Shown: in pieces, positions 1-64,000 of the stretch | Layout of the letters: every line of letters begins with the position of its first letter | Numbering within the stretch: position 1 is the first letter of the stretch | IMG/VR virus record: IMGVR_UViG_3300027859_000006 | Span: 1-64,000 of that record | Length of the DNA stretch: 64,000 nucleotides | Direction: 5' to 3' (one strand) | Source of the DNA: a virus | The notes under the pieces: model-generated | What the model was told of the DNA's origin: nothing | Database searches by the model: none | The model's input: the letters and a program-made list of their open reading frames with translations, nothing else | Translations under genes and position numbers: made by a program

Positions 1-81
1 CAGACGGGTGCGCCCACCACCGATGCAAGAATTACCCTGAAAATAGAGTTACACACGCGTATTTATAATTTTAAAAAGTTG

Positions 82-110
82 TTGACGAATAACCATAATT
101 TTCGTATAAT
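82..110 (+). promoter_or_regulatory. Sigma-70 early promoter
   Basis: TTGACG-17 bp-TATAAT with an AT-rich UP region, upstream of RBS GAGG and the ORF at 140. Confidence 0.85.
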
Positions 111-139
111 ATGTACATTATTTTAATTGAGGAACGATA

Positions 140-442
140 ATGAAAAAGAATGGTTCATTAGGTTTTGTGAATTTGTATCGCGACAGTAACAACAGGTTAC
201 GTTTAAGTGCGTACCCTAAGCCTACGTATTTGGCTGCTGTAAACTCTAGAATAGAGAGCCCTATAGCATTGTGTGTGGGTACTCACGAAATCTTTACCTC
301 TGAAGTACCAGCAGAGCCAGACTGCGAGTCTAACTACTGGAGGGGTATGCGCAAAGGCCAGCTTATAGGATTCCTGAAAGGCGTGGTGTTTACTGTTGCG
401 GTTATTAGCTTATTCTTTGCAAGTTTAGCGGTGGCGGTATGA
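140..442 (+). CDS. Hypothetical protein with C-terminal transmembrane segment
   Basis: RBS GAGGA, ATG, hydrophobic C-terminus; first gene after the promoter. Confidence 0.7.
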   Translation: MKKNGSLGFVNLYRDSNNRLRLSAYPKPTYLAAVNSRIESPIALCVGTHEIFTSEVPAEPDCESNYWRGMRKGQLIGFLKGVVFTVAVISLFFASLAVAV

Positions 443-759
443 ATTATTCAAATAAACATGAAAGAATAAAAGCTACTTCGGACTGGAAATCTAGGTTCAA
501 GTTCTTAGAGTTACGAGAAATTGGTGAGAGAAGTATAGCAATCTTAAAAATGCCCTATGGAGTAGCTAGACGTAAGGAAATTATGTCCCTTTTATCAACA
601 GGATATAGAATATGCCTAAATTGGTCTGGTGGGGGTGGTTGGAATGTCAAAGATAAAGACCTAAAATACTTACTCAAAAAAGGCAAAGTTAAAAGATTTA
701 AACAGTACGAAGACTCTGCTATATCAGATCATAAAAGCCATACGTATATAGGAGTATAG
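439..759 (+). CDS. Hypothetical protein
   Basis: ATGA overlap with the previous ORF, operon context. Confidence 0.65.
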   Translation: MNYSNKHERIKATSDWKSRFKFLELREIGERSIAILKMPYGVARRKEIMSLLSTGYRICLNWSGGGGWNVKDKDLKYLLKKGKVKRFKQYEDSAISDHKSHTYIGV

Positions 760-764
760 ATATT

Positions 765-1073
765 ATGAACTATATGAAACTACCTCCTAAGGTAGACTTT
801 AAAAAAGTTAAGCTACCAATCGGTACTAGAATTAAGTTTACAAAAGAACTTAGTAGTGGCCCTGATGAATTTAGTCCTGGAAACCTTTACGCTGAAAAAG
901 ATTCTACAGGTGTAGTGTACGAGCACGGGGGCTGGGAAGGCCACATGGTTAAATGGGACAAGTGGAATGCAGAGTTTGGAGCAATATACGGTGAGGAATT
1001 TGTAATTGATTATGAGTACTACAGAAAAAACAATATTAGCATTAGTGACTGGCTTAGCTCTAACAGCCTGTAA
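765..1073 (+). CDS. Hypothetical protein
   Basis: RBS AGGAG upstream, operon context. Confidence 0.7.
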   Translation: MNYMKLPPKVDFKKVKLPIGTRIKFTKELSSGPDEFSPGNLYAEKDSTGVVYEHGGWEGHMVKWDKWNAEFGAIYGEEFVIDYEYYRKNNISISDWLSSNSL

Positions 1074-1245
1074 CCATAATAGTTTAGATAAAGCTAAACA
1101 AGACTTTGCCTGCAAGGACAAAGGAGGGGTTTACAGTTACGCAGAAATAAATAATACCGTATGTAAAGACGGTAGTTACTTAAGATGGAGAGATTTAGTA
1201 ATACCTCCTGAATACTACCCTGATACTAATATAAAAGAGGAATAA
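1012..1245 (+). CDS. Small lipoprotein
   Basis: Signal peptide MSTTEKTILALVTGLALTA|C with lipobox LTAC; two further Cys; RBS GAGG upstream. Confidence 0.7.
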   Translation: MSTTEKTILALVTGLALTACNHNSLDKAKQDFACKDKGGVYSYAEINNTVCKDGSYLRWRDLVIPPEYYPDTNIKEE

Positions 1246-1249
1246 ACTA

Positions 1250-1516
1250 ATGAGTAAAGCTAGAGGATTAGTCTAAGAGCTTATACAGATATACCCTGAC
1301 GATGATTCCTTACACAAACTTTTAAAGAAAGTAGAAAAAGAAGAGCTGTATAATAGTAGGTTTGAATTTTCAGGTGCTGAACTGAAGCGCATTAAAATTA
1401 ATGCTAAACTTGAAGTTCTAAATGAGTTAGTAGATACTATACACGTGTATGGTAGACCGTTTGTTCGTGAAAAAATAACACACTTAAAACGTGTTCTAGG
1501 AGAGATAAATGTTTGA
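1250..1516 (+). pseudogene. 88-codon hypothetical gene interrupted by an in-frame TAA at codon 9
   Basis: RBS GAGG, ATG at 1250, TAA at 1274-1276; the same frame is then open to TGA 1514-1516, overlapping the next start. Confidence 0.65.
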
Positions 1517-1799
1517 TGCAAATTTAAGATATGGTGTGCGTGATAAGCAGGCGGTATTTGTTAAACCGTACAACTTAAACAGTGGATTACGAGAAATAGG
1601 ATTAACCACTAAAGAAGTGTATCTGGCTATTAAGATAACAAAGCACAGTATACGTATTCTGATTGACGGGGTTTGGTTCTACCTAGAAGAAAACGAACGT
1701 AAAGACCGTGGTGCTTTAATAGTATACGAAGGTAATGCTGATTTTACAGGATTTATTGACGAAAATAGCCTAGAGAGGGCTAAAGAAATTTTGGAGTAG
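1509..1799 (+). CDS. Hypothetical protein
   Basis: RBS GGAG, operon context. Confidence 0.7.
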   Translation: MFDANLRYGVRDKQAVFVKPYNLNSGLREIGLTTKEVYLAIKITKHSIRILIDGVWFYLEENERKDRGALIVYEGNADFTGFIDENSLERAKEILE

Positions 1800-1805
1800 A
1801 GTAAT

Positions 1806-2084
1806 ATGAAACTTGAACATAATAAGGTGTATTTAGTACACGCTAGAAACAGCTATGTGGCCTTGTGGGATGAACAGGAAGAAGTGTTTATTGTGCCACG
1901 TTATAAGCTGGGGACTAGGGATACTATTTATGAGGTATACGTTGATGTTATAAAAGAACTTGATGTAGTTGTTCCAGAATGGCATGCAGCGGATGACCTT
2001 ACTGAGTTCCTGCATAAATGCGCTGCGCAACACTATGATGAGTATGACCCACGTTTAGAACCTGAGATTAAATACGGTAAATAG
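1806..2084 (+). CDS. Hypothetical protein
   Basis: RBS GGAG, operon context. Confidence 0.7.
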   Translation: MKLEHNKVYLVHARNSYVALWDEQEEVFIVPRYKLGTRDTIYEVYVDVIKELDVVVPEWHAADDLTEFLHKCAAQHYDEYDPRLEPEIKYGK

Positions 2085-2105
2085 TGGTGAAAATTAAAAA
2101 ATCAC

Positions 2106-2134
2106 TTGCAAATTTGCTGTAAAATCTATATAAT
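2106..2134 (+). promoter_or_regulatory. Sigma-70 early promoter
   Basis: TTGCAA-17-TATAAT, A-tract upstream. Confidence 0.8.
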
Positions 2135-2205
2135 AGTTTACAGAAATTGAGGGAAAAACTATTTAAGGAGATTCCCATGTAATTAACGAACTAGGAGTTT
2201 ATTTA

Positions 2206-2508
2206 GTGTCAGACAATAAAGATTGCAAAACGTCACACTACGACTTTACGTATCACTTACGTAGAGACGATACACTAACTGGTCAGGTCGTTTTAGACCC
2301 GTACGCAGTTGCAAAAATTTGGAAGTTGGGTGAACGAGACCCATCTGGTTGCCTTTTTCATATATTAAAGACAGTCGCAAGACTTGGACAGAAAGAAGGC
2401 AATACCCTAGAACGTGAAATACAATCAATTGAACTTACCTTACAACGTTATCGTGAGGTACGTAAGATTAATGAATTTGAAATAGATTCAGAAGAATACA
2501 ACCTATAA
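2206..2508 (+). CDS. DUF3310-like protein (T7 gp1.7 nucleotide kinase-like family)
   Basis: SHY ... CLFHILKTVARLGQK ... EREIQ pattern resembles DUF3310; RBS AGGAG, GTG start. Confidence 0.5.
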   Translation: MSDNKDCKTSHYDFTYHLRRDDTLTGQVVLDPYAVAKIWKLGERDPSGCLFHILKTVARLGQKEGNTLEREIQSIELTLQRYREVRKINEFEIDSEEYNL

Positions 2509-2509
2509 T

Positions 2510-2768
2510 GCAAGTGTAGCAGCCCTTACAACAATTTAGAGGGCTTACGTCTTCCGCTAGGAACTTTTGTTGTGGTTCAGAGTTGGCGTATACCTGTGTG
2601 GTGCATGTATCAGTTTAAGTTTAGCTGACAGTCTATACACAGAACAGAGCCTGGCGACCCTTACCGGTAGCCCGTTCTGGAAAGAGTATAGAGTGACTAA
2701 CCAAAGGCAGAGAGGAACGGCATAATCGCACTCGCTGACCGGCGACCGGAGTACCCCGCGCAAAAAAT
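2510..2768 (+). ncRNA. Candidate structured non-coding RNA or ssDNA origin element upstream of obp
   Basis: GC-rich intergenic block with at least 7 helices, several containing G-U pairs only on the + strand; no RBS-supported ORF. Confidence 0.5.
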
Positions 2769-2795
2769 AGTAGACTTATTAGAGGAAGTATTTTA

Positions 2796-5522
2796 ATGAC
2801 GTTACAAGTTCTTGAGGCTTGCGACTATAACGATAAAAATGAAAATGGATTCTACCGCGTTTTAGCGGTAGATACCTATTTCTGTAAACGTTTTACGGGG
2901 AATGGTGAAAAACCCGCTAATGCCCGTAAGCGATACAAGCTAGGGTCGTTTTACGACCCAGATTGCTTGCAACAACTCTTACCCGTACTTCAAAGCCTAG
3001 AGAATGACCCTCAAAAGTTGGTTATTAGGCATAAGTATTGTAGAGCAAAACAAGGTGATAAGGTTTTTCGTCGAGTAGACGAGGTTGAGCCACATCCATC
3101 GAAAATTATAGCAATAGACGTTGACGGAATCATTCGTCCAGCTCATATATCTGCTACTGACCTTATTTCGCAGGGAAATTACGTCTGTAATTTACTACAT
3201 AAATGCGATCCGGAGGTCTTCCCTGACGACATGGCTTTTATTTGCCAAGCGTCTGCTAAAGCAGGTATGACTGAAAATATCCGTATTCACTTGTGGATAG
3301 AAAATGATTCTAATCTTACGCAAGGGCAACTTCGTAATTTATTTATGCAAGTTAACTCTAGATATAAGGAAATTTTTGATACTAGCGATGAGTTAGTAGA
3401 TACCGCATTGTACCATGACGTACAGGCGCATTATACGGCTGCCCCAATGTTCATTGGTGTAGACGACCCTTTTATTAGAAGCCCAAGAACCGTCTATGAA
3501 TACGGAGTAGTAGCTAGAATACCTAATACTATTTCATCTTACGCAAAGACTGTGCGAGCCTCGGAAGAGGAGGTCTATGAGTACCTGCAACAAATTGATG
3601 GTGGCTCAGAAGCATCAGAAGCGTTTTGGAGAAAATGGTCTGTTGTAGAAAATTGGAATATAGCCGAATCCGGCTTGCGTACAAAAATAATTTCATTATA
3701 CCATGAGGCTGTTCAGGATACCTTTAACATAGATTTACTCGATTCTATGGTTAAAAAAGTCCTAGAGAAGAAACGTCCAGGTTCTGAGCAAGACTACGTA
3801 AACCAAGCTAAAGCCGCAGCTATAATAGAGATAAAAAACAACTCTGTTAGAAGCATTCCCAATGAGTATGAAAAACTTCCTATATCCACTATTCAAAGTG
3901 GGTCTTTACCAAAATATCTAGACATTAACAAAGAAAAAATGCCTAGTGACGGTGTAGTATTTCTAAAAGCATCGTTGGGTACGGGTAAAACACATACTGT
4001 TGAAACTTGGTTAAGAAACGGCTATATTAAAGGAAAATTCTTAGCACTTACTGATACATCCGCGTTAGTAGAATCAAACGCCGCCAGATTCAAAGCTGGA
4101 GACTTTCGCTCGCCTCAAGCAAGGTTAGACTTCGCTACTGGAGCACTGGATAGATTATCAGGAACTCTACATAGCTTAGTAAAGATTAAAGATTTCACTA
4201 GAGACTTTGATTTCTTATTTATTGATGAAGCTGACTCGGTACTAAACAACCTATTGTTTGCTAAGATTATCGATGATGAAGTTAGGTTTCAAATTAGGGA
4301 AATTTTATTTGAATTACTCACTTATACTAAAGTGGTAGTTTTATCTGATGGAGACTTATCGGAAGAGACTGTAGCGCAATACATAGAGCTAGTTGAAGGT
4401 AACAGAGATTTTTACCGAGTAGATCACTATCGCCCAAATTTAAAAAATATACCTGCTTATCGACACCACAAAGAGTCCTCTATATGGGGAGCTGTTCAAG
4501 GGTCGTTAGAGACAGGTTCTAGGGCGCTGGTCGTTACCGACCAAGGGCCCGACAAGCTTAATATAATGCAGAAAACTCTATCAAGAGCCTGCCCAACCAA
4601 AAACATAAAGGTAGCCCATGCAAATTCTAAAATGGATTCAGACGTACAGCAAATCATTAACGATACAGACGTTGCACTCGAAGGCATGCGAGTGGATGCT
4701 CTCCTATGCTCCCCTAGCGTCACTAATGGAGTTGACTTTAGCTATTTCGATGCAGTTTTCGTAATAACTAAGACTTCTAACCATACTCCAAATATGCGAT
4801 TCCAGGCTTTAATGCGTGAGCGTGATCCTAGTGAAGTTCATTATTTTTTTAGTAATATCAAAGGATACGTTACCGGATATAAGGACTCTAAGGTAGAATC
4901 GGGATGGTTTGAAAAAGCTAGACATAGTTTTGCTCTAAGGAGAGAACGAGAGTTCAGGTCTTACTTAGGTACATTTAATTACTACCTAATTAGAGCAGGA
5001 TGCAAAATCGAAGCCATTACAGACCCTTATGAGCCGCCAGACGAAGCTGCAGCTAAAGAAGATTACTATATCGAAAGAGCAACAGCGTTACTAAATTCTA
5101 AGGCAGATTCATTCATACCAAGGCACAACGATGCCTATGAGTTGAAAATGCTTTATTGTGCGTTATACGACGTAGATGAAGACAGTATCAGCTTTGACGA
5201 TGCTCATGCTTTTGTTCAGTTAAAGATTGAAGAGAAGCTAGACTTTTTACACTCCATTATCCCAGTGTTCTGGGAAGAAATTAGTAAAGCATCTACTCAG
5301 AAGCTAATGGTAGCTCTTAGAGAGAAAGGTAAGCACTTTTACTTAGCAACAGGACAACAAGCTAGACCAAGCATGGCTTATGCCAAAAATGTCCTTAAAA
5401 GGTGTATGATAGAAACATTAGACGATGTAGAAGAGGTAAAAGAGTTGTATAGACGCTATTGCTTGTTCAAGGGCTACGAGAATCCACTTAATAAAGAGGA
5501 AAAAGCCTGTGAAATCGTTTGA
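2796..5522 (+). CDS. obp: Replication origin-binding protein (N-terminal AEP/prim-pol-like domain plus UL9-like SF2 helicase)
   Basis: IAIDVDG, IHLW and DTALY motifs; Walker A ASLGTGKT; FIDEAD; SPSVTNGVDF; T5 synteny. Confidence 0.85.
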   Translation: MTLQVLEACDYNDKNENGFYRVLAVDTYFCKRFTGNGEKPANARKRYKLGSFYDPDCLQQLLPVLQSLENDPQKLVIRHKYCRAKQGDKVFRRVDEVEPHPSKIIAIDVDGIIRPAHISATDLISQGNYVCNLLHKCDPEVFPDDMAFICQASAKAGMTENIRIHLWIENDSNLTQGQLRNLFMQVNSRYKEIFDTSDELVDTALYHDVQAHYTAAPMFIGVDDPFIRSPRTVYEYGVVARIPNTISSYAKTVRASEEEVYEYLQQIDGGSEASEAFWRKWSVVENWNIAESGLRTKIISLYHEAVQDTFNIDLLDSMVKKVLEKKRPGSEQDYVNQAKAAAIIEIKNNSVRSIPNEYEKLPISTIQSGSLPKYLDINKEKMPSDGVVFLKASLGTGKTHTVETWLRNGYIKGKFLALTDTSALVESNAARFKAGDFRSPQARLDFATGALDRLSGTLHSLVKIKDFTRDFDFLFIDEADSVLNNLLFAKIIDDEVRFQIREILFELLTYTKVVVLSDGDLSEETVAQYIELVEGNRDFYRVDHYRPNLKNIPAYRHHKESSIWGAVQGSLETGSRALVVTDQGPDKLNIMQKTLSRACPTKNIKVAHANSKMDSDVQQIINDTDVALEGMRVDALLCSPSVTNGVDFSYFDAVFVITKTSNHTPNMRFQALMRERDPSEVHYFFSNIKGYVTGYKDSKVESGWFEKARHSFALRREREFRSYLGTFNYYLIRAGCKIEAITDPYEPPDEAAAKEDYYIERATALLNSKADSFIPRHNDAYELKMLYCALYDVDEDSISFDDAHAFVQLKIEEKLDFLHSIIPVFWEEISKASTQKLMVALREKGKHFYLATGQQARPSMAYAKNVLKRCMIETLDDVEEVKELYRRYCLFKGYENPLNKEEKACEIV

Positions 5523-5772
5523 TGACTTAGCTAACCCACACAAAGCACGCCCGCCTAGAAAGCGTAGGCGTGCTCCAACCAAAAACCCAAACCCACCAAA
5601 ACTTAAAGAGGTAGACAAAACACGATGTCAAATAGTACCCCTTGTGGTACGACTATTTCCAGAGCTATTAGAACATAGCTTTAGAATCGATCCCATCAAT
5701 CCTCACAACACATATATTCAGATACTCTCAGAAGCAGGAAAATTAAGAAAAGAATTGCTAAATCTCTTATAA
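5509..5772 (+). CDS. Small basic conserved phage protein
   Basis: GTG start overlapping the obp end, RBS GAGG; same position as a small T5 ORF. Confidence 0.6.
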   Translation: MKSFDDLANPHKARPPRKRRRAPTKNPNPPKLKEVDKTRCQIVPLVVRLFPELLEHSFRIDPINPHNTYIQILSEAGKLRKELLNLL

Positions 5773-5783
5773 TCTAATATAAT
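5755..5783 (+). promoter_or_regulatory. Sigma-70 promoter
   Basis: TTGCTA-17-TATAAT. Confidence 0.75.
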
Positions 5784-5812
5784 ATACGTATATTAAGAAA
5801 TGAGGAAAGATT

Positions 5813-6058
5813 ATGAAATTCGATAGAGTTAAGTTTGTAGAAGATGCAAAACAAGGCGCTATGGTAGTAACATTTCAAAAAGTTGACAAATCTATCCGCA
5901 AGATGGTTTGTACCTTGCAACCAGAAATCGTAAATCCTACACTTAAAGGTGGAATGCGTAACACACGTCCGGAGGACGTTACGCCTGTTTATGACCTTGA
6001 AGCAAAAGGTTGGCGTTCTTTTAGAAACGATAGTGTAATGTCAGTAGAGGAGCTATAA
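5813..6058 (+). CDS. WYL_2 / SH3-like beta-barrel protein
   Basis: VVTFQKVDKSIRKMVCTL ... VYDLEAKGWRSFR signature. Confidence 0.75.
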   Translation: MKFDRVKFVEDAKQGAMVVTFQKVDKSIRKMVCTLQPEIVNPTLKGGMRNTRPEDVTPVYDLEAKGWRSFRNDSVMSVEEL

Positions 6059-6060
6059 TT

Positions 6061-6729
6061 ATGGCTAGAGCTAAACTTGATGTAACTCCAGAACAAATGG
6101 AGAGTGTAATCGCTTATTTGGAAACAGATAAGGCGACTAAAAAAGCTGCCTGTGAGATGCTTGGCATTGCGTATAATACTAAGCGTCTAGGTACGCTTAT
6201 CGAAGATTATCAGCAAGGTCTAGAGCGGGACAAGCGACTTCGCGCTAAAAAGCGTAAAGAACCAGTTACAAAAGCCGAAGTGGTAAATATCATCACAGAT
6301 TACTTGTCTGGTGATTCTTTAGCTGAACTATCAGATAACTACTACCGTAGTACAGCTATTCTTAAATACCATCTAGAAAAGCACGGTGCTCTTCTTAGAA
6401 CTAACGAGCGTGTAAACGAGCTTAACCCGCCTTTGTTACCTGATGAATGTATGGCGGATTCTTTTGAAAACGGACAATATGTATGGGTAGCCAAATATGG
6501 CTCGATTGGTATCGTTAAGGCAAAATTTAAAAATGCGTATCGTGTTAAAGTAATCAACGAGTCAATGAACCAGTATTGTTATCAGCCTCCAGAAGAGCTT
6601 GGGTCGCTCGAGCACTTGATAGAGCTTGGAGTGGATGTTAAGGGACTTATTAAGTCTGCAATGTCCGATGATGATATTTTGATAAAAGTTAACGAGGGTG
6701 TAAAAAATGCCAACAAGCGAACTAGATAA
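6061..6729 (+). CDS. D2: T5 D2-like protein
   Basis: TKKAACEMLGIAYNTKRL HTH-like motif, size and synteny with T5 D2. Confidence 0.7.
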   Translation: MARAKLDVTPEQMESVIAYLETDKATKKAACEMLGIAYNTKRLGTLIEDYQQGLERDKRLRAKKRKEPVTKAEVVNIITDYLSGDSLAELSDNYYRSTAILKYHLEKHGALLRTNERVNELNPPLLPDECMADSFENGQYVWVAKYGSIGIVKAKFKNAYRVKVINESMNQYCYQPPEELGSLEHLIELGVDVKGLIKSAMSDDDILIKVNEGVKNANKRTR

Positions 6730-7408
6730 ATTTGTGATGCCGGCATCACAGCAAGAATTAACCGAAGCCGACCTAACTAAACGCGAGCTTGAAGCTAGCA
6801 AAGAGGTCATAGCGAAACTAACTAGGATTATAGAACATATTATGACTAAACAAACCGATGAAAACTTTGCAACGTGTGCAGACGCAGTACGAAAAGAGAA
6901 TACTGCGCTTAAAAAGCGTATTGCTGAAATAAAACAACTAATGGAGAACGACTTAGTCGTTGTTACACGTAAAAAAGATTTTCAGATTAAAGAGCTACAA
7001 AGTAAACTTGAGCAAACTGTCTCTGAAAAAGAGAAACTGATCATAGAAACCAGGTGTATGATTAATAAGCTAGAAAAACGATGCGAAGACTATGAGAAAA
7101 AAGAGCGATGCGTTAAACAGTATATAGCCGATGTTGAGTCGAAACTGTTTCAGTCTAATGGTACGGTCAACATCTTGAAACAAGACCTTGCTAACAAGCA
7201 AGAAGTAGTCAATAAACAACAAAAAGAGCTAGAGACAGCCAATATAGAATTACGTCATTATCGCTTCAAGGATGAAGTTAACCAATTGCTATCTGATGTA
7301 ATCTCAGGGGTCGATGCTGAGATTATGAACCTAATGGAAGAATATGGCATTGAAGACTCTGGGATCTCCGTAAAATTTGTAGTAGAGGCGGCAGATGAAG
7401 ACGAGTAA
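6707..7408 (+). CDS. Coiled-coil hypothetical protein
   Basis: Long heptad-rich E/K/L sequence; exact start uncertain. Confidence 0.65.
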   Translation: MPTSELDKFVMPASQQELTEADLTKRELEASKEVIAKLTRIIEHIMTKQTDENFATCADAVRKENTALKKRIAEIKQLMENDLVVVTRKKDFQIKELQSKLEQTVSEKEKLIIETRCMINKLEKRCEDYEKKERCVKQYIADVESKLFQSNGTVNILKQDLANKQEVVNKQQKELETANIELRHYRFKDEVNQLLSDVISGVDAEIMNLMEEYGIEDSGISVKFVVEAADEDE

Positions 7409-8066
7409 TCTTACCGCAGGATCTGGTAAGCTAGAATTTCACAATAAAAACCGACCAGAGCATATCTATAGTGTAGAAGATGTATCTGAGCTAGTCTTCA
7501 AGGTAAAAGATATGTTCTTAGACTCCCCAGTCCTACTAGGTGGTTCTCTAGCAACATTTCACTGTCTACCAGAGCCTAGCTTAAAATTTAAGTATGCGCG
7601 AACAATGAATAACTCTGACATTGATATATTTATCCTAGAGCGTGGCGATCGTAGGCTTGCTACTTATGTATTCAACCAGCTTATTACGGTTCACTTAGGT
7701 TGTGTAGACTTAGAAAAGCCTGGAGACCCTGAATACTACCTAATGAAAGGTATACGAAAAATATACTCTCTTCATAGTGGTAAGTATAACCGCAAGGTTA
7801 ACCTTATTATAGTAGACGGCGGTGTGTATTCTAATAGTGTAGACAATTTCTTGCGAGAAGCCATGGGGCACGATTTAGCTATGTGCGCTTACTTAGCCCC
7901 TGTCTCAGTTGAATCACCCATAAAAAAGATTACTACACGTAACTTTAATGAAAGTATCGTATCACGTCGTGTTAAGTATAAGTCTAGACTATTAAATACT
8001 GATGCTCTAGCTAAGCTGAACACACGAGTGGACGCGTTAGGGTTTACTAAGTCAGAAATTCATTAA
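7395..8066 (+). CDS. Putative nucleotidyltransferase (Pol-beta superfamily)
   Basis: VLLGGS ... SDIDIFI (hGGS + DxD) motif and later VNLIIVD strand. Confidence 0.55.
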   Translation: MKTSNLTAGSGKLEFHNKNRPEHIYSVEDVSELVFKVKDMFLDSPVLLGGSLATFHCLPEPSLKFKYARTMNNSDIDIFILERGDRRLATYVFNQLITVHLGCVDLEKPGDPEYYLMKGIRKIYSLHSGKYNRKVNLIIVDGGVYSNSVDNFLREAMGHDLAMCAYLAPVSVESPIKKITTRNFNESIVSRRVKYKSRLLNTDALAKLNTRVDALGFTKSEIH

Positions 8067-8071
8067 ATTTC

Positions 8072-8100
8072 TTGACCAAAAGCCCAAATCATAATATAAT
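8072..8100 (+). promoter_or_regulatory. Sigma-70 promoter
   Basis: TTGACC-17-TATAAT. Confidence 0.85.
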
Positions 8101-8132
8101 ACCTTTTCAATAATAAAAGAAGGAAATAAAAA

Positions 8133-8528
8133 ATGTCTGACTGGACACCTGAAGCAAAAGATGAACTAATCGCGCAATACGTAACAGAAATTGAAAAATT
8201 TCCAGAAGCAGAGCGTGGCGACCACAGTGCGGAAATCGTGAAGAGCTTATCAGAGCAATTTGATAAGACTGTTAACGGTGTACGTATTATCTTATCAAAA
8301 GCTGACGTTTACGTCAAGAAAACTCCAACCGCTAAAGCAGCTAAATCTGCTGACGGCTCAACTGGCGCTAAGCGTGTTAATAAAGCACAAGCAATTGAAG
8401 AACTAAAAACTGCAATTGCAACTATCGACGAAGACCTAATCGACGAAGATATCGTGACTAAGTTAACAGGTAAAGCTGCGCAGTACTTCACAAGCGTTCT
8501 AACACAAGCAACAGCACTAAAGGGGTAA
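8133..8528 (+). CDS. D3: T5 D3-like DNA-binding protein
   Basis: WTPEAKDELIAQY ... TVNGVRIILSKADVYVKK ... RVNKAQA ... KLTGKAAQYF; synteny. Confidence 0.8.
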   Translation: MSDWTPEAKDELIAQYVTEIEKFPEAERGDHSAEIVKSLSEQFDKTVNGVRIILSKADVYVKKTPTAKAAKSADGSTGAKRVNKAQAIEELKTAIATIDEDLIDEDIVTKLTGKAAQYFTSVLTQATALKG

Positions 8529-8532
8529 TAAT

Positions 8533-8877
8533 ATGGATGCAAAAACTTTTGAGCGTAACGCACAAGGCGACTTCTACCTGTATTACCGAAAAAGTGGCAG
8601 CAATCAAATTACCTACCTTACGGGGACTCGTGACTTACACGAGTCTTCCTACATAGAAAAGGAATTACCTGATAATGCCAGACGTAAAAATTCTGATGGT
8701 AGTTATCATATAGTAGCCAATGAGGATGGTAGTGTAAATGTGCTGAATAACAACAGAGTTGCGGTATGGAGTTGGAACTCATACAAGCTACGATTCTTAC
8801 CACTATCTAGAATTGTTAAGATTGTACCCCTGAGTTCTGTACTAGGGAATAGCAATGCTGGAAGGTCACGTAGATAA
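8533..8877 (+). CDS. Conserved T5-like hypothetical protein
   Basis: GDFYLYYRK ... IVPLSSVL; position between D3 and the PC4-like gene. Confidence 0.7.
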   Translation: MDAKTFERNAQGDFYLYYRKSGSNQITYLTGTRDLHESSYIEKELPDNARRKNSDGSYHIVANEDGSVNVLNNNRVAVWSWNSYKLRFLPLSRIVKIVPLSSVLGNSNAGRSRR

Positions 8878-9139
8878 ACTAGAAGTCGAACTATTCAAAA
8901 ACGACGAAAAAGGAATCTTATACAAGCTGTCAGTAACCGAGTTTAGAGGTAAGTCTTATCTTTCAGTTCGGGAATGGTATTTAGATTTTGAGGGAGTTTA
9001 TGCTCCAACAAAAAACGGATTTACAGTCCCGTATACTCTAGATACCACACTGGCTCTGTTTGAAGCCTTGGTAGATCTTCTGTCTAAGGCAGAAGTGTTA
9101 GAAACTTTACTAGAGAAACGAAATGAAAGAACTACTTAA
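8855..9139 (+). CDS. PC4-like ssDNA-binding protein
   Basis: LSVTEFRGKSYLSVREWYLD ... PTKNGF is a PC4 signature. Confidence 0.85.
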   Translation: MLEGHVDKLEVELFKNDEKGILYKLSVTEFRGKSYLSVREWYLDFEGVYAPTKNGFTVPYTLDTTLALFEALVDLLSKAEVLETLLEKRNERTT

Positions 9140-10094
9140 AACTGCTTCTGAAGCCTACTACGATGGAAACCCAATCCTTACTAATGAGCAATACGACACA
9201 TTAGAACGTATGTACGGACAAACTATCTCTGGTAACGGAGACACACCTCACGCATTTAGAATGTACTCACTTCAAAAGTGCTACGACATGCAGGATGCCC
9301 CACTAAGCATCGAAAGATGTACCAAAACTCCAAAGCTAGACGGAGCTGCTATTTCATTATTATACGTCCAAGGAAATTATACATTGTCTCTTACTAGAGG
9401 TGATGGATTTAAGGGACGCGATATAACAGATAAAATCCGACAGCTTGTTCCGCATAAGATCGAAACCGACAAGGATTTAGTACAAATTACTGGAGAAGTA
9501 GTTTGTAGTCACACTATGCCTAATGCGCGGAATTACGTATCTGGAGCTTTAAACCTTAAAGACTTCGACGAGTACTCTAGCAAGGTTGTAGAAGGATCTA
9601 TTGAATTTGTTGCCTACTCTGTACAAACCTCGGAATCTTCTATTGGTATTACTACTTCATATCCGGATGACATGAAGTTCTTATACCGAAACGGATTTTT
9701 GCCTGTAACTGAACTACAGATAGAAGATGGTTTAGCCTCTGCTTATGGAACAGCAAGCTTTCTAACAGACGGAATTGTGTACAGACTATCTAGTAACGCT
9801 CAATTCAAAGCGCATGGCTTTACCTCTAAGTTTCCAAAAGGAGCTTTTGCTTTCAAGGAGAATGCTGAGGCTGTGGAGACTACTCTTTTAGACGTAGTTT
9901 GGCAGACTGGAAAAAGCGGCAAGGTTTCTCCAGTGGCGATTCTAGAACCTGTTATGGTAGGGGATGCGAAAGTATCTCGCGCTACTCTTAACAATATAGA
10001 ATTTATAAAGGCGCTAGACTTAGAAATAGGATGCAAGGTAGGCATTGTTCGCAGCGGTGAAATTATACCTTGTGTAGTTTCCCGTATTGATTAG
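9123..10094 (+). CDS. ligA: NAD-dependent DNA ligase, subunit A (adenylation + OB domains)
   Basis: YYDG/EQYD, KLDG active site, TRGDG, RATLNN, RSGEIIP. Confidence 0.95.
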   Translation: MKELLKTASEAYYDGNPILTNEQYDTLERMYGQTISGNGDTPHAFRMYSLQKCYDMQDAPLSIERCTKTPKLDGAAISLLYVQGNYTLSLTRGDGFKGRDITDKIRQLVPHKIETDKDLVQITGEVVCSHTMPNARNYVSGALNLKDFDEYSSKVVEGSIEFVAYSVQTSESSIGITTSYPDDMKFLYRNGFLPVTELQIEDGLASAYGTASFLTDGIVYRLSSNAQFKAHGFTSKFPKGAFAFKENAEAVETTLLDVVWQTGKSGKVSPVAILEPVMVGDAKVSRATLNNIEFIKALDLEIGCKVGIVRSGEIIPCVVSRID

Positions 10095-10124
10095 AGTACA
10101 CGGTGATATAAATCAAAAAATCAC

Positions 10125-10153
10125 TTGTAATTTTTGACAAACGTGTATATAAT
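10125..10153 (+). promoter_or_regulatory. Sigma-70 promoter between ligA and ligB
   Basis: TTGTAA-17-TATAAT. Confidence 0.8.
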
Positions 10154-10231
10154 ACTTTCATGGTTTGGGGGAGATAAGAACTTCTCCGTAAACCTAGGAA
10201 GTTCTCTCCCAGACCTGACCAAGGAATAACT

Positions 10232-10996
10232 ATGGAAATTTTAGTACCAACAGAATGTCCCTCCTGCGGAAGTGAGCTAGAGACAGTAAACAGTCAATTG
10301 TTCTGTCGAAACTCTAAATCATGTCCTGCACAATCTACTAAGCGCGTACAGCACTTTTGTAAGATTTTAAAAATCAAGGGATTCGGAGAGGTCACTGTTA
10401 ATAAACTAGAGATTTCTCATATTAACGAGCTATTAACTCTTACGGAAGAGTTTTGTAAAACAAAAGGGATAGGGGATAAAACCTCAAGCAACTTAGTAGC
10501 TCAGATTCAAGACCGACTTAATAAGAAAATCTACGTATCAGATTTTATCTCAGGAATGTCAATACCTTTAGTAGGTACTTCACTAGCCAAGAAGCTAGGC
10601 TCAATTAAAATAGACGACCTGTCATATGAAGCTATACGCGAAGTAGGTGGTGGCGATAAAGCTGCAAACAACTTAATGGCTTGGATCGAAACAGACTGGA
10701 TTCCAGAATTACAAACCGAATGGGATCAGTATTTAGTAACAGAAAAAACCGTCAGTAATACTGTACAGCAAAAAGGTGTAGTGTGTATTACAGGCAAACT
10801 AAACGACTTTCCTAATCGAAATGCCGCAGCAACACATTTAGCGTCACTCGGTTGGGAAGTAAAATCATCAGTAACCAAAACAACACAATACTTAGTCTGC
10901 GAAGATGATTCAAAGACAGGTTCAAGCTCTTACAAAAAAGCAGAGAAACTTGGACTACCTATTGTGACAATCAAAGAATTAGAGGATAATTATTAA
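10232..10996 (+). CDS. ligB: NAD-dependent DNA ligase, subunit B (Zn finger, HhH, BRCT)
   Basis: CPSCGS...C...C zinc finger, IKGFGE HhH, VCITGKL...SSVTKTT BRCT. Confidence 0.95.
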   Translation: MEILVPTECPSCGSELETVNSQLFCRNSKSCPAQSTKRVQHFCKILKIKGFGEVTVNKLEISHINELLTLTEEFCKTKGIGDKTSSNLVAQIQDRLNKKIYVSDFISGMSIPLVGTSLAKKLGSIKIDDLSYEAIREVGGGDKAANNLMAWIETDWIPELQTEWDQYLVTEKTVSNTVQQKGVVCITGKLNDFPNRNAAATHLASLGWEVKSSVTKTTQYLVCEDDSKTGSSSYKKAEKLGLPIVTIKELEDNY

Positions 10997-10997
10997 T

Positions 10998-11732
10998 ATG
11001 GCAAAATTTAGCTGGAATGAAGATAACACTGCGCAACTAGTAGACATGGTAGGCGCTCCTGACGAGACAATTACTCAAGCGCAACTAATCGAAGTAGCAG
11101 AACAACTTGGAACATCAGCGCGTTCTGTAGGTTCTAAACTTCGTAAAATGGACTACAGCGTACAGAAAGCTAGTGAAGCTCGTAGCTCAGCATGGTCTGA
11201 AGCAGAAGAAGCAGAGCTAGTAGCATTCTTAGACGCAAACAGCGGTGATTACACTTACGGCGAAATCAGCTCTGCTATCCTAGGCGGGAAGTTCTCTCCT
11301 AAACAAGTACAAGGTAAAGTACTTAGCCTAGAAAAAACATCTGACGTGAAGCCAACTGAAAAAGTTGCTCCACCACGTAAATATACTGAAGAGCAAGAAG
11401 CTAAGTTCGTAGAAATGGCTCAAGCCGGTGAAAGCCTTGAAGCAATTGCAGAAGCGTTAGGTGTAAGCCTTAACTCTGCTCGCGGTAAAGCTCTAGCGCT
11501 AACTAAGTCTCATAATATCGAGATGCCTAAGCAAGCGAAAAGCAACGCACAAGCTCGCGTAGACGTATTTGAAGGCGTTGACGTTGAAACAATGACAGTA
11601 GAACAACTAGTAGAAGCTACTGGACGTACTGCTCGCGGTATTCGTTCTACACTATCTCGTCGTGGCTTAACATGCGTAGACTACGATGGTGCTGCAAAGC
11701 GTAAGAAGTTAGACGAAGCATCTGCTGAGTAA
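10998..11732 (+). CDS. D5: T5 D5-like DNA-binding protein (tandem Myb/HTH-like repeats)
   Basis: Repeated W/Y-(N/S/T)-E units, TARGIRSTLSRRGL, synteny after ligB. Confidence 0.85.
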   Translation: MAKFSWNEDNTAQLVDMVGAPDETITQAQLIEVAEQLGTSARSVGSKLRKMDYSVQKASEARSSAWSEAEEAELVAFLDANSGDYTYGEISSAILGGKFSPKQVQGKVLSLEKTSDVKPTEKVAPPRKYTEEQEAKFVEMAQAGESLEAIAEALGVSLNSARGKALALTKSHNIEMPKQAKSNAQARVDVFEGVDVETMTVEQLVEATGRTARGIRSTLSRRGLTCVDYDGAAKRKKLDEASAE

Positions 11733-11751
11733 TATTTAGTACTACCTAAGA

Positions 11752-11782
11752 GGGAGTGAGTGAGTTACTCACTCCCTTTTTT
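11752..11782 (+). terminator. Rho-independent terminator
   Basis: GGGAGTGAGT-GAGTT-ACTCACTCCC-TTTTTT. Confidence 0.85.
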
Positions 11783-11797
11783 CTTATAGGGGCAATA

Positions 11798-13186
11798 ATG
11801 ATAAATACTGAAGGCTTAGTCCTTAAATTGCTGATGCACAGTAAAGAGTCAGAACAAGCATTATTAGCCTTCTCAAGAATAAAAGAAAAGCACTTCTCAG
11901 AATCCTTCAAACCCGTATTTACTGCTATTAAAGATTTCTACCACGAGTTCAACACTCTGCCATCTAGTAACGACATTTCTATTTATAGAGGAAGGTCGGC
12001 TAGGGTTCAAGTGGTTCTAAAGTCTATTCAGAATTTAGATATTACTAACCTAGACTTAGATGTGGCGGTGGAAGCTTTATTAGATAACCACTCCCAAGAG
12101 GTTGCGCTAGACTTAATAACCGATTTTGTAGATAACGTATCGCTCCTTTCTAGGAATGAAATGTTGGACACCTTGGCTAGACTACCAATCTACTTTGAAC
12201 AAGAGATTGAGTCTCCAGAGAAAGTATTAACTGCGCATGAGCTAACCGCGTTCAAACCTAAAGAAGACATTCTTAAAGACGCAGTTCTACTTGGGTTATC
12301 TAATACGTGGGACAGTAAGATAACGTGTCAAATAGAAGACCTAATACTGTTAGGGGGAAGAAGAGGATCCGGTAAAAGTATTGTATGCTCCAACATTGTA
12401 GCAAATCAGATGGAGCAAGGAAACGTTGGTGTCTATTTCACAATAGAAATGACTGGGCAGGAGACATTCCAGAGGATACTTTCCATAGTTACTGGTGTTA
12501 ACTATGGGAATATAAAAGCTGGTGAATTTAGTGTTGAAGAGCAAAAAGCTATCGCAGAATGGCTGGCTAGTCAATACGAAGAGTCAGAAGACATTTTAGA
12601 TGAATTTCTAAAGTCTGACGACCCTGACCCTTACTTATTCGAAAAACAACTAAAATCAACTTGCACTCCTATTAAGGACAGTAAGTTAGTTGTTATAGAT
12701 GACAGGGAACTTTCACTAGCATCAATCGATGTTCAGCTATCAAAACTAAAAGCCAAGTATGGCGATAGGTTCAAGGTTGCCGTAATAGATTACGTTAACC
12801 AAGTGGTTTGGGATGGTCACGAATCTGAAATGTATGATTGGAAGATACAGACTATTATAGCTAAGCAACTTAAAAACTTAGCTAGGAAATATGGAATACT
12901 AATTGTTTCACCTTACCAGATAGACTCTACCGGAGAAGCTAGACTTTCTAAAGGTATACTAGATGCTTGCGATACAGCACAGCTACTCGAACCAGATAAG
13001 GAAACCAGCACAATTACATTCATACCGTCAAAAGTTAGAAGCAGTTCTGACGAAGTTACATCGACGGTAGCAATAGCATGGAATTGTCTAAAGATACATC
13101 CTAAAGAAGTCAATATAGACGACTTGAGACCAGAAGAAGAAAGTAAAGAAAATACTTTCCCATCTGGCGCAGGAGAGTTAGTGTAA
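11798..13186 (+). CDS. D6: Replicative DnaB-like helicase
   Basis: GGRRGSGKS, FTIEM, VIDYVN, SPYQ; start moved to ATG 11798, after RBS AGGGG and the terminator. Confidence 0.9.
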   Translation: MINTEGLVLKLLMHSKESEQALLAFSRIKEKHFSESFKPVFTAIKDFYHEFNTLPSSNDISIYRGRSARVQVVLKSIQNLDITNLDLDVAVEALLDNHSQEVALDLITDFVDNVSLLSRNEMLDTLARLPIYFEQEIESPEKVLTAHELTAFKPKEDILKDAVLLGLSNTWDSKITCQIEDLILLGGRRGSGKSIVCSNIVANQMEQGNVGVYFTIEMTGQETFQRILSIVTGVNYGNIKAGEFSVEEQKAIAEWLASQYEESEDILDEFLKSDDPDPYLFEKQLKSTCTPIKDSKLVVIDDRELSLASIDVQLSKLKAKYGDRFKVAVIDYVNQVVWDGHESEMYDWKIQTIIAKQLKNLARKYGILIVSPYQIDSTGEARLSKGILDACDTAQLLEPDKETSTITFIPSKVRSSSDEVTSTVAIAWNCLKIHPKEVNIDDLRPEEESKENTFPSGAGELV

Positions 13187-14040
13187 TGTCTAGAGTTGAA
13201 GAGATTTTAGATAAAAAGAAAATTCACTACGTTCCTAAGGGTAAAGATGTATTAGTTAAGTGCTTCAACCCAGAGCACGAAGATACGCATCCTTCATTAC
13301 GTATAGACCGGGAAACTGGTCTATACCACTGTTTAAGTTGTGGCTATAGAGGAAACCTACTTACTCAATTACGAGACCCTACCCCAGCGTACACCGCAAA
13401 GGTAGCAAAAATAAAACAGTCAATTTCTAAGCTTCGCGCCCACCGCGTAGTTTCGTACCCTGCCGACATGCATTCACCTATTACGTATGCGTATAGGGGC
13501 ATTGGTATAGATACGCTAGAGAAATTTGGTGCATTTAAATCGGAAGAGATGTTTCCAGATAGGATAGTAATACCTATCTCAGACTATGACGAAAACCTAG
13601 TGTGTATGATTGGTAGATATGAAAACACTGACATATCTCCTAAATACCTAATGAAGCCCAAAGACGTTCAAACTCCTTTGTTTCCGTCACCTATTAAATG
13701 TGACCTATCCTCAGGCGTTTTGATACTAGTGGAAGGTTTATTCGACGTAATTAACTTACACGACAAATCTCTTACTAACGTCGCGGCAACGCTAGGAACA
13801 AAACAATTGACAGCCAAGAACATATTTGATAAACTATTACCATATATGTCGAGTGGCGTCTCGAAAATAGTAATCGTATTTGACCCTGATAAATCAGGAA
13901 TCGAATCCGCAGATAAACTAAAAAAGCTAATAGACTACAATACGGACTTAGTATGCGAGGTTTACAAGTTACCTGGCTCTAAAGACCCTGGTAGCCTAAC
14001 TTATGACGAGGTTCAGACTCTCAAGTCTAGAATCATGTAG
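13186..14040 (+). CDS. pri: DNA primase (CHC2 Zn finger + TOPRIM)
   Basis: CFNPEHEDTHPS...CLSC, VEGLFD, FDPDKSG, KDPG. Confidence 0.92.
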   Translation: MSRVEEILDKKKIHYVPKGKDVLVKCFNPEHEDTHPSLRIDRETGLYHCLSCGYRGNLLTQLRDPTPAYTAKVAKIKQSISKLRAHRVVSYPADMHSPITYAYRGIGIDTLEKFGAFKSEEMFPDRIVIPISDYDENLVCMIGRYENTDISPKYLMKPKDVQTPLFPSPIKCDLSSGVLILVEGLFDVINLHDKSLTNVAATLGTKQLTAKNIFDKLLPYMSSGVSKIVIVFDPDKSGIESADKLKKLIDYNTDLVCEVYKLPGSKDPGSLTYDEVQTLKSRIM

Positions 14041-14073
14041 CACACTAACTCAGTGTATAAACTAAGGAATTAT

Positions 14074-15842
14074 ATGAAAATAGCAATCATCCAAAAATGC
14101 CCATCCAAGACTGAATACCAGAAACTGTTCATGTTACAGAATCATGAGGTAGAAGTCTACAACCTATCAAGTACTAAGGTTTCTCGACTACTTAAACGAG
14201 ATATAGACCTTACGCACTTCGACCCAACTAAATTCGACTACGTAATCCTCGTAGGTTCTGAAGCTCTAAAAAACTATACAAAACAAACATCAGTAACCGA
14301 TTACACCGGAAAACAAGTTGAAGGTAAATGCGGTTATCCCAATTTCATTGCTAGTATCTCACCAGCAATGCTAGCATTTAAACCAGAAAACAAGCCCGTG
14401 TTCGACTTAACTGTAAAAGCCATTCATAATATATTTGGTGGCGTTGAAGAAGACATGGCAAATAAAAACTACGAGTTCTACAGAGAGACTGAAGATATTA
14501 AGAAGTTCCTTAGACGAGTCGAAGCCCACGGAACTGACGTAGTAGCTCTCGACTCCGAAACTAGTGCATTAGAACCTAGAGAAGGGTACATGCTAGGTAT
14601 CTCTGTAACATACGAGCTTCACCAAGGAGCTTACCTAGACTCTGATGGACTAGACCAAGAATGTGTTGATATTCTACAAAGAATTATCGATACTAAGGAC
14701 GTAGTATTCCACAATGCTAAGTTTGATATGAAGTGGTTTTTTTACCATTTAGGCGTAAGGTTTGACCACAGAGAAGGTCACGTACACGATACAATGATTC
14801 TTCACTATCTGTTAGACGAGCGACAAGGTACTCATGGACTTAAGTCTTTGGCACTTAAATACACAGATTTAGGGGCGTACGATGATGAACTTGACGAGTG
14901 GAAGAAAGATTACATAAAACAGTATTCTATTGACCCAGACACTTTTTCATACGACTTAATACCGTGGGACATAATCAAAGTATACGCTGCAAAAGATACA
15001 GACGCTACATTCCAACTGTTTCGTAAGTTCTACCCTATTCTTATGAAAAATAGTAAATTAAAATACTGTTACGAAGAGCTACAACTACCAGCACTTCACT
15101 TCTTAACTAGAATGGAAGACCGTGGAGTTCCGGTATCTGCCAACAGACTTCTAGAAGCTAACAACTACCTAGACAGTCAACTATCAGCTTACCGTAAACA
15201 GCTATGGGAAGTAGAAGAAGTAATAGAGCTAGAGCAAGAGCAAGGAGCAGTATTTAATCCTAACTCTGTTCAGCAAATTAGAAAACTACTGTTTGATAAA
15301 GTAGGCTTAAAACCGACAGGTAAATTGACAGGCACAGGTGCAATATCAGTAGACAAAGAGGTGCTAGACACTCTAGCTGCTCAGCATAAAGTACCAAAGC
15401 TTATTAAGAATATCAGAACGCATTTAAAACTTAAATCAACTTACATATCTAAGCTAATACCTTGTATTAATTCAGATAGTAGAGTACGAACAGGGTTTCA
15501 CCAAACCACGACCACTTCGGGTCGATTGTCCTCTTCAGGTCGATTTAACATGCAGCAGCTTCCGAGAGATAATCCTATTATCAAAGGTTGTGTAGTACCT
15601 CCTGAGGGTTATAAAATAGTAGCCTTGGACTTAACCACCGCAGAAATTTATTTTGCGGCTGTCTTATCGGAAGATAAGGCAATGCAGCAAGTATTTATCA
15701 ACATGAAGAAAGACCCTGATAAATACCCTGACTTTCACGCTAACGTAGCGTCTATGGTATTTAACTTACCATGTGAGCCTAAAGACGTTAAAAAGCTATA
15801 TCCAGCGCTAAGACAGGCGGCTAAAGCAATCAGCTTCGGTAT
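14074..15842 (+). CDS. pol: Family A DNA polymerase, exon 1 (UDG-like N-terminus, 3'-5' exonuclease, motifs A and B start)
   Basis: ALDSET, HNAKFD, YAAKD, TTSGRLSS, DLTTAE, RQAAKAISFG-I; joins exon 2 at 16106 to give about 784 aa. Confidence 0.93.
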
Positions 15843-16105
15843 TAACTTATAAAGGTATCGGTTGCTCGTGAGAGCATCTCAGCTGAATAAATATAGAGAA
15901 TAATCCGCTCAATTGACGGAAACCCTAACCCAGCAATGGTATGGCAATCCGCAGCCAGAGTTAGTAGGAATACTTTCAAATGGTTCAGAGACTCATAGAG
16001 CTTCCAGAACGGAAGCAACTAGGATGCTTCGGCATAATACGGCGGACACCTTATTAGTTAAGGTGATGGGATAGTCCATGCCTCTAGAAATAGAGGAATA
16101 ACATG
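15843..16105 (+). mobile_element. Group I self-splicing intron (IA2-like, 263 nt, no homing endonuclease)
   Basis: Exon ends in U, intron ends in G; IGS GUAUCGG (15855-61) pairs with the 5' exon via U-G; P10 UAUAAA/UUUAUA; core AATTGACGGAAA, AATCCGCAGC, GTTCAGAGACTCA, GGGATAGTCC; P9 CCTCTA-GAAA-TAGAGG. Confidence 0.93.
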
Positions 16106-16691
16106 TTTATACGGGTCAGGCCCAGCTAAGGTAGCAGAAGCGGTTAATCTAGCATTCCTAGAGAATGACCAACCTGCGACTTGTACTGTAGAAGATGCGA
16201 AAGGATACATCCAAGACTACTTCCGTAGATTCAAGCAGCTTAAACGTTGGATTGATGAATGCCATAACCAAATCAAAGAGTATGGTTTTATCTATAATCA
16301 CTTTGGTAGAAAGCGTAGACTACGCAACATTAACTCTAAGGATAGAGGTATTGCTTCTGGTGAAGTTCGTTCAGGATTTAACGCAATCATCCAATCTATA
16401 TCTAGTGACTCATTGTTACTGGGTGCAATTGATGCGGATAAAGAAATCATAGAGAAAGGATTCCCTGCTGAAATCTTCGCTCTAGTACATGACTCCATCG
16501 TAGCAATTGTTAGAGAAGACAAAGTAGAAGAGTACATCGAGCTAGTAACTAGAAATGTGCAAAAAGACCGTGGATGTTCAATCCCTGACTGTCCTGTTGG
16601 TCTAGAGGCGGACTCAGAGCCAGGTGGTTCTAGAGACTATTCTTGTGGTAAATTAGAAGCTAAGTATCCAGACTTAGCTAAGGTAACATAA
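16106..16691 (+). CDS. pol: Family A DNA polymerase, exon 2
   Basis: Restores FGI-LYGSGPAKV (motif B); GFNAIIQS, LVHDS (motif C). Confidence 0.93.
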
Positions 16692-17029
16692 TGAGAAAAT
16701 TACTTAAAGTTTTTGGAGCTGAGGGAAGCTCTGATGATAGTAGCTTTGTAACATATCTATACAAGCTGGTTCTACATAGAACCGGCCCTACTTCCCCACA
16801 GTCTGAGATCCCTATATACTTGGACAACAACAAAGTAGGTACTGTATTACTACCTAATGTGACGGATGGTACTTTATATATAGCTTGTGACTTGACTATA
16901 TCAGAAGAGTTGCTAAAGTTCTTAGTACCCACACTAACATTGGCAAATTCTGGTTATGTTCATGTGGAGTTGAGAGTAAAAGAGGTGTTTGATGTTTCTG
17001 GAGTGCCAATTCCCGATCTACGAAATTAG
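16691..17029 (+). CDS. Hypothetical protein
   Basis: TAATG overlap with pol, RBS AAGGT. Confidence 0.6.
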   Translation: MRKLLKVFGAEGSSDDSSFVTYLYKLVLHRTGPTSPQSEIPIYLDNNKVGTVLLPNVTDGTLYIACDLTISEELLKFLVPTLTLANSGYVHVELRVKEVFDVSGVPIPDLRN

Positions 17030-17501
17030 GAAGTACGTAGATAAATTCGAGGAGGGTAACTACATTGTTATTCAAACTAACAGAACTAGATGGGTGCTTG
17101 ACTATAAGTACAAAACCGATGACGATTATGCTATACGCAGAATGAAGTTAAAAACCGACCCACTTTGTCCGTACAAAGTGTATCCGCTATATAAGATGCA
17201 CAGGACAATAGGGCAGGTAATTCGTTCTAAGCATAGAGAGTTTATAGATAGTGCCGGTCGTATGATTAAATACAAACCTGCCAAGTTCTATACTATTAAA
17301 ATAGCCAAGATAAGGGCGTCTTGGCTAACTCAAACAGGACACCGAGCGTATAAGGTTTTAGAAACTAATAAAACATTTGTATCTATAGATGGACAATATA
17401 CCCATATAGCCTATGTTGAAGTAGGTAGGCGTACCTTTTTAATTGATTTAATAACTTCCGAGGAGCTTCCAGAGTTCAAAACAGTTAGAACAAAAATATG
17501 A
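16989..17501 (+). CDS. Conserved T5-like hypothetical protein upstream of D10
   Basis: FPIYEIR ... FIDSAG ... VRTKI; T5 synteny; start uncertain. Confidence 0.7.
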   Translation: MMFLECQFPIYEIRKYVDKFEEGNYIVIQTNRTRWVLDYKYKTDDDYAIRRMKLKTDPLCPYKVYPLYKMHRTIGQVIRSKHREFIDSAGRMIKYKPAKFYTIKIAKIRASWLTQTGHRAYKVLETNKTFVSIDGQYTHIAYVEVGRRTFLIDLITSEELPEFKTVRTKI

Positions 17502-18856
17502 GAAAAAAGGCAGTAATATCTAACAAGATATACTTAAACTGTTCTAAGGGCTCAGACTTGGAGCATAAGCTAGAGTCTGAGCTAACTTATGAAATAAACC
17601 AACAACCTATCTCAGAGTTCCCTTTGGTTATTAGACACCTTACTAGGATATCTGATATGGTTGTTACTTTTCCCGCAGGTAGAGTAGACCTAATACCAGA
17701 TGATTACGAAATTGTAGACAAACGTAGCTACGAAGAAGCTGAAATACCAGAGCCTAGTTTTACTCTAAGAGAAAACCAAGCAGAAGCTAATGATTATTTT
17801 AGTGACGGTATGTCTGGTATTATAAACTGTAAACCTGGGTGGGGTAAGTCCATATGTGCTATGGGCTTAGTAGCTAAGTACCAATTAAAGACCTTAATAG
17901 TAACTACTACCACAGTTATACGTGATATGTGGGTTAAGGAAATAAAACAGCACTTTGGTATAGAGCCTTGTGTTATTGGAGGTGGGAAGGTTATAAATCC
18001 CGAATCTCCAATAGCCGTAGGTAATATACAAACAGTAGAGAAGATTATCCAAAAGGAAAGCGGTACGTATGGAATGCTGATAATCGACGAGTGCCACCAT
18101 TGTTCTGCCAATACATTTACCAAAGTTCTGAACGTATCTAGAGCATCTATAAAAATAGGTCTTAGTGGTACATTGACCAGACGAGACGGTAAACACGTAC
18201 TGTTTAACGACTTCTTTGGTTCTAAGAGGTTTGTTGGTAAAGATGAAAACCGTATGAAACCTACTGTGTGGGTTTATAGGTCAGCAGTACAAATCCCATC
18301 CAACTCTATGATTCCATGGGCACGCCGCGCCAATGCAGTTATGGAAGACCCACGACATTTAAGTGATGTTATTTTCATAACTAAAATATTGGAGCAACTA
18401 GGGCACAGAGTTTTAGTAGTTGCTGACAGGGTAGAGTTTTTAGAAAAAGCACACAAAGCGTTGCCTTATAGCTTAATAATAGCTAAGAACATGGCCGCTA
18501 CCGCTGAAGAGAGGGAGATAGTCATGAATGCTGTTAAACAAGGAAAAGCACTATCACTATGTGCAACACAGTCTATATTCTCTGAGGGCGTATCCCTTAA
18601 TGAACTGTCTGCTCTAGTCGCAGGCTCTTTGATTAGTTCCGAAGAACTACTAGAACAGCTTATTGGTAGGGTTCAAAGACCTGCTGAGGGTAAGTTGTCT
18701 CCTATAGTGGTGGATATAAGACTAGAGGGTGAAACAGCTAGAAGACAGTTCTATAACAGGAAAGCTCTGTATACAAGAGAGGGCTGGGAAGTTAAAGAAA
18801 TGAGCAGGGCGGCAATGCTGGACTTGGTGAAACAACATGAGCAAACAATTAGCTAA
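17498..18856 (+). CDS. D10: SF2 helicase (UvsW/T5 D10-like)
   Basis: KPGWGKS, IIDECHH, GLSGT, QLIGRVQR. Confidence 0.92.
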   Translation: MRKKAVISNKIYLNCSKGSDLEHKLESELTYEINQQPISEFPLVIRHLTRISDMVVTFPAGRVDLIPDDYEIVDKRSYEEAEIPEPSFTLRENQAEANDYFSDGMSGIINCKPGWGKSICAMGLVAKYQLKTLIVTTTTVIRDMWVKEIKQHFGIEPCVIGGGKVINPESPIAVGNIQTVEKIIQKESGTYGMLIIDECHHCSANTFTKVLNVSRASIKIGLSGTLTRRDGKHVLFNDFFGSKRFVGKDENRMKPTVWVYRSAVQIPSNSMIPWARRANAVMEDPRHLSDVIFITKILEQLGHRVLVVADRVEFLEKAHKALPYSLIIAKNMAATAEEREIVMNAVKQGKALSLCATQSIFSEGVSLNELSALVAGSLISSEELLEQLIGRVQRPAEGKLSPIVVDIRLEGETARRQFYNRKALYTREGWEVKEMSRAAMLDLVKQHEQTIS

Positions 18857-19136
18857 CGCTACACTTAACCTAATACTCGCAGAGGTTTCTAAAGACTTAG
18901 TAGACCCTATCATGGGAGACCATGAAAAGTATTGGCAAATACTATCTACAGGTATAGAGAAGTTTATACAGAAAATGGCCTCCTGCGAACATAACAATAC
19001 CGTAACCAAGTTGAGCAACGGTGGCTTGTCTGGGTCAGGTAAGAAAATAATAAGCAAAATAACTCACTGCGAAGATTGTGGTAGAGTTTTAAACACAGAA
19101 GTATTTGGAAAGGTTAACAATCTAGATACCCTGTAG
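18837..19136 (+). CDS. Hypothetical protein with CxH/CxxC motif
   Basis: SCEH ... HCEDCG. Confidence 0.6.
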   Translation: MSKQLANATLNLILAEVSKDLVDPIMGDHEKYWQILSTGIEKFIQKMASCEHNNTVTKLSNGGLSGSGKKIISKITHCEDCGRVLNTEVFGKVNNLDTL

Positions 19137-19159
19137 TGCAAATAAAATTAAAATATTTC

Positions 19160-19188
19160 TTGACATTTTGCAACATTATGTATATAAT
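19160..19188 (+). promoter_or_regulatory. Consensus sigma-70 promoter
   Basis: TTGACA-17-TATAAT. Confidence 0.92.
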
Positions 19189-19216
19189 GGCTTTTCAAAT
19201 TGAGGGATTAAACAAA

Positions 19217-19540
19217 ATGACATACTTCGATTATGAATACTGTTACATATTAGGTGCAGGAATGCCTAAGAAAATACTGCGAGCTTTCGAGCTAACAAAA
19301 AACAGACGCGGCAACGATTTCCTAATAAATGAAGAGGGCTTACTTAAATCTAAAGCTTCTGCCTTGCATAAGGCTCAATACTTAGGACTTGCTGCGTTAC
19401 GTAACTATGATGACTACGCAGAGTCTCAAAGAAAAACACTCAGTAGAGGGCTTATCCCAAACTGGATTAAACTAGGGGAGTTAGAAACCAACCCCCTGAT
19501 TACTATAACAGAAACAGAAATTATTTTAAATAAGGAATAA
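19217..19540 (+). CDS. Conserved T5-like hypothetical protein
   Basis: Start moved to ATG 19217 (RBS GAGG, downstream of the promoter); AQYLGLAALRNY motif. Confidence 0.7.
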   Translation: MTYFDYEYCYILGAGMPKKILRAFELTKNRRGNDFLINEEGLLKSKASALHKAQYLGLAALRNYDDYAESQRKTLSRGLIPNWIKLGELETNPLITITETEIILNKE

Positions 19541-19546
19541 ATACAT

Positions 19547-20218
19547 ATGCTATCATTTGACGATTTACAAGGCGAAGCTAAAAAAGGCTCTAAAGTTAAT
19601 TACATGAAACTACAAGACGGCACTAACCGTTTTCGTATTGTTGGTGACATTCTACCAGGTTACTTTTACTGGGTGAAAGGAGCAACTGGCGACGACCGCT
19701 CATTCGAATGCTTGCAGTTTGATCGTAACACAGAGAAGTTTAATTCTAGCTTACCAGACCCTGTTAAAGAGCTTAACCTACAGGATGGTAAAGGTAACGA
19801 CTTACGTTGCGGTTGGGGATACCGTTGCCAAGTAATAAACGAAGCAACAGGCAACCTAGAGGTACTAACTCTTAAGAAAGGTATGCTACAAGATATCATC
19901 AAGTTTGCTAAAAAGCAAAAAATCAACCCAACTAGCTACGAGAAAGGTTGCTGGATTACAGTAGAGCGTAAGAAAACTGGCCCGAAAGTGTTCAACGTAG
20001 CTTACGATGTAGACCCATTCAGCTTTGTATCTGAGCCTCTATTAGAGGAGCACATGGAAAAGGTTAAAGACCTTAAACCAATGGCTGAAATTTTCCCACG
20101 TGAGACAGCAGAAGAACAACGTGCTCGTCTTAAAGTTCACCTAGAAGGTGCTCCGGCGGAAAACTCAGAGTCTGAAGAAGAAGCGACAGCAGAAGCAATG
20201 AACGAACTAGAAGACTAA
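19547..20218 (+). CDS. D11: Single-stranded DNA-binding protein (gp32-like, T5 D11)
   Basis: KLQDGTNRFRIVG, RKKTGP...VAY, acidic C-terminal tail. Confidence 0.85.
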   Translation: MLSFDDLQGEAKKGSKVNYMKLQDGTNRFRIVGDILPGYFYWVKGATGDDRSFECLQFDRNTEKFNSSLPDPVKELNLQDGKGNDLRCGWGYRCQVINEATGNLEVLTLKKGMLQDIIKFAKKQKINPTSYEKGCWITVERKKTGPKVFNVAYDVDPFSFVSEPLLEEHMEKVKDLKPMAEIFPRETAEEQRARLKVHLEGAPAENSESEEEATAEAMNELED

Positions 20219-20226
20219 TTAGTTCG

Positions 20227-20255
20227 AAGAGGGTGGCGAAAGTCACCCTTCTTTT
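20227..20255 (+). terminator. Rho-independent terminator
   Basis: AGGGTGGC-GAAA-GTCACCCT-TCTTTT. Confidence 0.8.
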
Positions 20256-20265
20256 AAGGAATTAC

Positions 20266-21213
20266 ATGGATCATATTTTCGTAGCAGACATTCACATAAA
20301 GTTAGGACAAAAGAATGTACCTAGTGAATGGCAGCGCAATCGAGTAATGCTACTAGCAAAAGAGTTAAATGAATACAAAGATAAAACATTGGTAATTGGT
20401 GGAGACTTGCTTGATGTAGCTAAGCCTACTATGCCAGAAGTGTGTTTGATGTATGACTTCCTTAGAGCGCTAGAGCACGAAGAAATAATTTTAATACCTG
20501 GAAACCATGAAATGCTTACTAAGAAAAAGGATTGCTTTGAAGTTTGCGACCAAATATTTAAAGACCTTAATATAACATTAGTTAGAGATTTCCAGACGAT
20601 AAACAATGTAGACTACATCCCGTATAACATACTATTATCAGATAGTTGGAGCACTCCAAAGTCTACACTAGCAGTAACCCACGTACGCGGGGAAATCCCA
20701 CCACACGTTAAACCAGAAGTAGAGCTTTCCAAGTTCTCCCACTATGAAAAAGTATTCTGCGGAGATTTACACTCTCGTAAAAACTCCCAGTTAAATCTTA
20801 TATATCCAGGTAGCCCATACACTACTAGCTTTCATAGAAGTGTATCAAAGGGAGCAAATGGTATTGTATTATTTGATTCTAATACCGGAGAGCATGAGTG
20901 GAAAGAGCTAAACCTACCACAACTATTAAGACTTACTATTACCGACCCTGAAGAAGCAATACCTGGCGAGTATCACCACACTCTTTATGAGATTGAGGGT
21001 AACTTAGCCGACCTATCTAAAGTTAAGAATAACGAACTATTAGATAAGAAAGTAGCAAAAGATATTGTAACTCCTCCAACTCTAGAGCTAACAGGTGACA
21101 TATCCGACGAGCTTCAAACATATCTTAAAGGAGTTAAGGATATTAAGGGAGAAGGTATGTCAAGACTTCTTACTATATTTAAAGAAGCACTACAAGGAGT
21201 AGACGACGTATGA
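20266..21213 (+). CDS. D12: Mre11/SbcD-like recombination nuclease
   Basis: ADIH, GGDLLD, GNHE, GDLH, YPGSP. Confidence 0.92.
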   Translation: MDHIFVADIHIKLGQKNVPSEWQRNRVMLLAKELNEYKDKTLVIGGDLLDVAKPTMPEVCLMYDFLRALEHEEIILIPGNHEMLTKKKDCFEVCDQIFKDLNITLVRDFQTINNVDYIPYNILLSDSWSTPKSTLAVTHVRGEIPPHVKPEVELSKFSHYEKVFCGDLHSRKNSQLNLIYPGSPYTTSFHRSVSKGANGIVLFDSNTGEHEWKELNLPQLLRLTITDPEEAIPGEYHHTLYEIEGNLADLSKVKNNELLDKKVAKDIVTPPTLELTGDISDELQTYLKGVKDIKGEGMSRLLTIFKEALQGVDDV

Positions 21214-23048
21214 TTACGATAAAAAAGCTAAAATTTAGCAATATGTTCTCCTATGGTGAGAATAATGAGATTATCCTAAACAACTCTAACGTGCTTCAAC
21301 TTGTAGGTAAGAACGGTGCAGGTAAAAGTTCAATACCGACAATACTTGAAGAGCTTCTGTATAATAAAAACTCTAGAGGCACTAAAAAGGCAGATATAAA
21401 AAACCGATACACGGACTCTAACTATTACTCAGGTACAGTTGAGTTTGACGTAGACGGTGACGAATATATACTAGAGAAAGTAGTAAAGAGCAGCACAAAA
21501 CTTACGCTAACTAAAAACGGGGAAGATATATCAGGACACACCCCTACTCAGACTTACAAAAAGTTAGAAACGGAAATTCTAAAACTAGATTTCAACACAT
21601 TTAGTAAGTTAGTGTACCAGTCAATGAACAGCTCTTTGGACTTCTTGAAAGCTACCGACTCTAAGAGAAAAGAGTTCTTAATATCACTTCTATCCTTAGA
21701 CAAATACGTTACTATTCACAATAGAATTAAAGAAGTTGTGAAAGAGGCTAAAGACGTATTAACAGGACATAAGGCCGTCGCTGCGGCCAAAGAATCCGAA
21801 ATAAAGTCTAACAGAGCTATTGAGGTTACGTATGATGCAAAAGAAGTACCTGTAGTAGACGAAACTATCAGGGACGAGATTGCTAATCTTAAAGCTATAG
21901 AGTCTCAGCGTGAAAAAATTCAAGAAAGAACTATTCGATACGCTAGGGCTTTGAAAGCTAGGGAAGGAGCTAAGTTAGCATGGGAAGCTTTTGAATTACC
22001 AAAAGATGAACCAGAAGCTCCCGATACTGAGCACTTAAAAAATCTATACAAAGAAGCTCAAAATGTACAAGGACAAATTAACTCTTTAAGAAAGAGTATT
22101 AGGGAGCTAGAGTCCGGAGTAGGAAAATGTTCCGCATGTGGACAAGAATTGCCTGACAGCGAAAGTAAACAAGAACATTTACTATGCCTTAAAAAGGAGC
22201 TGAACGAGCTCGTAGAGTACCAACAAGGTAAGCAAAGAGAGCATGAAGAAGGTAATCGCAAAGCTAGTGAATATTCCAAGCATCAATTACTTGTAGAGAA
22301 GCAAGCAGACCTTAAAACAGCCTTTGAAAACGCACAAGAAGCACTAGAAAATACTGAAAAGCCGGATGCTTTACCTGACTCTGTTGAGGACGAAATAACT
22401 AGACTTACTGCTGAATACAATAGACAAACTGTTGCTAAGCAACAAGCTGAACAGCACAACACTCTGCGCGCTAAGCAAATTGCTAAATACGAAGCGCAGA
22501 AAGAGTTAGTAGCTCAAGCTAAAGAGAAACTAAAATCTACTCAAGAGTCTATACGAGAATACGAAGCTTATTTAGAAGATGTGAAGATACTAGAGAGTGC
22601 GTTCGGGCCGAAAGGTCTTGTACAGTATAAGATAGAATCTAACATCAAAGTATTTGAAGCACTAATTAACGAATACTTAGTTCTATTAAGTAATGGTGAC
22701 TTCAACATTAGATTCCAGATTGAGGATTCTAAACTTCGTATAGTAGTATTCCAACACGGTGAAGAAATCGATATAAATTCAGCGTCTAGTGGTGAGTTTA
22801 ACAATATTAACACAGCTACCTTACTAGCAGTAAGGAAGATGATGACTTCAATTTCTAAAGTAAGTATTAATATACTATTCTTAGATGAAGTTATTTCTGT
22901 ACTAGACGTAGAGTCTAGAGAGAATTTGATAGATATTTTAGTTAAAGAGCAGAATCTTAACTCAGTAGTGGTTAGTCATGGGTTTGAGCATCCTTTAGCA
23001 GACACGGTATCTATAGTTAAAGAAGGAAAGACTTCAAAATGCAAATAG
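21210..23048 (+). CDS. D13: Rad50/SbcC-like ATPase
   Basis: GKNGAGKSS, coiled coil with CSAC zinc hook, SSGE signature, FLDE. Confidence 0.93.
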   Translation: MITIKKLKFSNMFSYGENNEIILNNSNVLQLVGKNGAGKSSIPTILEELLYNKNSRGTKKADIKNRYTDSNYYSGTVEFDVDGDEYILEKVVKSSTKLTLTKNGEDISGHTPTQTYKKLETEILKLDFNTFSKLVYQSMNSSLDFLKATDSKRKEFLISLLSLDKYVTIHNRIKEVVKEAKDVLTGHKAVAAAKESEIKSNRAIEVTYDAKEVPVVDETIRDEIANLKAIESQREKIQERTIRYARALKAREGAKLAWEAFELPKDEPEAPDTEHLKNLYKEAQNVQGQINSLRKSIRELESGVGKCSACGQELPDSESKQEHLLCLKKELNELVEYQQGKQREHEEGNRKASEYSKHQLLVEKQADLKTAFENAQEALENTEKPDALPDSVEDEITRLTAEYNRQTVAKQQAEQHNTLRAKQIAKYEAQKELVAQAKEKLKSTQESIREYEAYLEDVKILESAFGPKGLVQYKIESNIKVFEALINEYLVLLSNGDFNIRFQIEDSKLRIVVFQHGEEIDINSASSGEFNNINTATLLAVRKMMTSISKVSINILFLDEVISVLDVESRENLIDILVKEQNLNSVVVSHGFEHPLADTVSIVKEGKTSKCK

Positions 23049-23063
23049 CAGAGGAATTTAATA

Positions 23064-23513
23064 ATGGCGTCTAAACAATCCGCTAAGGGTGCTAGGTTCG
23101 AGTATTCTGTAAGAGATATGCTTACTGAGAAAACTGGTGTTAAGTGGGACAGAGTCCCGCTTAGCGGAGCAGGAACAATGAAAGGTGATTTATACTGCCT
23201 GACTAACCACTATTACTATTGCTTTGAATGCAAGTCTTTTAAAGACACAGTAATCCAAGAGAACCTATTATCAGCTAAATCAAATAACATATTCTCTTGG
23301 TGGGAACAAACACTTAGAGAAGCAAAAGAAATGAATAGAAAGCCTGCTCTAGTATTCAAGAAAGACAGAGGCAAACCTATTATAGCAGTCGAAGAAGACA
23401 TTGAAGGAATTAATAAATTCTCCATTACCGCTTTTGGCATGGAGGGAGTTAACCTTTACCTATTCACAGACTGGCTAGAAGTTAAAAAAGTAGAGGAAAT
23501 AATACTAGTATGA
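23064..23513 (+). CDS. D14: Holliday junction resolvase-like PD-(D/E)xK nuclease
   Basis: KGARFE, RVPLSGA, GD, FECK, WWEQ. Confidence 0.85.
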   Translation: MASKQSAKGARFEYSVRDMLTEKTGVKWDRVPLSGAGTMKGDLYCLTNHYYYCFECKSFKDTVIQENLLSAKSNNIFSWWEQTLREAKEMNRKPALVFKKDRGKPIIAVEEDIEGINKFSITAFGMEGVNLYLFTDWLEVKKVEEIILV

Positions 23514-24391
23514 AGGGAATTTTCGAATTAGAAGAGTTAGATACTAGAGACTTTGATGGGCAAAATAACTTGCTCCTAGTTGACGGTCTTAACCTAGGGT
23601 TTAGATATAAACAACAAAGCTTATTTGACCACGCTGCTCCTTATATGAATACAGTTAACTCCTTAGCTAAATCCTACGGTTGCAATCATGTAATCGTAGG
23701 TTCAGACTACGGAAAATCTACTTTCAGAAAGGAAGTAAGCGAAGGCGAGTACAAAGCAAATCGTGAAATAATGCGAAAAGAACAGACTGAGGAAGAAGCC
23801 GAGAAGTTCAAGAAGTTCTTGGAGGGCTTTGAAAAAGCCCTTGCTTTGGTCGGTACTATGCATCACACAATAAAACTTCGCAATGTGGAAATGGACGATA
23901 TTGCTGCTTACATTGTTAAAAAGTACGGACACTTATTTGACAACATTTGGTTAATTTCTTCAGATAAAGACTGGGACTTACTATTAAAGCCAAACGTACA
24001 TAGGTTCTCTTATGTTACTAGAAAAGAGTATACTCTGGATAACTTTGCAGAGTCTCATGACGGATGCGAAAACCCTGAAGACTACGTGTCTATGAAGGTG
24101 TTTTCTGGAGACCCTGGAGACAATGTTGCAGGATTCCCAGGTGTAGGAGCAAAACGAGCTTATAATCTAATACGCGAGCATGGCTCAGCATTAGACGTAT
24201 ACGATGCATTACCTCTAGCAGGTAAACAAAAATATATACAGTCAATTAATAACGACCCTGAGAAAATTCTTAGGAACTACGAGTTAATGGACTTGCTTAG
24301 CTACTGCGAAGAAGCTATAAACCACCCAGACAATAACAATACAAAATTAATTGACGATATTATGCAGGAGATAATTAATGAGCTTGATTAA
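23510..24391 (+). CDS. D15: Flap endonuclease / 5'-3' exonuclease
   Basis: VDGLNL, YKANR, EMDD, SSDKDW, GDPGDNVAGFPGVGAKRA. Confidence 0.95.
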   Translation: MKGIFELEELDTRDFDGQNNLLLVDGLNLGFRYKQQSLFDHAAPYMNTVNSLAKSYGCNHVIVGSDYGKSTFRKEVSEGEYKANREIMRKEQTEEEAEKFKKFLEGFEKALALVGTMHHTIKLRNVEMDDIAAYIVKKYGHLFDNIWLISSDKDWDLLLKPNVHRFSYVTRKEYTLDNFAESHDGCENPEDYVSMKVFSGDPGDNVAGFPGVGAKRAYNLIREHGSALDVYDALPLAGKQKYIQSINNDPEKILRNYELMDLLSYCEEAINHPDNNNTKLIDDIMQEIINELD

Positions 24392-24812
24392 AGTTAAATA
24401 CGAAGAAATGCAGGAAGCGAAACTGCGTAAGTCTACCGATGGATCTGCAGGCTACGACATAGCAGCTAACGATACAGTGGTTATACCTAGAGGTTGTAAG
24501 TCTAAAGTAACTACGGGAGTAGCTTTAGAAGTACCCGAAGATATGTACGCAGAGCTAGTACCTAGGTCTAGTTCCGGTAATAAAGGATACCGATTAGCTA
24601 ATACTATGGGTATTATCGACTCAGACTTTAGAGGCTACATCGATATGTACATAGAGAATACAGGGTCTGCGGAGCTAATCATATACCCTGGTGACTATCT
24701 ATGTCAGCTTATCTTTAAGAAGAAAGAAAAAGTAACCTTTAAAGAGGTTAAAGAACTAAACGAAACTGCGCGCGGCGACGGCGGTTTTGGAAGTACAGAC
24801 GAACTAGTATAA
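24378..24812 (+). CDS. dut: dUTPase
   Basis: SAGYD, PRSS, GIIDSDFRG, RGDGGFGST. Confidence 0.96.
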   Translation: MSLIKVKYEEMQEAKLRKSTDGSAGYDIAANDTVVIPRGCKSKVTTGVALEVPEDMYAELVPRSSSGNKGYRLANTMGIIDSDFRGYIDMYIENTGSAELIIYPGDYLCQLIFKKKEKVTFKEVKELNETARGDGGFGSTDELV

Positions 24813-24821
24813 GGAAAACTA

Positions 24822-25016
24822 ATGAACGACGAAACTCAATTAACGCTTTTAAAAGCAAAAATTTATGACGCTAACGAAGCGCTTGATAATATGAATAAAA
24901 TACTATCTGAGATTGTAAAAGTATCAGGTATCTCTACCGAAAAAGATATATCCGCAGACGATATTATAGACAGAATTAAGTATCTAGCATCCTTAGAAGA
25001 AGACTCTAAAGAATAA
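24822..25016 (+). CDS. T4 gp57A-like tail fibre assembly chaperone
   Basis: LTLLKAKIYDA...ILSEIVKVSGI...ISADDIIDRIK resembles gp57A as recalled (VTLKSRILDT...TLAEIARAVGI...IKVEEIVEAVK). Confidence 0.6.
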   Translation: MNDETQLTLLKAKIYDANEALDNMNKILSEIVKVSGISTEKDISADDIIDRIKYLASLEEDSKE

Positions 25017-25053
25017 AATAAAACCCCTTAGGTTTCGGCCTAAGGGGTTTTTT
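25016..25053. terminator. Bidirectional terminator between converging early and late units
   Basis: A-tract-ACCCCTTAGGT-TTCG-GCCTAAGGGGT-T-tract. Confidence 0.9.
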
Positions 25054-25057
25054 GCTA

Positions 25058-26341
25058 TTACGGGCCGTACCACCTTAAGGTTCCGGTAGCCGTACTCTCT
25101 ACAATAGTTGAATTATCTTGTCTAAACCTTACTTCAATAGTAACACCAATAGTATAAAACCCTTCAGTGTTTTGGTTTGGTCTAGTTTTAAAACCTACGT
25201 AATGAAACTGCGCAGGTATATCCTGCCATGTATTGATTTGCGCTCCGTTTATCAAAACTACATCTACTCCCTGACCTAGTCCCTCTTGATTTATTATTTC
25301 CCAATTAAATCTTACTTGACAGTTATCACGTATAAGACCGTAGCCTAGGGTATAGTCTACGGTTTCCTCCCATCCTATTTCTATTTCAGCAGGAGTGGAA
25401 CCAGTGTCTGTCCTAGATACAGCAGATTTATCATTTGGGTATTTATCAAAGTATAGGGATGTACCTGTGCCTGGAAAGTCACTTAAACGTATAGGAGGCG
25501 ACGTAGGTACTCCGTTATTTTGTGTAATGTTAGGTAAAAAGTCCCCACCCCTTACATAATCAGTTAACCTAGCAGGTTCATAGTTTGAACTAGCCGGCTG
25601 CCTACGTCTTCCGAAGAACCCAAATACTTCCGAGAACTTTATAGGTAGTCCAGTTATACCCGAAGGTATAAACTGTACGCTATCACTACTACCTGTTGTA
25701 ACAGATATATCATCATATACTGTTCCTATAGTAAGCCTATTTGTAACAGTCTGGCTAAAGGCTTGAGGAGTATTGCATCGTAACTCTACCAAATCTCCAG
25801 AATTCACTGTAGTATTAGCAGTACGCCAACTCCCGTTATTAACTCTAAAACTAAAGTAAGTACTATTGTTGATACTACAAGTGACAGGGACGTTAATACC
25901 TCTTACAGCAACTGAGCCGCAGTATACTTCAGTACCTGGGGCTCTAGAGGATATATTGGTCATATTCCAACTGTCTGGAGTATTATCATTAGTATTGAGT
26001 ACTCTTATATTAACAGTAAAGTTTCTTGTTTTACCGTTAGCAGTAAAAGTACAAACAACCGCGTCAGTAACATAGCTAGCGTTACTTTTTATTACTTTAG
26101 AGGTTGTCTGGTTAACTTCGTATAGGTAAGCAACGGTAGTATTAGTCCACACCGAAGAGTCTAAACTACCTATACCTATATTATAGTTGGAAGGGCTACC
26201 TGATTTACTACTCCACCTAAATACTATAGTGTCCCCTCTATTAACTTCTATAGTAGAACCAGGGCCTGTTATATTTATAGTATGCCCTAGTTCCGGTTCA
26301 TAATTGTGAGTAGTAGCTAAATTAACAGTTACAGTCGCCAT
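25058..26341 (-). CDS. Tail fibre-associated adhesin-like protein
   Basis: Directly follows the S74-tipped fibre; internal PIKFSEV...LTDYVRGG...VPTSPPIRLSDF motif typical of fibre-tip attachment modules; beta-rich domains. Confidence 0.6.
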   Translation of the reverse strand: MATVTVNLATTHNYEPELGHTINITGPGSTIEVNRGDTIVFRWSSKSGSPSNYNIGIGSLDSSVWTNTTVAYLYEVNQTTSKVIKSNASYVTDAVVCTFTANGKTRNFTVNIRVLNTNDNTPDSWNMTNISSRAPGTEVYCGSVAVRGINVPVTCSINNSTYFSFRVNNGSWRTANTTVNSGDLVELRCNTPQAFSQTVTNRLTIGTVYDDISVTTGSSDSVQFIPSGITGLPIKFSEVFGFFGRRRQPASSNYEPARLTDYVRGGDFLPNITQNNGVPTSPPIRLSDFPGTGTSLYFDKYPNDKSAVSRTDTGSTPAEIEIGWEETVDYTLGYGLIRDNCQVRFNWEIINQEGLGQGVDVVLINGAQINTWQDIPAQFHYVGFKTRPNQNTEGFYTIGVTIEVRFRQDNSTIVESTATGTLRWYGP

Positions 26342-29214
26342 TATCTTTTTAACTCCTTGATTTGTTCACTCAGATCGTTTACCGCGTTAACTAGAAGGGC
26401 CAGGACTGCCATTGGGGATACGTTTAACATACCTTCCCCGTCCTCACCTACCGCTTCAGGCAATACCTCTCTCACATCCTGTGCGATAAGACCTGCTTTT
26501 CGTTGTTTAAGGTTTACTTGGTCATATGTATAACCTGCTAACTTAGCAACCTTATCTAGAGAAGAGTCTATCTTCTCTAGGTTTTCCTTGACCCTAATAT
26601 CAGAAGTAGCAACCCAGTCATCTGCCCAGCCCTCGCCACGCACAATAAACTTAGTATCAGACTCAGTACCAGATAACTCAAAAGCGTCTCCGGAACTAAT
26701 ACCGAAAGCATCATTGCTATGTTTATAGATTAAGAACCCTCTTTGAGCGTATCCACTAGAAGCGTTATCAGAGAAAGTAATTTTAGCACCTGCCCCGTTA
26801 GTGGTAGTACGTACAACCAATCCACTATTATGATTAATTAGAATCTCACTATTAGCAACAAGCTGAGTACTGTTAATTCTTAAAGGCTCTATATACGTAC
26901 CGGAGCTTCCTGTATCATACATTCTAAACGCAAAAGGCTCCCCATAGTCGTCATTTGTCCAGAACTCCATAGCTCCGTCATTACCGTTGGTACCGATATA
27001 TCTAATACCCCCTTGGTCATTATAACCTGCAGGGTTAAAGTAAATACCTTTGTTAATTCCAGTAACTTCTATACCGTTAACTATATCTAGACGGTTGCTC
27101 AGGCTCATATAACTTCCGTAGAAGTTATTAGAGTATGTATTATTGAACCTCCAACTAGAAGTACCTAAACTACTAGAGCCCCCTGACTGATAGGGTATAA
27201 TTCCGTTAGACGTGGTTCTTATCCAATTGGACTCGCTTCCTTCTGAAGATGCCATACCTTCATAACCGTTTCTAAAAATAGCCTGCATCCTAGGTTCTCT
27301 ACTGGTATATACCTCGTACCAACTAGACCAGTTATCTGTAGTATCCCTCAGAGCTCTTGTATATAGCCTTCCCCAGCCCCCACTAGTCCATCCTCCCCAC
27401 ATCTCGATTGAACCACCTGTACCGTTACCCCACACTATAGACTCGCCATAGTTTGAAGAATGTGGTGGATTGTCAGTAGCTGCTCTAGTACCGTAGTGAA
27501 ATAGTCCGTCTCTAAGGGTGTTTCGACTGCTCGGAACAGTAGCAGTACCTATACTTCTAACTAGACTAGCCTCGTCCGAATACTTAGTCTTGGAATCAAA
27601 AGTGTAAGTGCCTGCGTTAGAGTGAGACCTCATACCGTGTAAGTACCCATCACTATCCACAGTTAAATGTATAGATCTAGAACTGGATGTTTGAGCGCTT
27701 AGTATAGCTGTGTATGTTGGGTTTAGAGTAGTACCTTGAGCAGTAACTGAGCTTACATAAATACCGGAATCTTGAGCCCCTGGACCAGTACCATTAATAT
27801 CAAAACTACCTACAAAATTTATATCTGTGTACGGGTGGGTATGAGGGGATGGAGTAAACGTAGTAGGTTTACTAGTAACTTCAGACCAAGAAGGCTTATG
27901 TTGTTCACTGTATACTTTATACCACCCAGACCAAGAATCTCCACCGCTACTACTACCACTAGTTCTAAATTGTAACTGAGCATCAGTACCATTAGAAAGT
28001 TCTATAGCCAACTGAGAACCGAACCCATTATTGTCTCCGTGTTTGAAATTAAGAACATGCCACCAAGAACTTTCTTCAACCCCTGAGTTATCAGCGTTAC
28101 CTAGACCTTGGGAGGTTGTGTAAAACCCAGGCTCTAGGGTAGAGCTGTCGTGTAGTGTGGTTCTAGATGCTCCATAGACTACAGCAGGTAGTCTAGGTTT
28201 ATCCTGTATATCAGACCATCGAATATCCATAGCATCTCTAACGTCATTAGGGGTATATACGTACGATTGTTGGCTATTTCCTGAAGAGCCCCATATATGT
28301 GTAGGTGCGCTAGACCCCCATGACCAGTTAAATGATATATTCTTAACCAGACCTAAGCCAACATCTGAAGCAGTAGGTTTATTGCCTTCGTGGTAAACCT
28401 TCTGGCCCTTATACGTAAATGTAGATTCGGACAGAAACATTACTTGGTTAAGTGCTACTGACTGACCAGCAGTAACCCCACTTTTTACTTCAAAACTAAA
28501 ACTAGCGTTAGTATTATCGTCTTTATTAAACTCTATACGTCCAGAGTTACCACTTATATCTGGTACTCCGGATACGTGGTTAAAGGTAAGGTTAGCATTT
28601 CCTTGACCGTCATTTGTAGTAAGAGCAGGTCCTCCGTTACCTAATCCACCTACCACTTGCCCACTGACATGTAAACTATTAAAAGTAACGTCAGAACCAG
28701 TATTTAACCCCTGGTTAGCAAAGTTAACGTGTGCTGTAGTTAACTGACCGTTATCAGAAACTAACTTACTCCAGGTAGGTACTTTAGGAGTAAAGATCAC
28801 AGAAGTACCACTTACTGCAATAGTTAGTAGGTCAATGTCCTGTGAGAATAAAGACCTAAACTGTAAATCTCCGCTGGCGTTGGCGTGGAACACGCCTGCT
28901 CCTGAGCCAACGTTAGAAGCGGAGTTTACTAGGCCGCTTCCGCCACCTCCGCCACTACCTGGGTCAAAGCCGTCAAACATAGCATCAATTTCTGCCTTTG
29001 TATATAGAGAGGCAGCAGGATACGTTTGGGACTTTGTATAAGCGTCAGCTTTTAATATATACCTACCATCATGGTTATGGGTATTAGCAGAATACCTACC
29101 ATCTAGGATTCCGAAGAATCCTGAGATGTTAGAGTTAATCCAGCTACCGTTAGAGTATATAAGTATATCTTGGTTCTGCGCACTAGTTATTGTAAAGTTA
29201 TTAAGAGTAGCCAT
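26341..29214 (-). CDS. ltf: Long (L-shaped-type) tail fibre with C-terminal peptidase S74 chaperone
   Basis: KVYHEGNKPT and WSxWY repeats, HTH motifs, C-terminal SDIRVKEN...AGLIAQDV...PEAV. Confidence 0.85.
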   Translation of the reverse strand: MATLNNFTITSAQNQDILIYSNGSWINSNISGFFGILDGRYSANTHNHDGRYILKADAYTKSQTYPAASLYTKAEIDAMFDGFDPGSGGGGGSGLVNSASNVGSGAGVFHANASGDLQFRSLFSQDIDLLTIAVSGTSVIFTPKVPTWSKLVSDNGQLTTAHVNFANQGLNTGSDVTFNSLHVSGQVVGGLGNGGPALTTNDGQGNANLTFNHVSGVPDISGNSGRIEFNKDDNTNASFSFEVKSGVTAGQSVALNQVMFLSESTFTYKGQKVYHEGNKPTASDVGLGLVKNISFNWSWGSSAPTHIWGSSGNSQQSYVYTPNDVRDAMDIRWSDIQDKPRLPAVVYGASRTTLHDSSTLEPGFYTTSQGLGNADNSGVEESSWWHVLNFKHGDNNGFGSQLAIELSNGTDAQLQFRTSGSSSGGDSWSGWYKVYSEQHKPSWSEVTSKPTTFTPSPHTHPYTDINFVGSFDINGTGPGAQDSGIYVSSVTAQGTTLNPTYTAILSAQTSSSRSIHLTVDSDGYLHGMRSHSNAGTYTFDSKTKYSDEASLVRSIGTATVPSSRNTLRDGLFHYGTRAATDNPPHSSNYGESIVWGNGTGGSIEMWGGWTSGGWGRLYTRALRDTTDNWSSWYEVYTSREPRMQAIFRNGYEGMASSEGSESNWIRTTSNGIIPYQSGGSSSLGTSSWRFNNTYSNNFYGSYMSLSNRLDIVNGIEVTGINKGIYFNPAGYNDQGGIRYIGTNGNDGAMEFWTNDDYGEPFAFRMYDTGSSGTYIEPLRINSTQLVANSEILINHNSGLVVRTTTNGAGAKITFSDNASSGYAQRGFLIYKHSNDAFGISSGDAFELSGTESDTKFIVRGEGWADDWVATSDIRVKENLEKIDSSLDKVAKLAGYTYDQVNLKQRKAGLIAQDVREVLPEAVGEDGEGMLNVSPMAVLALLVNAVNDLSEQIKELKR

Positions 29215-32200
29215 TAATTACCTCCTCTGATATGGATGGCCCCGTTCTGGAAATCAATCATCATTTTATAGTTACCAGAATTACCTCCATGGTTGTATAT
29301 TCTGTCAACTTGAATTTCTTCAAAGAAGCCTTCGTCAGCGGCTATTGCTCTAGCCCTAACAGTTCCATCAGCAATAATGTTACCATTAATCTTTACGGCG
29401 GCTTCCCAAGTAGCCCCGTTCCACATATAAGTGTCTGTTTGACTTGGATTGCTTGAGTTATATAACGTTAGTGTGTCGTAGGCAAACACAGGCCCTACTA
29501 GGTCTTCTAGCTTATCATAAGCGTGAGAATTAGTACCTCCAGACCATACTGAAGAGTTTAAAGGGTTTTGTGTAGTACTAGCTTCATACCAGCCTGGAGC
29601 TCTCTGTCCTGTGCCTCCATCCTCTCCTGTTTCACCCTTGAATCTAGACCACGTGTAATCAGAAGGCGTATTGGATTCAGTAGCAGTAGTTTTATTATAC
29701 GCTATACCTATATAAGCTGTATTAGCTTGGGGGCTATTAGTCATGGGCGAACCGTCCGAATTAGGGCTGTACCTAATCCAAGTATACAGAGTATCACCGT
29801 CAGGACCTTGAGGACCTTCAACACCATCCTCACCTCTAAGCTTAGACCAAGAGTAGTTATAAATATTAGGGTTTTCTATTGGTGTAGTTTTATTGTACGC
29901 CAAACCTATAAATTCTTGGTCAGTAGGATCATTAGTAGTATTTCCGATAACTAGGATTTCTCGCACAGTACACCCATCGGCGCTAACTCCTGTAGGGTTG
30001 TAGATTTTTAGTACGTTATCTCCGTTAGCGGTCGTCATAGGGAACTCAAACCACTCAGTTGCTCCATCGGACGCTGTAAATCCATTACCTACTAAAGCAC
30101 CGTTTAAACTAACATAAATATTCCCTTCAGCATCTGTTAGTTTAAGTTTTAATACTACATCTTTAGCTCCGTTAGAAGTAAAGTTAAAGTCTACACCAGT
30201 ATCGTTATTGGTAGGTATTGCTTGAGTGCCGCTCCACTTATAGATACTAGAAGCGTACCTAATCCAAGTGTACGTAGTTTGACCTTCAGGGCCTTCTGGA
30301 CCCTCTGGGCCTTCTGGTCCTTCAGGACCTTCTACACCCTGAGGTCCTTGCTTGGCTATAAACAGAGAGAACACTCTATCATATGTAATAGTACCTGAAC
30401 CAGTGTCATAGGTAGCCCTAATAGTAATAGCAAACGTGTCTTTTGTAGGTACTCCGTTTGTAAGAGGAACTCCTGTAACTGTGTACGTACTTCCTGATAG
30501 TGTAACAGTACATCCATCAGCTGAAACAATAGAATAGCTAGTGCTAGGACTATTAGAAAGATCGGAAGTACCCTGGTATAGTTTGAACTGACCACTAGCA
30601 TCTGCTAAGTAGGGGTTCTTACCTTCACCATCTACTGGTACTGCTTGGTTGTCATTAGTAAGGTAAGCGTAGAATGGTTCTTCTAGACCAGCTATTTCAT
30701 CGAAAGACTTAACCTTTCCAATGTTAGTAAAATCTTTAATATTAGAAGTAGCCCAAGTCCCAGCATTAGGTTTGTAGTAAACCCTAACAACCATATTGTT
30801 GTAGCTAGACAATGCTCCGTTAGCTGTACTTATTGTAAGTTTCTTGGCGCTGTTAGGCGCTCCTGTGTACTGAGCACTAAGAACTTGAGAAGTGATATCG
30901 TTATCACTACCATCTAGGACTTGCCATACTAAGTTACTAATAAAATCGGCGTTACCATTAGTACTAGCGTTTAGATTGATTACTGTAGGGTTTTCTCTTA
31001 GGCTATTATCTTCACCCTTAAATAATACAATATTATTCGTAGCGGTTAAGCTAAGTGTAGTATATCCAATAGACCCTGGAGGTAACGTGCTAGCATCGTC
31101 TGGTAGTTCGATAGTAACACCACCAGATATTGTAAGGTTAGTACCGTCCCATCTAATGTACTTACTATCATCACCTAAGTCAAACTGGAAAGTGTTCTCT
31201 GAGGAATACCCAGCCCACATACCAGCCCCGCCTGTAGCGTATCCAGTTTTTGTACTAGTTCTAATACTAGGTGCTACTCCGTTTAGCCAGTCTAAAACTA
31301 CTGAAGCTGCAGTAATATCATTTATTACTGCTTCACCATCTATTTGCAACCTTTCTTGAACTGCATCGTAGATGAAGCTATCTCCAATAGTGACGTTCCC
31401 TGTGCCCGCATCGACGTGAAATGTCCTATACTGGCCTGCTTGCCCCCAATCTTTGTATGCGCTAATACCTTGGTCAGTAACTTGAATATTAGTAGATACT
31501 GGTGGTGTACTGTTACTTGGAACAACTTCAAAGTTAAGTGAGCCACTCGCGCCCGCAAGCAATACTACTTTAGAGTATAACCAATCTGAGTAACGTGTCT
31601 CTTCAGCACCCCAACCAACAGCACGTATTCTAAATGCGTACCTATTACCCAAAGGTATAGCAGGCATTGTAAGGTCTGTAGAACTCGCTGCTTGGCTGTA
31701 CTGTATAGCATTAGTCCAGTCTAGGGTAGATAGGTTGGTGGTATTGTTGATGCTGTCGTTGCGCACTCTCTGAATTTCAAAATGCCTTATTCTTCCAATA
31801 TCTGTTCCAGCCCAATCCCAAGACATTATTAGTTCATAGGTAGGAGTACCATCCCAACTAGTAAAAGCTTCGAAAGATATAGAGTTTAAGTTATCAGGAG
31901 CGGAAGCAGAAGATGCATATTCAATTTCTTGCAGAGGAAGTTGTAGTCCTCTATCACTTATGTCGGAATCGAAATATTCGATTGACGTTGAGCCATCTAC
32001 GAACGTCGATTTAACTCTAAATACGTAAGTCTTTCCCAATTGAAGACCTGAACTTACGCTTAGATTATAAGAGAGATTACCGGAATAAATGGGATTCCAA
32101 GTCAATCCTGCTAAACTTCCAGAATAATCTGTCGCAACTTCTATCTGGATACTGGAAACCCTAGTGTTCTCAATATTATCCGCTCCTAGTTCTAACACTA

Positions 32201-32693
32201 GATAGGGAGGAGCTGAATTGCTTAAAGAGTCAGGAGTATTAACAAGAACGTTAGTTAGGTAAGCTCCTCTAATAGAGCTAACTCTAACTGGGTCGCTGAT
32301 ATTAATAGCAGTAGACAGTCTCGAAGAGACAAGCGCATTGGAGCAAGTACCAAAGCTTTCACCTTTGTAGTTAATCTTTTTAATAGACGAACCAGCTAGA
32401 GTAGCCCCATCTGCCATAGCATCCACAACTGCCATTTCTATAACGTACTCTTGAGAGCTATCTATAGAGGGTATTGGCAGGTCAAAGAAGTTAACTTCTG
32501 CCTTATCAATTCGGTACAGTTCGAATTGAGTAGCATTAGTTATATAGTCTGAAGTACCAACAGGTACTACGTATAGATAACATGCTATAGCACTAGCATC
32601 GTAATCTACTAGGCTAGAGTGATTAACTCTAGCCTTATTACCTAGTAAAGTAACTGACACTATACTAGGGGTTTGTGGTATAATATTCTTCAT
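29214..32693 (-). CDS. pb4: Central straight fibre / pb4-like tail protein with FN3 domains and collagen-flanked modules
   Basis: FN3 signatures (YVFRVKS, YAFRIRAVG), GPE collagen triplets, C-terminal INGNIIADGTV...MIDFQNGAIHI; position after pb3. Confidence 0.7.
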   Translation of the reverse strand: MKNIIPQTPSIVSVTLLGNKARVNHSSLVDYDASAIACYLYVVPVGTSDYITNATQFELYRIDKAEVNFFDLPIPSIDSSQEYVIEMAVVDAMADGATLAGSSIKKINYKGESFGTCSNALVSSRLSTAINISDPVRVSSIRGAYLTNVLVNTPDSLSNSAPPYLVLELGADNIENTRVSSIQIEVATDYSGSLAGLTWNPIYSGNLSYNLSVSSGLQLGKTYVFRVKSTFVDGSTSIEYFDSDISDRGLQLPLQEIEYASSASAPDNLNSISFEAFTSWDGTPTYELIMSWDWAGTDIGRIRHFEIQRVRNDSINNTTNLSTLDWTNAIQYSQAASSTDLTMPAIPLGNRYAFRIRAVGWGAEETRYSDWLYSKVVLLAGASGSLNFEVVPSNSTPPVSTNIQVTDQGISAYKDWGQAGQYRTFHVDAGTGNVTIGDSFIYDAVQERLQIDGEAVINDITAASVVLDWLNGVAPSIRTSTKTGYATGGAGMWAGYSSENTFQFDLGDDSKYIRWDGTNLTISGGVTIELPDDASTLPPGSIGYTTLSLTATNNIVLFKGEDNSLRENPTVINLNASTNGNADFISNLVWQVLDGSDNDITSQVLSAQYTGAPNSAKKLTISTANGALSSYNNMVVRVYYKPNAGTWATSNIKDFTNIGKVKSFDEIAGLEEPFYAYLTNDNQAVPVDGEGKNPYLADASGQFKLYQGTSDLSNSPSTSYSIVSADGCTVTLSGSTYTVTGVPLTNGVPTKDTFAITIRATYDTGSGTITYDRVFSLFIAKQGPQGVEGPEGPEGPEGPEGPEGQTTYTWIRYASSIYKWSGTQAIPTNNDTGVDFNFTSNGAKDVVLKLKLTDAEGNIYVSLNGALVGNGFTASDGATEWFEFPMTTANGDNVLKIYNPTGVSADGCTVREILVIGNTTNDPTDQEFIGLAYNKTTPIENPNIYNYSWSKLRGEDGVEGPQGPDGDTLYTWIRYSPNSDGSPMTNSPQANTAYIGIAYNKTTATESNTPSDYTWSRFKGETGEDGGTGQRAPGWYEASTTQNPLNSSVWSGGTNSHAYDKLEDLVGPVFAYDTLTLYNSSNPSQTDTYMWNGATWEAAVKINGNIIADGTVRARAIAADEGFFEEIQVDRIYNHGGNSGNYKMMIDFQNGAIHIRGGN

Positions 32694-35600
32694 TTATATC
32701 TCTAAGTATGCCCACGGGCCGAAGCCTAACTGACTGTACCCTGGAACCTGCTTCCCCGGTGTAAGGGCTGGGTCAGACCTAGCTCTTACTTTTATTCCTA
32801 GGTTTCTAATCAGTCCAGCACTACCATGGTAAGCTTGATAATCATCCATATTGTTTTCTACGGTGTAGCTAAATCCAGTAGTTTCATCAAGAGTAGCTGG
32901 AACAATCCATTGACTGTATTGCTCACCTTCTTGGTCGAACTTAAAGAATATAACTTCGTAAGCGTTAGTAATGCTGTCTTGCGTATCCCACACTATATCA
33001 ATACTAGGGCCGAAGAACTGATTAGTAGTTCCTGGTACTCTGTTAGTTACATTTAATCCTGTTATAGGTGGAAGCTTATCTGGAAATAGCGGATCAGTAG
33101 AATTTAAGCTCTTAGATACCCAAGTACTAAACCCACCAGATGCTAACACAGCTCTAACTCGGAAAGTAAAAGTCCAATTGTCTGTCCTGCTACTAATGTC
33201 GTTTACGAAATCGTAAATCTTACCATTCTCGTCTAACCTATCAGGCTGAACTTGGATTGTTCCGCTAGTCTCATCAGGGTCTCCATTAGTAGGGCCTATA
33301 AACCATTGATACTCGTACCTTAGTATAGGTTGAGAAGCTGAAGGCTTCCACCTTAACAAGAATGTAGAGTAGTCTGGCTCTCCGGTAACTTCCCAAGAGG
33401 TTAATATCTCAAGCTGAGTAGGTGCTCTTACACCTATAACCGGAGGTATTTGAACATCAGTTCTATCAGTCTGGTCAATGTTACTATAGATTTCTGCATC
33501 GAAGTCTGTAAGGGTTAAATTAACTAGCCCATCTTTTCTAAGTGTTATAGCAGATACTCTAAGCTTTTCAGGCCCTGTAGGGAAGAATCTAGGATAGTTG
33601 AATAGAACGTTATCGTTGATCTTTAAGTAAGAGTATTTGTAATACGTAACAATGGAGAAGGTTCTGTTATATCTACTTCTCTTCAACTCTAAAGCTGCTA
33701 AATTACGTCCGGTGTAGTAGTTGGTAATATATGAGAACTCAAGTCTACCTTTCTTCTCAATACCATTATCTGCCTCTTTGTATCTAGAGTCAAAGAATAC
33801 TACGTTGTTAGCATCATAGCCTTTAGCAGGATCGGATATTCTAGCATCAATAGTGTTGTAACTATCTTTAGAGGAAGTATTCTTGGAACTAATAGCATCT
33901 TTTGTCTCAGTCCAATCTATAACCGTAGGGTTCCCATCACCGTCAGTAACCACATCATTGTTGTTCTCAACACTAAGAGTATATTTACCTCCTATGTAGT
34001 TAAGAGTACCGTTAATCTGAGCTAACATGCTACTAACATTCTTAAATACTGTTTGGTCAGTGCTAATGTGAGTGTTGCACTGGTACTTAGCTCTCGTAGG
34101 TACTAAGTTACCATGAGCGTCTTCATAAGTATTAGATAGCGTTTCCCATCCTAAGTACCTCCAGTACGGAACCCACCCAATGTCGTAAGAGTCATCCTCT
34201 TCATTTAGTAGTTGGGCAGTTTCCCAGAATGATCTTATATTAACATCATCCAAGTCTATTTGACCACCACTGTCACTAACTAGGTAATCTAGAAGCTGCC
34301 AGGCCATGTTTAGAGTATGGTCTGGTAACCCACCATTTACTGTTAAGTCTGAAGAGTCCCAAATATTAGGCTTAGAACCTTGAACTACCACTTCTATTTC
34401 TGGTAGCTCTGTTTTGTCTTCAGTAAGTTTAGTGTGTACTACTACATAGGCAGTATCTAGAAGCCTATGGTTAGTACCCCAATATTCCTCTCCAGGTGTA
34501 CTACCTTGCAATAAGAATCCTTGATTAGCTGCTATATTAACTAAGTCAGGGTCTGCTGTTTGGTTGTCCTTACCGTGATACACTGTAATGTCAATAGTAG
34601 AGGTTTCATCCTCAATAACATATTTAGTGCCGTGTATAGAAGGTATGCCTACCTGTCCAGTACCGCCTTCAGCAGCAGTTTCTAGTGTATGTCCAGCTCT
34701 CTGAGAACCTACACATATGGTAACTTCTGACTCTGCTTGTTCGTCAGGCTGTCCACAGATAACAGTTTTGTTATCTATGTATAAGTTTAAGAACCCGTCG
34801 ATTTCTCCTTCACATACAGTGTACACTGCGTATACCTCTGAAGGGTCACTAGCATCTACACCTGCAAATACAGGATGTAGTGGAAGTCGTCTAACTCCAT
34901 ACACTTTAGGCAGATAAGCAGCAGATAAGTTAAATCTTAGGTCTATTTCCCTAGTAACCTCTACTTCATACTCTACTAGACGTTTCATACCTGCTAGACC
35001 AGCTAAACCACCACGCTTTTTCATCTTATAGCGAGTCTCTTTAGCCTTATATTGGGCTTCTAGGTTAATAGCTGTGTTAGCATGCATAAAGCCTAAATCT
35101 GATGTGTGTGCTGGCTTTCTAGCAACTGTAGGGTCTGGTAAGTCTTCAAATACTCCAGGTGAAGTTTCGACACTTACTAAGCCTCGATGGGCGGTATCAT
35201 CGGCCAACCTACCTGTAACATTTTGGAAGTAAGCAAAATGGTTAGCAGCCTCCCATGTAACCTCTGACGACCCGCGTTGTACTGCCTCTTTAACAGATAT
35301 GTCTGTTATAATACCTTTAAAGTATTTAAGAGGGCCACCGTCTACATCCATGTCTATAATGTTACCATCATCGTCTAGGAATGCTCTGTAGATAGTGATT
35401 TTCTTGTGTACATAACTAACGTCGTTGGGTTGTTTTAATGCTCTGTCCAGTTCTTCTTGCCACTCACCCGCGACAGTTATAGAAATAGAGTTTACCTTGA
35501 TTCCTTGGTCTTCCTTAATATCACTAATTCGAGAAATTCTATTAGTAAGGTAAGTAACACCATTGTACTCTATAGGTGCCCCATAGTCGGTATAGTAACC

Positions 35601-35720
35601 ACTAACAGATTCACCTTCGATTGTAGGTAACTCAAGCTCTACAAGGTGAGCAATCGTAACATTTGGTTTAGTAGCTAAATACTGCAATGCAGCGTTACTA
35701 TATCCTCTATGAGTAGTCAT
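32694..35720 (-). CDS. pb3: Baseplate hub protein
   Basis: AHLVELELP, YLPKVYG, VCEGEIDG, C-terminal FN3 domains; synteny. Confidence 0.85.
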   Translation of the reverse strand: MTTHRGYSNAALQYLATKPNVTIAHLVELELPTIEGESVSGYYTDYGAPIEYNGVTYLTNRISRISDIKEDQGIKVNSISITVAGEWQEELDRALKQPNDVSYVHKKITIYRAFLDDDGNIIDMDVDGGPLKYFKGIITDISVKEAVQRGSSEVTWEAANHFAYFQNVTGRLADDTAHRGLVSVETSPGVFEDLPDPTVARKPAHTSDLGFMHANTAINLEAQYKAKETRYKMKKRGGLAGLAGMKRLVEYEVEVTREIDLRFNLSAAYLPKVYGVRRLPLHPVFAGVDASDPSEVYAVYTVCEGEIDGFLNLYIDNKTVICGQPDEQAESEVTICVGSQRAGHTLETAAEGGTGQVGIPSIHGTKYVIEDETSTIDITVYHGKDNQTADPDLVNIAANQGFLLQGSTPGEEYWGTNHRLLDTAYVVVHTKLTEDKTELPEIEVVVQGSKPNIWDSSDLTVNGGLPDHTLNMAWQLLDYLVSDSGGQIDLDDVNIRSFWETAQLLNEEDDSYDIGWVPYWRYLGWETLSNTYEDAHGNLVPTRAKYQCNTHISTDQTVFKNVSSMLAQINGTLNYIGGKYTLSVENNNDVVTDGDGNPTVIDWTETKDAISSKNTSSKDSYNTIDARISDPAKGYDANNVVFFDSRYKEADNGIEKKGRLEFSYITNYYTGRNLAALELKRSRYNRTFSIVTYYKYSYLKINDNVLFNYPRFFPTGPEKLRVSAITLRKDGLVNLTLTDFDAEIYSNIDQTDRTDVQIPPVIGVRAPTQLEILTSWEVTGEPDYSTFLLRWKPSASQPILRYEYQWFIGPTNGDPDETSGTIQVQPDRLDENGKIYDFVNDISSRTDNWTFTFRVRAVLASGGFSTWVSKSLNSTDPLFPDKLPPITGLNVTNRVPGTTNQFFGPSIDIVWDTQDSITNAYEVIFFKFDQEGEQYSQWIVPATLDETTGFSYTVENNMDDYQAYHGSAGLIRNLGIKVRARSDPALTPGKQVPGYSQLGFGPWAYLEI

Positions 35721-36364
35721 TATAGAACCGTACCTCTAAGTGCTAGAGAAAAGCCTTGCACTAGTCCTGAGGCAGTGACCTCTTCGCGAGGCTTATCTCC
35801 TACTAGTACGCATTTAAATTTAATTTCATTTGGCTCAAGCTCAGTGGTATTATCAATAGGACTGTCTATTACACAATGTAGTGTGTAACGCACGGAAGTA
35901 CTAATGTTCTCTACCTTGATAACTTTATAGATTCTATCGTTACCTGATAGTTTTAAGTAATCCCCTGCCACTAGAGTACCTCCTAAGGACGTTCTATTAG
36001 CTACCTCTATAGTTTGAGCATTAATTTTTGTTATGAGACCCTGCCCAAGTTGAGGGCCAGATCCTACCCAAGCCCCGTTTTTAGGATTCGCTCTGTCAGG
36101 AAACCTGACATAGAACCTTGACGCCGAGCCTTGTAAAGAACTAAGAAAAACCCCTAGTTCGTTGTAAGTTTCAGGCAACATACTGTTGTATGATAAGCTG
36201 ATGTTCCAGTAGTTCCCACCTTGGTAAACTGCAATTGTAGAACCCCCGTTTAGTTCCGTTGATTGAACAGGTGCAATATCGTATATTGTCTGAGATGCCC
36301 AACCCGGCCCTACAGGTGTAGTAGTGGGGTCTGGCAATTGTGGAATTGATGTATTGTAAGCCAC
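35720..36364 (-). CDS. pb9: Distal tail protein (Dit)
   Basis: LPDP...GPGW...YWNISLSY; RBS AAGGAGG with GTG start; synteny. Confidence 0.85.
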   Translation of the reverse strand: MAYNTSIPQLPDPTTTPVGPGWASQTIYDIAPVQSTELNGGSTIAVYQGGNYWNISLSYNSMLPETYNELGVFLSSLQGSASRFYVRFPDRANPKNGAWVGSGPQLGQGLITKINAQTIEVANRTSLGGTLVAGDYLKLSGNDRIYKVIKVENISTSVRYTLHCVIDSPIDNTTELEPNEIKFKCVLVGDKPREEVTASGLVQGFSLALRGTVL

Positions 36365-36391
36365 GAGTTACCTCCTTAATTTGTACTTACT

Positions 36392-36419
36392 ATTATACGC
36401 AATAAACAAGTTTTGTCAA
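36392..36419 (-). promoter_or_regulatory. Late sigma-70-type promoter for the tail tip genes
   Basis: TTGACA-16-TATAAT on the minus strand. Confidence 0.75.
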
Positions 36420-36450
36420 TACCTAACTTCGCATATTTTTTAAAGGCACA

Positions 36451-36480
36451 AAAGAAAAAAGCGCAGGGATAACCCTACGC
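36451..36480 (-). terminator. Terminator after the tape measure gene
   Basis: GCGTAGGG-TTAT-CCCTGCGC-TTTTTT. Confidence 0.8.
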
Positions 36481-39400
36481 TTCTAAAGATGCCAAAGTGA
36501 AACCTTTGGAGTTGGCCGCTCTTTCTAGAGCTTCCCAAATGTCGTCTGACCTATCAACAATACTTTGACTATCTAGAGCTGTAATGTTTAGGTTAAGATT
36601 GTTTTTGGTAACTGGTTTAGACTCAGTTTCAGATTCTGATGCTGGTTTAACGTATAATGGTTGAGTTGGAACAATTTGCTCTGCTCCTCTCTCACCTACA
36701 GTTATAGAACCACCACCTGATCTACCAGGAGTAAAGTTATTAGCCCCTGTACCGAATCCAGACTCTCCACGTAAATAGGATAGCTCACCCATAGATGCTC
36801 CCATAGAAGTATCTACAGCATTGTTTCTAGAACCTACTGAAAGTGATAAGCCTCCAGTGTCTGCGTCTAATGCTGCTAATTGTCCAGCGGATGCTTTCTT
36901 AATGTTGTTAACTTGCATTAACCCCATAGCACCTATAGCTGCTGACATAGCAATGTTCGCAGGGAACGGAACTTCTGCCATTGTTTTCATAATAGCAAGT
37001 GATGTAGACATAGCAGTTTGAGCAATACTAGACTTCTCTTTCTCTTTAATCTTTTTCTTCTCTAAGGCTCTAATCTTAGCTAAGGATTCTTGAGATTTAC
37101 CGTCACGTTTTTTCTCTGCCGCAATTTGGTTGTCTATATCAGTAATGATACCTTGAGTCATTTCACTAAATAGTGAGGACGCCATTGTACCTACTGCTAT
37201 TATACTATCTGAGAAGTCAGATAACGCTAGTTCCTGACCGCTTGCTACTAGCTCAGTAACGTTAGTCATAGTGTCTGCAATAGTTCCAGACATAGCTATA
37301 AATTCGTTCTGTAAGCTTGTTAGGCCAGGTACTGAACCTGCTACTTCAGAAATAGCAGAACCTATTTCTCTATAAGCAGCTGCCTCTTCCTTGGCTAGGG
37401 CTATTCTTTCGGCTGCGTCAGCTGCCATAACCTCTGCGGATAGAACTTGAAGTTGTTGTGGGTCAGCTTTGTTTATTTGAGCTTCTCTAAGTTTAGCACG
37501 CGCAACATTTAAGTCTAGAGTAGCTTGTGCGGAAGCTCTAGCTGCCTCGGTCTCTTCGTTAAGTCTTCTATTTCCCAAGGACTCTCTGTTTCTAGCAGTA
37601 TTATCCATGATAGAGTTTATTGAAGAATCTGCTTCGGCTTGTCTTAAAGCTGCTTGAGCCTTGGCTAACTCTTTGTAGTACCTAACTTCATCTTTAAGTA
37701 AGTCAACTTTACTCTGTTGAAGTATTTCCGCCTCAGTTTGAGTACTGCTTAGTGCTTTCATAGTAGCCAGTAGCTTATCTTCCGCATCTAGTTCTTGCTG
37801 TATCAGTTCATACTTATCCCTGTATACTCCTAAACCTGCGGATTCAAATCTGTTAGCTGCTAAAGTATTGTTAAGCTTAACTTGGTTAATCTTCTCTAAC
37901 TGCTTTTGGTACTCAATCTGCTTCTCTAGTAAGTAGATTTCGTTGCGCTTCTCTCTCATAGCTTCAACATTCTTCTTATCTGCTTTATCCATAAAGTCTA
38001 GAAGATTTTTTTGAATGTCTAACTGTGACTCTAGTCCTTGTAGCTGAGAGTTTCCTTGTAGCGTGTTATCTAGAGCTGCTGCTGATAATGTAACGGATAA
38101 GTCTCTAACTTTTTCGTTTAACTTTTCAGCATACTCGTACAGTTCGTCAAAGCTATTTATAGTAGCATCTAACCCTAAAGATTTAGATATTTTTTCAAAC
38201 TCTTCTCTAGTTTTAGCAGTTACTACTCCAATACCCTGTATTACTGTAGGTATATTAGCTTCTCTAAGGCTCATAGCAGTCTTGACAAATTCGGACATAG
38301 GCCCACTTACTTGCTGAGAACTATTTGCTAAAGATTCCATATCTCTAGCTGCAATCTCAAAGTCTCTGTTAAATGCTATGATAGCTGCTCCCATTTCAGC
38401 TATTTTATCATCGCTGAAACTGGACACTGCAATTCCTGCTTCCCCTAGGACTTTATAGTAGTCGCGAAGTGACGTGGTTGCGGCGTCTACCGTAATTTTT
38501 TGTCTCTCTAGTGCTTGTTCAGTATTGTCCAGCCCTGGGATTAGCCCTACTAAGCTATTAGACAATTCTTTAATTTCATCAGAGAATACATATAATAAAC
38601 TACCTATAGCGGCGGTAGCTATTAAGAATAGTGGATTGGTTAGCATTGCTACTGTTGCTGCTTTAACCGCAGATCCTATAGCAACAAATCCACCGGCTAT
38701 AGCTGCTAATGCAATAGGTATTCTACCTGCTGAAAGAACGGTTAGAGCTATAGCATTGGCTCTAGCTGCATTAGTTAGTCCTACAACCGCTTTAGTAGCA
38801 GTTACAACTGCTGGAGTTAGTGCTGAGATTAGCGTTCTAGTAGCATATACTGTAGTAATGGCTACTAGAGCTTGCATAGCTATGGTAACGTTTTCAACAG
38901 TAGATTTTGACTTTTCTATATGTTCGGAAGTATCTTCGGTTATACTACCTAGCTCTTTAGTAGATTTACTAAGTTCGGAAGCAGCAACCAGAGCCTGACC
39001 CCAGTGTTCGCCTTCTAGAGCATTTTTAAGAGTGTCTTGGGACTCTACTACATCATCGGTAGCAGCCTTAAACTTATTAGTCTGGTTTATTGTGGTTAAC
39101 AGAGAAGTCCCAACTTTTGCTAAAGGCTCTAATATCCTAGAAAGCCCTACTAGCATGTTGTCAATAGCGTTCTTCGCTGCAACACCTAGTTCTTCCCATT
39201 TAGTAGCTCCCGCATCAATACCGGAGAATCTAGTATCTAACTGGCGTTGAACCTCGTTAGTTAGTGCTAGCTGACGTTCGTAATCAGATAATTCGTCTAC
39301 GGTTTTATCCACCGTTTTAGCATATGCTTCAAAAGCTGGTGTCAATCTTGTAACAACACCTAGTTCGTCAAATAGTTCAATCTCTTGTTTAGATATACCG

Positions 39401-40386
39401 CGAAGTACCCTGTCCATAGAGTCATTGAAATCTCTACCTAGTGCGATTGACGCTTTACGTGCCCCTACTGTTAAGTTCTCTAACTGTTCCGCAGTAAAGT
39501 TAAATGCAGCACCTTTAGTAGCAAATGACATACTTTCCCTAACTGACAATGCGCCTTGAGAAAGCTCTGACATATCTCTAGCTAGACCTTTAACGTTAAT
39601 ACCTGAAACGGCTGCCGAGAAGCTAGCTGTTTGAGTCATTAGTCTGTCGAAGTTAGCAGCTTCATTTAGTACCCTAAATGCTTCTGAAACTGCGTAAACG
39701 TTAATAGCTATACTAGCGTACGCAGATGTTAAAGGGTTCATAGAGAACGCTAGTTCACTAAAAGCCCTCTTCTGGTTTCTTCCACTACCTGCTAAACCTC
39801 TAGCAGAGTTATTGAAACTTTCTTGGTTTTGGGTAGCTTTGCCCACGGATTTACTGTATTCGTTCATAGCTTGAGCAGAAGCTTGAGTTGCATCCCTAGT
39901 AGTCTTTAAACGTTTAGCAGTTTTACCAGTACTCTCTTCCATAGCTTCTAGTAATATGTTGGATATTCTTGCACGTTCTCCAATGTTGTTTAACGCTACT
40001 ACTACTTGATTTAACGTTTTTTCTAAGGACTGCATCCCTACTGCCCCTGTAGTGCTATCGTTTACGCTTTTAAGCGACTTGGCAGCACTAGATGCTGTTT
40101 TGTTAACCATGTCTAGTGTTTTGTTAACTTCTTGCATCCTTTTCTGGTAGGTTTCCAATCCTTTGGTTTTTATCTTATTAGCACTCATAGAGGAGTTAAT
40201 AGTTTTCATACTATTAGACATTGACTCTAATGCGGTGTTAATGGACTTGAAACTTCTACCAGACCCTTTGACTGTTTCTATAACAGCTTTAAGGTTTTCA
40301 TTAAGCTTACCAGACTCACGAGCAGCAGCGGTAATATCCTTACCACTTACTTTAATCATTATGTCTCTTATATTTCGTTGTGCCAT
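36475..40386 (-). CDS. pb2: Tape measure protein
   Basis: 1303 aa helical Ala-rich protein, central hydrophobic segments, KQEIELFDELG, C-terminal VGERGAEQIVP. Confidence 0.9.
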   Translation of the reverse strand: MAQRNIRDIMIKVSGKDITAAARESGKLNENLKAVIETVKGSGRSFKSINTALESMSNSMKTINSSMSANKIKTKGLETYQKRMQEVNKTLDMVNKTASSAAKSLKSVNDSTTGAVGMQSLEKTLNQVVVALNNIGERARISNILLEAMEESTGKTAKRLKTTRDATQASAQAMNEYSKSVGKATQNQESFNNSARGLAGSGRNQKRAFSELAFSMNPLTSAYASIAINVYAVSEAFRVLNEAANFDRLMTQTASFSAAVSGINVKGLARDMSELSQGALSVRESMSFATKGAAFNFTAEQLENLTVGARKASIALGRDFNDSMDRVLRGISKQEIELFDELGVVTRLTPAFEAYAKTVDKTVDELSDYERQLALTNEVQRQLDTRFSGIDAGATKWEELGVAAKNAIDNMLVGLSRILEPLAKVGTSLLTTINQTNKFKAATDDVVESQDTLKNALEGEHWGQALVAASELSKSTKELGSITEDTSEHIEKSKSTVENVTIAMQALVAITTVYATRTLISALTPAVVTATKAVVGLTNAARANAIALTVLSAGRIPIALAAIAGGFVAIGSAVKAATVAMLTNPLFLIATAAIGSLLYVFSDEIKELSNSLVGLIPGLDNTEQALERQKITVDAATTSLRDYYKVLGEAGIAVSSFSDDKIAEMGAAIIAFNRDFEIAARDMESLANSSQQVSGPMSEFVKTAMSLREANIPTVIQGIGVVTAKTREEFEKISKSLGLDATINSFDELYEYAEKLNEKVRDLSVTLSAAALDNTLQGNSQLQGLESQLDIQKNLLDFMDKADKKNVEAMREKRNEIYLLEKQIEYQKQLEKINQVKLNNTLAANRFESAGLGVYRDKYELIQQELDAEDKLLATMKALSSTQTEAEILQQSKVDLLKDEVRYYKELAKAQAALRQAEADSSINSIMDNTARNRESLGNRRLNEETEAARASAQATLDLNVARAKLREAQINKADPQQLQVLSAEVMAADAAERIALAKEEAAAYREIGSAISEVAGSVPGLTSLQNEFIAMSGTIADTMTNVTELVASGQELALSDFSDSIIAVGTMASSLFSEMTQGIITDIDNQIAAEKKRDGKSQESLAKIRALEKKKIKEKEKSSIAQTAMSTSLAIMKTMAEVPFPANIAMSAAIGAMGLMQVNNIKKASAGQLAALDADTGGLSLSVGSRNNAVDTSMGASMGELSYLRGESGFGTGANNFTPGRSGGGSITVGERGAEQIVPTQPLYVKPASESETESKPVTKNNLNLNITALDSQSIVDRSDDIWEALERAANSKGFTLASLEA

Positions 40387-40402
40387 TAATTATTACCTTA
40401 TA

Positions 40403-40435
40403 TAAAAAAGGCCCTAAGCCTTTCGACCTAGAGCC
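40403..40435 (-). terminator. Terminator after the tail chaperones
   Basis: GGCTCTAGGTC-GAAA-GGCTTAGGGCC-TTTTTT. Confidence 0.75.
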
Positions 40436-40481
40436 AAACGTGAAACACAGGTGCTTCACTCCAGAGGATAACTTTGTACTC

Positions 40482-40883
40482 CTAGCGACCCTTGCTGATT
40501 TCTTTTTTAGCTTTCTCAACAGAGTTTTTCACATTAATTCTGTCTAGGTGTAGAATTGCTTCCGTTATCTCCATTCTGCTCCAAAAGTCCGTTATTAAGT
40601 ATGTATCTAGTAAGAACGGTAGAGCAGATACGTTTTTTCCTGCGTAAGTACTAACATTACCTCCTGTATACGTATCTGGAAGCTTAGAGTAAATCTCTAG
40701 AGAGTCCTGTACAAACTGAGGCAAGTCCGAAAAATCCGGTGGCATCTTGTCAGGGTCAGGTTCATCACCCATACGCTCACAGATTTCCAAGTACTGTTCT
40801 TTAGTAATATTATGCTGCTGGTTGCTTTGGTATTTATCTAGTAGCTCTAAACCCTTACTTAGATTGCTCTCCGCGAAAGTATT
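40482..40883 (-). CDS. Tail assembly chaperone, frameshift extension (gpT-equivalent)
   Basis: Frame open from 40883 with no RBS/start; in the +1 frame relative to the upstream chaperone; ITKEQYLEICERMG motif. Confidence 0.75.
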   Translation of the reverse strand, partial: NTFAESNLSKGLELLDKYQSNQQHNITKEQYLEICERMGDEPDPDKMPPDFSDLPQFVQDSLEIYSKLPDTYTGGNVSTYAGKNVSALPFLLDTYLITDFWSRMEITEAILHLDRINVKNSVEKAKKEISKGR

Positions 40884-41271
40884 TTAGTTTAAACGCCACC
40901 TCGTTTACCCAAGCTTCAAAAGCAGTACTGTTTTTGATAAGCATTACAGCGTTGTCATGGGTATAAGGAATTTCGTCTTCATCCTTAACCGCGTCGTCGT
41001 CAACTGGTAGTAAGTCTTTAACGTACTCTCCTGTCAGACCTTCCCAACCCTTGATAGCAGCATTGGTGAACTTCTCTGCGAATTTGTTCTCGTCTAGAGT
41101 TTCTTCCATGCTAGAGTAGCGGTCTGACATTCTTGTAACTGTACAGTCTTTGCGAATTTTGTTCGCTAACTGTCTGCTTATTAGACCAATTTTAACTTTA
41201 AATCCTTTGTAACCTGGGAACTCTAGTTCCGCAGTTTTTGATTCCTGTAATACATCTTTTAAATTAACCAT
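40855..41271 (-). CDS. Tail assembly chaperone (gpG-equivalent)
   Basis: AIKGWEGLT, IPYTHDNA, C-terminal YFR; position before the tape measure gene. Confidence 0.8.
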   Translation of the reverse strand: MVNLKDVLQESKTAELEFPGYKGFKVKIGLISRQLANKIRKDCTVTRMSDRYSSMEETLDENKFAEKFTNAAIKGWEGLTGEYVKDLLPVDDDAVKDEDEIPYTHDNAVMLIKNSTAFEAWVNEVAFKLKYFRGEQSK

Positions 41272-41278
41272 ATTTCCT

Positions 41279-42145
41279 CTAGATTATTATTTGTGAGTCT
41301 ACGCTATTTAGTAGCTTAAAGTCTGAAACCGACTGTAGTACTCCTGAGCCAAAATCAGCTCTCTGTGTTATGTTGCAATGTCCTAGGTTGACTGTTATGT
41401 AGTCGCCTAGGGATATAGATACTGGCACATCAGGTAAATACTTAGGCTCTTCAGTCCCTCTTTTTATAGTTGTTATATTACCCGCTACTGCCAAGTTTGA
41501 CCCTACTACATCTTCAGGAATAAACATAGTTCCAGAAAATGCGTCGTGTACTGATTGATTATTTAGCCAGTTTATATCTCTAGTCAATTCTAAGGTAGCA
41601 CCTGCTACTCTAGAAACATCAATACCTGGTACGGATGCTGAGATATAGGCGTTTGTAAATGACCCTTGAGAGTATAATGTTCCGTTAGAAGGTAGAACTA
41701 TTGAATCCATCATAGAAGTAAATCCTCTAGCTGTCACAGACATACCAAGAACTCCTCTAGGATTTAGTTTAAAGCTAAGATTTTCTAGTACCACATTATC
41801 TATGAATACTATCTTTGCTCCTAAATCTACGTAAACATCAAACTTTTTAGTCAACTGTCCATTAACTGCTGGGAAGTTACCGGAGGCATCAAAGCCGTAC
41901 CATTCCAAGACTTTTTTCTCAACTGTAATATTATCGCTGAAATACATTTCAAAGTCAAAAGAGCAATTAGACTTGGCATTTACATAAGTTTTGTTATTAA
42001 TAGCTACTGGGTTATGTACTGTTGATACATCGTACCCTCGCTCAATAAAGGTTTCGGAGAAGTTAAAGTCCGCTACCTTTAGCAGATAGCGGTCAGTACC
42101 GTCGTCTATAATGAGCTTAGAGCCTCTTTTAAAACTAAAGCTCAT
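41279..42145 (-). CDS. Baseplate tube / minor tail protein (T5 p140-like)
   Basis: Tube-protein-like N-terminus (FSFKRGSKL, FSETF); synteny after pb6. Confidence 0.75.
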   Translation of the reverse strand: MSFSFKRGSKLIIDDGTDRYLLKVADFNFSETFIERGYDVSTVHNPVAINNKTYVNAKSNCSFDFEMYFSDNITVEKKVLEWYGFDASGNFPAVNGQLTKKFDVYVDLGAKIVFIDNVVLENLSFKLNPRGVLGMSVTARGFTSMMDSIVLPSNGTLYSQGSFTNAYISASVPGIDVSRVAGATLELTRDINWLNNQSVHDAFSGTMFIPEDVVGSNLAVAGNITTIKRGTEEPKYLPDVPVSISLGDYITVNLGHCNITQRADFGSGVLQSVSDFKLLNSVDSQIII

Positions 42146-42154
42146 TTAGTCTCC

Positions 42155-43306
42155 TTATCGGAAAAACGTAATGTTTACTTCGTCACCGTCGTCCATATCA
42201 GCGCTACTAGGAATACCTTTAAATTCTAGAGACTGAGATATGATAGAGTCTACTGAAACAGCTGGAATACCAATGTGCGCTTGAGGAAGGTTTACTTCCA
42301 CACGGCTACTATTAGATTTACCACCTAGTTCAAAAGTGATGTTAGAAACGTTAATAACGTTTTTGTTCTGTACCATTTGTTTTAGTAAGTCCGCAGAACC
42401 ATAAGCGTTTGCGTCACTAGAACCGTCGGCCAGACCAACACCGTCACGTAGGTAACTATCCATTGTACCAGATACATCAAATGTACCAGTGAATGAACCC
42501 ACCGGAGTATCTACTTCAGCTAGTGTTGAAGGGGTTACATAACTGATGTTGTTATTGATAGTTAGTGAACCACCGGTTAGAGCAATACGGTAGTATGAAG
42601 TAGTACCACCAGCATTAGATTGCATAGTAACAGTTGTTAACTTACTTAAGATGTAAGAACGGTCGGGTGGAATACCTACGAAAGAATCTGCTGTAGGTAG
42701 ATCAGGATTGAACGTTTCCGCGGTAGCCGACATAAATGCAGGAGCTGCGATTTCAACCATCTCTGTACCTTGTCCAGACCAGTTAGTCATAGCAATGTCA
42801 GCAATGTCTAGAGGTATGGAAGCTTCGTTAACCTGAGCTTCTTTAACTAGATAAACTTTGTTATCAATCTTAAAGTAAAGGTTAAGCTTAGTCAGTACGT
42901 GAGCACCGTTTTTAGTGAATCCGATTTTAAACTCTGAACCTGTTGAGTAAACGTCAGTTTGACCAGCATTACCTGCGCCATCACCTTGCAGTTCAAGAGG
43001 AAGGTCATTGCTAGTTGCTAGAGCATGCCATAGGATAGCATCTAAAGCATATACATCACCGTTTACTAAGTACGGGTTTAAGTATGTTGAGAAACTCCAG
43101 TCAACAGGGTCTAGATTAGTATTGAAACGTCTAGAACCACGAGTTGGTGTAGGGCCTGCCTCTTCTGGGGAAATATCCTCAGAAGCCATGTTCTGACCTA
43201 AACTATACCCGTCTTGAATTGGGATCTCAAATGTATTTGAGTTATCGTGTCCAGTGTCCACTGTACTAACCCAAAGTCTGGTATTACGTGATAAATTTAA
43301 AGACAT
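42155..43306 (-). CDS. pb6: Major tail tube protein
   Basis: MSLNLSRNTRLWVST, PTRGSRRFN, WSFSTY; lacks a C-terminal Ig-like domain. Confidence 0.9.
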   Translation of the reverse strand: MSLNLSRNTRLWVSTVDTGHDNSNTFEIPIQDGYSLGQNMASEDISPEEAGPTPTRGSRRFNTNLDPVDWSFSTYLNPYLVNGDVYALDAILWHALATSNDLPLELQGDGAGNAGQTDVYSTGSEFKIGFTKNGAHVLTKLNLYFKIDNKVYLVKEAQVNEASIPLDIADIAMTNWSGQGTEMVEIAAPAFMSATAETFNPDLPTADSFVGIPPDRSYILSKLTTVTMQSNAGGTTSYYRIALTGGSLTINNNISYVTPSTLAEVDTPVGSFTGTFDVSGTMDSYLRDGVGLADGSSDANAYGSADLLKQMVQNKNVINVSNITFELGGKSNSSRVEVNLPQAHIGIPAVSVDSIISQSLEFKGIPSSADMDDGDEVNITFFR

Positions 43307-43317
43307 TAATTATTCTC

Positions 43318-43785
43318 CTAGTAATCTCTTCTTTTTTCATATTCTACAGAGAGTAGTATCTCCCCAATTCCTTGAGGCTGTAATAGACCTTCATCTGTAG
43401 TGATAGACAATATAGTGTTGGATATAGTTTTATGGGTCTCCTGACCACTACTTGTAATTAAATTATACGCCATATCCAAATTCTTGTCAAAAAACTTTTC
43501 TAAGTCACCAATGATTTGCTCAAGTTCCCCTTGGGCATCATCTTGGTTTTTTACATATACTCGTACAGCAACTTCAAGCCTACAAAGGGTAAAGTTGGAG
43601 GGCATGTCTTCTCTAGTCTCAGGCCCAGGAGTAACAGTAATAGTAGGGAAATTCTCTATATCTTGGAAATGTCGAACTCTAGATTCCACATTACCGTACA
43701 TGTTAGTAAGGTAATCCCCAGTACCGTTTAACACTTGTTGTAACTTTTCTACATATGCGACTGGAATCGCTATTCTGGCATTCAT
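43318..43785 (-). CDS. Tail terminator protein (T5 p142-like)
   Basis: TNMYGNV, FPTITVTPGPETR, SITTDEGLL. Confidence 0.85.
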   Translation of the reverse strand: MNARIAIPVAYVEKLQQVLNGTGDYLTNMYGNVESRVRHFQDIENFPTITVTPGPETREDMPSNFTLCRLEVAVRVYVKNQDDAQGELEQIIGDLEKFFDKNLDMAYNLITSSGQETHKTISNTILSITTDEGLLQPQGIGEILLSVEYEKRRDY

Positions 43786-44492
43786 CTAAAGTCACCATTA
43801 ATAATATTGCCGTGTTTGTTTCTTCCTGAGTACACGCTAAATCTAGTATTAGCTAAATCTTGGTCACTTATTAGTAACGATAAAGCATCAGCTATTGCGT
43901 TAGAGAATATATCCCTAGGGTCACGGCCTTTCTTATACTGAGCAAATCCCGGTTCAAATGTTTGATACGGGTAATGCAAATAAGTAAAGTGTATGCTACT
44001 TCTCTTTAGGTTAAAGCTAGTAATATTAACAGAGTTAGCTAACCTACCAGTCCTAAAGTTTAGTGTGTTTCCGTACTTGTGCCCTTTCATAATTTCTTTA
44101 GCTTTTATCTTAACCATACTATTAAGAAGAGTAGCTAATTTAAGAGCACCAATAAATCTTCCAGACCTAGAGCGAAGTGCTTGAGCCGACTTGGTAACAT
44201 TGATCCTTTTAGTTCTAGAGAAACCTTTTATCTTGTTACCTGTGCTGTCACCTACTATAGTAGATACAATACCATCGACTTCAGATTCTAATACCTCTAT
44301 AGCAGCATCTATAATTTGCTCTATACTTTTCTCCGAGGTTTCTATTCCTCTAGAGTCCAATGTATAAGCTAAATCTGCTCCACGCTCTACTAACATTTCC
44401 CTGTATTCTTGAACTCGTCCTAAAGCTATAGAATCTAAGAGTTTAGCTTCTACTAATTTTCGATATTCTAAATCTAGGAAACTGGTAAACAT
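43782..44492 (-). CDS. Tail completion protein (T5 p143-like)
   Basis: RSRSGRF, LNFRTGRLANS, YPYQTFEPG, RDPR. Confidence 0.8.
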   Translation of the reverse strand: MFTSFLDLEYRKLVEAKLLDSIALGRVQEYREMLVERGADLAYTLDSRGIETSEKSIEQIIDAAIEVLESEVDGIVSTIVGDSTGNKIKGFSRTKRINVTKSAQALRSRSGRFIGALKLATLLNSMVKIKAKEIMKGHKYGNTLNFRTGRLANSVNITSFNLKRSSIHFTYLHYPYQTFEPGFAQYKKGRDPRDIFSNAIADALSLLISDQDLANTRFSVYSGRNKHGNIINGDFR

Positions 44493-45034
44493 TATAACAC
44501 CCTGAACATATCTAATATAGTTCTAATGTGACTTGGTAAAATACTAGCATCAGTAAAGTCTACTGACTGTCCGTTACCTATATCTTTAGACTTATTAAAT
44601 TCCCTTTTATCGTAGTAAGTTGTTAGCTCTACTGCCGCTTGTTTAAGTGCAAAAGGCACTACAGTATACCCGTAGGTATAGTCAACAATAAATGCTCTAG
44701 GATTTCTAGGTAGGTTTATTGAAGGGTCGATTAGTTCTATCGTGCCCTCTTGAGGGTGCAGAATGTATTGGGAAGAATCAAGCTCTTCGGTATACTCAGA
44801 TGACCTTTTAATCCCTAAATACTCTACACTTATGATAGGAGTATCTGGTAATATGATGTAGTAATTGCTTTGGTTTAGTCGTACTCCGGTAGCTACCGAA
44901 CCGCTAAAACTAACTTGACAGTATTCTTCTATAATACTATTAACAGCATCAATTAAAGGCTGGAGCTGAGTATCTTGTTTAGGATTGTTTATACCCTTAA
45001 ATAATTTGTATTCGTTTAGAGTTATAACACTCAT
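44492..45034 (-). CDS. Head completion / head-tail adaptor (T5 p144-like)
   Basis: ITLNEYK...IEEYC...YTYGY...LKQA...HIRTILDMFR; start moved to ATG 45034 (RBS GGGAG). Confidence 0.85.
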   Translation of the reverse strand: MSVITLNEYKLFKGINNPKQDTQLQPLIDAVNSIIEEYCQVSFSGSVATGVRLNQSNYYIILPDTPIISVEYLGIKRSSEYTEELDSSQYILHPQEGTIELIDPSINLPRNPRAFIVDYTYGYTVVPFALKQAAVELTTYYDKREFNKSKDIGNGQSVDFTDASILPSHIRTILDMFRVL

Positions 45035-45046
45035 ATTTGCTCCCAA

Positions 45047-45078
45047 TAAAAAAGCCCCACCCAAAGGTGGGCAGGGCT
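45047..45078 (-). terminator. Terminator after the capsid gene
   Basis: GC-rich hairpin CCCACC-TTTG-GGTGGG followed by TTTTTT. Confidence 0.75.
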
Positions 45079-45098
45079 TCTGTTTTAAGTATTATCTA

Positions 45099-47036
45099 TT
45101 ACGCCGCTGCGTAAGTAACTGCAACAACACCTTTGTCTTGTCCGTCAGTGTCACGGATTAGAGACTCTAGGTTTAGACGTTGTGTAGCAACGATAACACG
45201 ACGATCTTTCTCTACGTCGAAGTCAGTACGTACTGTAACTGTACGCTGAGTTGGAACTAGGAAGTTCTTAGTGTTAACTAGTACTGCGTATGCTTTTGAA
45301 AGCCCTGGAGCTTCGAAATGGTCAGATACTAGAACTGGCATACCGTAGATAGAACCTACTTGACCAGATAGCTTAGTAGCTGCCCCACCTACTAGGTTAA
45401 CATCAGCCCATGCGTCGTCTTCGATTAGCGCGTAGTAAGCCTCTGTAGAAACTACTAGAGTAACATCACGTACGTTTAGACCGTAAAGCTTCATTTTCTT
45501 ACGAGCTTTAAGAATCATTTTAGCTGTGATTGGAATGTTACCGTTAGCTGTCGCTGTAGATGTTTCAACACCACCAGCTTTGTTAGTGTCGCTAGAAGCT
45601 TCAGCAGCTGTAGCACGTGGAACTAGACCCTTAGGCTCTGTAGTACCATTACCTAGTAAGAATGCACGGTCGATTTCGTTAGCGTGAGACTCAACTAAGT
45701 GTTGACGAATTAGAGGTAGAAGAGGTATGATAGCATCTTCTGATGTTTCGTCAGTGATGTAGCTCTTAGCAGCAAGCTTCATTGTTTTAAGCGTGATTTC
45801 GCTTAGAGCTGCTGTGATCTCGCTACCAGTACTTGCGTCAGTACCGTAAGCTGTACCAGATACCCATGAAGCGTTCTTACGGTCAGGGTTTACTGGGATA
45901 GTTAGGTTAGCAGACGTCATTGTAATGTCGCGGAAAAGTGGAGCGATAACAAGTTCTGCTTGAATGTCGCGGATTAGGTCAGTAGAGAACACTGTCTCGT
46001 ACGCTTCGCTAGAAACTTCGATTGAAGAAGAATCGTTAACCGCTTTAACTGATTCACCGAATTTAGTACCAAAAGTACCTTTCTGTGTAACGATACCTAG
46101 TAATACTGCGTCATTAACAGACTTACGAGTATCGGGGTTCATTCCGTCAGTTACTTTGTTATAAGAGAACGACTTAGTACGAGATGCAACTACTTGCTTG
46201 ATTTCTTCACGTAGTGCTTCGATTTCGTCTTCGCGAGCTTTAAGAGTATCTGCGAAACTCTTTTGGTTGCTAGCAATTTTGCCTTCAAGCTCGTCTACGA
46301 TAGACTTAGCAGCTTCACGAGCTTGAGTTTTAATTTCTTCCGCTTGCTTAGCAGCTGCGGCTTTAGCAGCGGCTTCTTTAGCCTTTGCGTCAGCTTCTTT
46401 TTGGCGTTCTTTATCTAATAGGCCCATAACGTCGTCTAGGGTTAAGCCTGTATTTTCATTTTTTGTTGACATATCTTGGATTTCCTTAATATCTGTATTT
46501 TCAGCCTCTTCAGCAGGAGGCACGAATTCTTTTTTAAATGCCTCTGCGTCAACTAGTGACTTAGAGACCGAAAATGTAGAGTCTTGGTTGCAAGGAACGG
46601 AAACTACCGAAACCTCTAGTAACTCTAGGTCTGTAATCATATAAGTGTCTGTTTTACTATGATACTCAGCATCATGGATGTAAAAACCTACACTAAATGT
46701 GGACAATACGCCATCCTTAATAAGATGGTATACGTCTCCAGCTCCCTTGCTAATCTTAGCTTCGATGAAAAGTCCATTATCATCTGCGTACCAGTTAGTA
46801 GCTTTACCGATTGGCTTGCTATGGTCGTGGAAGGCTAAAATTATTGGGTTCTTTGAATAGTTGCTAGTAGCATTGCTTTTTAACCAAGTGTCCTTTGGTA
46901 TAACATCGCCAGCTCGGTCCTTTGTGACCGTATTGGCGTAGCCACTAATTATAATATCAGAAGACTCGTCGTCAGCCATCTTAACTGTTTTAATCTGGCT
47001 GACAATTTTACCTTCGTATTTATTCTTTAGAGTCAT
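45099..47036 (-). CDS. pb8: Prohead protease-major capsid protein in-frame fusion (HK97 fold); probable internal capsid start at 46472
   Basis: aa 1-~165 protease (GYANT..KDRAGD, HDH, FSVGF, LLEVSVVSVPCNQ); aa 189-645 delta domain plus capsid (KAVN.SSSIEVSSEAYET, EDAIIPLLP). Confidence 0.9.
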   Translation of the reverse strand: MTLKNKYEGKIVSQIKTVKMADDESSDIIISGYANTVTKDRAGDVIPKDTWLKSNATSNYSKNPIILAFHDHSKPIGKATNWYADDNGLFIEAKISKGAGDVYHLIKDGVLSTFSVGFYIHDAEYHSKTDTYMITDLELLEVSVVSVPCNQDSTFSVSKSLVDAEAFKKEFVPPAEEAENTDIKEIQDMSTKNENTGLTLDDVMGLLDKERQKEADAKAKEAAAKAAAAKQAEEIKTQAREAAKSIVDELEGKIASNQKSFADTLKAREDEIEALREEIKQVVASRTKSFSYNKVTDGMNPDTRKSVNDAVLLGIVTQKGTFGTKFGESVKAVNDSSSIEVSSEAYETVFSTDLIRDIQAELVIAPLFRDITMTSANLTIPVNPDRKNASWVSGTAYGTDASTGSEITAALSEITLKTMKLAAKSYITDETSEDAIIPLLPLIRQHLVESHANEIDRAFLLGNGTTEPKGLVPRATAAEASSDTNKAGGVETSTATANGNIPITAKMILKARKKMKLYGLNVRDVTLVVSTEAYYALIEDDAWADVNLVGGAATKLSGQVGSIYGMPVLVSDHFEAPGLSKAYAVLVNTKNFLVPTQRTVTVRTDFDVEKDRRVIVATQRLNLESLIRDTDGQDKGVVAVTYAAA

Positions 47037-47253
47037 TAGCTTGGTTACCTGATTTTACCGCCGGTGCTTTCTTAGCAGGAGATTTTGTTTCTTCTCCAGC
47101 TAGTGCATCTTGGTAACGAACAACGAAGTTGTCCCACGTACCGTACTCTTTAGAAATATCAGCCACTAGGCATGGTGCTTCTGGATCGTTGCGGAACGCT
47201 GTTTTACCTGGCAGGTCTTTGCCGTAATGTTTCATTATTTTCTCTAGTAACAT
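47020..47253 (-). CDS. Minimal capsid decoration protein (pb10 N-terminal domain-like)
   Basis: Between portal and protease; YGKDLP and WDNFVVRY echo the T5 pb10 capsid-binding domain; no Ig domain. Confidence 0.55.
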   Translation of the reverse strand: MLLEKIMKHYGKDLPGKTAFRNDPEAPCLVADISKEYGTWDNFVVRYQDALAGEETKSPAKKAPAVKSGNQANDSKE

Positions 47254-48464
47254 TATTTGTCATCTTCGTTTGTTGAAGGCTTGCCGCCTTCCTGACCTGA
47301 TACTCCGGTAGCAGAACCTGCAACGTTTGCAGGAATTCTGATTTCGTCTAGTAATGGGTCTTCTAAAGGTTCTAGTCTTAGTATTGAACGAGCTTCTTTG
47401 CCCAGCATAATACCATTGTTGACTAGAGATGAAAGTCTGTCTGACTCTGCTTTTAAGTCTGGTCTTAGAGCGACCACTTTATGAGTAGTTAACTCAATAT
47501 CATAAGCAAAGAAAAACTCAAATGCAGACTCAAATTTTCTCATCATCGGAAGAATGGTAGTGGAGAATAACAACTCCATATTCGGCCTAAGGTTAGCATT
47601 ATTACCAGAATCTAGTAGTATATGAGGTATACCCAGTGCTAAGGCTATTCGTTTTTCCATCGCTTCCATGGATTCGTTAAAGTCTAAATCTCTAAAGCTA
47701 TTTGTATTTAGTGACTTAGCCTTCATTCCAGCATCAAGAATCATAGGTCTACCCTGCGAGTCTTTAGGGTTAAACTTAGACATCCACTCTTTTTCGCGTC
47801 TATCTTTTAATCTGGTAGATAGTACTGCTTCAGTCTCTACGACTAGGCCAATCATTGTACCATTTTCGTAGAATCTAGCCTGAAAATCTAGAGCGGTTTC
47901 GTGTGTAAGGATTGTCTTGATAGCTGCTAGTAATCTTGAACGTCCCCTGAAGTTTCGGTACTCGGAACTTGAGGAATTGTCTCTGATGTGTATGATTTCA
48001 TTAGGTTTAAACTTAACAATAGAATTATAAACATACTCGCTAACGTACGCCTTTTCATCAGTTTTAATCTCCATGTGTCTTGCAGGTACATGGTAGAAGC
48101 CTGAACCGTCAAAGTGAACAAAAACGTTACCCTCGATAATCATGTCTAGAAGTAATAGCCTTTTAAACGTATTGATATCCATGTATGGGTTAGGTCTGTT
48201 GTTCATTAAAGTACTGAGCGTTTTGCCGCGCATGTTACCATCAGCTCTAGCCGTGAAACTAAGTTTGTCTTTTACATCAAACTCAATATCCGAACCTAAG
48301 TCTACTAGAAGGTTAACGCAGCGGTTAACAATTTCCATTAGGTTGTACGCGTTTTCAGTTGTTCTAATTTTGTTCTGGTTTGTCCCAACGTGTGTACCCG
48401 CCTCTTCAGCTATGTACCTTTGGGCGGGGTTTGCTTTAGAATGAATTTTGCTTCGTAAGCTCAC
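47253..48464 (-). CDS. pb7: Portal protein
   Basis: NPAQRYI, PNPYMD, EIIHIRDN, LGIPHILLDSGNNAN, IRIPANVAGSA; 403 aa. Confidence 0.93.
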   Translation of the reverse strand: MSLRSKIHSKANPAQRYIAEEAGTHVGTNQNKIRTTENAYNLMEIVNRCVNLLVDLGSDIEFDVKDKLSFTARADGNMRGKTLSTLMNNRPNPYMDINTFKRLLLLDMIIEGNVFVHFDGSGFYHVPARHMEIKTDEKAYVSEYVYNSIVKFKPNEIIHIRDNSSSSEYRNFRGRSRLLAAIKTILTHETALDFQARFYENGTMIGLVVETEAVLSTRLKDRREKEWMSKFNPKDSQGRPMILDAGMKAKSLNTNSFRDLDFNESMEAMEKRIALALGIPHILLDSGNNANLRPNMELLFSTTILPMMRKFESAFEFFFAYDIELTTHKVVALRPDLKAESDRLSSLVNNGIMLGKEARSILRLEPLEDPLLDEIRIPANVAGSATGVSGQEGGKPSTNEDDK

Positions 48465-48476
48465 TTAACGCTGTCC

Positions 48477-48887
48477 TCAAATCAAAGAGGCAAATCTACC
48501 TTTAGTAGTCTTGCCCTCTGCTTTGTCGCGCTGTTTTTCAACCCAACGCTCCTGTTTCTTAGCGGTGTGCAAAGGAGGCTCACGTCCATAGATAGAATGT
48601 AGTTTTCTATGATGCTCTTCGCAAAGAGTAACAGTGTAGTCTACAAGCTCATACCAATACATCTTATAAAAGTCATCTCGCATTGCTCGGACTTCTTCAT
48701 CTGTATCTACTGGAATATTATGCTCCTCTACGTAATTCTTGAAGAGGGTAGAAACCGTGGTATAGTGGTGTAATTCCAGTTTTTCTTCCGTACTACATAT
48801 TGCACACTTACAGTCCTTTTTATAGTTGGACTTTATACCGTCTCTAATATGTTTTACGGCAACCCGCTTTTTGGTATTTGCTGCCAT
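48477..48887 (-). CDS. T5-type site-specific nicking HNH endonuclease
   Basis: CAIC...LELHH...TLCEEHH..LHSIYG; position between TerL and portal; start at MAANTKK. Confidence 0.8.
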   Translation of the reverse strand: MAANTKKRVAVKHIRDGIKSNYKKDCKCAICSTEEKLELHHYTTVSTLFKNYVEEHNIPVDTDEEVRAMRDDFYKMYWYELVDYTVTLCEEHHRKLHSIYGREPPLHTAKKQERWVEKQRDKAEGKTTKGRFASLI

Positions 48888-48916
48888 AAATTTTTTCCTC
48901 CTAATCAATATAAGCT

Positions 48917-48944
48917 ATTATAAACACTTTTATAAATTTGTAAA
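48917..48944 (-). promoter_or_regulatory. Late promoter for the head genes
   Basis: TTTACA-16-TATAAT on the minus strand. Confidence 0.65.
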
Positions 48945-48969
48945 GTATTTAATTTAGTCCTACTTCTGT

Positions 48970-50253
48970 CTATACAGTAAAGCTATATAAAGCATATCTC
49001 AACGCGTCAGCTATGTGCGAAAATGCATCATGGACAGGTTTAGGCTTTAGTAGCTCAGGACGAGGATCCCACCTATAGTTAGCAAGCATGTCTAGAGTAT
49101 GTATACAAGACTTATCTACTATTAACTTTCCGTTGTCTACTAAGCTTTGAACGTACGCTATACCATCCAGTACCGATTTTATGCTAGGGTTGGACGGGAT
49201 ATCATGTAACTCTGCTAAATCCTGCCTAAACTGCGCAGCGGCAGAGTCACAGAATACAAAGTCCGTATCATCACCCATCATTTTTCGTATGTGTTCTGCG
49301 TGTTGGTCTGTATTTCTTTGTGCTTCCAAGTACTCATCAACAAGATAAAATACCTTCTCATCGAAAGAATAGTAGAGCTTAACAACCGCAGTAGGGTCTT
49401 TATAACCAGCGTCAATACCCATAAGAGCATCGCAATCTTTAAAGTTACGTCCAGACAAGTCCTGAACATACTTATCGGCATCGAACCCTTCGTAGATTTG
49501 ACCTTCGAACGTTGTAAAGTCCGCTTCATACTCTTGTCTAAACTCCGCATTAGACATTGAAAGCTTAGCTTCCTCAATGTCAGCCTCAGACGTTCTAGGG
49601 TTATCTCTCCATGTAGAGTGTATTGAAGCCCAGAAAGGGTACTTGTCGTCATAACCACGCATGTAGAAGTCATGGAAGTAGTTAGTACCACGAGGTGTTG
49701 AAATAAATATAGCTTTAGAATTATCTTTGTCTAGAGTAGGACGTAACTGGATGTTGAAAGCATCCACGCCTTTAGGGTCTAGCGCGGCTTCGTCAAATAG
49801 TATCAGGTCATAAGAACGACCTACACAAGAGTTAGCTTGAGATACAGAACCCAGCTTTATTAGAGAGCCATTCTCTAGTACAATCTCTTTATCCTTAGCA
49901 TTTAGCTTTTCGGTTTTTATATCATGCTTCTTAATAAGCTTTAACTGCTCTGTCCATGAAATGTTAGATAGTGAGTAGTTAGGTGATATAATAAGTATTT
50001 GAGTGCCTGGCTCTAGAGCCTTTAGGAACGCTATGTGGTTAGCACTAAATGTCTTACCTGTACGTCTTGAAAGACACCCTACCACAAAACGGTGAGCAGG
50101 GTCATTGATAGCATTAATTAGTGCTATCTGAGGAGGTATTAACTCTACCCCCTCTAACTCGAAGAATTGGTCGACTGGAAGCTTTAGAAATCGTTTCTCT
50201 AAAGGAAAGTCTTGCAGCTCTTCAAAGTTAATACTGGCTCTAGATACTTGCAT
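48970..50253 (-). CDS. terL: Terminase large subunit
   Basis: SRRTGKT, LFDEAA, ISTPRG, FRQEYEA, GIDAG, HIADALRY. Confidence 0.95.
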   Translation of the reverse strand: MQVSRASINFEELQDFPLEKRFLKLPVDQFFELEGVELIPPQIALINAINDPAHRFVVGCLSRRTGKTFSANHIAFLKALEPGTQILIISPNYSLSNISWTEQLKLIKKHDIKTEKLNAKDKEIVLENGSLIKLGSVSQANSCVGRSYDLILFDEAALDPKGVDAFNIQLRPTLDKDNSKAIFISTPRGTNYFHDFYMRGYDDKYPFWASIHSTWRDNPRTSEADIEEAKLSMSNAEFRQEYEADFTTFEGQIYEGFDADKYVQDLSGRNFKDCDALMGIDAGYKDPTAVVKLYYSFDEKVFYLVDEYLEAQRNTDQHAEHIRKMMGDDTDFVFCDSAAAQFRQDLAELHDIPSNPSIKSVLDGIAYVQSLVDNGKLIVDKSCIHTLDMLANYRWDPRPELLKPKPVHDAFSHIADALRYALYSFTV

Positions 50254-50744
50254 TAACTACTCCCTAACTTGCTAATTAGCTTGTCATACGAAGACTCTTC
50301 AATAACATAGTTGTTATACTGATTATTAGTCTGGTTCTTAATTTGAACTTCTTCTTTCTTACGCTCAAGTTCTAGAAGCTCTTTCTTAACCTTAGCCTCG
50401 AATTCAAGCTCTTTCATCTTCATAGCGTGCTGTGCTTGCAGCAGGTCTAGAATATCTTTACTAGAGCCCATGTCGGTATCGTCCATTTCTTCTAGTTTCT
50501 TAGCAATAAGTTCATCCATGACTCTAGCCATCTTAAAGCGATTTCGGAATCCTGCTTCGTGATAAATTCTATCTACATATTCCTTGATCTCACGCTTATT
50601 TAATTCTGATTGTAAGTCCGCTACTGGAAGCCCTAGCTCTAGACTAGTCTTCTCTATATCGCCACCAGACATTATATATGCCTCGGCTACTTTTAACCCT
50701 TCCGGACTTAACTTTTCTGGGTCTATTAATTCTGTACTGCTCAT
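50253..50744 (-). CDS. terS: Terminase small subunit
   Basis: LSPEGLKVAEAY, GFRNRF, KKLEEM, GSSKDI; directly upstream of terL. Confidence 0.85.
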   Translation of the reverse strand: MSSTELIDPEKLSPEGLKVAEAYIMSGGDIEKTSLELGLPVADLQSELNKREIKEYVDRIYHEAGFRNRFKMARVMDELIAKKLEEMDDTDMGSSKDILDLLQAQHAMKMKELEFEAKVKKELLELERKKEEVQIKNQTNNQYNNYVIEESSYDKLISKLGSS

Positions 50745-50745
50745 G

Positions 50746-52728
50746 TTAATTTAATCCTATAAATGAAAAGGAGAAACCTGGAATAGTAATACTATTTTCT
50801 AGTCCTCCGCTACCGTTAAAGGAGAAGTACGTATAGTCGTACTCTATACCTATAAGGGTGTCTGTAATTTTTACTAAATAAAAGGTACAACGTATAGTAT
50901 ACCAGGTATTCCAATAGGGGTCTCCACTAGGAAGCTCCTCTTTGTCAAATCTATATGTCTCAGAAGTGGAGTAGAAAGGTACTCTAGAAGAGAATGATGA
51001 AAATCCTATAATGCCTTTGTCTTGTGCATATAACTCTTCCCATGACTGTTGATCGCTAGAGTAATCCCATTCCACGGGGGTAACTGAGTAACCCCAGCAG
51101 TCGGAGCTCCTAACCCCTTGGTTATCAAGTATTATTGTTAGGTCTGTCAATATACCTGTACCAGTAACAATACCTTCCCCTTGAGAATTAGTCTCATGAG
51201 ACGGTATATTGAACGTATAAACAGGAGTAGTATGATCTGTGCTTTTGCCCATATACCTCATACGAGTCCTTCCACGACCCGCGTTAAACCAAGTGTTACC
51301 GCCTCGTTTAATTATCCCCTTAGTCATTTCAATGTCCCATCCAGATCCGCCAGATCCGCCAAGAATTTGTACAGCATCACTAGGGTTCTGGCCGGAATAC
51401 ACCCCCAAGGGGTCTATCAGGCCGACTATTGGTATTATAGGATCGGATAGATTCATACTGTTAACATACGAACCGTCGTTCACAATACCTGCATAGGCTA
51501 GGAACATACCTGAGAAATCTGCCCCATCTACTGTGAAGTTATCAGGGTCTAATAGTATTCCAGATGCTCCGGTTTTAGCGGTTTCATAGTTTAAGTCTCT
51601 ACCACTACTAACTACATTGAACTCGTATATCTCAACAGAGTTTATATCTTGAGGTGTCCTAATGTACGTGTCTCCTGAGGTGTAGTAAGCCCCTTCCGAA
51701 CCGTAAGCGAAAGATCCGAGAGTATATTCAGCCTGAGCCAAGTTCTCGTTACTAAAATTGATTTTTCTACTTATTACAGGCGCTCCACCTTTTCGGTTGC
51801 CCAGCTTATCTACAGTAACTACCATAGTTAGACGAGTAGAGCTAGGGGTATAAGATACCAAATTTCCTGTAGTGCCGTCTAATGCGTCTGAGAATTTAAA
51901 TAGCCTATTTACAAGCTCGTCAGTGTGCTCTGTTATTCTAATATATTTTAGGCATTTAATATAGTCAAACATACTATGCATGTAAGTATCATCTCCGTAG
52001 TCTACATTAATACCTACCCAATCCTGAAACCAGTCTGTCGCAGTCTTGCCTGACTCCACGGCGGGCGGAGCCGCCGGGACTACGTTAGGATTACATATAT
52101 GAAGTATCTCATCTCCGGCCCGGTTTACACCAAGAAAGAAGTCGCACGGAGCCTCTGGCTCGGGTCTAGGGGGTGGAGGTGAAAGTAGGGACGCAGATAC
52201 TGTGTTTGAGAAAGGCCCGTAAACTACGTCGCTGCCTGTGCCCTTCACCATGCGGACTTTAAAACTACCCCCTTCCTCATGTATATAACTACTACCCGTG
52301 CCAGTAAATACCGTAGTACCGTTCCTTACGACTTCTACCCTTTCCCCAATATCTGTGTTAGGGTTCCAATCTAGTAATACTCCGTCATACCTACTAGTAG
52401 CGGTCAGTACCCTAGTTTCAGGCTTCACGTGAAATATAATGTTTATGGTGTTACTAGGATATAAATTATCTGTTCTTAGCTGAGCTTTTGTAGCATTAGC
52501 TGGTGGTATTACCTTTAATGAATTGGAACTAGTAGAGGTATTAGCCGACTGCCAGTTTCCACCTACTAGCCAATATAAATGGTACATCCCTGGACTACTA
52601 GGCTCAGTCCATTGCAAGTTAGCATATTTATAAATAGGACTAGTAGAGTTTGATAAGTTTGTTACTTTTTTAGCAGGGTTGTCCGCCACAAAGTAGACGG
52701 ATACCGTTCCAGTTGTATATGTAGCCAT
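50746..52728 (-). CDS. Receptor-binding protein (pb5/Oad position) with N-terminal FN3-like extension
   Basis: Position upstream of terS; FFLG...EILHI ... DTYMHS recalls the pb5 N-terminus, but follows a Pro-rich linker. Confidence 0.65.
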   Translation of the reverse strand: MATYTTGTVSVYFVADNPAKKVTNLSNSTSPIYKYANLQWTEPSSPGMYHLYWLVGGNWQSANTSTSSNSLKVIPPANATKAQLRTDNLYPSNTINIIFHVKPETRVLTATSRYDGVLLDWNPNTDIGERVEVVRNGTTVFTGTGSSYIHEEGGSFKVRMVKGTGSDVVYGPFSNTVSASLLSPPPPRPEPEAPCDFFLGVNRAGDEILHICNPNVVPAAPPAVESGKTATDWFQDWVGINVDYGDDTYMHSMFDYIKCLKYIRITEHTDELVNRLFKFSDALDGTTGNLVSYTPSSTRLTMVVTVDKLGNRKGGAPVISRKINFSNENLAQAEYTLGSFAYGSEGAYYTSGDTYIRTPQDINSVEIYEFNVVSSGRDLNYETAKTGASGILLDPDNFTVDGADFSGMFLAYAGIVNDGSYVNSMNLSDPIIPIVGLIDPLGVYSGQNPSDAVQILGGSGGSGWDIEMTKGIIKRGGNTWFNAGRGRTRMRYMGKSTDHTTPVYTFNIPSHETNSQGEGIVTGTGILTDLTIILDNQGVRSSDCWGYSVTPVEWDYSSDQQSWEELYAQDKGIIGFSSFSSRVPFYSTSETYRFDKEELPSGDPYWNTWYTIRCTFYLVKITDTLIGIEYDYTYFSFNGSGGLENSITIPGFSFSFIGLN

Positions 52729-53063
52729 TATAGTGGTTCCGTACCAGGGCCCCCAGGAGGAGTTCCGGCCTCTTCGTTGATTTCCATCTCAAAGTAATAT
52801 TTATAGGTATTTTGATTAGTTACATTAGAATCTGTATAGATTATGTCACGTTGGATAAAAAACCCCTCGCCCCCGTCCGTTGGTAAGCTGTAATTTCCAG
52901 AAACTTTAGAGAAAGACCCATTGTTAGTAGACCTCATTACGTATCCGTATCCATCTTCTTTAAGTTGTATCCCAGACCCGCCAGAATTCACTCTAACATT
53001 TATAGATACTTCTACTGTAGCCCCTACTATTTCTGCGTTTATTGTACTGTTGTTAGTTGCCAT
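52728..53063 (-). CDS. Small FN3-like virion protein
   Basis: GYVMRS...YTDSNV...YKY FN3-like pattern; RBS AGGAGG; TAATG coupling to the RBP gene. Confidence 0.6.
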   Translation of the reverse strand: MATNNSTINAEIVGATVEVSINVRVNSGGSGIQLKEDGYGYVMRSTNNGSFSKVSGNYSLPTDGGEGFFIQRDIIYTDSNVTNQNTYKYYFEMEINEEAGTPPGGPGTEPL

Positions 53064-53084
53064 GGTTTCCTCCTAATATTTAGT

Positions 53085-53113
53085 ATTATACGGTAAGCTA
53101 TGCAAATTTTCAA
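53085..53113 (-). promoter_or_regulatory. Late promoter for the RBP-terminase unit
   Basis: TTGAAA-17-TATAAT on the minus strand. Confidence 0.75.
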
Positions 53114-53214
53114 TTGTATTATTTTTACCCACGGTCTAGTAATGCAATTTGCCCAGTGTTACACGTACGGGTATGGCCTGTACCAAGCCATTGAAGACGT
53201 GTCTGGAAACCGCC

Positions 53215-53329
53215 CTGTATAGTGTTTTGAGTAATATGCTAATTTTCTAAGTGTTACACGCGTCTAGTAGAATCAGCGCTGTATAGTGTTTCTATCAATA
53301 TGCTAATTTTCTAAGTGTTACACACGTCT
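53215..53329 (+). repeat. Two 51-bp direct repeats (period 64 bp) at the late/pre-early junction
   Basis: CTGTATAGTGTTT-N5-AATATGCTAATTTTCTAAGTGTTACACRCGTCT at 53215-53265 and 53279-53329; partial copy near 53140-53165. Confidence 0.9.
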
Positions 53330-53385
53330 GGGGGCGACCCCGTATCTAAATGAGAATAAGTCTCATTACCGCCCCCTATGGGTAT

Positions 53386-53413
53386 GGGATCACATACCTT
53401 AGCATGTGATCCC
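53386..53413 (-). terminator. Inverted repeat ending the leftward pre-early operon
   Basis: GGGATCACAT-N8-ATGTGATCCC just past the A2 stop; lacks a clear U-tract. Confidence 0.5.
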
Positions 53414-53420
53414 GATCCAA

Positions 53421-53804
53421 TTACTCGGTGTCGTCATCCGATCCGCTTTCTAGATCATCGATGATCGCCGCTTGTTGCTCAACAAATGCCGCTAGCGCTT
53501 CAAGTTCTCCCTTGTTCGCCTTTTCCAAGCTGTCAACCGTTAGACCTGTTGTTTCAGCGATTTGCTTAACAACTTCGATTTTACGCGTTGCGCTTGGGTT
53601 GCCCACCTTTGCCTTAGCTTCTGGCGAGATGTATTCGCCCATGCTAACCAACTTCTGACGCGCGCTGTGTTCTGTTACGTCAGAGTCGTATGCAAGCGCT
53701 TTAAACGCTGCCGGTTCAAGCGCCTTGCCACCATTAGCTTTGATAGCTGCCGCGTATGCTGTGCTTAACTTCGCTGTGTTTTCTTCTGTCCAAACTTTAG
53801 CCAT
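53421..53804 (-). CDS. A2: A2-like pre-early DNA-binding / second-step transfer protein
   Basis: WTEENTAKLSTAY, SARQKLVS, KVGNPSATRK, SLEKAN..ELEALA match T5 A2 as recalled. Confidence 0.8.
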   Translation of the reverse strand: MAKVWTEENTAKLSTAYAAAIKANGGKALEPAAFKALAYDSDVTEHSARQKLVSMGEYISPEAKAKVGNPSATRKIEVVKQIAETTGLTVDSLEKANKGELEALAAFVEQQAAIIDDLESGSDDDTE

Positions 53805-53899
53805 GATTTGATCTCCTTAGATCGTAAATTAAATGTTGGTTTGTGTTTGCGGTCGTATTTTGCCCCGACCGCTTGAGCATTAAAACAAATTAAGAACGG

Positions 53900-55561
53900 T
53901 TATGCAACAACTTTTTGCGGGTTCAAGGTGATTAATTGTACCTGTCCGTTGCTGTATTCCATCATGTGACCGTGATCCCACGATGACGCGCCCCCACGGT
54001 TATAGCCTTGATTTAGTCGAGCGGTAACGCCTGTAGTAAACACTGAGCCTATTATGCATGGGCTGTGGGTGTGTCCTGTTATTAGGTTTAAATTCCAGTC
54101 TTTGAACTGATTTGGGTTTCCTGCGCTCCCGTTTGCGCCCTTGTGCCCATGCTGCGAATAATCGAATTTAAGCGGCTTAAAAGGCTTATCCATTCGACCA
54201 AAATGCACATTATTGGGTAACTCTGGCAATGTGGTTAGATCGGCATTTTCTAAGGCGATCTGTAACGCGTTTTTCTCATGTTCACCTTGGTCTAAGGTAT
54301 CGCACACTAACCAATTTAACAGATAGTATAATTTGCTGTTATGGCTGTCCTGCTTGGGATTAACGCTACTATCATCCAGCCAATTGTCGAGCGCTGAGTT
54401 GTGATTGCTCTCGGTGATCGATACGGTATCAACTATGGTAGATAATTCGGTTAACTGTACGATTACCTGTTTAAGGTCGTTCTCAACGCTTTCATGTCGA
54501 TTTGCGTACAAGTGCTTCCCACTGTTACGGTTATGGTGAGACCTTGTGCTAAAGTGTAAAATATCGTCAACTGCGATCACACTTGGTTTAACTTTGTCAA
54601 GAAAGTCCATTGTCTTTTGCCAATATGCATGATCGTAAACTTCACAATGTAGATCACCAAGTTTTCCGGCTTCTGGTAATTTACCGTAATAATATTCGAG
54701 TTCAGGTAACACCACATTCAATGATCCGTCATCGCCTTGAAAAACGTTGGTAACGTTATAACCACCGTCACACTTGTAAACGATCATGGCTGCCTGTTTA
54801 TGGTCTTTTTCCGCTTCTGCTCCTGCGCGACTTCTGGTGTAGTTGTACGCTGTGCAGCTACCAGTAGTGACAGCCTTTGTAATTGATTGATCGTTAAGTC
54901 GTGGTAGCGTTTTGTACTGCTGCTTGGGGCTTGCTACTACCGTGATTAGTTCACCACTATTCAGCTTGGCCGCTGCATTAATAGGCAATTTGTTAGTTGG
55001 TAAAACTGCTGCGGTGCTAGCGATCAAACAGGCGTTTTTCTCGAATAGCCAACAATCGTCAAGCTGTAAAAACGGCGTGACCTTAGGGTTAAATACTTCG
55101 GCTTCGGTCTCTACCGCTGGACTAAAGGCGTTTTTGTTATAGTAAACGGGCATTACCATTAAACGCGCATCTAGTAGGCTTGCTCTCATATCATCGATCA
55201 TAGCAAGAAGTTGATCCTCAAAGCCTGTGGTAATAGTGTTATTTTGTGCGCTTGTAATTACGAAAACATCACCGTCTAGAACTGGCAATAAATCGCGCTG
55301 TGATTGAGTGTAACCAACTTGTGTATCTGCCGCTGGTTTAGTCGCTGCACTTGGCTTTTTCGCTTTCTCAGCCTCTCTCAGGCTCTTTAGATGCTCAACA
55401 ACTAGCGGCATTAAAATAGCTGCATCGCCTTTAAGATCAAGGTTATGGATCGCATCCTCAACAACTTCCAAGCGTGAATCACGTTTACGCTTACCTAAAA
55501 GGTTATTTTCCTCGCACTCTGCGCAAAGTAGATCAAAGTTTTTATCGTTTAAATGTTTCAT
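53900..55561 (-). CDS. A1: A1 pre-early nuclease (host DNA degradation / second-step transfer)
   Basis: VITSAQNNT, TTGSCT, GDLHC, SNHN, HGH, GHTHSP, GYNRGGASSW; metallophosphoesterase fold; 553 aa. Confidence 0.9.
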   Translation of the reverse strand: MKHLNDKNFDLLCAECEENNLLGKRKRDSRLEVVEDAIHNLDLKGDAAILMPLVVEHLKSLREAEKAKKPSAATKPAADTQVGYTQSQRDLLPVLDGDVFVITSAQNNTITTGFEDQLLAMIDDMRASLLDARLMVMPVYYNKNAFSPAVETEAEVFNPKVTPFLQLDDCWLFEKNACLIASTAAVLPTNKLPINAAAKLNSGELITVVASPKQQYKTLPRLNDQSITKAVTTGSCTAYNYTRSRAGAEAEKDHKQAAMIVYKCDGGYNVTNVFQGDDGSLNVVLPELEYYYGKLPEAGKLGDLHCEVYDHAYWQKTMDFLDKVKPSVIAVDDILHFSTRSHHNRNSGKHLYANRHESVENDLKQVIVQLTELSTIVDTVSITESNHNSALDNWLDDSSVNPKQDSHNSKLYYLLNWLVCDTLDQGEHEKNALQIALENADLTTLPELPNNVHFGRMDKPFKPLKFDYSQHGHKGANGSAGNPNQFKDWNLNLITGHTHSPCIIGSVFTTGVTARLNQGYNRGGASSWDHGHMMEYSNGQVQLITLNPQKVVA

Positions 55562-55626
55562 AAATAACGGTTTCCCTATTAAGGTTTTTTAAGGATCTAT
55601 GAAGATCCCGTTACGAGTTGATCAAA

Positions 55627-56142
55627 TTAATGACCGTGAAAAGGAACGTGAATTGCTTTCATGTTCAGGCGCTGTGCCATTTGGCAGTTTGCTAGATTAT
55701 CATCGACCAAAAATGATCGCGACAATTCAGCCGATGAAAATGCGCGTGTTAGGTGGTACTCTTTTAATTCAAAATCTCGTCTACGATCATTTTCGCCCTC
55801 TCTGGAAAAGATTGCGGTCGGTTTGATCCCGTTTTTACGCAACCACTTTTCAGAGTTCTTGCACATAACGCGAGCGGTACAAACAAAAAATGGTCTACCT
55901 GCATCAGTTAGGAACTGCGGCACTTCTGCCAGTGGCATGATCTGATCTTTAGCAATATTTGCAGCCGTTGAAAGTTTACGATACATTTCAAGGTTAAGCG
56001 ATCCGTCAGGGTGTATCGCTTGGCGGTGTGTAGCATCGATCACTACACCATCAAGATCAAAAATAGGTATAATGCTCTGATCCAATAGGATCGCATCAGT
56101 CATTTGAAGCGCTGCCGCTCTTGTATTTTGAATTGTTAACAT
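55627..56142 (-). CDS. HAD-family phosphatase (Dmp-like / PNK phosphatase-like)
   Basis: FDLDG motif I, CTAR motif II, K, VDD motif IV; pre-early location. Confidence 0.8.
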   Translation of the reverse strand: MLTIQNTRAAALQMTDAILLDQSIIPIFDLDGVVIDATHRQAIHPDGSLNLEMYRKLSTAANIAKDQIMPLAEVPQFLTDAGRPFFVCTARVMCKNSEKWLRKNGIKPTAIFSREGENDRRRDFELKEYHLTRAFSSAELSRSFLVDDNLANCQMAQRLNMKAIHVPFHGH

Positions 56143-56216
56143 CTGGTTAACTCCCGTTTAAGGTATATAAAAATATACGGTTTTTGTTGGGGCTGCTTGC
56201 CTCTCAACTGTTACCC

Positions 56217-56244
56217 ATTATATAGACCAACAAACTTTTGTCTA
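56217..56244 (-). promoter_or_regulatory. Leftward pre-early promoter
   Basis: TAGACA-16-TATAAT on the minus strand, upstream of HAD-A1-A2. Confidence 0.7.
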
Positions 56245-56299
56245 TATTAGTTTTTATACGTATGTATGAAATTATATACTTTTCATTTGCTCTGTTCTG

Positions 56300-57035
56300 T
56301 GCTACCCTACCAGCAAATGCAAATGAGAACTATTCTCATCTGACCGGCTCCGCCAGGTCGGAACGACCAAACGCAAATGAGAATGATTCGCATTCAACCG
56401 CGCCGATTTTGGGTCGCTTTCCCAGCTATGACTTATTATTGCATTTACGTGTAGCATTGTCTAGAACTAATTTATTATAAGAATGAATTTATTTAGGCGA
56501 TTTTGTTATATAGTGAATTGTGGCATTCTAGCAATTACTATGCCAACTCAAAAACCGTGCCAAAGTCGCAAATCGCGTATAAGCGGTCTAAATGGCTCTG
56601 TATTGAGAGCTGGATGCAAGCCAAGCAAGTGCATTGCTATACCGTAGAAGTCTTCTCATATTGCCATTGTGTAAGTTGTTGATTTTAAAGGGAAAAATAA
56701 TGCTTGACAAGCCGATGGCACGATTTTTTCTATTGCAAACGACGTGCCAACTTTTATTGGTCAATTTCACTACTTTTTAGTCAATTTCGCTTATGGCACG
56801 GACTTTGCTAGGTAAATACGAATGCAAATGATAATGATTCGCATTTGACCGCGCCGAAAAATGGCATGGAAGTTGCTAGGGAAGTTATCAACAGGTACGT
56901 GTGAGTAAGTGAAGTTATGCACAATACTGTATAAATGTACAAGCGCTCAGCGGACGCTGGTGGACTTATCCACAGAAAATTGTGGATAAATATACCTGTA
57001 TAGATATACAGTAGTTTTAAGTTGTGGGTAACTCA
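56300..57035. promoter_or_regulatory. Cluster of host-factor binding sites (Fur, sigma-54, IHF, DnaA, LexA)
   Basis: Fur-like 56322-40, 56376-94, 56827-45; sigma-54 TGGCAY-N5-TTGCW 56530-45(-), 56734-49(-), 56794-809(+), 56862-77(+); IHF 56672-84(-); DnaA 56966-74 and 56981-89 plus 3 one-mismatch boxes; LexA 56996-57011. Confidence 0.75.
56375..56410 (+). repeat. 36-bp exact direct repeat (second copy 60121-60156)
   Basis: AAATGAGAATGATTCGCATTCAACCGCGCCGATTTT in both places; variants at 56826-56860 and 53348-53376. Confidence 0.9.
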
Positions 57036-57190
57036 AACGTACCATTTAAAGCTCCTGTAAGCCATTCTGACGGGTTTTTATGTGAGAGTAATACTAGGGC
57101 TTAGGTGGGATAGAATACCTAGTGAGTCCAGGCGAAGCCTGGTTATAAAAAACGGGTTTTCTAGAGCGAAAAGTTATTATAAAAAGGTAC

Positions 57191-57219
57191 TTTACAATTT
57201 TAGCCACCGCTACTATAAT
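57191..57219 (+). promoter_or_regulatory. Rightward pre-early promoter
   Basis: TTTACA-17-TATAAT. Confidence 0.8.
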
Positions 57220-57271
57220 GTATTTAAAGGTTGAGGCAATAAGGCAGCAACCAAAAACGGGGTATAAAAAT

Positions 57272-57637
57272 ATGAAATATTTCAATTTTGATGTTAATGC
57301 ATCTATTTCTGTAAAAGTTGAACTAATTCAACTAGTATCTAACTCTGAACTAGTTGCTCTACGCTTTTCACGTACCGAAGAAATTTTTGGTATTAAAGAA
57401 CTTGTAAGTGTAAAGCATGTTGCAGTGAGCAATGAAGAGGTGTACAGTACTAAGCTAGAATCCCTAGCTATTAAGGCATTTGGTACTAATAGTAAAATAT
57501 ACGCTACATTTTTAGTTGCAGGTAAAAACGAAAATGCTAACGAGCACTACTATAAACTTATGGAAATTCAAGAACTCCTACACGCATTAAAAACCAGACC
57601 TAATTTAAGACTTCGTAATATGGAAGTTACAAAATAA
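57272..57637 (+). CDS. Pre-early hypothetical protein
   Basis: Start moved to ATG 57272, after the promoter and RBS GGGGT. Confidence 0.7.
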   Translation: MKYFNFDVNASISVKVELIQLVSNSELVALRFSRTEEIFGIKELVSVKHVAVSNEEVYSTKLESLAIKAFGTNSKIYATFLVAGKNENANEHYYKLMEIQELLHALKTRPNLRLRNMEVTK

Positions 57638-57826
57638 TATAAAAAAAAAGGTCTTGACTTTCTAGTTAAGACCTGCGCCGCGCGCCGTAGGCGCCAAAAT
57701 TATGACACATGCAAGCTACGTGCCACTACGCAAGATTACGTGTGTGGTCTGACCAGTGAAAAAGTTGTTGCGGTCTTAGCTGGTAGCTGTATAATGATTA
57801 CATCAACTAGAGACAGGGAGACAGGG

Positions 57827-57967
57827 ATGAATGCATCTCATGTTATAGGCTTGCTATTTTTAGGCCTAGCCATTGCTACACTTTTTTCTAGAGAGCCACT
57901 AGCGGCTATACCAGTGGCTACTATAGGTGTGTTGCTAATGTTTGGCAACACTGAGAAACCAGTTTAA
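57827..57967 (+). CDS. Small two-TM membrane protein (46 aa)
   Basis: RBS GGGAG, TATAAT at 57790-95, hydrophobic sequence. Confidence 0.6.
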   Translation: MNASHVIGLLFLGLAIATLFSREPLAAIPVATIGVLLMFGNTEKPV

Positions 57968-57991
57968 CCCCGTAGGCGATAACCGCCATTT

Positions 57992-58021
57992 TGCCCCGTC
58001 TATCTGGGCGGGGCATTTTTT
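57992..58021 (+). terminator. Rho-independent terminator
   Basis: TGCCCCGTCT-ATCT-GGGCGGGGCA-TTTTTT. Confidence 0.75.
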
Positions 58022-58033
58022 AAGGGTAGTATA

Positions 58034-58225
58034 ATGGATAAAAAATTCGGCTGGTGTGGTGCTGGCTTAATGGTAATTTTTAGCTTTACCTTGTTGCCGA
58101 TTTTCGGTATACTAGGTCTGACGTTGCTTACAGTGCAAGCGGTTAGCACTAAGCAACATAACTTGACAGCTCTAAACACATTTAGTATACTAGGGCTGAT
58201 TTTAAACTCTACGGGAGTAATTTAA
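58034..58225 (+). CDS. Small membrane protein
   Basis: RBS AAGGGT; strongly hydrophobic 63 aa. Confidence 0.65.
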   Translation: MDKKFGWCGAGLMVIFSFTLLPIFGILGLTLLTVQAVSTKQHNLTALNTFSILGLILNSTGVI

Positions 58226-58226
58226 T

Positions 58227-58625
58227 ATGTTTAAGCAATTCGCAGCAACACGTATTCTAGCTACAGCTATCGCTTCGGTTTTGGATTCTGGAAAGGATCT
58301 AAGTTGTGAAAATGTTGTTTCAGCTATGATGATCGAGGCAAGCAAAAACGAAATCCCTTACGCGGATTTAAAAACCTTTTGTGTTGACACGATTGTAGTG
58401 GCAACGAATACACCTACTACTCCAATCGTTGCAAACCTAGAGGAAATTGCACAAGCGGATGATCCTCTGATGCATTTAGCCAGTCGTATATTGAGCGATG
58501 AAAACATGGGAGCGCTACAGAAAAACCTAGAGGCTGAGCCTGATGAAGATGAGGAAGAAGGTTCACTACTTGATGTGATTCGTAGCTTGCGTGGCAATGT
58601 GCGCACGGAAAAGGATGTAAACTAG
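58227..58625 (+). CDS. Acidic pre-early hypothetical protein
   Basis: RBS GGGAG, operon context. Confidence 0.7.
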   Translation: MFKQFAATRILATAIASVLDSGKDLSCENVVSAMMIEASKNEIPYADLKTFCVDTIVVATNTPTTPIVANLEEIAQADDPLMHLASRILSDENMGALQKNLEAEPDEDEEEGSLLDVIRSLRGNVRTEKDVN

Positions 58626-58636
58626 TAGAGGCAGCT

Positions 58637-58885
58637 ATGGCGAACACTGGCATTGAAAAGGGGTGTTCGCCTACACCCCTGAGAACAGTAAGCACAATTC
58701 GCAGAGAGATTCAAGCCCTAGAGCAAGAATATCTCAATTTACCTAGTATAATGGTAGCTAGTATAGTAGGGTACGATTATATAGATCGTATTAATGCGAA
58801 AAAATCAACTATTAATTTTCTCACTACCAGAATAAGACGCCGCAAGTTTTACAACTGGCTGAGAAAGAAAACAGGGTGCAAATGA
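58637..58885 (+). CDS. Hypothetical protein
   Basis: RBS GAGG. Confidence 0.6.
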   Translation: MANTGIEKGCSPTPLRTVSTIRREIQALEQEYLNLPSIMVASIVGYDYIDRINAKKSTINFLTTRIRRRKFYNWLRKKTGCK

Positions 58886-59142
58886 TGAAACTAGAAGACA
58901 AACTAGAAGTGGTTAAAAAGTTAACTGACCTATTTAAACGTAACTACGGTACACAACAAAGTGTGGAGATACTCCAAGCGTTATTCGATGCAGAGGGTAG
59001 TGCGGAGGAGGATTTCGCGGTTGATGAACTACAACCCATTTTAGGGCTACACTTGAGCTATGTTTCTGAAAGCGATGAGACAGAGCAGAGCGACATTGAT
59101 ACTACCAGTTTATTATGTGAACTTTTTGCATACTGCACTTAG
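58876..59142 (+). CDS. Acidic hypothetical protein
   Basis: Overlaps the previous stop; start GTG 58876 or ATG 58882/58885. Confidence 0.6.
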   Translation: MQMMKLEDKLEVVKKLTDLFKRNYGTQQSVEILQALFDAEGSAEEDFAVDELQPILGLHLSYVSESDETEQSDIDTTSLLCELFAYCT

Positions 59143-59244
59143 TAAAATTAATTTCAAAAAAGCGCTTGCTTTTTTGTGTGCCCGTTGTATACTATAAACA
59201 AGTCGAGGCAATACCGCCAAGACACTAATAACGGGGTAAAAAAT

Positions 59245-59697
59245 ATGAAAACTTCTTCTTTTGTGGCTGGTACTGTAGATTGCGTTTATCCTAGACCTGT
59301 AGAGGGTGACGACTTGGCAAAGGTGGCCGCTGCTCTAGACAGCATGGAGGAACTTTATACAGTTGAGCTATCGCTGGATAACTCTTTTGATAGTGAGGGA
59401 GAGTACCTAGTGCCTCTATTGGCAGGGTTTGACCTGAATAATGACTACCGTGCAGAGGGCAGACTAAACAAGTCTTTCCGTGATTATAAAGACCGTAGCA
59501 AGGGCTTTGCGTTCGTAGGCAAAATGGAGGTGCAGCCTCGCTACCTACCACAAGCAGAATTTTGGTTCAATACTACTAGAGAACCTAGCACATGGGGGGA
59601 GGCTTTGCAAGCTACCGTAGAGCGGATCAAAGAACACGACGGAAGAGGCACTTTAGTAGTAAAAGCCCGTCGCGAAATTTTTAAAATAGCTATCTAA
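59245..59697 (+). CDS. Pre-early hypothetical protein
   Basis: Promoter TTGCTT-16-TATACT (59166-93), RBS GGGGT, start moved to 59245. Confidence 0.7.
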   Translation: MKTSSFVAGTVDCVYPRPVEGDDLAKVAAALDSMEELYTVELSLDNSFDSEGEYLVPLLAGFDLNNDYRAEGRLNKSFRDYKDRSKGFAFVGKMEVQPRYLPQAEFWFNTTREPSTWGEALQATVERIKEHDGRGTLVVKARREIFKIAI

Positions 59698-59798
59698 TCA
59701 ATAATAGGGGCGCAAGCCCCCCAATACTTACAACTGGAGAAAATGAAGATGAAATTTAAAAAAGCTATGAAAATTGTAAAAAAGCTTGACAGCTAAGC

Positions 59799-59981
59799 AT
59801 GAAAGCAAAAATAACTATGCTAGAGGAATTAACAGGCATAGAGGATGGTGAAACTCTGACCAAAGAAATACTAGCGCAGGGTGTAACTCTTGAAAACGTC
59901 GCCTTAGCTAATTCAGCCGCCAACAAACATACGTTTACTTGGACAAAAGACGACGTAGAAAGGATGCGACCTTATATGTAA
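59799..59981 (+). CDS. Hypothetical protein
   Basis: ORF after a 17-codon RBS-led mini-ORF (59743-59796). Confidence 0.45.
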   Translation: MKAKITMLEELTGIEDGETLTKEILAQGVTLENVALANSAANKHTFTWTKDDVERMRPYM

Positions 59982-59984
59982 ACT

Positions 59985-60245
59985 AAAGTGAATAAAAAGT
60001 GCATATTTATGCACTTTTTTGCATAACCGCGCCGCTCCGGCACACGGATTCCCACCTATACAGTATAACAGGTCTACACGTCAACGCAAGCACTTTTTAA
60101 CTGGTCAGACCACGTAATCTAAATGAGAATGATTCGCATTCAACCGCGCCGATTTTACCATACCCTGACACAAAAAACAAGTCTACATGCAAATGATTCG
60201 TATTTAACTTTTTGAATCTAAATGCAAATGATTCGCATTCGCAAA
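59985..60245. promoter_or_regulatory. Second host-factor site cluster (ArgR, FadR, Fur x3)
   Basis: ARG box AGTGCATATTTATGCACT 59998-60015 inside a 26-bp palindrome; AACTGGTCAGACCAC 60099-113; Fur-like 60122-40, 60186-204, 60221-39. Confidence 0.65.
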
Positions 60246-60319
60246 GTAACCTTATTTTTCGACAAATAAATTTACCGAAAAATCGGGGGTTTACCCCTGT
60301 CCGGGAGCGCAGCGACCTG

Positions 60320-60526
60320 CGCCAGAGTACGATTTCGACTAGTACTAAACCGACCGCTGCCCCTACGTGTGAGCTACCCTGAGTACTAATCCGACTACCA
60401 TGGCGGCTTGTCCCAATCTTCAGCAGACACTACAGCTTCTGACGGGCGTGCTGTGCTGGTGGAAGTAGACGGGCGCGAAGTGCCCGTCGCCAGAGTACGA
60501 TTCTGACCTAGTACTAGACCGACCGC
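60320..60526 (+). repeat. ~38-bp imperfect direct repeats
   Basis: CGCCAGAGTACGATT..GAC(C)TAGTACTARACCGACCGC at 60320-60357 and 60488-60526. Confidence 0.8.
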
Positions 60527-60628
60527 CTCTGCCAAGAGCAGGAGTTCGTCTTTTTTAGCAGCACTGAGGCTAGGGGCGGCAATGTTTAAGTGAGTACAAA
60601 TCTGATTGGCTATATCTGTCTTAGTCAT
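60395..60628 (-). CDS. Small protein resembling the A2/D3 C-terminal domain
   Basis: TKTDIANQI...SLSAAKKDELLLLAEA. Confidence 0.55.
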   Translation of the reverse strand: MTKTDIANQICTHLNIAAPSLSAAKKDELLLLAEAVGLVLGQNRTLATGTSRPSTSTSTARPSEAVVSAEDWDKPPW

Positions 60629-60660
60629 GCTTATTCCGGTTAATTCAACTTATACGCATA

Positions 60661-61329
60661 TTATATAAGGTTTATAGCGGAAAAGCAAGGGATTTCTTGG
60701 CTTATTTTGGGCTTTTCAGGGAATCTTATATCAGGCTTAAATGCGTACCATTTACCATCTAGAGTATAAGAATTATGATACTTTGCGCAATATATAGTGT
60801 CAAAGTTATATATACCCTCATCTTCTACATACTCCCAGAACTCAGCTAAAGACCATCCGGCCGGTTTGACCTCCGAAGGAGGGAGGTAGCCGAGAACCCT
60901 GTAGGCGTTGTTGTCTATTAAAAATTGTTCAGTCTTGTCACCCACCAGCGCCTCTATTTCAGAGTACAAATCCGGTGACAGTTTATTTTTAGTCAGTACC
61001 TCTGTAGCAGCAAGTCTCTTTAAAGCGGCTACCCCTGTTTTTCTAACTAGAGGTAGGATCTCGGAACAGACGTAAAGCTGCCATTCTCTTGCTGTTGGCA
61101 TATCAGATCGCATTAAAAAGAAGTAAAGAACCTGCTCAGCATACAATTTACGTCCGTCGGAGCACGGTGCACTCTCGATACGTAAATCAGCATTACGCTT
61201 AAGAAAATCTCGTATTGCTCGCTTAGGCTCTGAGTAACCTAGCTTCTCTGCAAATTCTTCAAGGTCAAAATAAAATTCGTTGTTTATCTCGTAGAGTGAG
61301 ACACCCTTTTCTAAGTTTAGTATATTCAT
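60661..61329 (-). CDS. BRO-N domain protein
   Basis: FYFDLEEFAEKLGYSEPKRAI ... EQVLYFFLMRSDMPTAREWQLYVCSEILPLVRKTG. Confidence 0.8.
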   Translation of the reverse strand: MNILNLEKGVSLYEINNEFYFDLEEFAEKLGYSEPKRAIRDFLKRNADLRIESAPCSDGRKLYAEQVLYFFLMRSDMPTAREWQLYVCSEILPLVRKTGVAALKRLAATEVLTKNKLSPDLYSEIEALVGDKTEQFLIDNNAYRVLGYLPPSEVKPAGWSLAEFWEYVEDEGIYNFDTIYCAKYHNSYTLDGKWYAFKPDIRFPEKPKISQEIPCFSAINLI

Positions 61330-61382
61330 AGGTTTCAGTATATCAAAAATAGTCTAGGAGGGCAAATGATTTAACAAAACAC

Positions 61383-61411
61383 TTGATTCGAGACGTTTTT
61401 TAACGTATAAT
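61383..61411 (+). promoter_or_regulatory. Sigma-70 promoter
   Basis: TTGATT-17-TATAAT. Confidence 0.8.
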
Positions 61412-61442
61412 ACTTGTATTGAATGAATGAGGAAGAACGAAT

Positions 61443-61754
61443 ATGTGGAACGAACAAAAATCTGCTCAACTAGTTAAGACTTACAAAACTAACGGCTACG
61501 ATGCTGCGCAAGCGGCGAAGGCGCTTGGAGTATCGGAACGCTCTGCTATCTCTAAGCTGGTGGCTCTAGGAGAGTATGTTAAGCCTGTTAAGGTACAAGC
61601 TTCCACGGGGCGCATTAATAAAACTCAGTACATTTCTGCGGTCGAGGCAATGCTAGGAGTCAAGTCTGGTAAACTAGCGGGTCTCTCTGGGGCTAGTGCT
61701 AATGCGATAGAAGAATTAGCGGCTGCTCTTGTAAAACTAGGAGACCGTGCATAA
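61443..61754 (+). CDS. Second A2-family DNA-binding protein
   Basis: WNEQKSAQLVKTY, VSERSAISKLVALGEYVKP, RINKTQYI; parallels ORF 53421-53804. Confidence 0.75.
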   Translation: MWNEQKSAQLVKTYKTNGYDAAQAAKALGVSERSAISKLVALGEYVKPVKVQASTGRINKTQYISAVEAMLGVKSGKLAGLSGASANAIEELAAALVKLGDRA

Positions 61755-62002
61755 TGGATGTTATTGTTGGAATTTGGACTGTATTAACCCTTCTAGGGTA
61801 TCTAGCCTACTTCGCAGGCGACAGAGCGACTGTAGTAATGTATGACCTAGAGGTGTATCAGGGTAGAGTATTCAATTGGGCGGATGCAGTTAGTATTATC
61901 CTAGGGGTGGTATCGGGGCACTATTGGCTGTCTTTGCTAGTGCCGCTCAGCTCGATTCTCATGTATAAGCGCACTCGCAAAAAGTTGGGACGTCCCAGCT
62001 AG
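61754..62002 (+). CDS. Small membrane protein
   Basis: TAATG coupling, hydrophobic segments, basic C-terminus. Confidence 0.65.
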   Translation: MDVIVGIWTVLTLLGYLAYFAGDRATVVMYDLEVYQGRVFNWADAVSIILGVVSGHYWLSLLVPLSSILMYKRTRKKLGRPS

Positions 62003-62094
62003 CGCCGCTCCGCGGCGAGCCCTTTCCCATCTATAACATGTATTATACGCGGAATTGAGCCCGTTTGCAAGTGATTTTTAGTAAGAAACTGGTG

Positions 62095-62560
62095 AGGCTA
62101 GGGTGGGTTTTGGGAAAGACTCGGGGAATTTTAGTCGCGCCTAACGGTCGTTTACGACCTGCGCCTCCGAAAAAGCTAAAAAATTGCTTGCGAGGCTACA
62201 AACCCAAATTTCGCCACTTCGCGGCGGATTAGGGTAAAATGTTGCAAACCCAATCTTGGCCGTAAACGGCCGGGTTATGGGTAGAAGTGTAATAGACCTA
62301 GGGGAAGGTTGGGAGGGATTTGGGATACAAGTGTAATCCGCATCGAGGAAAGAATTTGGGTAAGTGTTGCTAAGGTTCTCGCCGGAACAATGCCGAAGGC
62401 ATAGAGTGGGCGAGGATATAGCAGAAGTGTAATAGAAGTATAGTAGAGTCTAGGGAGAAGTCTAGGCTAGAGTTGGAAAGGCAGCGGGCGGGGCGAGTCC
62501 AGGGCCGTATGTTGGGAAGGGTCGGGGAAGGTTGGGATGGATTTGGGATTAAGTGGGGAA
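62095..62560 (+). other. G-skewed non-coding block with G-quadruplex motifs, hairpins and repeats
   Basis: G3 tract sets at 62101-126, 62301-324, 62514-558; repeat GGGGAAGGTTGGGA(G/T)GGATTTGGGAT at 62301 and 62524. Confidence 0.7.
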
Positions 62561-62682
62561 ACATTCCTCTGATATAGCTATAAGTATAACTATAAATAAC
62601 TATCCCTCCTAGTTTTTTGATACTCAAAATTTTAAAATTGGTACTTTTTCGATAGATACAATTATGGCAATAAAATCTTTTT

Positions 62683-62836
62683 GTTGTGTTCGCTTAAAGC
62701 GTCTATTTCTTAGTATTGGTTAGGCTTGTCAAAGTTTTTTGGGGTGTGCTTTAAACAGAGTCGCACCCCACTTTGAGCCAAACCGACTAAGAAGTCGCTA
62801 AAGCTCACATCAATAGAGAGTCATATAACTCTCTAG
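62683..62836. other. Long imperfect inverted repeat (candidate sRNA or DNA stem-loop)
   Basis: TTCTTAGT/ACTAAGAA, TCAAAG/CTTTGA, TGGGGTG/CACCCCA nested arms; adjacent TAGAGAGT/ACTCTCTA hairpin; minus-strand promoter TTTACA-17-TACAAT at 62848-76. Confidence 0.55.
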
Positions 62837-62887
62837 AAGATGTTAATATTGTAGCAGATTTTTTTCTCCATGTAAAGTATTTTTCTT

Positions 62888-63160
62888 TTACTCACCAATG
62901 GGTTCTGACCACAATGCTTCAAATGGTTCTTTGCAGTAAACAACATATGACCAAGACGTGTAACTTGGGTTACTTTTTCGGTCGACTTTGTTTTCTTCTA
63001 GGATTTGAAGATATCGGTCGTATTTTTGCTTAACAGTTCTTTCCTTATCTTCCTTGAACAAGCGTTGTGTGACTTGCATATGCTTTAACAGCATTTCTTG
63101 AGTGTGGTTTGGGAATTTGTTGCAAAACTGTCTTAGTTTAACTTTGTAGGCTTCTTTCAT
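62888..63160 (-). CDS. Early hypothetical protein (paralog of 63157-63411)
   Basis: MKEAYKVKLRQFCNK...SWSYVVY; RBS AAGGAG. Confidence 0.75.
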   Translation of the reverse strand: MKEAYKVKLRQFCNKFPNHTQEMLLKHMQVTQRLFKEDKERTVKQKYDRYLQILEENKVDRKSNPSYTSWSYVVYCKEPFEALWSEPIGE

Positions 63161-63411
63161 TTCTTAAAATACTCCTTATAGCTCTCTTTAAAATATACTA
63201 CATACTTCCAGCTTGTCCAGCTAGGAGGGTTGGTAGGGTCTTTCAACTCTTCTGCGCTTACTCGTTCTACGAACGCTTCATAACACTCCTTAACCGAGAG
63301 GTGCAGCTTATCAGCACGAAAGCGTTTTCTAGTACTATCTAAAATTTGCTCTGTAGGGTTTTTATACTTATTACAGAACTGCTTTATTTTAACTTTGTAT
63401 GATTCTTTCAT
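63157..63411 (-). CDS. Early hypothetical protein (paralog of 62888-63160)
   Basis: MKESYKVKIKQFCNK...SWKYVVY. Confidence 0.75.
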   Translation of the reverse strand: MKESYKVKIKQFCNKYKNPTEQILDSTRKRFRADKLHLSVKECYEAFVERVSAEELKDPTNPPSWTSWKYVVYFKESYKEYFKK

Positions 63412-63418
63412 GGTGCTG

Positions 63419-63664
63419 TCAACTTCTATTAATCTTTTTTATTTCTGCTTTAATAGCTTTTAATCCTCCGACTTTTCTTAGTATCTTCCATCGGGTGTAC
63501 ATTACTTCTAGCTTAGACATATCTTTGTAACCTTTAATCCACCAAGTAGCACTGGTGTAGGCGACGTAGTCGCCAGCTCCTAGGTTTACAACAGCTTGTC
63601 GGACTAGAGGACAGCTAACTCCAAAGAACTCAGTACAAATACCATATCTTAATGCGTTAAACAT
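63419..63664 (-). CDS. Early hypothetical protein
   Basis: Operon context, overlap with the upstream ORF. Confidence 0.6.
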   Translation of the reverse strand: MFNALRYGICTEFFGVSCPLVRQAVVNLGAGDYVAYTSATWWIKGYKDMSKLEVMYTRWKILRKVGGLKAIKAEIKKINRS

Positions 63665-64000
63665 TAGGATTATTCCTCGCTATGAGCATCATTCTAATGC
63701 TGTACCAATGTTTTATAATAAATTGTATAATCTCTTTCCTAGCCTTTCTACCTGCTTCTGTATTTGGACTACCAGCTTTGACCCAATAGTGTTCTGCTGG
63801 GTCTATGCCAGGACACCCCATTTCATGGAGGATTTGGCCGAGATTTCCTACACTACCTAAAGTACCTGAAGGGGTTATATACTCAGCTATTTGATGGCAC
63901 AGGTAATCGTCGCTTCTTAAATGAAAGGGGGGAGTAAAAGGTACATAGCTTCTTTGTTCAAGCTCGGTTAGTCTTTCGACTTCTTCTTTCAAAGCACTCA
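63657..64000 (-). CDS. Early hypothetical protein (probably 5'-truncated by the window edge)
   Basis: Frame open to the window end. Confidence 0.55.
   Translation of the reverse strand, partial: SALKEEVERLTELEQRSYVPFTPPFHLRSDDYLCHQIAEYITPSGTLGSVGNLGQILHEMGCPGIDPAEHYWVKAGSPNTEAGRKARKEIIQFIIKHWYSIRMMLIARNNPNV

Follow-up and report, generated by a model that had tools for sequence, protein, structure and literature searches.

The gene-free blocks beside the pre-early genes of a marine T5-like phage (IMG/VR record IMGVR_UViG_3300027859_000006; whole genome 108,151 bp) carry clusters of near-consensus sites of the types bound by host DnaA, LexA, sigma-54 RNA polymerase and Fur. These blocks are probably part of the DNA that this phage injects first, and they are homologues of Repeat Regions 2 and 3 of T5 (the region of the injection stop signal, iss). 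We put at about 0.5 the probability that they are a counterpart of those regions in which sites for host proteins act in cis on the injected DNA. Most likely the function would be docking of the proteins (to hold the DNA, to act as a roadblock, or to gate transcription) and not their titration. The original prediction, that the region is a landing pad for host proteins, survives in part: the sites are real, confined and conserved, but the system is not new, the calls of IHF, ArgR and FadR sites fail, and titration is unlikely. The sites point to host proteins as candidates behind the injection pause, which still lacks an explanation.

Pre-early region and search for sites

Coordinates are those of the window, the 64,000 nucleotides at positions 1 to 64,000 of the record. 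The gene-free blocks lie at 56.15-57.2, 57.64-57.8 and 59.98-60.25 kb and adjoin the pre-early genes A1, A2-like and dmp-like (Table 1). Genes of the dmp-like/A1/A2-like operon match phrog_1745 (5e-130), phrog_1725 (2e-16) and phrog_415 (2e-20), and A1 is 47% identical to A1 of Vibrio phage phi 3. Motifs were gammaproteobacterial consensus sequences. The null model consisted of 300 dinucleotide shuffles of the non-coding blocks. CRP and Fis-like motifs, the only two run as controls, gave 0 matches each, and every motif position in the original prediction was confirmed.

Table 1. Features of the pre-early region (positions in the window)
Feature	Position	Strand	Remarks
Genome-end element	53330..53376		Conserved; palindrome 53349-53367 between G/C-rich inverted arms
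Leftward pre-early operon	53421..56142	-	dmp-like phosphatase 55627-56142; A1 DNA transfer protein 53900-55561; A2-like DNA-binding protein 53421-53804
Sigma-70-type promoter-like site	56217..56244	-	Adjoins dmp-like gene; 11/12 hexamer matches
Two Fur-type 19-mers	56322..56410		56322-56340, 56376-56394
Sigma-54 pair	56530..56562	-	Element 56530-56545, degenerate copy 56547-56562; both face dmp-like/A1/A2-like operon
IHF-consensus match	56672..56684	-	Chance level
Degenerate sigma-54 element	56716-56731	+	
Consensus sigma-54 element	56734-56749	-	Faces left
Sigma-54/Fur-type segment	56794..56877	+	Sigma-54 56794-56809, Fur-type 19-mer 56827-56845, sigma-54 56862-56877
DnaA/LexA module	56885..57031		DnaA 56885(+), 56915(+), 56966(+), 56981(-), 57023(-); LexA-like 56927-56942; consensus LexA 56996-57011
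Sigma-70-type promoter-like site	57191..57219	+	Adjoins first rightward ORF; 11/12 hexamer matches
Rightward cassette	57272..59981	+	Small pre-early ORFs without known family
Fifth sigma-54 element	57710..57725	-	Faces hairpin + T-run terminator on same strand, 57640-57673
29-nt inverted repeat, left arm	57744..57772		Holds first 'FadR-like' palindrome; arms 90% complementary
'ArgR box' hairpin	59994..60019		11-bp stem, A and T runs either side; directly 3' of cassette's last ORF
29-nt inverted repeat, right arm	60085..60113		Holds second 'FadR-like' palindrome
Distal Fur-type array	60122..60239		60122-60140, 60186-60204 (weak), 60221-60239

Confinement of the sites

The five consensus and two degenerate sigma-54 elements that had been claimed are present. 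Exact matches to the -24/-12 pattern occur just five times in the genome, always within the pre-early non-coding blocks, and the shuffles gave a mean of 0.01, with 0/300 reaching five. Fur-type 19-mers number six with no more than two mismatches and seven with no more than three, all within 53.3-60.3 kb and none in the other 100 kb (shuffle mean 0.00-0.02); the copy at 60186 has four mismatches, yet is a clear member of the repeat family. The copy at 56376-56394, with a 16-nt extension, forms a unit that is repeated exactly at 60121-60156. The predicted seven Fur sites are real and confined as 19-mers, except that the copy at 53349 is part of a separate terminal element.

The DnaA and LexA sites were also as predicted. 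Two of the three perfect DnaA 9-mers in the genome make up the inverted pair at 56966/56981 (shuffle mean 0.02), accompanied by three one-mismatch or relaxed boxes (56885, 56915, 57023). The LexA box at 56996 is a perfect CTGT-N8-ACAG and agrees with 17 of the 20 positions of the 20-mer consensus, and the copy at 56927 has one mismatch. The frequency of the LexA box is weak evidence by itself (8/300 shuffles match it); the box is kept in every relative tested. Over the whole 108-kb genome, the sigma-54 and Fur-type sites, the DnaA inverted pair and the LexA box are confined to pre-early non-coding DNA (shuffles ~0 to 0.03 each). Relative to shuffled controls, the density expected by the original prediction is borne out for sigma-54, Fur-type and DnaA sites, only weakly for LexA alone, and not for IHF.

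Conservation in close and distant relatives

In a comparison of three relatives of about 87% identity, 91% of motif columns are invariant, compared with 81% of other columns (Fisher p = 0.002), and the changes within motifs fall mostly at degenerate consensus positions or between allowed DnaA variants. Sigma-54 cores are invariant in 40 of 44 columns and their spacers in 13 of 20, and the DnaA/LexA module contains about 130 consecutive invariant columns. The sites are under selection in these relatives. Single elements have had different fates: the sigma-54 pair at 56530..56562 is conserved in both L004 and L005; the segment 56794..56877 has in L004 lost one element and gained an inserted sigma-54 and Fur-type unit; and the block at 57710 is absent from L005 and rearranged in L004.

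The sites recur in the pre-early or terminal repeats of other Demerecviridae. All eight Demerecviridae genomes (seven lineages, T5 included) have the LexA palindrome in their pre-early repeats, with only three weak matches elsewhere, and in distant relatives the perfect DnaA boxes cluster there too. Sigma-54 matches are all pre-early in phi 3 (two per repeat), 234P3 (five), G001 (six), IW18 (one per repeat) and DU_PP_V (one), with none in T5, Roth39 or the PR1 repeat; the reversed pattern, used as a control, matched at most once in any genome (never in five of them, 0-1 times in the remaining six). T5, Roth39, DU_PP_V and this lineage have Fur-type arrays; phi 3, IW18 and PR1 have none. Of the site classes, only DnaA and LexA are universal.

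The order sigma-54, DnaA, LexA also extends beyond this phage, to phi 3, IW18, 234P3 and IMG/VR contigs. Searching IMG/VR for sigma-54 elements with a DnaA box after them yielded 12 matches, six of which share one geometry: sigma-54, DnaA (+26), DnaA (+76), LexA (+106). Five of these six loci carry an A1 or A2 gene as well; the sixth is on a contig of 121 kb. A 128-kb genome accounts for two further matches, one in each of its repeat copies, where the sigma-54 to DnaA layout is related. The module of the Vibrio T5-like phages and IMG/VR contigs has the same element order and orientation as the one described here, but its spacing is fixed at +26, +76 and +106, as opposed to +23, +53, +104 and +134, and it is found near the distal repeat end, pointing back at the cassette, rather than upstream of the cassette.

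Host or phage proteins as binders

Perhaps the palindromes and repeats instead serve phage proteins (A1, an A2 dimer, terminase or a factor that binds ends) and resemble host operators through mimicry or coincidence. A2 is a dimeric DNA-binding protein required for second-step transfer (Davison 2020, 10.1101/866236), and this phage has two A2-like genes. The palindrome at 53349 belongs to the conserved genome-end element, in T5 and phi 3 the repeat boundary runs through arrays of short repeats, and the Fur-type copies of this phage, Roth39, DU_PP_V and T5 have a non-consensus half-site in common, a departure that could indicate, for many copies, either descent from one copy or a different binder. 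We nonetheless consider such an origin unlikely. The four motif classes each fit a different host consensus, two of them perfectly (by chance, a 12-position palindrome would fit the LexA core at about 6 in 10^8 sites), and the differences between Fur-type copies stay inside the Fur-compatible range. Moreover, while A2 and A1 have diverged to 30-47% identity, the DnaA, LexA and sigma-54 sites are still at the host consensus. The base that follows the -24 hexamer, a position outside the search pattern, is G in 17 of 23 sigma-54 sites, in a genome of 40% GC. Since the sites are confined, conserved in close and distant relatives and consensus-like even at unsearched positions, they are best read as selected docking sites for host DnaA, LexA and sigma-54 holoenzyme, and probably for Fur.

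Orientation of the sigma-54 elements

Most sites had been thought to have no downstream reading frame to regulate, but the four central sigma-54 elements all point outward to two divergent pre-early operons, both elements of 56794..56877 facing the rightward one, and Fur or DnaA boxes lie at or just after predicted start sites. The Fur-type 19-mer at 56827-56845 is just 3' of the start predicted for the 56794 element, and a DnaA box sits on that of the 56862 element, as it does in the elements of phi 3 and IW18. Conceivably, then, the elements are real conditional promoters, fired by a host enhancer-binding protein and adding to pre-early transcription, with Fur, DnaA and LexA sites as ordinary operators through which the phage would read iron, replication and SOS status. 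The outward orientation (seen also in 234P3 and phi 3) and the boxes at start sites fit this possibility, and the hairpin and T-run after the 57710 element would yield an RNA of about 60 nt. It is a doubtful one, however: the phage encodes no sigma-54 activator domain, no activator binding site was identified for the elements, strong sigma-70-type promoters already adjoin both operons, the distal element in phi 3 and IW18 points back into the operon end, T5 and several lineages have no sigma-54 sites, and the 57710 block is not kept in close relatives.

Possible docking of host proteins in cis

According to the docking model, the blocks would be built from a few short, shuffled modules, each a near-consensus site for one host protein. 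The proteins concerned would be sigma-54 RNA polymerase, DnaA, LexA and, less surely, Fur, all of them always present and with a specificity conserved across Gammaproteobacteria. After entry of the leading 3-7 kb, host proteins would load, and stable complexes would come to flank the pre-early operons. Since no activator is encoded by the phage, the sigma-54 holoenzyme would remain in a closed complex, with a DnaA or Fur site at its start site and LexA/DnaA sites beside it. While transfer is paused ahead of the second step, such complexes may retain the DNA, stand in the way of transcribing polymerase and control a conditional layer of pre-early transcription. Both the binding of host proteins and all function are what we infer from the sites. 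Growth of T5 on recA hosts means that cleavage of LexA must be dispensable. Second-step transfer of T5 needs A1/A2 and, to our knowledge, does not need transcription. Proteins on DNA already inside the cell do not obviously halt DNA still outside.

The array had also been proposed to act as a sponge, titrating Fur, LexA, DnaA and sigma-54 so that host regulons are derepressed, or replication and sigma-54 responses are disabled. The sites match the highest-affinity consensus or come close to it, the repeat occurs twice per genome and is amplified by replication, and sigma-54 is scarce (about 100 per cell), so many copies of five to six sites could matter late in infection. At the first-step stage, however, there is one DNA copy with fewer than 10 sites per factor (6-7 Fur, 1-2 LexA, about 5 DnaA), against hundreds to thousands of molecules of host Fur, LexA and DnaA per cell. 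T5-type phages also degrade host DNA within minutes and stop transcription of host genes early, so there is little to gain from derepressed host regulons and no obvious target for such derepression. Titration is very improbable.

Relation to T5 and other known systems

The blocks had been put forward as a candidate new system, but the repeats and DnaA boxes of their T5 homologues, and a DnaA-anchoring model, are already published (Davison 2020, 10.1101/866236). That paper describes Repeat Regions 2 and 3 as IRC-spacer-IRD and IRD'-spacer-IRC', with DRE repeats and the injection stop signal (citing Heusterspreute 1987 and Wang 2005), and places the calculated shear point of the first-step DNA in repeat DRE2. 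We found LexA-consensus palindromes in T5 at 6213 and 9411 and Fur-type 19-mers at 9552-9715, within the DRE repeats and just after a LexA box and four DnaA boxes; by its position in the sequence, this Fur-type array sits at the T5 shear point. The only host partners named for the T5 regions in the literature found are DnaA and, loosely, IHF/FIS. We found no published description of the LexA palindrome in Demerecviridae regions, of Fur-type arrays in several lineages (T5 shear point included), or of the sigma-54, DnaA, LexA module of marine lineages and Vibrio T5-like phages.

Like T5, this phage has untranslated, repeat-dense blocks on either side of a variable rightward cassette, next to dmp/A1/A2, with DnaA boxes adjoining a 16-mer palindrome and a short inverted repeat common to two blocks. 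That repeat is 29 nt here and 131 bp in T5; the DnaA boxes, which in T5 make four pairs 3 bp apart, are here a single inverted pair with a 6-bp gap and some lone boxes; the five sigma-54 elements have no equivalent in T5; and, seen from the central block, the dmp-like, A1 and A2-like genes follow in the opposite order. The LexA/DnaA module is confined to the central block, upstream of the rightward operon; T5 and phi 3 have it at the distal end. This difference, and the patchy occurrence of Fur-type and sigma-54 sites among lineages, speak against the docking model.

Host loci that bind regulators without regulating a gene include the datA cluster of DnaA boxes in E. coli, and intragenic sigma-54 holoenzyme sites. 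The phage sites resemble these in being consensus clusters whose role would lie in protein binding itself and not in control of an adjacent gene. Those loci, however, sit on the chromosome and affect pools of the host's own proteins, whereas here several factors are combined on incoming DNA, in one copy at entry. Entry of the phage T7 genome is driven by transcription, active sigma-70 promoters pulling the DNA in. In both phages, the leading genome end has host-polymerase signals that control, or here may control, entry of the remainder, but the present sites would hold or block rather than pull.

Remaining elements

The clustering of five DnaA boxes in 150 bp, at 200 bp from an IHF-like site, brings to mind an oriC-like origin of replication or recombination in the terminal repeat, dependent on host DnaA. 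The IHF match that had been claimed exists, but at chance frequency (nine such matches in the genome; 45/300 shuffles reach it), and we rejected it as significant; L005 keeps this sequence, and in L004 it is changed. We identified no AT-rich unwinding element, and Davison 2020 (10.1101/866236) places T5 origins near the genome centre, with replication genes arriving only with the second-step DNA. An origin of this kind is therefore highly unlikely.

Three palindromes proved to be something other than had been supposed. The 'ArgR box' at 59998 is best read, from its terminator-like hairpin, as a terminator. Both 'FadR' palindromes are cores of one 29-nt inverted repeat that is not conserved in the family. 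The 'Fur box' at 53349 is better accounted for by the conserved genome-end element, to which its palindrome belongs. In phi 3 that element is 30 bp away from the annotated left end; in the DU_PP_V record its distance to the start is 17 bp, and in IW18 the dmp-side end of the repeat is 72 bp away. G001 has the element too.

Pre-early layout and terminal repeat

Judging from its sequence, the window phage is a marine representative of the T5 family (Demerecviridae) and a distant one, because the nearest A1 protein in the phage collection, that of Vibrio phage phi 3, is only 47% identical. A megablast of the region against that collection gave no match, and relatives were reached via the A1 protein. 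Two close relatives from IMG/VR, L004 and L005, encode A1 proteins 92-93% identical to that of the window phage. The pre-early layout is syntenic with those of T5, phi 3, and a second Vibrio phage, 234P3: a leftward operon encoding A1, an A2-like protein, and a dmp-like protein stands directly left of a central gene-free block, to the right of which come the rightward cassette and the second gene-free block. Read outward from this block, the order is dmp-like, A1, A2-like, the reverse of the order (A2, A1, dmp) in T5, phi 3, 234P3, and Vibrio phage IW18. A second, weak A2-like gene (phrog_1725) occupies 61443-61754. No Pfam or PHROG family was found for the small ORFs of the cassette or the non-coding blocks, and Rfam matches across 53-63 kb all stayed below threshold, at the level of noise, leaving no Qrr-like or other family.

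The contig carries the terminal repeat in collapsed form. In four T5-like lineages that are divergent from one another, a conserved element of about 35-45 nt, with G/C-rich arms around a palindrome and then a shared G/C-rich tail, is found within 20-90 bp of the left end of the genome, whether that end is physical or annotated (30 bp in phi 3). It may be an end-recognition or end-protection site, and in the window phage it probably marks the physical end, at about 53.32 kb. The sequence at 53349, previously taken for a Fur box, is the palindrome of this element. Because the end element stands at 53.33 kb and G-rich repeats like those of phi 3 at 62.1-62.55 kb, the sequence suggests that the terminal repeat, hence the first-entering DNA, spans roughly 53.3-62.3 kb. 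The G-rich direct repeats themselves (62091-62549) are gene-free and resemble those where the annotated terminal repeat of phi 3 ends; they may constitute the right repeat boundary and the true stop region of the window phage. At the left, two 60-nt direct repeats and a third, partial copy (53146-53329) stop exactly at the start of the end element. They could serve as recognition sequences for packaging, placed immediately beyond the terminal repeat.

The central and distal gene-free blocks are dense in repeats (direct families D1-D4 and inverted repeat I1). Indels among the close relatives are 11, 14, and 61 nt long, none divisible by three, as expected of untranslated DNA. Two further families of direct repeats, GC-rich and 38 nt and 19 nt long (D9 and D10), follow the distal Fur-type array on its right within 60302-60526, where they overlap a questionable minus-strand ORF of 77 aa.

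Genes, gene-free blocks, module sites, and genome-end elements of the pre-early region
Feature	Genome	Position	Strand	Remarks
A2-like DNA-binding protein	window	53421-53804	minus	
A1 DNA transfer protein	window	53900-55561	minus	phrog_1745, E = 5e-130
dmp-like phosphatase	window	55627-56142	minus	
Central gene-free block	window	56.15-57.2 kb		
Rightward cassette	window	57272-59981		small orphan ORFs
Second (distal) gene-free block	window	59.98-60.66 kb		
Module, sigma-54 element	window	56862		
Module, DnaA box	window	56885		on predicted start site
Module, DnaA box	window	56915		
Module, LexA-like palindrome	window	56927		
Module, DnaA pair	window	56966/56981		inverted
Module, LexA box	window	56996-57011		CTGT-N8-ACAG
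Genome-end element	window	53330-53376		
Genome-end element	phi 3 (L003)	1-60		
Genome-end element	DU_PP_V (L010)	1-50		record coordinates
Genome-end element	IW18 (L008)	near 7650		

Site clusters compared with chance

The original prediction read 56250-60250 as an array of landing pads for host DNA-binding proteins. Every motif was located where it had been placed, and the sigma-54, Fur-type, DnaA, and LexA sites held up as consensus matches, but the IHF and ArgR assignments, like that at 53349, did not, and the FadR one is doubtful. Patterns were scanned over the whole genome of 108,151 bp, whose first 64 kb is the window, with 300 dinucleotide shuffles of the gene-free blocks as the null; genome-wide exclusivity, reversed-pattern controls, and two control motifs served as the guard against a look-elsewhere effect. 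The sigma-54 -24/-12 pattern has five exact matches in the genome, all within 56530-57725 (shuffle mean 0.01), and all five fit the extended -24/-12 consensus, with a spacing of exactly ten bases between the GG and GC doublets. Fur-type 19-mers with at most two mismatches number six, all in 53.3-60.3 kb (shuffle mean 0.00); against the 16 defined positions of the 7-1-7/9-1-9 consensus, four have one mismatch and two have two. Two of the three perfect DnaA 9-mers in the genome make up the inverted pair (shuffle mean 0.02). For these three motifs, 0/300 shuffles reached the observed count. CTGT-N8-ACAG occurs twice in the genome, once in the central block (shuffle mean 0.03), where the perfect box has an AT-rich spacer and matches the 20-mer LexA consensus at 17/20 positions. 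Altogether, five DnaA boxes and two LexA-type palindromes are clustered within 56885-57031.

Many of the Fur-type copies carry one common departure from the consensus in one half-site. Such a departure is what one might expect if the sites were recognized by phage proteins such as A2 in place of host regulators, and the genome-end element points the same way. We nevertheless regard phage-protein sites as decidedly improbable, next in rank after the sensing of host state considered below. A G/C-rich 9-mer followed by a run of A or T recurs at 56397-56410, 56848-56861, 60026-60034, and 60143-60156, attached to three of the window's Fur-type boxes and once standing alone; it is found on the Fur-type boxes of L004 and L005 too. 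This unit may be a further protein site.

The remaining sites fall short in different ways. The IHF site is at the level of chance, with nine matches in the genome and 45/300 shuffles reaching the observed count. In place of an ArgR operator, made of two tandem ARG boxes 2-3 bp apart, there is a single palindrome, a hairpin with an 11-bp stem flanked by A and T runs directly after the stop codon of the last ORF. The two FadR-like palindromes are the cores of one 29-nt inverted repeat bracketing the cassette, of which the palindromic core alone fits the 17-bp FadR consensus. It is not conserved in the family: the palindrome was found in L005 and PR1 but is absent from L004, T5, phi 3, IW18, DU_PP_V, and Roth39.

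Conservation in close relatives

The central block has a mean identity of 87% among the window phage, L004, and L005. Invariant columns make up 91% of the motifs and 81% of the remainder (Fisher p = 0.002), and in the sigma-54 elements 40/44 core columns are invariant, compared with 13/20 spacer columns. The differences that do fall within motifs are mostly at degenerate consensus positions or are swaps between allowed variants of the DnaA box. Also, the base following the -24 hexamer, which lay outside the search pattern, is G in 17/23 distinct sites across phages, in agreement with the published sigma-54 consensus. In L004, a point change has abolished one sigma-54 element and a 61-nt insertion brings in a new one along with Fur-type boxes; there is therefore turnover with replacement.

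Counterparts in distant relatives

Scans of whole records, in which the reversed-pattern control gave at most one match per genome for sigma-54 and one in total for LexA, found sigma-54 elements confined to the pre-early region in phi 3, 234P3, IW18, DU_PP_V, the close relative G001, and G002, and none in T5, Roth39, or the PR1 repeat. The LexA-consensus 16-mer palindrome is more widespread. It is present in the pre-early repeats of 8/8 Demerecviridae genomes from seven lineages (the window phage and G001, counted as one lineage, T5, phi 3, 234P3, IW18, PR1, DU_PP_V, and Roth39), and elsewhere there are only three matches, each with one mismatch. Perfect DnaA boxes are likewise concentrated in the pre-early repeat regions of the relatives. 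Fur-type arrays were found in T5 (9552-9715), Roth39 (9954-10042), DU_PP_V, and the window lineage, and are absent from phi 3, IW18, and PR1. Apparent terminal Fur boxes of T5 (231) and Roth39 (111) were dropped, as both lie inside the dmp coding sequence.

In the injection-stop region of T5, a LexA box (9411) is followed by four DnaA boxes (9437-9518) and the Fur-type array, and Repeat Region 2 presents the mirror image of this order. The Fur-type 19-mers of T5 sit in its two 66-67-nt DRE repeats, and the calculated shear point of the first-step DNA falls in DRE2 (Davison 2020, 10.1101/866236). The connection between that point and the Fur-type sites was made through the names of the repeats, because coordinates are offset by several tens of bases between the two T5 records.

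Vibrio phage HNL01 (MZ456352.1) and KASIA served as outgroups only, for they have A1 homologues in surroundings that are not T5-like. In HNL01, an Aliivibrio phage, the A1 homologue lies among many co-oriented unannotated genes, and the genome has seven dispersed Fur-type 19-mers, compared with a single match to the reversed control.

A composite module of predicted sigma-54, DnaA, and LexA sites

In the central block, one sigma-54 element heads a series of DnaA and LexA-type sites (see table). The series in phi 3, IW18, and 234P3 is identical in kind, with relative orientation kept. Among 2.9 million IMG/VR contigs scanned, a sigma-54 element with a perfect DnaA box 8-14 nt after it turned up 12 times, where our own estimate from the information content of the motifs is that only a handful would arise by chance. 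Six of the 12 share a fixed geometry (sigma-54, DnaA at +26, DnaA at +76, LexA at +106), and five of these six loci encode homologues of A1 or A2, the sixth being on a 121-kb contig. Two more matches, with a related sigma-54 to DnaA layout, come from the two copies of the repeat in a 128-kb genome. At 8439-8480 of IMGVR_UViG_3300034102_002314, a viral contig of 42.5 kb that shows no A1 in the stretch examined, four perfect DnaA boxes at an exact spacing of 11 bp lie beside a sigma-54 element.

Arrangement relative to genes and promoters

The five consensus sigma-54 elements, all of them outward-facing or paired with operators, are the densest such set in this comparison. The four in the central block face outward, two toward the dmp-like, A1, and A2-like genes and two toward the cassette, and elements in 234P3 and phi 3 likewise face outward. 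Sigma-70-type promoters are far closer to both operons. None of the Fur, DnaA, or LexA sites overlaps these promoters; they are on or downstream of predicted sigma-54 start sites, one Fur-type box being just after the predicted start of its element. The LexA box neither overlaps nor closely follows a promoter: the nearest sigma-70-type promoter is some 190 bp further downstream, and the sigma-54 element that precedes the box is about 110 bp away. Perhaps the arrangement is purely regulatory, a means by which the phage senses the state of its host. This is the main rival to the reading we prefer, and we consider it rather less than likely.

No sigma-54 activator domain was found in the phage genome, nor was any upstream activator site recognizable at the elements. 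Without an activator, the sigma-54 holoenzyme stays as a closed complex, and therefore holoenzyme on these sites would be expected to persist in that form unless a host activator acts. The -12 element was considered as a T5-style -35 hexamer as well, but a usable -10 at the right spacing was evident (by eye and by promoter scan) for the 56530 element alone.

Possible roles of the sites

Our interpretation is that selection maintains these sites as docking points for host proteins and that they act in cis. To this extent the original interpretation stands; what falls away is the claim of a candidate new system, and the option that the sites titrate host factors loses weight. The region has features of T5-type repeat regions, namely a position beside A1, A2, and dmp, untranslated DNA dense in repeats and palindromes, and DnaA boxes next to a conserved palindrome, and it is better regarded as a variant of those regions, whose palindromes and DnaA boxes have been published. 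Titration is unlikely because the DNA is present in one copy at entry, the host factors number hundreds to thousands per cell, and T5-type phages destroy the host DNA early.

The reading we prefer, with a probability of about one half, is that stable complexes of host proteins assemble at the edges of the pre-early operons. Such complexes would keep the injected DNA in place, act as a barrier to polymerase, and, while injection pauses, gate a conditional layer of transcription. If so, the leading DNA of a strictly lytic phage would carry high-affinity operators for global regulators of the host, an unusual situation.

A bolder version, which we hold to be improbable, is that the two-step pause of T5-like phages is caused by a clamp that the host supplies, made up from its most conserved DNA-binding specificities (DnaA, LexA, and Fur, and in marine lineages also the sigma-54 holoenzyme). 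The clamp would form on the last few hundred bases of first-step DNA, where it could block polymerase-driven or diffusive reeling-in of the remaining genome, and A1/A2 would later release it. Redundancy among the factors would then account for the failure of any single host mutant to expose the mechanism over sixty years.

How injection of T5 DNA stops and restarts is a question that has stood since the 1960s. The repeat regions of T5, their palindromes, and their DnaA boxes have been described, and membrane-bound DnaA has been proposed as the anchor of the stop region (Davison 2020, 10.1101/866236). LexA, Fur, and sigma factors go unmentioned in that paper, where the remaining repeats are said to have a function "impossible to guess". 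Papers of 2020-2026 present the stop region as repeats, palindromes, and DnaA boxes, without functional tests, and those of 2023-2026 note that experiments are lacking. A search of the full-text literature for T5-family phages together with a LexA/SOS box, a Fur box, or sigma-54/RpoN gave nothing relevant, though an earlier mention in paywalled papers is possible. What appears to be new here is the link between the DRE repeats of T5 and Fur-type boxes and the fixed geometry of putative sigma-54, DnaA, and LexA sites across IMG/VR. The best-conserved elements read as LexA, Fur, and (in marine phages) sigma-54 sites, which would provide a short list of testable host factors.

Other features of the region

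The minus strand at 57640-57725 carries a sigma-54 element and, downstream of it, two hairpins (the first a GC hairpin) and nine consecutive T's, which would give a structured RNA of about 60 nt; the hairpin and T-run of the 57710 element have z = -2.3. A sigma-54-driven small RNA from this site was set aside as a general explanation, since of the close relatives L005 lacks the block and L004 has it rearranged.

With 133 copies, GATC is under-represented about three-fold genome-wide, yet 36 of the copies fall within the 3.2 kb of the A2-like, A1, and dmp-like genes (53000-56200). CTAG follows the opposite trend.

Follow-up and report, generated by a model that had tools for sequence, protein, structure and literature searches.

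A strand-biased G-tract block at the presumed inner end of the terminal repeat in an uncultured T5-like marine phage, and its possible role in terminus formation

Background

Two steps in the life of T5-like phages have stayed open since the 1960s-80s: the stop of T5 DNA transfer after 8% of the genome, and the cutting and duplicating of terminal repeats of 8-10 kb. Papers from 2020 to 2026 still call the T5 injection stop signal unmapped. In Davison's comparison the T5 shear point was estimated near position 9618, with DnaA-box inverted repeats and DRE candidates to its left, and this preprint makes no mention of G-richness, purine bias or quadruplexes. Nicks of the T5 type occur on the minus strand, opposite the G-rich strand. 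The annotation of T5 puts nick 1 at 9661-9668.

Recognition sites of the lambda cosB kind are located immediately inside the cut made by terminase, and the T7 concatemer junction, a signal for processing, has a pause site for the polymerase on its right edge. The herpesvirus pac1 motif, located in terminal repeats, combines a T-rich core between G tracts with a conserved G-quadruplex (G4) potential (PMC13595911).

We analyzed the first 64 kb (64,000 nucleotides, referred to below as the window) of IMG/VR record IMGVR_UViG_3300027859_000006, a 108,151-bp circularly assembled marine virus contig from an uncultured phage. An earlier note, made from the sequence alone, had pointed to a G-rich and hairpin-bearing block at 62095-62560 and had proposed that it acts as the physical stop of DNA injection or as a terminal-repeat processing signal. 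We provide here the composition and conservation of this block, together with comparisons to other T5-like genomes and to unrelated phages ending in direct repeats. The new elements are a variant of the repeat end carrying canonical G4 motifs, the conservation of its tracts within the clade, independent tandem arrays at the equivalent position of other genomes and a comparison across families. This clade presents the cleanest form of one conserved component, a strand-pure array of G tracts with canonical G4 motifs. Together with the clusters of G or C runs found in K-like, SPO1-like and T7-like phages, it points to a testable and possibly general feature of terminus formation, which could also help to find phage termini where assemblies collapse the repeats.

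Results

Identity of the phage and organization of its pre-early region

The contig carries T5-type replication and structural genes as well as a gene for the A1 DNA-transfer protein, and the phage is T5-like (Demerecviridae). Among named phages, Vibrio phage phi 3 is the closest, with an A1 47% identical. Closer uncultured relatives are G001/L003 (the same sequence as one TARA Oceans contig) and G002/L004, which form a clade with the present phage (A1 92-93% identical, 86-87% nucleotide identity over the region), and a sister clade is represented by L145 (A1 64% identical). The boundaries of the terminal repeat are not visible because the repeat is collapsed in the circular assembly. The “direct terminal repeat” of G001 is an assembly overlap of 99 bp, and our own contig has its two ends abutting within G001, indicating that both assemblies are circular with the long repeat collapsed; the contig ends were consequently rejected as a source of information on the repeat boundary.

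In the T5 orientation, the region is composed of a leftward operon, a central gap, rightward small ORFs, a second gap bearing the block and leftward early ORFs:

53421-53804, minus strand: A2a, homologue of T5 A2 (34% identical), in the leftward operon
53900-55561, minus strand: A1 DNA-transfer protein, assigned by homology, in the leftward operon; it identifies the pre-early, terminal-repeat region
55627-56142, minus strand: HAD/PNK-like gene, in the leftward operon
56.16-57.2 kb: central non-coding gap
56885-56990 or 56885-57020, no strand assigned: cluster of DnaA boxes with palD-like palindromes, in the central gap and not in the G block
57.2-62.0 kb, plus strand: rightward pre-early small ORFs
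61443-61754, plus strand: A2b, a further paralogue (the second) of A2, the DNA-binding protein of T5; encoded to the left of the block at a distance of about 340 bp and present in this clade only
61754-62002, plus strand: last rightward pre-early ORF
62003-62887: gap holding the G block, followed by leftward early ORFs
62003-62017, plus strand: terminator-like hairpin directly after the last pre-early ORF (-8.0 kcal/mol), conserved in L145
62042-62070, minus strand: sigma-70-like promoter leading leftward from the block edge (TTGCAA, 17-nt spacer, TATAAT; 10/12 matches)

The earlier note had placed the block about 9 kb from an inferred left end. This distance is reasonable, considering that the last late-region ORFs stop at 53063 and that A1 follows at 53900-55561, but the left repeat end is itself inferred, its boundary being collapsed in the assembly. 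The position of A2a downstream of A1 is the reverse of the T5 order, while A2b stands two genes before the G block and is 34% identical to A2a. Both hexamers of the promoter and their 17-nt spacing are kept in L145 with a different spacer sequence, and the predicted promoter is antisense to the last pre-early genes. A Bro-N/anti-repressor-like ORF (60661-61329, minus strand) lies on the opposite strand within the rightward pre-early operon. The central gap contains, between 56.2 and 57.0 kb, DnaA boxes, palD-like palindromes and Fur-box-like repeats, elements which in T5 are partly located at the repeat end; if they constituted the stop signal, the first-step transfer of this phage would amount to only about 4 kb.

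Composition, G4 motifs, repeats and hairpins of the block

The block is a non-coding, one-strand G-rich sequence in which the following elements were recognized, a canonical G4 motif being defined as four tracts of at least three G (G3+) separated by loops of up to 7 nt, and a relaxed one by loops of up to 12 nt:

62095-62560, plus strand: whole G-tract block, non-coding, top strand G-rich, 23 G3+ runs
62101-62126, plus strand: G-tract cluster 1, four tracts with a longest loop of 8; tracts kept and loops changed in L003 and L004
62145-62159, no strand assigned: small hairpin with a 5-bp stem and a 4-nt loop (-6.3 kcal/mol, z -1.9), unchanged in all three members of the clade and overlapping the nick-like site with its 3' arm
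62157-62164, plus strand: CCTGCGCC, a nick-1-like word resembling in sequence the annotated T5 major nick 1 (7.9%)
62199-62272, plus strand: two units of a CAAACCCAA-type word then a hairpin; unit order swapped in L003
62283-62296, plus strand: copy 1 of a 14-mer repeat, with an exact copy at 62423-62436 and a third one at 62434-62447 (86%)
62301-62326, plus strand: copy 1 of a 26-mer, containing the canonical G4 motif 62301-62324
62378-62414, no strand assigned: nested hairpin, the most significant fold of the block (-9.5 kcal/mol, z -3.5), with no change in either stem among relatives
62486-62558, plus strand: G-tract cluster 3, including copy 2 of the 26-mer and the G4 motif 62514-62536; best conserved part of the block

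The composition of the block (G 35%, C 15%) is highly non-random: its 466 bp hold 23 G3+ runs and two C3+ runs, compared with a genome-wide mean of 2.52 G3+ runs per 466 bp (sd 1.93) and a maximum of 10 elsewhere (Poisson P ~6e-15), and its GC skew of +0.42 is the highest of the genome. Two canonical G4 motifs (62301-62324 and 62514-62536) are present, the relaxed definition adding a third at 62101-62126 and widening the last one to 62486-62558, with G4Hunter scores of up to 1.88. No other plus-strand G4 motif occurs in the 108,151-bp genome. Every feature described in the earlier note was recovered at the position given there, and the one-strand G-rich block is confirmed as an observation. 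The duplicated 26-mer (62301-62326 and 62524-62549, 96% identical) and the repeated 14-mer (exact at 62283 and 62423) are equally real. Both hairpins that the earlier note considered stable are present, with modest folding energies for DNA (-6.3 and -5.6 kcal/mol, z about -1.9), the stronger fold being the nested hairpin at 62378-62414.

According to an energy model, the top strand would form three quadruplexes (about -20 kcal/mol) if single-stranded, cluster 1 being predicted to give a three-layer G4 under the same assumption, and no gain is predicted for the bottom strand. Quadruplexes may form in this clade.

No match to the block was found among 50,697 phage records by nucleotide similarity search, nor among viral contigs by an exact-motif scan, and Rfam models gave no match over 61000-63500 at E up to 1. 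A coding role was rejected, as the three genomes of the clade have different open frames there, the only common frame being interrupted by a 1-nt indel.

Conservation of the tracts within the clade

The three members of the clade retain 23, 23 and 25 G3+ runs, while their loops and the order of the repeat units vary. Identity at tract G positions reaches 93% and 85%, the corresponding values being about 71% at the remaining G and 65-71% at bases other than G (Fisher P = 1.7e-5), and this better conservation of tract G than of loops and other bases indicates that the tracts themselves are under constraint. L145, from the sister clade, carries 15 G runs and short words in common with the window, with no four-tract motif.

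G-rich repeat ends among T5-like genomes

Whole genomes were compared by ranking 400-bp windows on top-strand G3+ runs and on GC skew, run-density metrics that were chosen after the data had been seen. The non-coding junction at the right repeat end ranked first for both runs and skew in this phage, G001, T5, phi 3 and 234P3, the top-ranked positions being 9.7-10.3 kb in T5 (repeat end 10139) and 7.65-8.5 kb in phi 3. In IW18, which with phi 3 and 234P3 makes up the Vibrio phages of the comparison, the repeat end ranked first for runs, within the last 450 bp of the 7,737-bp repeat. It ranked first for skew in Pectobacterium phage DU_PP_V and in Sepoy, and the signal is weaker in PR1. The G-run maximum of Sepoy, located at the end of the record, is coding sequence and was set aside as not relevant, the repeat end of this phage peaking in skew alone. 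The last G run is separated from the right repeat end by 35 bp in T5 (10139), 35 bp in Sepoy (end mapped by PhageTerm, 10295) and 13 bp in IW18; in phi 3, most of the G block is found beyond the annotated repeat end (7769), on its right, and the tracts of PR1 straddle the end. The same G pattern was retrieved 5-8 kb upstream of A1 in partial viral contigs, and was not seen in distant, non-T5-like contigs bearing A1. The earlier note had considered that a lack of G-tracts at the equivalent position of relatives would speak against its proposal; such tracts are present.

These genomes share a common order consisting of a nick-1-like word, DRD-type iterons, a G-rich stretch and the repeat end, of which the window shows the nick-like word (62157) and no more than two degenerate iterons. 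T5, Sepoy and IW18 also have the CCTGCGCC core, to the left of their G blocks, and similar cores are present in L067 and L075. Between genera the sequence differs while the G-tract character persists. The four-tract G4 motif, kept at the repeat end within the clade (L003, L004), is absent from this position in T5, Sepoy, PR1, IW18, DU_PP_V, 234P3, phi 3 and L145. Clusters of three tracts with short loops are present at the repeat end in the clade and as a single one in phi 3, and T5, Sepoy (near 9.8 kb), PR1, IW18, DU_PP_V and 234P3 have none or only one each. Across these genomes, the conserved property is the presence of one-strand G tracts at the repeat end, and not a quadruplex motif or a given sequence.

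Two further lineages display independent G4-capable tandem arrays of unrelated sequence. L073 has about 20 tandem GGGGATCTT units at the equivalent position, and L067 a 10-bp G-tract tandem repeat. The L073 array (1400-1600) is telomere-repeat-like, and a second G-tract repeat occurs at the end of this contig (1-200, minus strand of the locus).

In this phage, G001, L145 and T5, the word GGGAAG followed after 1-2 nt by TTGRG is found nowhere but at the repeat end; having been defined post hoc and being missing in the hold-out genomes, among them the close T5 relative Sepoy, it is weak evidence and was not retained. No common cut-site motif was seen between the left and right ends of T5.

Counterpart in T5 Repeat Region 3

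The block corresponds to the distal stretch of T5 “Repeat Region 3”, rich in G and poor in C, where the terminal repeat ends on its right (inner) side, and it was rightly placed by the earlier note where the injection stop signal is sought. In both phages, a non-coding gap separates a rightward pre-early operon from leftward early genes, and a nick-1-like word and repeats are followed by a G-rich, C-poor stretch beside the repeat end. They differ by the length of this stretch, 231 bp in T5 (9905-10135, G 37%, C 7%) and 466 bp here, and by the lack of canonical G4 motifs in T5, whereas three G4 motifs are carried by the present block. The IRD'-spacer-IRC' arrangement with paired DnaA boxes and palD was not found in 62.0-62.9 kb, and the DRD iterons (GTGCAAATCCGAC type) have no exact or near match in the block. 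The CAAACCCAA-type words at 62199 and 62245 are possibly degenerate versions of the T5 DRD iterons and may represent remnants of them.

Repeat ends of unrelated phages

The comparison was extended to a small sample of other phages with terminal repeats, using a metric picked after seeing the data. In phage K (L155, 30% GC), the densest G-run window of the genome (8300-8500) falls on the end of the long terminal repeat (LTR) at 8486, with a G5/G4/G5/G3 cluster 25-60 bp inside this end. The densest C-run window of SPO1 (L148) is located at 13.1-13.5 kb, where the terminal redundancy ends and, according to the record, the first unique gene follows, and in A511 (L168) the densest window of G/C runs (3040-3260) spans the repeat end at 3125. 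These Herelleviridae resemble the T5-like phages in having their densest G/C-run cluster on the right boundary of a long repeat, but they belong to unrelated families, with far shorter clusters whose runs are partly palindromic and lie on both strands.

The short repeats of T7, SP6 and phiKMV rank first or second genome-wide for G/C runs, and that of N4 does not. The repeats of T7, SP6 and phiKMV differ from those of T5-like phages in being of 160-414 bp and gene-free, and processing of the T7 type needs a phage RNA polymerase, which T5-like phages do not have.

Discussion

A proposed repeat-end element for terminus formation and packaging

The explanation that we favour, while giving it somewhat less than an even chance, is that the block is a cis-acting element marking the end of the repeat, involved in terminus formation and in the initiation of packaging. 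It agrees with one of the two roles put forward in the earlier note, that of a terminal-repeat processing signal, which fits the comparative data best. The position of the block, its strand bias, the conservation of its tracts and the recurrence of G tracts at the repeat ends of other phages are observed; a packaging role and a binding partner are what we infer from them. DNA of the T5 type leaves the capsid left end first, so that the right end would be packaged first on a last-in, first-out principle. The G-tract array would then occupy the first few hundred bp entering the prohead, just inside the terminase cut. The signal could be read by terminase or by a partner protein, either as repeated G-tract words or through an unusual duplex geometry, and folded quadruplexes would not be required.

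Several lines of evidence point to this role. The block is non-coding, lies between convergent pre-early and early genes and stands about 9 kb from the presumed left end. G-rich ends recur in T5-like genomes, at 13-35 bp from the mapped ends of T5, Sepoy and IW18. Selection acts on the tract G, with the run count kept and no frame conserved, and across genera it is composition rather than sequence which is kept, as further illustrated by the arrays of L073 and L067. The clusters of K, SPO1, A511, T7, SP6 and phiKMV, and the parallel with herpesvirus pac1 (PMC13595911), argue in the same direction. The latter is an analogy only, based on G tracts with G4 potential in terminal repeats, since pac1 is a short defined motif of proven function from a eukaryotic virus. 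Other observations count against a repeat-end element: the annotated end of phi 3 at 7769 precedes most of its G block and the tracts of PR1 straddle the end, the circular assembly hides the repeat boundary of the present genome, a one-strand bias is unneeded for a binding site and is not common to K, SPO1 and A511, and the ranking relied on post-hoc run-density metrics, with a coding G-run maximum in Sepoy.

Possible injection stop and quadruplex formation

The other role proposed in the earlier note is that of the physical stop of injection. In this reading, the copy of the block in the left repeat would halt transfer after about 9 kb, possibly as a pause-resume signal. Non-B DNA or a stiff G-tract duplex would be sensed in the tail or portal, or the tracts would serve as a docking array for A2-type proteins, which would release it later. 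Such a role is possible and less well supported, and on balance we consider it rather unlikely. The position of the block fits the length of the first step in T5, for which the stop signal is still unmapped, and the top-strand G bias extends family-wide in phages carrying A1 and A2. This clade has an additional A2 paralogue whose gene is 340 bp away, a nick-1-like site inside the block on the C-rich strand could permit local strand opening, and three quadruplexes (about -20 kcal/mol) are predicted for the top strand if single-stranded. The proposal of a quadruplex as the physical stop is nevertheless not supported by the comparison, as the canonical motif is missing in T5, in most relatives and in the sister clade, and packaged DNA is duplex, making a quadruplex unlikely without strand separation. 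A G4 plug stopping injection is less likely than a role in defining the end or in packaging.

The T5 G block is moreover located 300-500 bp to the right of the shear point near 9618, on the other side from the published candidates (DnaA boxes and DRE), whose equivalents in this phage are at 56.9 kb, within the central gap. With its length of about 250 nm, the T5 tail would have room for roughly 700 bp. DNA 300-700 bp past the shear point would hence be in the tail or portal at the pause, where a phage-side stop at the G block could conceivably act. Clusters of G/C runs also mark the repeat ends of phages without known two-step injection; to our knowledge such injection has not been reported in K, SPO1 or A511, and this shifts the weight toward a terminus and packaging function.

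A broader proposal combines both roles. G-tract arrays at the right repeat end would be a general structure-based signal, read by terminase or portal, and in T5-like phages also along the ejection path, as a quadruplex of the un-nicked strand or as an A-like stiff duplex, the same element setting the genome end and the first-step stop. It would explain why these two points coincide, and we regard it as unlikely.

Possible roles in transcription termination and protection of the ends

The block could also be a Rho-dependent terminator or insulator, stopping leftward early transcripts and keeping them out of the repeat. The leftward RNA would be C-rich and G-poor, with a C/G ratio of 2.3 here and of 4-5 in T5 and Sepoy, a rut-like composition; leftward early genes flank the block in all T5-like genomes examined, and no clear intrinsic terminator was found between the last early ORF and the block. 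Conserved hairpins do occur at 62814-62835 and 62740-62773 (z -3.3 and -2.7), in AT-rich sequence that separates the block from the first leftward early ORF; as no T run follows either of them, they are not clear intrinsic terminators. The likeness to rut sites is one of composition of the predicted RNA, and rut sites do not have the tract periodicity and conservation seen in the block. Long perfect tandem arrays and specific tract conservation exceed the requirements of a rut site, the repeat-end clusters of K, SPO1 and A511 occupy both strands, and the distance from the block to the last early ORF varies from 330 bp here to about 700 bp in T5, so that this function seems quite improbable.

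In the right-hand repeat of all T5-like genomes, the G-rich strand points with its 3' side to the genome terminus, like a telomere. The block could fold after resection or RecBCD entry, or work with Chi sites, to limit degradation and promote the joining of repeats into concatemers. Pooled over nine T5-like genomes, which are partly related, 16 of the 31 top-strand Chi octamers (GCTGGTGG) fall in terminal repeats representing about 9% of the sequence. Among 168 octamers matched for composition, Chi comes first by total and by in-repeat count, and its orientation would suit RecBCD entry from the right genome end. No Chi octamer is present within the block, however, the nearest being at 61556, and the host may have a Chi sequence other than GCTGGTGG. 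Protection of the ends is for these reasons very doubtful as the function of the block.

The absence of any specific function, with slippage-prone repeats and a local mutational bias accumulating in a gene-free repeat junction, would account for the fast sequence turnover between genera, the rearranged units of close relatives and the tandem arrays, but is the least probable of all, given that tract G are conserved above their neighbours, that strand and position are constant across subfamilies and that the composition of the block shows no excess of T as deamination of C would give.

Additional observations

Over the whole window, top-strand Chi octamers are located at 52499, 56956, 60455 and 61556. 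Outside the window, the genome has a sole canonical G4 motif on the minus strand, at 88156-88172, which by eye resembles the T-arm and acceptor end of a tRNA gene.
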